Source: a virus
IMG/VR virus record: IMGVR_UViG_3300025809_000007
Length of the DNA stretch: 5,947 bases
Reading direction: 5' to 3' (one strand)
The translations under genes and the position numbers were made by a program. The notes under the pieces are model-generated. The model made no database searches, was not told the DNA's origin, and saw nothing but the letters and a program-made list of their open reading frames with translations. Of the stretch, positions 1 to 5,947 are shown piece after piece. Each line of letters starts with the position of its first letter. Positions within the stretch are counted from its first letter, which is position 1.

Positions 1-127
1 CACCGTCAACGTGATCAGCTAAATCATATCTATTGATTTCTTTTCGCAATTCAGCACGTTCAAGTCGCAATTCAGCTCTTTCCGCGTTTAACTCACGTTC
101 ACGACGTTGTTCATTAATCTGAACATA
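1..127. repeat. Terminal direct repeat, copy 1; exact duplicate of 5821-5947, marking the circular-genome assembly overlap
   Basis: Compared base by base: 1-127 (caccgtcaacgtgatcagct...tcattaatctgaacata) is identical to 5821-5947. An ORF reads through the junction in frame. Confidence 0.95.
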
Positions 128-499
128 CTTCATTACTTTTTCCATATCAGAAGATTGTCCGCGTGTTCTTGGCTCGATATTTGTGTATGATGCTAAATCG
201 CTGTTTTCAACGATTTGCTGAATATCGCGCAGTTTTACAAACGTATCAGATTCTTTATCTGCTTTAATAAGTACGTATGCTGTTTCTAATGTTGCAAATT
301 CTACTTTCGTATAATTTGTAAACATTCCCACTAATTTTGCGTCTTTCATGTTTTTGTTATTTGATACCCAAATTTCAGCAAGTGAATTTGTTGTGCATTC
401 AAATTTAAATCGTGTTGGACGATTTGTTTCAAAATTGATTGTTTGTCCGTTTTTTAGTGGTGACCATTCTGAAATGTTACCATATTGTATTCTATTCAT
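1..499 (-). CDS. Hypothetical protein, N-terminal 166 codons of a 189-aa ORF that wraps the linearisation point; possible scaffolding or other structural protein
   Basis: ATG at 499-497 (minus strand), preceded by AGGA (510-507) with a 7-nt spacer. The frame stays open to base 1: MNRIQYGNISEWSPLKNGQTINFETNRPTRFKFECTTNSLAEIWVSNNKNMKDAKLVGMFTNYTKVEFATLETAYVLIKADKESDTFVKLRDIQQIVENSDLASYTNIEPRTRGQSSDMEKVMKYVQINEQRRERELNAERAELRLERAELRKEINRYDLADHVDG... It continues at 5820 in the circle. It is missing from the ORF track because it has no stop inside this end of the window. I recognise no family motif. Confidence 0.7.
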   Translation of the reverse strand, partial: MNRIQYGNISEWSPLKNGQTINFETNRPTRFKFECTTNSLAEIWVSNNKNMKDAKLVGMFTNYTKVEFATLETAYVLIKADKESDTFVKLRDIQQIVENSDLASYTNIEPRTRGQSSDMEKVMKYVQINEQRRERELNAERAELRLERAELRKEINRYDLADHVDG

Positions 500-525
500 T
501 TGTTTTTCCTTTTTTTTTGATTTGT

Positions 526-557
526 TTGACGGGGCAGGGGAGGGGCTACCCCGTCAA
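526..557 (-). other. GC-rich stem-loop in the VP1-to-next-gene intergenic spacer
   Basis: ttgacgggg (526-534) is the exact reverse complement of ccccgtcaa (549-557), giving a 9-bp stem with a 14-nt loop, caggggaggggcta. It lies 6 nt past the VP1 stop (563-565). On the coding strand an A-run follows it, not a U-run. Confidence 0.6.
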
Positions 558-562
558 TTTCA

Positions 563-2224
563 TTACTTCACAATTCGTGCTTGTTGCACTTGATCAGTAA
601 TGTGTTCGTAATCGCTGTCATCTCCATCGCCCTCTGTTAGAGGTGCTCCGAATTGTGTATTTCCAACGATATTAATGTCGCTTAGTAAGCTTATTTCAAA
701 ACTATCACCTAATTGATCTGCAAACGGTTTTTTATGAAGACCTTGGCATAAATACCAAGTTTCATTTAAAGTCGGGTTAAGCGTTTCTACGCTCCATATT
801 CGACTTCTGTCTTCTGTGTAAGCATCGTTTGCAGGTCGGTAAAATTTTCCGCCAACATTTGCTGTGTCGCGCTTCCATTGTGAATTCATTGGTGCGTACC
901 CAAATGTTGCATCAGGCGTTGCGTGTTCGATATCAATTTCGTTGTTTTTGATCACACGGATTTGCTCTGGATCAAGCAAATCAGGTAACGCGTTCGGTAA
1001 TTCGTCAGGGTCTGACATATGTAAAAAATGATCTTTTTTACGTTCGAATAACCGTTCTGGCATTATAGATGCACATATCAATAATGTACCACCGCAATTC
1101 ATTTGTGGTAATCTGATATTTAAATCAACTGTGGCTGAACCCACTGTTGCTGATTTATCTAAATTTGCGCCATCTGTTGCATATCGCTGATTATAACTAA
1201 TCATTGCTCTTTGTTTTGCCAATAGTATTGGCTGTTGCATAGCGGTTTCTGGCATTCTGATACCTGACATTAACATGTCAATAATTTCGTCGTCCAGTCC
1301 GTTATATTTTTCGCGTATTTTTGCAAATCCTGCTGTTTTTCTTGCTAACTCAATATCAGCAAGTGACATTGTTGCGTTTCCGCCTGTTGTTAGCTCTGCA
1401 TATATTTCGTCAAATAGATACATATCGCCCTGATCTATAATCTCAGCGCCAGACATTGCAGGTGAATACCCTAATGTATCTGTTGTTGTATCATTTGATG
1501 ATGCAGTTCCCGTAATATGATCACGTGAATATTTTGGTGCTTTAACTGGTGCTTGAAATGTCAAACCTTGTAATGACACCTCGCCATCAATTAAAGAGCT
1601 GTCAAAATCGGGAACGATATTTTCCATGCTTGTATTTAGCCAAAATGCTTCTGCTAAAGTATGGTCAAATTGATTTCGTAAGGGCAATGATGGTGATCTT
1701 GCCTTACGCATATGGTTTACAACTTGGTTATAACTTTGAACTAATGTGTTATTTAATTTATCACCTTTAAAGTGAATCCCCATTGTTTGATAAAATTGTC
1801 CGCGACCGTGTTGTGGTAATGTATCCCACGAAGAAGGAGTACCAACGGTAACAGCTTGAGTAGATGTATTTAAATATTTATTTGTTTCAAAAAATGGAAT
1901 TACGCTTCCTGCAGTTCCAACCTTTTTTTGATATGATTTGTTGAATTCATGTAATGATCCACCAAATTGTTCATGTGCCAAATGTGGTACAAAATGGGCA
2001 TAGACTGTTACAGCTATTCCGTTTTGCAACATTTCGGCAGTTTCTTCCATGGCTATATTTACACGTACACGGCCGTTTTTAATGCCGTCTTCTCTGTGTA
2101 GCCATTCTGATTTTAATGGTAAAAATTTACCTGCATCTGCTGATGTCAGCAGACGTCCTTTTACGTTTCGTACCGTTTTAGGTATCGAAATCGGTGCGTT
2201 AGGTATTAGTTCGGTTGCTCTCAT
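563..2224 (-). CDS. Microviridae major capsid protein (VP1 / protein F family), 553 aa
   Basis: It is the longest ORF, with AGGAG (2235-2231) 6 nt upstream of the ATG at 2224. Its size and overall sequence character (N-terminus MRATELIPNAPISIPKTVRNVKGRLLTS..., then ...VTVYAHFVPHLAHEQF...) look like microvirus F/VP1 capsid proteins. The neighbouring pilot and Rep genes fit this call. Confidence 0.93.
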   Translation of the reverse strand: MRATELIPNAPISIPKTVRNVKGRLLTSADAGKFLPLKSEWLHREDGIKNGRVRVNIAMEETAEMLQNGIAVTVYAHFVPHLAHEQFGGSLHEFNKSYQKKVGTAGSVIPFFETNKYLNTSTQAVTVGTPSSWDTLPQHGRGQFYQTMGIHFKGDKLNNTLVQSYNQVVNHMRKARSPSLPLRNQFDHTLAEAFWLNTSMENIVPDFDSSLIDGEVSLQGLTFQAPVKAPKYSRDHITGTASSNDTTTDTLGYSPAMSGAEIIDQGDMYLFDEIYAELTTGGNATMSLADIELARKTAGFAKIREKYNGLDDEIIDMLMSGIRMPETAMQQPILLAKQRAMISYNQRYATDGANLDKSATVGSATVDLNIRLPQMNCGGTLLICASIMPERLFERKKDHFLHMSDPDELPNALPDLLDPEQIRVIKNNEIDIEHATPDATFGYAPMNSQWKRDTANVGGKFYRPANDAYTEDRSRIWSVETLNPTLNETWYLCQGLHKKPFADQLGDSFEISLLSDINIVGNTQFGAPLTEGDGDDSDYEHITDQVQQARIVK

Positions 2225-2263
2225 TTTTTTCTCCTAATAATGAGGTTGATAATTTTTCTTATT

Positions 2264-2281
2264 TTTTTGCACTTTTTGCAC
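2264..2281. repeat. Perfect tandem 9-mer x2 (coding strand GTGCAAAAA GTGCAAAAA) in the VP2-VP1 intergenic spacer
   Basis: tttttgcac at 2264-2272 recurs immediately at 2273-2281, directly after the VP2 stop (2283-2285). Confidence 0.6.
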
Positions 2282-2282
2282 A

Positions 2283-3320
2283 TCAATAATCGCTTCTTAT
2301 AAAGCCATTAATTTCGTCTTGTATTTTACGTGCATTTGTAGTTAATCCACGTATTGATTGATTAAAGAAACCAGTAACATTTTTCATAAATGGTACTCGT
2401 GCGTTTTTTGCTTTGTCTGATAATACAGGGGGTGACTTAACTTTATCTTTAAAAAAGTTAGTTGCGTCATCAGCTAAATTATAAGCTGTTGTATATGCAG
2501 TTGAATAGGGCATGCCTAATTCATTTGAAATAGATAAGAAGGCATCTAAAAAACCATTTCCTGTTTTTTGTTTTACATTTGATGCAGCATTAATACCGTC
2601 TTGTATTACACTATCTGCAATATCTAAATGTGATGTTAAAATAACATCTGCCCAATTATCTCCAAACAAATCTTCCAATTCTTGTGCAGTTAAAGGTGTA
2701 TTGGGTAAAATACGCAAACGTTCAGCTACGGCTTTATTCATTTGTCGTGTATTTTTTCCAATTTGTATGGGTATTGTGTCGCCATATCCTGCATATGGAT
2801 CGTCATCGATACCCATAAGTTGATAGGCTTTTGAGTTTGTCATGATTTCCAAATCTCGTGCTTTTTGTTGATATGCGCCGTCCGTGTAATTTGTAATTCC
2901 ATTACCTAAAGCGCTATAGAAATTAGCACTTGATAATCCGCCTGCATATCCTCTTTGAAACCCTTGACCGCCCGTTGCCCTTAAAGCTGTCAAAGGGTTG
3001 AATCCTGCTCTCTCTGCTTCGTTTCGCAGTTTAACAAGATCTGTTTGTTGCGCATTGTGATGCGCTTTTGTTGCTTTATGATTTCCGTAGGCTTGTAATG
3101 CCCCAGAAATTACAGCTGATGTTCCTCCTCTGGACAATGAATTTTTTAATGTTCCAGAGAATATACCTTGTTTTGCAGTTCCACCTGATGGGTGGCCTGA
3201 TCTATTATTTGTGTATAATGTAGTCTGCGCGCCGCGACCAATAGCGCCGCCGACTTGCCTACCTACTGGGCCGCCATAATAACCGCCAACAGTTTCGCCT
3301 AAGTCTTCCCAAAAACCCAT
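2283..3320 (-). CDS. VP2-like DNA pilot / minor capsid protein, 345 aa
   Basis: The N-terminal third is Gly-rich (MGFWEDLGETVGGYYGGPVGRQVGGAIGRG...). It is followed by ...LVKLRNEAERAGFNPLTALRATGG..., which resembles the conserved AG(L/F)NP segment of gokushovirus-type VP2 proteins. GGGAG (3333-3329) sits 8 nt upstream of the ATG at 3320. The gene is adjacent to the major capsid gene. Confidence 0.82.
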   Translation of the reverse strand: MGFWEDLGETVGGYYGGPVGRQVGGAIGRGAQTTLYTNNRSGHPSGGTAKQGIFSGTLKNSLSRGGTSAVISGALQAYGNHKATKAHHNAQQTDLVKLRNEAERAGFNPLTALRATGGQGFQRGYAGGLSSANFYSALGNGITNYTDGAYQQKARDLEIMTNSKAYQLMGIDDDPYAGYGDTIPIQIGKNTRQMNKAVAERLRILPNTPLTAQELEDLFGDNWADVILTSHLDIADSVIQDGINAASNVKQKTGNGFLDAFLSISNELGMPYSTAYTTAYNLADDATNFFKDKVKSPPVLSDKAKNARVPFMKNVTGFFNQSIRGLTTNARKIQDEINGFIRSDY

Positions 3321-3416
3321 TTATAATACTCCCGAATTTATCAACGTGTCAGAGAATAGGGCAATACCCATAACTATTCCTGCTACTGTTGCGATAATAA
3401 TGTCTTTTAATTTCAT
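3321..3416 (-). CDS. Small hydrophobic protein, 31 aa, one predicted transmembrane helix
   Basis: Hand translation gives MKLKDIIIATVAGIVMGIALFSDTLINSGVL*. A strong SD, GGAGGTGGA (3429-3421), precedes the ATG at 3416. That ATG overlaps the upstream ORF's TGA (ATGA, 3416-3413). Its TAA (3323-3321) directly abuts the VP2 ATG (3320). It is too short for the ORF track. Confidence 0.55.
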   Translation of the reverse strand: MKLKDIIIATVAGIVMGIALFSDTLINSGVL

Positions 3417-3592
3417 TTGATCCACCTCCGTGTTATGAGGTCGATTGATACGCCCGCAAGAGCGGTAAATCCCAAAACGATACTATCTGTAGTACCGACT
3501 GCAATTCCTGCTCCAGCTAAGCTAGATCCCAAAATTGTTCCCATACGGGAAATTATGGGTTTAAGAATTTGTTTAATTAGTAGAATTTGCAA
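3413..3592 (-). CDS. Small membrane protein, 59 aa from a TTG start (43 aa if the ATG at 3544 is used); probably two hydrophobic segments and a basic C-terminus
   Basis: Hand translation gives (M)QILLIKQILKPIISRMGTILGSSLAGAGIAVGTTDSIVLGFTALAGVSIDLITRRWIK*. AAGGAG (3604-3599) lies 6 nt upstream of the TTG at 3592, and an in-frame stop sits just upstream at 3598-3596. The stop overlaps the next ORF's start (ATGA). It contains a Gly/Ala-rich small-residue stretch (GSSLAGAGIAVG). Confidence 0.5.
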   Translation of the reverse strand: MQILLIKQILKPIISRMGTILGSSLAGAGIAVGTTDSIVLGFTALAGVSIDLITRRWIK

Positions 3593-3600
3593 TTTTTACT

Positions 3601-3617
3601 CCTTCTTTATTAGAAGG
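3601..3617 (-). promoter_or_regulatory. Small hairpin overlapping the SD of the 59-aa ORF
   Basis: ccttct (3601-3606) is the reverse complement of agaagg (3612-3617), with a 5-nt loop. On the mRNA this reads CCUUCUaauaaAGAAGGAG, so four of the six SD bases (AAGGAG) sit in the 3' arm. Confidence 0.35.
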
Positions 3618-3789
3618 GGCAAAGTGTCCAATGGCCGATAATATATATTATGTTGCATTGTGAGACTCTGTTTTGACCCCTTGTTGATAACTGATGTTAT
3701 TTATTTGTTTTTGTCAATAGCTTATTTTTATTTTTGTATCTTTTTTATACTTTAAGCACCCTACCCGTCGCTTCGCTAGGGAAGGGCAC

Positions 3790-4095
3790 TTAACACCAAG
3801 GTATATATACGCCGCCGCCGCCGCGGCCTTTGCGTTTGTTATCACGTGGTTTATCCACACATCGTACACGCAAGGGTTTTTGCCTTGAAGATGGGTCATC
3901 TGTGTTTTTCCTTTGGCGTTCGCCAGATTGTGTGGCATTTGAAGAACGTTGTGGCAACGTTATCGGCGCAACTAGTATTTTGCTTGTTCTTAAAATGGTA
4001 TTTTTGCCCAAGGTACCTCTTGGGCTGTTTTTCGTGATTTTATTTGTGTACCTTGTTTTATTGTTTTTACGACCTCTGGTCTTTGCTCTTGCCAT
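3790..4095 (-). CDS. Highly basic 101-aa protein overlapping the Rep 3' end out of frame; candidate ssDNA-binding/packaging protein (J / VP5-like role)
   Basis: GAGGA (4106-4102) lies 6 nt upstream of the ATG at 4095. The protein, MARAKTRGRKNNKTRYTNKITKNSPRG...KPRDNKRKGRGGGGVYIPWC, has about 27 K+R against 5 D+E. It overlaps Rep for 106 nt, then covers about 200 nt that would otherwise be non-coding. A basic alternate-frame ORF could arise by chance in A-rich coding sequence. Confidence 0.5.
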   Translation of the reverse strand: MARAKTRGRKNNKTRYTNKITKNSPRGTLGKNTILRTSKILVAPITLPQRSSNATQSGERQRKNTDDPSSRQKPLRVRCVDKPRDNKRKGRGGGGVYIPWC

Positions 4096-5039
4096 ATTTG
4101 ATCCTCAGTTATTACTTTTATGTGGTCATCATAATCATTTTCCCAATAATATATTGGGATATCGTCATAGGTGCCTTCGACTAAATACATGCTTTCATTT
4201 AGTCCTTTTCCTGTTTGTTCTTGCCATTCTTCGACATACTTTACAGGTCTGTAATGTAGTCGTTTTTCTAATTCATCATCGGTGTAGTCTATATGGGTTT
4301 TTTTATCGATATATTCGTCAATATATTCGGAATTCCATTTGTAATCATGGGTTTGATCCCATTGTTCCATGAATTCGTCTAAAAAGTTTTCTCTTGTTTT
4401 TCCCATCATATAGAACTTTTTTTCGTTGTTTTGATTATCTTTTATGTTTTTGATTTTGTAATATGGATTTTGCGGGGCTAATCCATTTTGTACGTATAGT
4501 TTGGCTAATTCTTTAAAGAATTGGTGTCCGATTGGTGGTTTTTTTGACATACTAAAGCATTTTTCGCTTTGTATTTGGTCTTGATCTTTTAATATGTACT
4601 TAAGTGCATATCTAAAACCCTTCCAATCTGGTTGTTGAAAATAGACGAGGCCATTTTTCCAAAACTTCCAACGTATCCGTTTATCTTGTTCCACGTCAGG
4701 ATATGCGCCGGTGAAGAATAACAGGCAGTGAAAGTGGCTTCTCCCCTTTTTTGACCCGTATTCTCCAACGACACAATATCTGACTTTATATTTTCGACGT
4801 AGCCTTTTCATAAAGTCTTGAACGTCTTTGTAAACTAACGCTATCGTGTGTACTTCCTCTTTTCTCTCCGCCATTATTTTGTCGTCGTAGGTTAGTGTTA
4901 CTGAGTACGTTTTCGTTGAAAACATACTCTCAGCAGTGCATCGCGCTGTCCAGTCATTGACTTTCGTTGCTCTACACTGCCAGCATTGTGAACAACCCAC
5001 CTGAATACCGCTATCTAATGTTGAAGGGTTCAAGCACAT
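3990..5039 (-). CDS. Rolling-circle replication initiator, HUH endonuclease (Microviridae VP4 / protein A family), 349 aa
   Basis: All three RCR motifs are present. Motif I is SVTLTY (aa 46-51, nt 4904-4887). Motif II (HUH) is HFHCLLF (aa 102-108; H codons checked at 4736-4734 and 4730-4728). Motif III is YALKYILK with two tyrosines three residues apart (Y144 at 4610-4608, Y148 at 4598-4596), as in phiX174 protein A. The N-terminus has a Cys cluster: MC-x13-C-x2-C-x2-C. Confidence 0.95.
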   Translation of the reverse strand: MCLNPSTLDSGIQVGCSQCWQCRATKVNDWTARCTAESMFSTKTYSVTLTYDDKIMAERKEEVHTIALVYKDVQDFMKRLRRKYKVRYCVVGEYGSKKGRSHFHCLLFFTGAYPDVEQDKRIRWKFWKNGLVYFQQPDWKGFRYALKYILKDQDQIQSEKCFSMSKKPPIGHQFFKELAKLYVQNGLAPQNPYYKIKNIKDNQNNEKKFYMMGKTRENFLDEFMEQWDQTHDYKWNSEYIDEYIDKKTHIDYTDDELEKRLHYRPVKYVEEWQEQTGKGLNESMYLVEGTYDDIPIYYWENDYDDHIKVITEDQIWQEQRPEVVKTIKQGTQIKSRKTAQEVPWAKIPF

Positions 5040-5100
5040 ATCGATTTCCGGTGGTTTGTGTCACTAATGCATATATCTAACAAGTAGTATGGTTTTGCTC

Positions 5101-5145
5101 GACGGGAACGAACTCCAATACTTGGAGTTTCCGTTCGTTCCCGTC
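5101..5145 (-). other. Long interrupted stem-loop between the peptidase stop and the Rep start
   Basis: gacgggaacgaac (5101-5113) is the exact reverse complement of gttcgttcccgtc (5133-5145), giving 13 bp. An inner helix pairs tccaa (5114-5118) with ttgga (5122-5126) around a tac loop. An alternative register pairs 10 bp plus 8 bp. Either way about 18 bp pair within 45 nt. Confidence 0.7.
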
Positions 5146-5163
5146 TGAGTTTGTTCAAACTCA
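5146..5163 (-). other. Short hairpin enclosing the peptidase stop codon
   Basis: tgagttt (5146-5152) pairs with aaactca (5157-5163) around a gttc loop. It directly abuts the long hairpin. Confidence 0.4.
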
Positions 5164-5766
5164 TTTTTTTGCCCATAAGGTTTTTAAGCGTGCTTGAGTT
5201 TCAAGTTGCTTTTTTGTTAATACCCTTATTTGTGGCGCGCATATTTGGCGCCAATTTTTTAGTTCCCAGTGTGCAGGATCCCAAAAATCCCAATCATCAC
5301 CGCTGATTAGTTTTACATTGCATTTTCGCGCACATTCTTTCTGAATGGCGATCATGCAATCCCATTGCTTTTTTGACAAATTCCAACAATTTTTTGCGTG
5401 AATTATATCAATTGCGCAACCGTATTGGTGCGCGCTTTGTCCAGGCACAGCCTTTGACACGCCTTTGTCATACAGTTCTTGTTGTCGCGCGTGTGAGCGC
5501 TTCAGTTCGAAGGCTCGAACTGGTATATCACGCAATTTCATTGCTTTATGCACAGACTTCCAAAATTTTATTATATCGGGGTGTACACCCTCAAAATTTA
5601 ATGTGGTGTGCATTTGTTTATATTTGAACTGTTTCATTGCCTCTGGGTCGGCAAGCGACCTCATGGCTTCTATATGATCCTTATGTACCAATGGTTCCTC
5701 ACGATTGAAATAATGGATACGGTCTAAAAACCGTATCCATCTAAACCACTTATTCGGTGGTTTCAT
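5161..5766 (-). CDS. Peptidase M15-family (LAS-type zinc D,D- or L-Ala-D-Glu peptidase), endolysin-like cell-wall hydrolase, 201 aa
   Basis: The layout is that of M15 phage peptidases such as the T5 endolysin. It reads ...GVHPDIIKFWKSVHKAMKLRDIPVRAFELKRSHARQQELYDKGVSKAVPGQSAHQYGCAIDI...ISGDDWDFWDPAHWE.... This gives the Zn-ligand pattern H-x6-D (H113 at 5430-5428, D120 at 5409-5407, both codons checked) plus D-x2-H-x-E (D163, H166, E168). GAGGAAG (5782-5776) lies 9 nt upstream of the ATG at 5766. I see no N-terminal signal peptide. Confidence 0.85.
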   Translation of the reverse strand: MKPPNKWFRWIRFLDRIHYFNREEPLVHKDHIEAMRSLADPEAMKQFKYKQMHTTLNFEGVHPDIIKFWKSVHKAMKLRDIPVRAFELKRSHARQQELYDKGVSKAVPGQSAHQYGCAIDIIHAKNCWNLSKKQWDCMIAIQKECARKCNVKLISGDDWDFWDPAHWELKNWRQICAPQIRVLTKKQLETQARLKTLWAKK

Positions 5767-5947
5767 CGTTTTTTGCTTCCTCTTTTAGTAAGCTTTGTTC
5801 CTTGAGCGGTGGTATGTCTACACCGTCAACGTGATCAGCTAAATCATATCTATTGATTTCTTTTCGCAATTCAGCACGTTCAAGTCGCAATTCAGCTCTT
5901 TCCGCGTTTAACTCACGTTCACGACGTTGTTCATTAATCTGAACATA
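5750..5947 (-). CDS. C-terminal part of the wrap-around 189-aa hypothetical protein (same gene as 1-499; 5821-5947 duplicates 1-127)
   Basis: The reading frame from 127/5947 continues through 5820: ...DHVDGVDIPPLKEQSLLKEEAKNDETTE*. The stop is TAA at 5752-5750, which overlaps the peptidase start by 17 nt. Confidence 0.7.
   Translation of the reverse strand, partial: YVQINEQRRERELNAERAELRLERAELRKEINRYDLADHVDGVDIPPLKEQSLLKEEAKNDETTE
5821..5947. repeat. Terminal direct repeat, copy 2; exact duplicate of 1-127
   Basis: Same 127-nt string as 1-127. It implies a circular unit of 5,820 nt. Confidence 0.95.

Follow-up and report, generated by a model that had tools for sequence, protein, structure and literature searches.

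The stretch of DNA analysed here (5,947 nt, referred to as the window) comes from a 5.8-kb microvirus of the Occultatumvirinae, a marine ssDNA phage, and carries on its minus strand two small membrane-protein genes, ORF-A and ORF-B, which run directly into the gene of a DNA pilot protein. The features of this region and the peptidase proposed as endolysin partner are as follows:

3601..3617, minus strand: hairpin CCTTCT-AATAA-AGAAGG, whose 3' arm overlaps the Shine-Dalgarno sequence of ORF-A
3604-3599, minus strand: AAGGAG, Shine-Dalgarno sequence of ORF-A, 6 nt before the TTG
3598-3593, minus strand: TAAAAA, the 6-nt spacer between this Shine-Dalgarno sequence and the TTG
3592..3413, minus strand: ORF-A, membrane protein of 59 aa with TTG start (reading of the strand and relatives)
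3592-3590, minus strand: TTG start of ORF-A
3429-3421, minus strand: GGAGGTGGA, Shine-Dalgarno sequence of ORF-B, inside the last ORF-A codons (TRRWIK)
3416..3321, minus strand: ORF-B, single-pass membrane protein of 31 aa (reading of the strand and relatives)
3416-3414, minus strand: ATG of ORF-B, separated from GGAGGTGGA by TCAA
3415-3413, minus strand: TGA stop of ORF-A
3323-3321, minus strand: TAA stop of ORF-B
3320-3318, minus strand: ATG of VP2, directly 3' of the ORF-B TAA
2283..3320, minus strand: gene of the VP2-like DNA pilot protein, third in the chain (homology to the CRPss roseophage gene in the VP2 position)
5161..5766, minus strand: M15-family peptidase (VanY / Peptidase_M15_4), proposed endolysin partner (Pfam-type matches and hydropathy)

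The original prediction had described the first mini-gene with AAGGAG, a 6-nt spacer and a TTG start and the second with a translation signal upstream of its ATG, and a reading of the minus strand confirmed both, the second signal being the GGAGGTGGA listed above; the translations of the two frames are identical to those given there. As the ORF-A stop and the ORF-B start share letters, the ATGA at 3416-3413 is a start/stop overlap, and both this overlap and the abutment of the ORF-B TAA to the VP2 ATG, which has a GGGAG 8 nt ahead of it, were found as predicted. The matches to the VP2 gene in CRPss roseophages are labelled ‘hypothetical protein’, the label in CRPss-154 is ‘DNA pilot protein’, and the gene in this position has been called VP2 (PMC11499846). 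That the two small genes are unannotated holds only in part: for ORF-A it does not apply within the clade, where GenBank records of cultured relatives list the homologue as a hypothetical protein, and the ORF-B homologue is labelled ‘hypothetical’ in CRPss-251 and has no annotation in CRPss-153. In most deposited genomes, the 31-aa gene has been missed. Also in agreement with the prediction, the pair is not adjacent to the peptidase: between ORF-A and this gene lie Rep in one direction and VP2 together with the capsid and scaffold genes in the other, with more than 1.3 kb between the peptidase and the ORF-A/ORF-B/VP2 block on either side, and the chain runs to the pilot gene.

The layout of 59 and 31 aa was found in 46 copies in 39 related loci, corresponding to 39 distinct sequences of 272 nt with 65-100% identity, and neither frame is broken by a stop or a frameshift in any of the 39. 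Within this set, the TTG start of ORF-A is kept in 38 sequences, and the ATGA overlap as well as a GGAGG or GGAGA in the ORF-B Shine-Dalgarno sequence are kept in all of them, while nearly all relatives retain the ORF-A Shine-Dalgarno sequence as (A)GAAGGAG. The variable sites at codon positions 1/2/3 amount to 31/9/51 of 57 codons in ORF-A and to 15/4/24 of 30 in ORF-B, and pairwise comparison with relatives yielded dN/dS values of 0.08-0.16 and 0-0.23, respectively. Conservation of the frames and purifying selection, two of the checks named with the prediction, thus turned out positive, with all 39 distinct sequences intact, third positions most variable and a dN/dS of about 0.1-0.2. One could still regard the frames as chance products of an A+T-rich intergenic leader that is conserved for a DNA or RNA element, as parts of the ORF-A 3' half and the ORF-B 5' half show an unusual degree of nucleotide conservation, the dS of ORF-B is 0.23-0.74 and there is structured DNA or RNA immediately upstream. 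This explanation, to which we assign next to no probability, is effectively refuted by the selection and conservation data given above and by homologues of only 15-40% identity that retain length, motifs and position. Together with their hydropathy, ORF-A and ORF-B are therefore real, strongly conserved and translationally chained genes of small membrane proteins, as had been claimed.

The degree of conservation should nevertheless not be equated with extreme constraint. The ORF-A/B cassette has a dS below that of other genes and a phylogeny that is incongruent with those of MCP and Rep, and part of its 87-93% identity therefore reflects recombination. In one relative (L004), VP2 is 67% identical versus 97% for Rep, and the ORF-A/ORF-B/VP2 block is a mosaic region that evolves apart from the rest of the genome. 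Two alternatives for the translation starts were considered and judged unlikely. Relatives have Leu, Cys or Ile at the position of Met17 of ORF-A, which shows that the conserved start is not this internal ATG and makes a dual-start motif improbable; an upstream GTG/ATG start of ORF-B (MDQM...) would lie only 1-3 nt from the Shine-Dalgarno sequence and changes together with a synonymous Arg codon in ORF-A. The hairpin ahead of ORF-A was present in all upstream variants listed, one of them with a compensatory change (CCTTCA...TGAAGG), and since its 3' arm overlaps the ORF-A Shine-Dalgarno sequence, it may reduce the translation of ORF-A.

The hallmarks of holins that had been pointed out for the small proteins, i.e. 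small size, a transmembrane (TM) helix and a basic C-terminus, were recovered for ORF-A by Kyte-Doolittle (KD) hydropathy and AlphaFold2. The protein of 59 aa has a clearly hydrophobic segment at residues 37-53 (mean KD 1.95), preceded by a Gly/Ala/Ser-rich, weakly hydrophobic stretch at residues 17-33 (mean KD 1.40), and ends with the charged, basic RRWIK. AlphaFold2 predicted a two-helix hairpin with a pLDDT of 86, the helices spanning residues 2-26 and 31-57 of the 58-residue query without start residue (about 3-27 and 32-58 in ORF-A numbering); the turn is placed at the invariant glycine (Gly28 of the query, Gly29 of ORF-A) and leaves short hydrophobic arms. A Foldseek search with this model against the PDB returned generic helical hairpins only, all with E > 2. 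In ORF-B, residues 6-22 have a mean KD of 2.50, and 81 of the 96 loci with ORF-A and VP2 contain a start-overlapping TM ORF of 28-34 aa in this position (41 distinct sequences) with the common motif G..(M/A)G.....AL(F/Y)G(P/D). A Pfam scan of 18 ORF-B variants gave no match, and ORF-B is a conserved single-pass protein without known relatives in Pfam or PHROGs. That ORF-B arose by splitting off the N-terminal TM part of VP2 was considered and appears unlikely, as VP2 retains its Gly-rich N-terminus with or without ORF-B and the motifs differ. The suggested link of the 31-aa protein to lysis was not substantiated, as no evidence ties ORF-B to this process.

The M15 peptidase of the window contains no hydrophobic segment in its first 60 residues (best 17-residue KD window -0.42), and none was found in 96 distinct microvirus M15 peptidases, in which no 15-residue window reaches 1.6. 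Accordingly, the enzyme is soluble and without a signal or signal-anchor-release (SAR) segment, as had been stated, and this holds for the window as well as for the 96 relatives. Peptidases of this kind need an exit route; holins accompany soluble endolysins that lack an export signal, and ORF-A occurs in genomes together with such an enzyme. Among 82 near-complete genomes, 71 carry both genes, one carries ORF-A only, six M15 only and four neither (Fisher p = 5.6e-4, not corrected for phylogeny and depending on perhaps two independent loss events). M15 is thus present in 71 of the 72 genomes with ORF-A, the exception being a truncated contig, and in five of the six M15-only genomes a different one-TM protein occupies the ORF-A slot. 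ORF-A is absent from CRPss-154, L159 and L160, which retain VP2 and in which neither an M15 model nor Pfam detected a hydrolase; CRPss-154 and two Ciona microviruses are devoid of both ORF-A and the peptidase. Subgroups 6 and 7 of PMC11499846 are also without a peptidase.

Scans of ORF-A and ORF-B against Pfam, PHROGs and NCBIfam gave no match. A profile search with ORF-A yielded 88 matches and then 580 clusters (50%-identity representatives) with E about 1e-24, all of them small proteins (57-153 aa among the 150 matches listed). Throughout this family of about 580 protein clusters, the gene is always located just upstream of VP2; Pro11 is invariant, and Arg15, Gly17, Leu24, Gly28 and Asp50 are nearly so. 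Among 147 family members, 24 match the Pfam family Phage_holin_10 (PF23987), which includes gp28 of phage Pam3, at E<=0.01 (best 3.3e-6), whereas no other Pfam family recurs and a PHROGs scan of the same members gave nothing recurrent. A prophage copy (P0083) passes the gathering cut-off of 27 bits with 28.6 bits, and two further members come close (P0057 with 26.8 and P0051 with 25.6 bits). ORF-A of the window itself has no match to PF23987 at E<=1, does not reach the cut-off and scores 5.0 bits in the cross-HMM search versus 6.5 bits for its reversed sequence. In reciprocal HMM cross-searches, at least 10 bits were obtained for 28 of 234 real sequences and for none of 234 reversed or shuffled ones. 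Alignment of the ORF-A family with the Pam3-gp28 family by hhalign (A2 and A4 versus A7) gave probabilities of 48% (E 1.8e-4) and 19% (E 1.3e-3), both below 50% and both in one consistent register. Sequence comparison thus suggests a weak but reproducible similarity at the level of the family, and, as ORF-A of the window lacks an individual match, its link to the holin family is transitive and applies at family level only.

Three members of PF23987 are encoded close to a lytic enzyme: gp28 of Pam3 directly follows gp27, a lytic enzyme with PG_binding_1 and Peptidase_M15_4 domains, and on phage contigs of 28-47 kb, P0331 and P0300 come one to two genes behind an enzyme with a PG_binding_1 domain. 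ORF-A, lacking adjacency to the peptidase, does not share this position. The holin role of Pam3 gp28 is an annotation by position, for which no experiment was found in the literature searched. A tblastn search with one ORF-A family member against 50,697 phage records returned microviruses and noise only, so no homologue from tailed phages is visible at BLAST sensitivity, and the copies in Rhizobium belong, in all cases examined, to microvirus prophages and not to lysis cassettes of tailed phages. The window peptidase gave no significant BLASTP match to Pam3 gp27, which provides no evidence for a joint acquisition of holin and lysin.

Taken together, we consider ORF-A, with slightly more confidence than doubt, to be a holin or holin-like membrane permeabiliser of a holin-endolysin system. 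The candidacy put forward in the original prediction thus gains from the family-level similarity to PF23987 and from the co-occurrence with the peptidase, and is weakened by the missing individual match of the window protein. In such a system, the weak TTG start and a Shine-Dalgarno sequence partly buried in the small hairpin would keep synthesis of ORF-A slow. The protein would enter the inner membrane as a hairpin of two helices, its amphipathic N-terminal segment and its basic C-tail both remaining in the cytoplasm, accumulate and oligomerise, probably via its Gly/Ala-rich faces, the conserved Arg15 and Asp50/51, and finally open the membrane, by which the soluble cytoplasmic M15 peptidase could reach the peptidoglycan. 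ORF-B may serve as a single-pass membrane partner supplied in a fixed ratio through translational coupling, most likely one that adjusts or completes the lesion formed by ORF-A, either as a further holin component or as a timing factor. Several points stand against a holin: the comparison of ORF-A with PF23987 discussed above, in which the window protein scores below its reversed sequence and the hhalign probabilities are low, the positional nature of the gp28 annotation, the short and weak first hydrophobic segment, the chaining of ORF-A to VP2 instead of a place beside the peptidase in every genome examined, the six genomes with a peptidase and without ORF-A, and an ORF-B without relatives of known function. 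Furthermore, no outer-membrane disrupter (spanin or disruptin) was identified.

The location in the genome could rather indicate that ORF-A and ORF-B act together with VP2, either as membrane accessories of DNA delivery (in the virion or in the inner membrane) or as anchors or chaperones of VP2 in assembly, with a stoichiometry set by the A-B-VP2 chain. This is in line with the physical linkage of the three genes in the window, with the mosaic character of the block (as in L004), with the distance to the peptidase, and with the fact that ORF-A or another small TM gene is always found directly upstream of VP2, in Occultatumvirinae and Rhizobium prophages as well as in the Tainavirinae phage Ebor. 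Nevertheless, we regard it as unlikely, since ORF-A is missing from CRPss-154, L159 and L160, which bear VP2 and no peptidase, and is similar at family level to holins from lysis cassettes. In addition, VP2 proteins have a Gly-rich N-terminal hydrophobic segment of their own, and LC-MS/MS of Ebor virions (PMC11980548) detected VP1, VP2 and Gp10 and gave no signal for the small membrane protein whose gene precedes VP2, although small hydrophobic proteins are easily missed by this method.

Small phage membrane proteins are often employed in superinfection exclusion or in the modulation of the host envelope, and ORF-A and ORF-B could have such a host-directed role, for instance in keeping out competing microviruses at the inner membrane, unrelated to the peptidase. 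In the slot ahead of VP2, small envelope proteins indeed replace one another (ORF-A with its two predicted TM segments, a one-TM protein of the Ebor-Gp1 type or a lipobox ORF), and the cassette has been swapped between lineages, as judged from its incongruence with MCP and Rep, which is typical of accessory or conflict genes. However, the presence of ORF-A in 71 of the 82 near-complete genomes together with a peptidase and the strong purifying selection point to a core function, and the similarity to a holin family also argues against host manipulation, which we therefore rate as rather improbable. We give even less weight to the assumption that ORF-A or ORF-B is an amurin which, independently of any endolysin, blocks a step of cell-wall precursor synthesis like phiX174 E, the M15 enzyme serving another purpose. 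Single-gene lysis is classically associated with microviruses (PMC3394797), and tiny, TM-bearing and highly conserved proteins would suit the binding of a conserved host membrane enzyme. Against this very improbable case, both genes are stand-alone and not embedded in another gene, ORF-A never occurs without the peptidase in complete genomes, neither protein resembles E or other known amurins, and the hydrolase of a related microvirus degrades peptidoglycan in vitro.

Returning to the holin as preferred interpretation of ORF-A, we tentatively extend it, with less than even confidence, to the whole group: Occultatumvirinae may run a full holin-endolysin lysis in which a 59-aa hairpin and its 31-aa partner, chained to the pilot gene and swapped by recombination, would provide the first holin described in an ssDNA phage. 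The slot upstream of VP2 would then be a general plug-in site for different lysis or envelope genes, encoding a holin with two TM segments, a one-TM protein resembling Ebor Gp1 or, where no lysin is recognisable, a small lipoprotein. According to the textbook view, microviruses rely on one amurin gene, such as E of phiX174, to lyse their hosts. Since 2012, muralytic M15 peptidases have been noticed in many microviruses, and biochemical verification of one such hydrolase followed in 2025, but the literature searched contains no proposal for the route by which a signal-less enzyme gets across the inner membrane in microviruses of 5-6 kb. A conserved holin candidate makes this question of enzyme exit directly testable in the cultured microviruses of Roseobacter and Rhizobium. 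If the pair of 59 and 31 aa is a lysis module, it would rank among the smallest known. The way in which these phages lyse their hosts is also relevant to bacterial mortality in the ocean, where they are abundant.

Among known systems, the small microvirus membrane proteins E and K of phiX174, the former being the classic lysis protein, resemble ORF-A and ORF-B in kind; the Pfam and PHROGs scans revealed no sequence similarity to them, and E is encoded within gene D in a different frame and does not depend on an endolysin, whereas ORF-A and ORF-B each stand alone and share their genome with an M15 lysin. In the related Rhodobacter microvirus Ebor (Tainavirinae), a peptidoglycan hydrolase was verified experimentally, and Gp1, a putative membrane protein of 45 aa, occupies the slot of ORF-A as the first gene before VP2, from which Gp2 separates it, and is likewise a small membrane protein in a microvirus with such a hydrolase (PMC11980548). 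Gp1 differs in having one TM segment instead of two, and its separate family of about 42-45 aa, with the C-terminal motif ...FC.G, is also found in some microviruses from tortoise, rat and IMG/VR. The ORF-A HMMs gave no match to Ebor-Gp1-like proteins of Tainavirinae and some Occultatumvirinae, and genomic position alone is common to both.

Class II holins and pinholins such as S68 of phage 21 share with ORF-A a length of 59-70 aa, two helical hydrophobic segments with a Gly/Ala/Ser-rich, weakly hydrophobic first one, and a charged C-terminal tail; by the positive-inside rule, ORF-A would probably also have their N-in/C-in topology. Pinholins work with SAR endolysins, unlike the M15 enzyme of the window with its lack of a SAR or signal segment, and ORF-A has neither a dual-start motif nor a detectable sequence similarity to them. 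The PF23987 family, comprising Pam3 gp28 and putative holins of tailed phages and of Bosea prophages, differs from ORF-A in several respects: ORF-A is confined to ssDNA microviruses and their prophages, is encoded upstream of a pilot gene and not beside a lysin, is followed by an overlapping 31-aa partner in most marine members, lacks the conserved C-terminal extension of about 35 residues of the Pam3 family (GLVASAAALPEV...) and, in the window, remains below the Pfam threshold. Both are nevertheless small proteins with a core of about 52 residues, in which an N-terminal helix with a conserved Arg is followed by a Gly/Ala-rich hydrophobic stretch, a conserved Gly, a turn of polar or acidic character, another hydrophobic helix and finally a basic RRK or RRW tail, and both share an alphaproteobacterial and cyanobacterial host range and phages whose lysin belongs to the M15 clan.

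The first and last 127 nt of the window are identical (1-127 = 5821-5947), therefore the record represents a circular microvirus genome of 5,820 nt in which 127 nt are written twice, once at each end. All genes are carried by the minus strand, so that the coding strand, presumably the packaged one, is complementary to the window. The genes are arranged as follows.

Genes of the window
5039..3990, minus strand, Rep
3790-4095, minus strand, very basic ORF of 101 aa, overlapping the 3' end of Rep in another frame
3592..3413, minus strand, ORF-A (59-aa mini membrane protein)
3416..3321, minus strand, ORF-B (31-aa mini membrane protein)
3320..2283, minus strand, VP2-like pilot gene
2224..563, minus strand, major capsid gene
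499, continuing across the window start, minus strand, scaffold-like gene
5766..5161, minus strand, M15-family peptidase

The nearest annotated genomes are those of the Roseobacter phages CRPss-151 to -155, with a capsid identity of about 60% and identical gene order, which have been placed in the proposed subfamily Occultatumvirinae, "Family 7" (PMC11499846). The extremely basic protein encoded at 3790-4095 ends in ...YIPWC and is conserved in relatives at 28-97% identity; because its position and character match Gp10 of the Rhodobacter microvirus Ebor, which was detected in virions by mass spectrometry, it is probably a virion protein that binds DNA and neutralises charge. Three structures were noted in the intergenic regions. 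Upstream of ORF-A, 3612-3680 can form a long stem-loop with imperfect pairing (RNA fold z = -2.8); between the peptidase gene and Rep, a perfect inverted repeat of 13 bp encloses a 19-nt loop (5101-5145); and a G+C-rich 12-bp inverted repeat is found directly past the capsid gene (526-557). Read on the coding strand, none of the three has the form of a simple intrinsic terminator. Each could serve as an origin, a terminator or a packaging signal.

Reading of the minus strand bore out the translation signals and the 59- and 31-aa products described in the original prediction. ORF-A is preceded by the Shine-Dalgarno sequence AAGGAG (3604-3599) with a 6-nt spacer to the TTG start at 3592, and GGAGGTGGA is located at 3429-3421, 4 bases upstream of the ORF-B ATG at 3416. 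The three genes are indeed stitched together, since ORF-A and ORF-B overlap by ATGA (3416-3413) and the TAA stop of ORF-B (3323-3321) abuts the ATG of VP2 (3320-3318). At 3601-3617 the same strand contains a 6-bp hairpin (CCTTCT-AATAA-AGAAGG), whose 3' arm overlaps the Shine-Dalgarno site of ORF-A and which is present in all relatives listed, in one of them with the compensatory double change CCTTCA...TGAAGG. This hairpin in combination with the TTG start suggests that translation of the first gene may be deliberately low.

About 150 related loci were taken from IMG/VR and GenBank, and the same 59+31-aa architecture was found 46 times, spread over 39 loci. These copies comprise 39 distinct ORF-A/ORF-B sequences of 272 nt, which are 65-100% identical and none of which contains a stop or a frameshift in either frame. 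Counted by codon position 1/2/3, ORF-A has 31/9/51 variable sites and ORF-B 15/4/24. All 39 sequences preserve the ATGA overlap, and 38 of them the TTG start. In pairwise comparisons dN/dS ranges from 0.08 to 0.16 (ORF-A) and from 0 to 0.23 (ORF-B), so that the conserved frames and the purifying selection proposed as a check were both found, and the comparison shows that ORF-A and ORF-B are real genes. In CRPss-153, a lower-identity ORF-A homologue of 61 aa is annotated as hypothetical and a 31-aa ORF-B homologue (1617-1712) overlaps the stop of gene 03 by ATGA, with the junction TAATG to the pilot gene. Among these relatives, the term unannotated applies to ORF-B in the GenBank records of the cultured roseophages CRPss-153 and CRPss-151 (same position), but not for the ORF-A homologue, and in CRPss-251 both homologues are annotated (64 and 29 aa).

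Rhizobium phages contain a 67-88-aa ORF-A homologue coupled directly into VP2 and lack ORF-B. A start-overlapping 28-34-aa TM ORF is present at the ORF-B position in 81 of the 96 loci holding ORF-A and VP2, comprising 41 distinct sequences with the common motif G..(M/A)G.....AL(F/Y)G(P/D). In the related loci L122, L128, L123, L125, L126 and L135, 100-300 nt separate ORF-A from the ORF-B-like gene, which by length alone would leave room for an extra small gene; in L111 the N-terminal half of ORF-B is duplicated in tandem (MWIKEIISGLSFGV repeated).

According to Kyte-Doolittle hydropathy, ORF-A begins with an amphipathic segment (residues 1-16), followed by a Gly/Ala/Ser-rich, weakly hydrophobic segment (17-33, mean 1.40), a clear hydrophobic helix with Asp51 inside (37-53, mean 1.95) and a basic tail, and ORF-B has a single strongly hydrophobic segment (6-22, mean 2.50). 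AlphaFold2 models ORF-A as a two-helix hairpin with the turn at an invariant Gly (mean pLDDT 86; helices 2-26 and 31-57 of the 58-residue query without start residue, corresponding to about 3-27 and 32-58 of ORF-A). When 1.84 billion proteins were searched with a profile of the ORF-A family, 580 clusters (50%-identity representatives) matched at E<=1e-3. The members are all small (57-153 aa among the 150 matches listed), they originate from 5-6-kb contigs or Rhizobium microvirus prophages, and ORF-A is the gene before VP2 in every case examined. In the consensus M..LL.E...P..RR.GT..A..L.G.GV...Q...I..G..AL..V..DL..S...R, Pro11 is invariant and Arg15, Gly17, Leu24, Gly28 and Asp50 are nearly so.

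At first sight ORF-A and ORF-B are the most conserved proteins of the genome, as they are 85-93% and 77-90% identical where capsid (63-67%), Rep (52-55%), peptidase (49-64%) and VP2 (37-57%) are not. Two loci nearer in capsid and Rep (L023 and L056, 71-72%) reach just 67% in ORF-A and 38% in ORF-B, and the near-identical genome L004 (Rep 97%) has an ORF-A dS of 0.66 and a VP2 of 67% identity. Synonymous divergence is lower in the ORF-A/ORF-B cassette (dS 0.8-1.0) than in the remaining genes, where dS runs from 1.0 to saturation. Because identities are incongruent across genes and the cassette dS is low, these data indicate that the ORF-A/ORF-B/VP2 region is mosaic and swapped by recombination, with a history unlike that of the capsid gene, Rep and peptidase, and that the high identity reflects both recombinational exchange and purifying selection. 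L005-like genomes are 54% identical to the window in Rep and 90% in ORF-A. Several IMG/VR contigs of 8.7-12.2 kb (L012, L013/L030/L150, L006/L024/L151, L057) contain two different microvirus genomes head to tail, with two capsid genes matching the window unequally (66% and 58% in L012) and near-identical ORF-A/B copies; they may be chimeras in which assembly has joined two genomes at the conserved cassette, or replicative forms that really exist as heterodimers.

No hydrophobic segment was detected in the 96 distinct M15 peptidase sequences of related microviruses, therefore these are, as originally proposed, cytoplasmic enzymes without signal peptide that need an exit route. ORF-A and M15 co-occur in near-complete genomes (Fisher p = 5.6e-4, ignoring shared ancestry), an association that perhaps amounts to two independent losses.

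ORF-A and M15 peptidase in near-complete genomes
Both: 71
ORF-A only: 1 (contig ends before the peptidase position)
M15 only: 6
Neither: 4

Genomes with neither gene are CRPss-154, two Ciona-associated microviruses, in whose near-complete genomes no recognisable hydrolase was found, and Ebor, whose hydrolase is of another kind and has been verified by experiment (PMC11980548). Five of the six genomes with M15 only have another small protein in the ORF-A slot (42-45 aa, one TM, ...FC.G motif), homologous to Ebor Gp1, and the sixth is a truncated contig. This Gp1-type family (...P....(A/S)FC.G...) is unrelated to ORF-A and occurs in genomes with a hydrolase and without ORF-A; in Ebor, Gp1 is separated from VP2 by Gp2.

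Loci of Gp1-type one-TM proteins
L018, 4915-5091
L021, 4646-4834
L137, 702-839
L141, 2221-2376
L142
L145
L094 (Ebor), 67-204

The Ciona-associated genomes L159 and L160, which possess neither M15 peptidase nor ORF-A, contain small ORFs just upstream of VP2 (~4778-4882 and ~4888-5073) with a lipoprotein signal and a lipobox (LTGC; MRFLMLIITLTGC..., MRTLILTALLTGC...). These bring to mind small lipoproteins that act in lysis or exclusion. Because ORF-A, a Gp1-type protein or a lipobox ORF is each found there, the slot before VP2 is always filled by a small envelope protein, the kinds being interchangeable.

The window ORF-A by itself has no match in Pfam, PHROGs or NCBIfam scans. At the family level, 24 of 147 members match PF23987 ("Phage_holin_10, bacteriophage holin Pam3 gp28 family") at E<=0.01 (best 3.3e-6), one prophage copy with 28.6 bits vs a cut-off of 27 bits, and no other Pfam family recurs among the 147. 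The namesake, gp28 of cyanomyophage Pam3 (ON014755; 88 aa, 49.6 bits to PF23987), is located directly behind gp27, a PG_binding_1 + Peptidase_M15_4 lytic enzyme, and before an XhlA-like small protein; two further members on 28-47-kb phage contigs are found 1 or 2 genes past a PG_binding_1 enzyme. When the ORF-A family was aligned profile to profile with 22 relatives of Pam3 gp28, E was 1.8e-4 (probability 48%) and 1.3e-3 (probability 19%). Both alignments have one register, which covers the conserved Arg, a stretch rich in Gly, the turn at Gly, the second helix and the basic tail. In reciprocal HMM searches the median was 5.5 bits for real sequences vs 1.5 and 0.4 for reversed or shuffled controls, and at least 10 bits were reached by 28 of 234 real sequences and by no control, but the window ORF-A alone is indistinguishable from its own reverse (5.0 vs 6.5 bits). 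As the controls are beaten by the family and not by the window sequence alone, a weak family-level relationship to PF23987 is probable, which is transitive for the window protein. Pam3 gp28, for its part, is annotated as a putative holin from its position, and no experiment on it was found in the literature searched. No proposal of a holin for any microvirus was found there either, the sole trace being the automatic label "Pam3-gp28 family putative phage holin" of some Rhizobium prophage ORF-A copies.

On the basis of these comparisons, we lean towards ORF-A as a holin-type protein that would serve the M15 endolysin, which lacks a signal, and ORF-B would be its single-pass partner, translated together with it. 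Against this speak the missing peptidase adjacency, the perhaps only two losses, the fact that no informative relatives of ORF-B were found and that no outer-membrane-disrupting component was identified. The distance to the peptidase had been recognised from the beginning: ORF-A is never beside it and always chained to VP2, which is the natural case for the main rival, a VP2-linked role in entry or assembly, i.e., in DNA delivery or VP2 assembly. We regard this role as rather unlikely. By mass spectrometry, VP1, VP2 and the basic Gp10 were identified in Ebor virions (PMC11980548). The small membrane protein was not among them, but it belongs to a family other than that of ORF-A, and such peptides easily escape detection. 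Compared to the Pam3 gp28 family, a holin-type ORF-A would be a distant and shorter protein of an ssDNA phage, encoded at another genomic position and usually accompanied by a 31-aa partner.

Follow-up and report, generated by a model that had tools for sequence, protein, structure and literature searches.

The product of a 201-residue open reading frame at 5161..5766 on the minus strand (ATG 5766-5764, stop 5163-5161) of the window, which is the whole 5,947-nt stretch of viral DNA analysed here, is a predicted M15/LAS zinc peptidase with kinship to L-Ala-D-Glu endopeptidases. It is probably the endolysin of an Occultatumvirinae microvirus, a soluble enzyme made in the cytoplasm of a host that would most plausibly be a marine alphaproteobacterium. 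The first-pass annotation had proposed a microvirus-encoded M15/LAS peptidase with an H113/D120/H166 triad, and sequence profiles, PDB sequence matches and Foldseek searches agree on that assignment. The identification is correct but ordinary, because the gene type is already published and is a near-standard feature of this phage group.

The window begins and ends with the same 127 nt (1..127 identical to 5821-5947), an exact terminal direct repeat of the kind that assembly of a circular genome produces; the genome is therefore circular, with a length of 5,820 nt. Its GC content is 38.4%, and the minus strand, to which all coordinates below refer, carries all of the large open reading frames. 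By its capsid protein and gene order, the window is a microvirus of Occultatumvirinae (Kirchberger Family 7). The major capsid protein VP1 (553 aa, 563..2224) is 60–61% identical over its full length to those of Roseobacter phages CRPss-151 and CRPss-155 (60.9% over 100% for CRPss-151), and matches 72 phage records, all of them microviruses of the alphaproteobacterial group that includes Roseobacter, Rhizobium, Tortoise, Flyfo and Ciona phages. Insofar as capsid identity to the CRPss phages is only 60%, the virus belongs to a different species or genus. The replication initiation protein VP4 (Rep; 349 aa, 3990..5039) is matched by Pfam REP_ORF2-G2P (1.3e-16) and PHROG 942 (2.3e-40). A 345-aa frame (2283..3320) is the putative DNA pilot protein VP2, as judged from its position and Gly-rich N-terminus: it lies where CRPss-152 has gp04, between a small membrane ORF and VP1, and has no direct profile match in Pfam or PHROG. 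VP2 has been reported in all six roseophages (PMC11499846). On the circular map, the gene order is VP1, ORF189, M15, VP4, basic ORF, TM59, TM31 and VP2, in agreement with the published Family 7 order VP1-peptidase-VP4-VP2; VP1-peptidase/amidase-VP4-VP2 is the defining order of Families 7 and 14 (PMC9239249). The peptidase thus occupies the canonical VP1-peptidase-VP4 position of the virus group, preceded by a 189-aa ORF that runs across the circular junction (start 499, through 1/5820, stop 5750; 3′ part 5750..5947), is homologous to CRPss-152 gp06, and yielded no family or known function in a profile search.

The claim that about 10% of the genome is spent on the peptidase was accurate (606 of 5,820 nt, or 10.4%); the strand, which the first-pass annotation did not give, is minus. 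The gene overlaps the upstream 189-aa ORF by 17 nt, and a GAGGA Shine–Dalgarno-like sequence (5778..5782), 11 nt upstream of the M15 ATG, falls within the 3′ end of that ORF. The 121 nt that separate the M15 gene from the start of VP4 contain, directly behind the M15 stop, a stable hairpin (5098..5149) with a single-stranded DNA folding energy of –20.3 kcal/mol (z = –6.85), a stability equalled by none of 200 shuffles. Among near-complete relatives, the 80 nt following the M15 stop rank within the most stable 5% of windows of their own genome in 42 of 50 cases. A promoter scan of the window gave fewer promoter-like sites than expected from shuffles, and a terminator scan listed terminator-like sites on the non-coding strand.

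The 201-aa frame is a genuine gene under strong purifying selection. Relative to the closest IMG/VR contig (L004; 97% protein identity, 90–94% nucleotide identity), 28 synonymous and 6 non-synonymous codon differences give a dN/dS of 0.069, and values of 0.13–0.18 were obtained against more distant relatives. Relatives of the peptidase occur in at least 196 IMG/VR viral contigs, and in at least 160 clusters at E ≤ 1e-30. That the ORF is a random frame, or the functionless relic of a decayed gene, is a reading for which nothing speaks beyond the general caution that ORF lists are mechanical; its probability is negligible, and it is refuted by the dN/dS value and the abundance of relatives, together with profile matches above curated thresholds and active-site residues that are invariant in 74–75 of 75 homologues.

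Assignment to the M15 families, as proposed in the first-pass annotation, follows from two Pfam profiles, VanY (29.4 bits, 7.8e-7) and Peptidase_M15_4 (26.2 bits, 1.2e-5), both of which exceed by small margins the gathering score of 25 that applies to each. PHROG 465, annotated ‘endolysin’, is matched at 6.9e-20 in an alignment beginning at residue 19, and the top three sequence matches in the PDB are all L-Ala-D-Glu endopeptidases: 8q2g (1.4e-8), 23ri (5.6e-8) and ChiX (4e-7). The catalytic LAS core, residues 59–170 (5257..5592), contains R90, Q95, S111-x-H113, D120 and D163-x-x-H166. Two of the M15 motifs read previously, SAHQYGCAID (H113, D120) and DPAHWE (D163, H166), stand as given, whereas the third, R-S-x3-Q-x-LY, is one residue short; the actual arginine motif, KRSHARQQELY, reads R90-S-x3-Q95-x2-L-Y. 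In alignment with ChiX, residues R47, H68, D75, D120 and H123 of that enzyme correspond to R90, H113, D120, D163 and H166, with R90 also equivalent to Arg71 of VanX. All 75 microviral homologues have R90, Q95, H113 and D120, and 74 of the 75 retain D163 and H166. The D120A variant of ChiX is inactive, and cleavage by ChiX was examined by muropeptide HPLC-MS (ChiX study). From these alignments, the predicted active site is shown to be complete, with H113, D120 and H166 as zinc ligands, D163 as the general base and R90 in substrate binding.

The fold predicted for the protein is likewise that of a LAS enzyme. AlphaFold2 modelled core residues 59–170 with block-mean pLDDT values of ~73–94, and the Foldseek search with this model was headed by ChiX (3.8e-7), LysECD7 (1.5e-6), the RB49 peptidase and Ply500, the best of which, ChiX, superposed with a target-normalised TM score of 0.72 and an rmsd of 2.5 Å. 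All 19 PDB matches at E ≤ 1e-3 are LAS enzymes, VanXY, LdcB and VanY together with T5 following the top four; Hedgehog-N appears in the tail of the list (E ~0.4), as expected for this fold. The likeness to T5-type endolysins that had been suggested therefore holds, the nearest enzymes being L-Ala-D-Glu endolysins of the T5, Ply500 and ChiX type. These results also bear on whether the protein might instead be a D,D- or L,D-carboxypeptidase of the VanY/LdcB kind, acting in wall modification (e.g. superinfection exclusion or a change in cross-linking) rather than in lysis. Both matching Pfam families bear the name D-alanyl-D-alanine carboxypeptidase, and Foldseek gave significant matches to structures of VanXYc, LdcB and VanY; however, in both sequence and structure searches the best matches are without exception L-Ala-D-Glu endopeptidases, the PHROG annotation is endolysin, and the NCBIfam models for VanY and VanXY D,D-carboxypeptidases scored only 16.6 bits (vanY_BG, cut-off 400) and 16.2 bits (vanXY, cut-off 250) for the window peptidase. 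In addition, a lytic virus of 5.8 kb would have little space for non-essential wall trimming. We consider a carboxypeptidase role improbable.

An endolysin role would proceed as follows. Late in infection, the enzyme would reach the periplasm and cut the peptide stems of peptidoglycan, most likely at the L-Ala-D-Glu bond, because the nearest characterised relatives (ChiX, LysECD7, the RB49 and T5 peptidases, and Ply500) all cut there; the wall would then fail, and virions would be released. The reading of bond specificity rests on neighbours that are 25–31% identical, and Pfam calls the matching families D-Ala-D-Ala carboxypeptidases. The absence of a signal peptide, stated in the first-pass annotation, agrees with a best 19-residue Kyte–Doolittle mean of 0.37 and with the lack of any hydrophobic stretch; since the enzyme has neither a signal peptide nor a membrane anchor, a membrane lesion would be needed. 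Lysis in the clade may also occur by other routes, as the peptidase is absent from CRPss-154 and from subgroups 6 and 7 (PMC11499846), and lysis without it is therefore possible there.

Two small membrane ORFs had been pointed out previously, and both exist on the minus strand, at 3413..3592 and 3321..3425. The first encodes a 59-aa membrane protein (TM59; 3413..3592, TTG start), a holin candidate in which the motif KPIIxRxG is conserved, two hydrophobic segments are rich in Gly and Ala, and the C-terminus is basic. It is homologous from residue 1 to CRPss-152 gp03, and members of its family occur at 55 of the 82 related loci. The second encodes a single-pass membrane protein of 31 aa (TM31; 3321..3416; a GTG at 3425 would give 34 aa) with a 19-residue Kyte–Doolittle mean of 2.09; its family occurs in 27 related loci, several members beginning at the ATG. 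Strong Shine–Dalgarno sequences precede both ORFs (AAGGAG, 7 nt upstream of the TTG, in the case of TM59), the ATG of TM31 overlaps the TGA stop of TM59 (ATGA), and the TAA stop of TM31 abuts the ATG of VP2; the pair lies just upstream of VP2 and is not adjacent to the peptidase gene. Matches to Pfam Phage_holin_10 occur in 6 of 18 TM59 family members, none of them reaching the gathering score (best 6e-4), and small hydrophobic proteins are prone to spurious matches. No holin match in Pfam was obtained for the copy of TM59 in the window, and neither TM59 nor TM31 reaches the threshold of any family in Pfam or PHROGs, where only recurrent sub-threshold holin matches were seen. TM59 and TM31 are nevertheless the best candidates for the membrane lesion, and the two translationally coupled proteins could act as a holin or as a holin-plus-accessory pair. 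Topology, conservation and the sub-threshold profile matches are the basis for the holin assignment.

The enzyme, a strongly basic protein overall (net +16), carries extra sequence at both termini. The N-terminal extension, residues 1–58 (5593..5766), includes a Trp/Arg-rich motif, K-W-F-R-W-I-R-F-L-D-R-I, at residues 6–17 (nt 5716-5751), which is kept in close relatives and present in 34 of 75 homologues; AlphaFold2 predicts a helix at residues 6–19 with low confidence, residues 1–30 being low throughout. The cationic C-terminal tail, residues 171–201 (NWRQ...WAKK; 5164..5256), carries a net charge of +7 over 31 residues. Membrane-active terminal helices are found on some Gram-negative endolysins, and the two termini could in principle provide holin-free, one-protein lysis, an economical arrangement for so small a genome, with the Trp/Arg helix, aided here by the cationic tail, perturbing the inner membrane and helping to breach the outer one. 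At the conserved N-terminal motif, KWFRWIRFLDRI, the hydrophobic moment reaches its maximum for the protein (0.62), and the Trp/Arg content of the motif is of the kind usual in membrane-active peptides; the tail contributes its charge. However, 0.62 lies inside the range of shuffles of the protein, for which the best 18-residue window has a mean moment of 0.54 and a 95th percentile of 0.67, and the moment of the tail is low (0.16–0.28). Furthermore, just 34 of 75 homologues possess the motif, 25 of 75 have a short or absent tail, cultured lytic phages included, the model is of low confidence over residues 1–30, and conserved small membrane proteins are on hand as conventional holin candidates. 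One-protein lysis is thus unlikely.

The first-pass annotation had placed some emphasis on this tail as cationic and plausibly amphipathic. Its cationic character was confirmed, whereas its amphipathicity was not, given the moments of 0.16–0.28 against the shuffle mean of 0.54, and the emphasis itself finds little backing in conservation: across the 75 homologues the tail has a median length of 15 aa and a median net charge of 0, it measures ≤8 aa in 25, it is absent or short in CRPss-152, and similar sequence occurs only in L004, P0001, P0002 and P0003. An amphipathic helix was rejected for the tail on its low hydrophobic moment together with this poor conservation, and we regard the cationic segment as an addition peculiar to the lineage, whose value is uncertain. 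A broader arrangement would assign the tail to breaching of the outer membrane within a dispersed miniature lysis system, together with the M15 endolysin, a TM59 holin and an antiholin- or spanin-like TM31; we regard this as a tentative possibility, and no outer-membrane-disrupting (spanin-like) component was identified. If true, such a system would be undescribed for ssDNA phages, with components near-minimal in size, and a large microvirus clade would lyse in the manner of tailed phages, not by phiX174-style inhibition of wall synthesis.

The N-terminal extension and the basic charge could also be viewed from the opposite end of the infection cycle, with the peptidase serving mainly as a virion-delivered entry enzyme, a few packaged copies of which would open peptidoglycan for delivery of ssDNA by VP2, lysis occurring by other means. 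The conserved extension could then be a packaging or capsid-binding signal, and a net charge of +16 resembles that of DNA-associated virion proteins. There is also a precedent from another enzyme class, in that Gp7 of the Rhodobacter microvirus Ebor (‘Tainavirinae’), reported active in 2025, was detected in purified virions by LC-MS/MS (mBio 2025, PMC11980548), although the amount was only a trace and is compatible with carry-over. Several observations weigh against entry as the main function: (i) some clade members without the gene must still enter cells (PMC11499846); (ii) the gene is separate from VP2, in a slot described as lysis-associated (PMC9239249); and (iii) among characterised enzymes, its closest kin are endolysins and one secretion-linked hydrolase that acts from within. 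A main role in entry is unlikely. Entry of the phiX174 type requires no hydrolase, which also counts against it.

Published work places the endolysin reading on familiar ground. The first report of microviral M15 peptidases dates from 2012 (Roux et al., PLoS One, PMC3394797), and lysis-associated peptidase or amidase genes have been described in microvirus Families 2, 7 and 14 (Kirchberger, Martinez, Ochman, mBio 2022, PMC9239249). The suggestion that M15 frames occur in a minority of microviruses does not apply within this clade, as the peptidase is present in most Occultatumvirinae genomes (Zhang et al., Commun Biol 2024, PMC11499846). Nor is microvirus lysis confined to a phiX174-type gene or to no lysis gene, as had been assumed: cultured Roseobacter (CRPss-151/152/153/155/251), Rhizobium (RHph_*) and Sulfitobacter (ICBM5) microviruses carry the peptidase, annotated there as an M15 metallopeptidase, endolysin or lysis protein. 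Lysis of the host is reported for ICBM5 and for those Rhizobium and Roseobacter isolates that bear a homologue, and the gene is regarded in published work as the lysis gene of the clade (both including PMC11499846). No functional characterisation was known to the first-pass annotation, yet a purified microviral hydrolase, Ebor Gp7, is active in zymograms, though it is an unrelated amidase (PMC11980548). In the literature searched, with most subscription-journal papers outside its scope, we found no enzymology of a microviral M15 peptidase and no microviral holin.

Given a literature reaching back to 2012, the annotations in cultured phages and a near-identical protein already in public databases, the peptidase carries little weight as a discovery. 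The remaining interest lies in the two conserved small membrane proteins as holin candidates and in the conserved N-terminal Trp/Arg motif, and is mechanistic insofar as a signal-less enzyme would have to cross the inner membrane in a virus of approximately eight genes. Small, basic Gram-negative lysins may also interest engineers of antibacterial lysins.

The genes reported in 2012 and those of Families 2, 7 and 14 resemble it as horizontally acquired peptidoglycan peptidases of ~5–6 kb ssDNA phages with a proposed endolysin role; however, those from 2012 fall in Pfam Peptidase_M15_3 (PF08291), with a sporadic distribution among gokusho- and alpaviruses of the gut (PMC3394797), whereas the window gene matches VanY and Peptidase_M15_4 and is near-core in its clade. 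The gene for Ebor Gp7 likewise lies between VP1 and VP4, in an alphaproteobacterial microvirus whose genome encodes a small membrane protein elsewhere, and Gp7 too has no signal peptide. In contrast to the window peptidase, Gp7 is a zymogram-backed N-acetylmuramoyl-L-alanine amidase of the T7-lysozyme type, not a LAS enzyme; it was rejected as a homologue (BLASTP E = 3.3, no Pfam match, 3.6e-18 to the T7-lysozyme amidase 1aro).

ChiX of Serratia marcescens (5OPZ), LysECD7 (8Q2G), the RB49 peptidase (23RI), EndoT5 (2MXZ) and Ply500 (2VO9), all of which we take to be members of MEROPS subfamily M15C, share with the window protein the LAS fold, the zinc triad H-x6-D...H, the Asp three residues before the second His, the Arg-x4-Gln pair and the lack of a signal peptide. 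Identity is only 25–31% over ~115 residues, and these single-domain enzymes comprise 125–150 aa, to which the window protein adds ~58 N-terminal and ~30 C-terminal residues. ChiX works with a holin-like partner (ChiX study). The most similar system is that of CRPss-152, a low-GC marine microvirus like the virus of the window, whose gp07 (XAO36516.1; ‘M15 family metallopeptidase’) is 52% identical over residues 14–173. It matches the same Pfam families, its gene lies between VP1/ORF-178 and VP4, and the phage encodes homologues of TM59, the 189-aa ORF and the basic overprinted ORF. Unlike the window protein, gp07 is without the 29-aa cationic C-terminal tail, and it fits the N-terminal Trp/Arg motif less well.

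The minus-strand open reading frame (ORF) at 5161..5766 was confirmed to encode an M15/LAS peptidase of 201 aa, as the first-pass annotation had proposed for exactly this interval; profile matches in Pfam and PHROG, structural matches in Foldseek and a residue mapping onto ChiX, an L-Ala-D-Glu endopeptidase of Serratia marcescens, all bear this out. Two Pfam profiles, VanY at 29.4 bits and Peptidase_M15_4 at 26.2 bits, exceed the gathering score of 25, PHROG 465 'endolysin' aligns with residues 19–184 (6.9e-20), and scores against the NCBIfam VanY and VanXY resistance-family models fall far under cut-off. All of the M15 motifs quoted earlier are present, although the spacing of the first is R-S-x3-Q-x2-L-Y, with two residues instead of one before L-Y. 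The top PDB sequence matches are L-Ala-D-Glu endopeptidases, namely LysECD7 (8q2g; 1.4e-8), the RB49 peptidase (5.6e-8) and ChiX (4e-7), with weaker matches to Ply500 and T5 EndoT5. AlphaFold2, given 11 aligned sequences, models residues 60–170 confidently (block-mean pLDDT about 73–94; overall mean 77), and the structural comparison that the first-pass annotation had suggested returned, at E ≤ 1e-3, LAS enzymes only: ChiX was the best match (target-normalised TM 0.72, rmsd 2.5 Å), followed by LysECD7, RB49, Ply500, LysB4, VanXYc, LdcB, VanY and T5. Hedgehog N-terminal domains come next in the list (E about 0.4), a classic LAS signature. According to the ChiX paper, His68, Asp75 and His123 bind zinc, catalysis requires Asp120 (the D120A variant is inactive) and Arg47 binds the substrate; a HMMER alignment, in which the PDB chain numbers are shifted by 4, places H113, D120, H166, D163 and R90 of the window protein at the respective positions. 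Across 75 aligned microvirus-encoded homologues, no substitution is seen at R90, Q95, H113, A118, D120 or G156, while D163 and H166 are each retained by 74. The protein is probably an L-Ala-D-Glu endopeptidase, most likely serving as an endolysin. The ORF is a real gene; among the codons that differ from a 97%-identical relative, 28 changes are synonymous and 6 non-synonymous (dN/dS 0.069), and dN/dS is 0.13–0.18 against relatives at 50–64% identity.

The peptidase carries extensions at both termini. The C-terminal tail (residues 171–201), previously described as cationic and plausibly amphipathic, is indeed cationic (charge +7), but its helical hydrophobic moment of 0.16–0.28 is well below the value from shuffled sequence and speaks against amphipathicity. 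In the 75 homologues, a median of 15 residues follow W172, with a median net charge of 0; 25 homologues, among them that of the cultured Roseobacter microvirus CRPss-152, have eight residues or fewer there. The tail of the window protein is common only to its closest relatives, L004 and P0001–P0003. It is thus a lineage-specific appendage and no family feature. The N-terminal extension is better conserved than the tail: residues 28–58 are common to most homologues and to the PHROG endolysin profile, and the Trp/Arg-rich motif KWFRWIRFLDRI at the N-terminus (residues 6–17; 5716..5751, minus strand) hardly varies among close relatives and can be recognised in 34 of the 75 homologues. Unlike the window protein, the characterised single-domain L-Ala-D-Glu peptidases do not have this motif, at which the AlphaFold2 model is unreliable; membrane association, regulation and virion targeting are candidate roles.

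An exact 127-nt direct repeat at the ends of the window (1–127 = 5821–5947) shows that the assembly represents a circular genome 5,820 nt in length. The GC content of the window is 38.4%, and the peptidase gene takes up 10.4% of the genome, in line with the earlier estimate of about 10%. Every substantial ORF lies on the minus strand; read along that strand of the circle, the order is VP1, the major capsid protein (553 aa; 2224..563), a 189-aa ORF crossing the junction (499..1, then 5820..5750), the M15 peptidase (5766..5161), the replication initiator VP4 or Rep (349 aa; 5039..3990), a very basic 101-aa ORF overprinted on the VP4 3′ end (4095..3790), two small membrane proteins (59 aa, 3592..3413; 31–34 aa, 3416/3425..3321) and the putative pilot protein VP2 (345 aa; 3320..2283). 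Because of the terminal redundancy, the 189-aa ORF was split by linearisation and missed in the linear ORF scan; it is homologous to CRPss-152 gp06 and matched no known family. Between the peptidase stop (5161) and the Rep start (5039), the minus strand carries a very stable hairpin of ~21 base pairs in two stacked stems (5098..5149; –20.3 kcal/mol when folded as ssDNA, z = –6.85 versus shuffles), with no U/T tract after it. For 42 of the 50 near-complete relatives compared, the first 80 nt past the peptidase stop rank in the top 5% of windows from the same genome by fold stability. The hairpin may stabilise mRNA 3′ ends or terminate transcription, like the phiX174 intergenic hairpins, or may be a complementary-strand origin.

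The novelty claimed for the gene in the first-pass annotation does not hold, as it is already published and near-core in a described microvirus subfamily with cultured members. M15 peptidases were first described in microviruses, with a proposed endolysin role, by Roux et al. 2012 (PMC3394797), and Kirchberger et al. 2022 (PMC9239249) reported the order VP1-peptidase/amidase-VP4-VP2 for Families 7 and 14, with conserved lysis-associated genes between VP1 and VP4. Zucker et al. 2022 include a 'lysis protein' in the usual gene complement of Sulfitobacter phage ICBM5 and relatives, in the Rhizobium phage paper the basic gene set consists of mcp, rep and lys, and Zhang et al. (PMC11499846) reported the peptidase in most Occultatumvirinae genomes, with only subgroups 6 and 7 and CRPss-154 lacking it. 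In our own scans, VP1 is 60–61% identical over its full length to the CRPss-151 and CRPss-155 capsid proteins, and its 72 phage-record matches all fall in the Roseobacter, Rhizobium, Tortoise, Flyfo and Ciona group of microviruses. Searched against the phage collection, the peptidase is closest to genes annotated 'M15 family metallopeptidase' in CRPss-152, 151, 155 and 153 (50–52% identity), and then to those of dozens of Tortoise and Flyfo microviruses, of Rhizobium microviruses (as 'endolysin protein') and of ICBM5. Relatives of the peptidase occur in at least 196 IMG/VR contigs, nearly all of 4–6.5 kb, with L004 sharing 97% peptidase identity and 90–94% DNA identity; when 1.84 billion cluster representatives were searched with a profile, 160 clusters matched at E ≤ 1e-30, and 3,845 did so at the looser cut-off of E ≤ 1e-3. 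From the published descriptions and these scans, the window thus represents an ordinary Occultatumvirinae/Family 7 virus, and it probably belongs in or near the low-GC marine subgroup containing the CRPss phages.

As previously annotated, the peptidase has no signal peptide, and it has no hydrophobic segment either. ChiX likewise is without a signal peptide and acts together with a holin-like partner (ChiX paper); the window peptidase would probably be released through a holin-like membrane protein. We infer that the 59-aa and 31-aa proteins, both labelled hypothetical in cultured relatives, are reasonable candidates for a holin and its accessory. A strong AAGGAG Shine-Dalgarno precedes the TTG start of the 59-aa ORF, whose product aligns with CRPss-152 gp03 from residue 1 and belongs to a family present in 55 of 82 related loci, with two Gly/Ala-rich hydrophobic segments, invariant P12, R16, G18 and D51, and a basic C-terminus; 6 of 18 members match Pfam Phage_holin_10 weakly, all sub-threshold (best 6e-4). 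The 31-aa protein is single-pass, with family members in 27 loci. Its ATG shares bases with the TGA stop of the 59-aa ORF (ATGA), and its TAA stop runs directly into the VP2 ATG (TAAATG), placing the translationally coupled pair directly upstream of VP2. In the related contig L014 (IMGVR_UViG_3300027967_000149), the 59-aa membrane-protein sequence occurs twice (5557..5952 and 25..216), one copy lying inside a 131-aa ORF with an internal repeat; this doubling is probably a terminal-redundancy assembly artefact and not a true duplication.

Two proteins of the Rhodobacter microvirus Ebor provide points of comparison. The 101-aa ORF (3790..4095, minus strand), with a net charge of +22, overlaps the final 106 nt of Rep and carries the C-terminal motif RC-x-D-x-P-x-D-N-K-x-K-G-x-G-G-G...(V/I)PWC, which also occurs in CRPss-152 gp02 (E 1e-10) and Ebor Gp10 (E 1e-5). 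Mass spectrometry has confirmed Gp10 in Ebor virions, where it is proposed to offset the charge of the DNA (PMC11980548). The product of the 101-aa ORF likely serves as the DNA-binding virion protein of the window phage. The earlier remark that no functional characterisation was known stands for microviral M15 proteins, for which we found no enzymology in the literature searched, but not for microviral wall hydrolases at large: purified Ebor Gp7, present in virions in trace amounts, was active in zymogram and plate assays (mBio 2025, PMC11980548). Gp7 was rejected as the same kind of enzyme: its sequence does not resemble that of the window protein (E = 3.3), and it is a T7-lysozyme-type amidase, whereas the window protein is an M15 peptidase.
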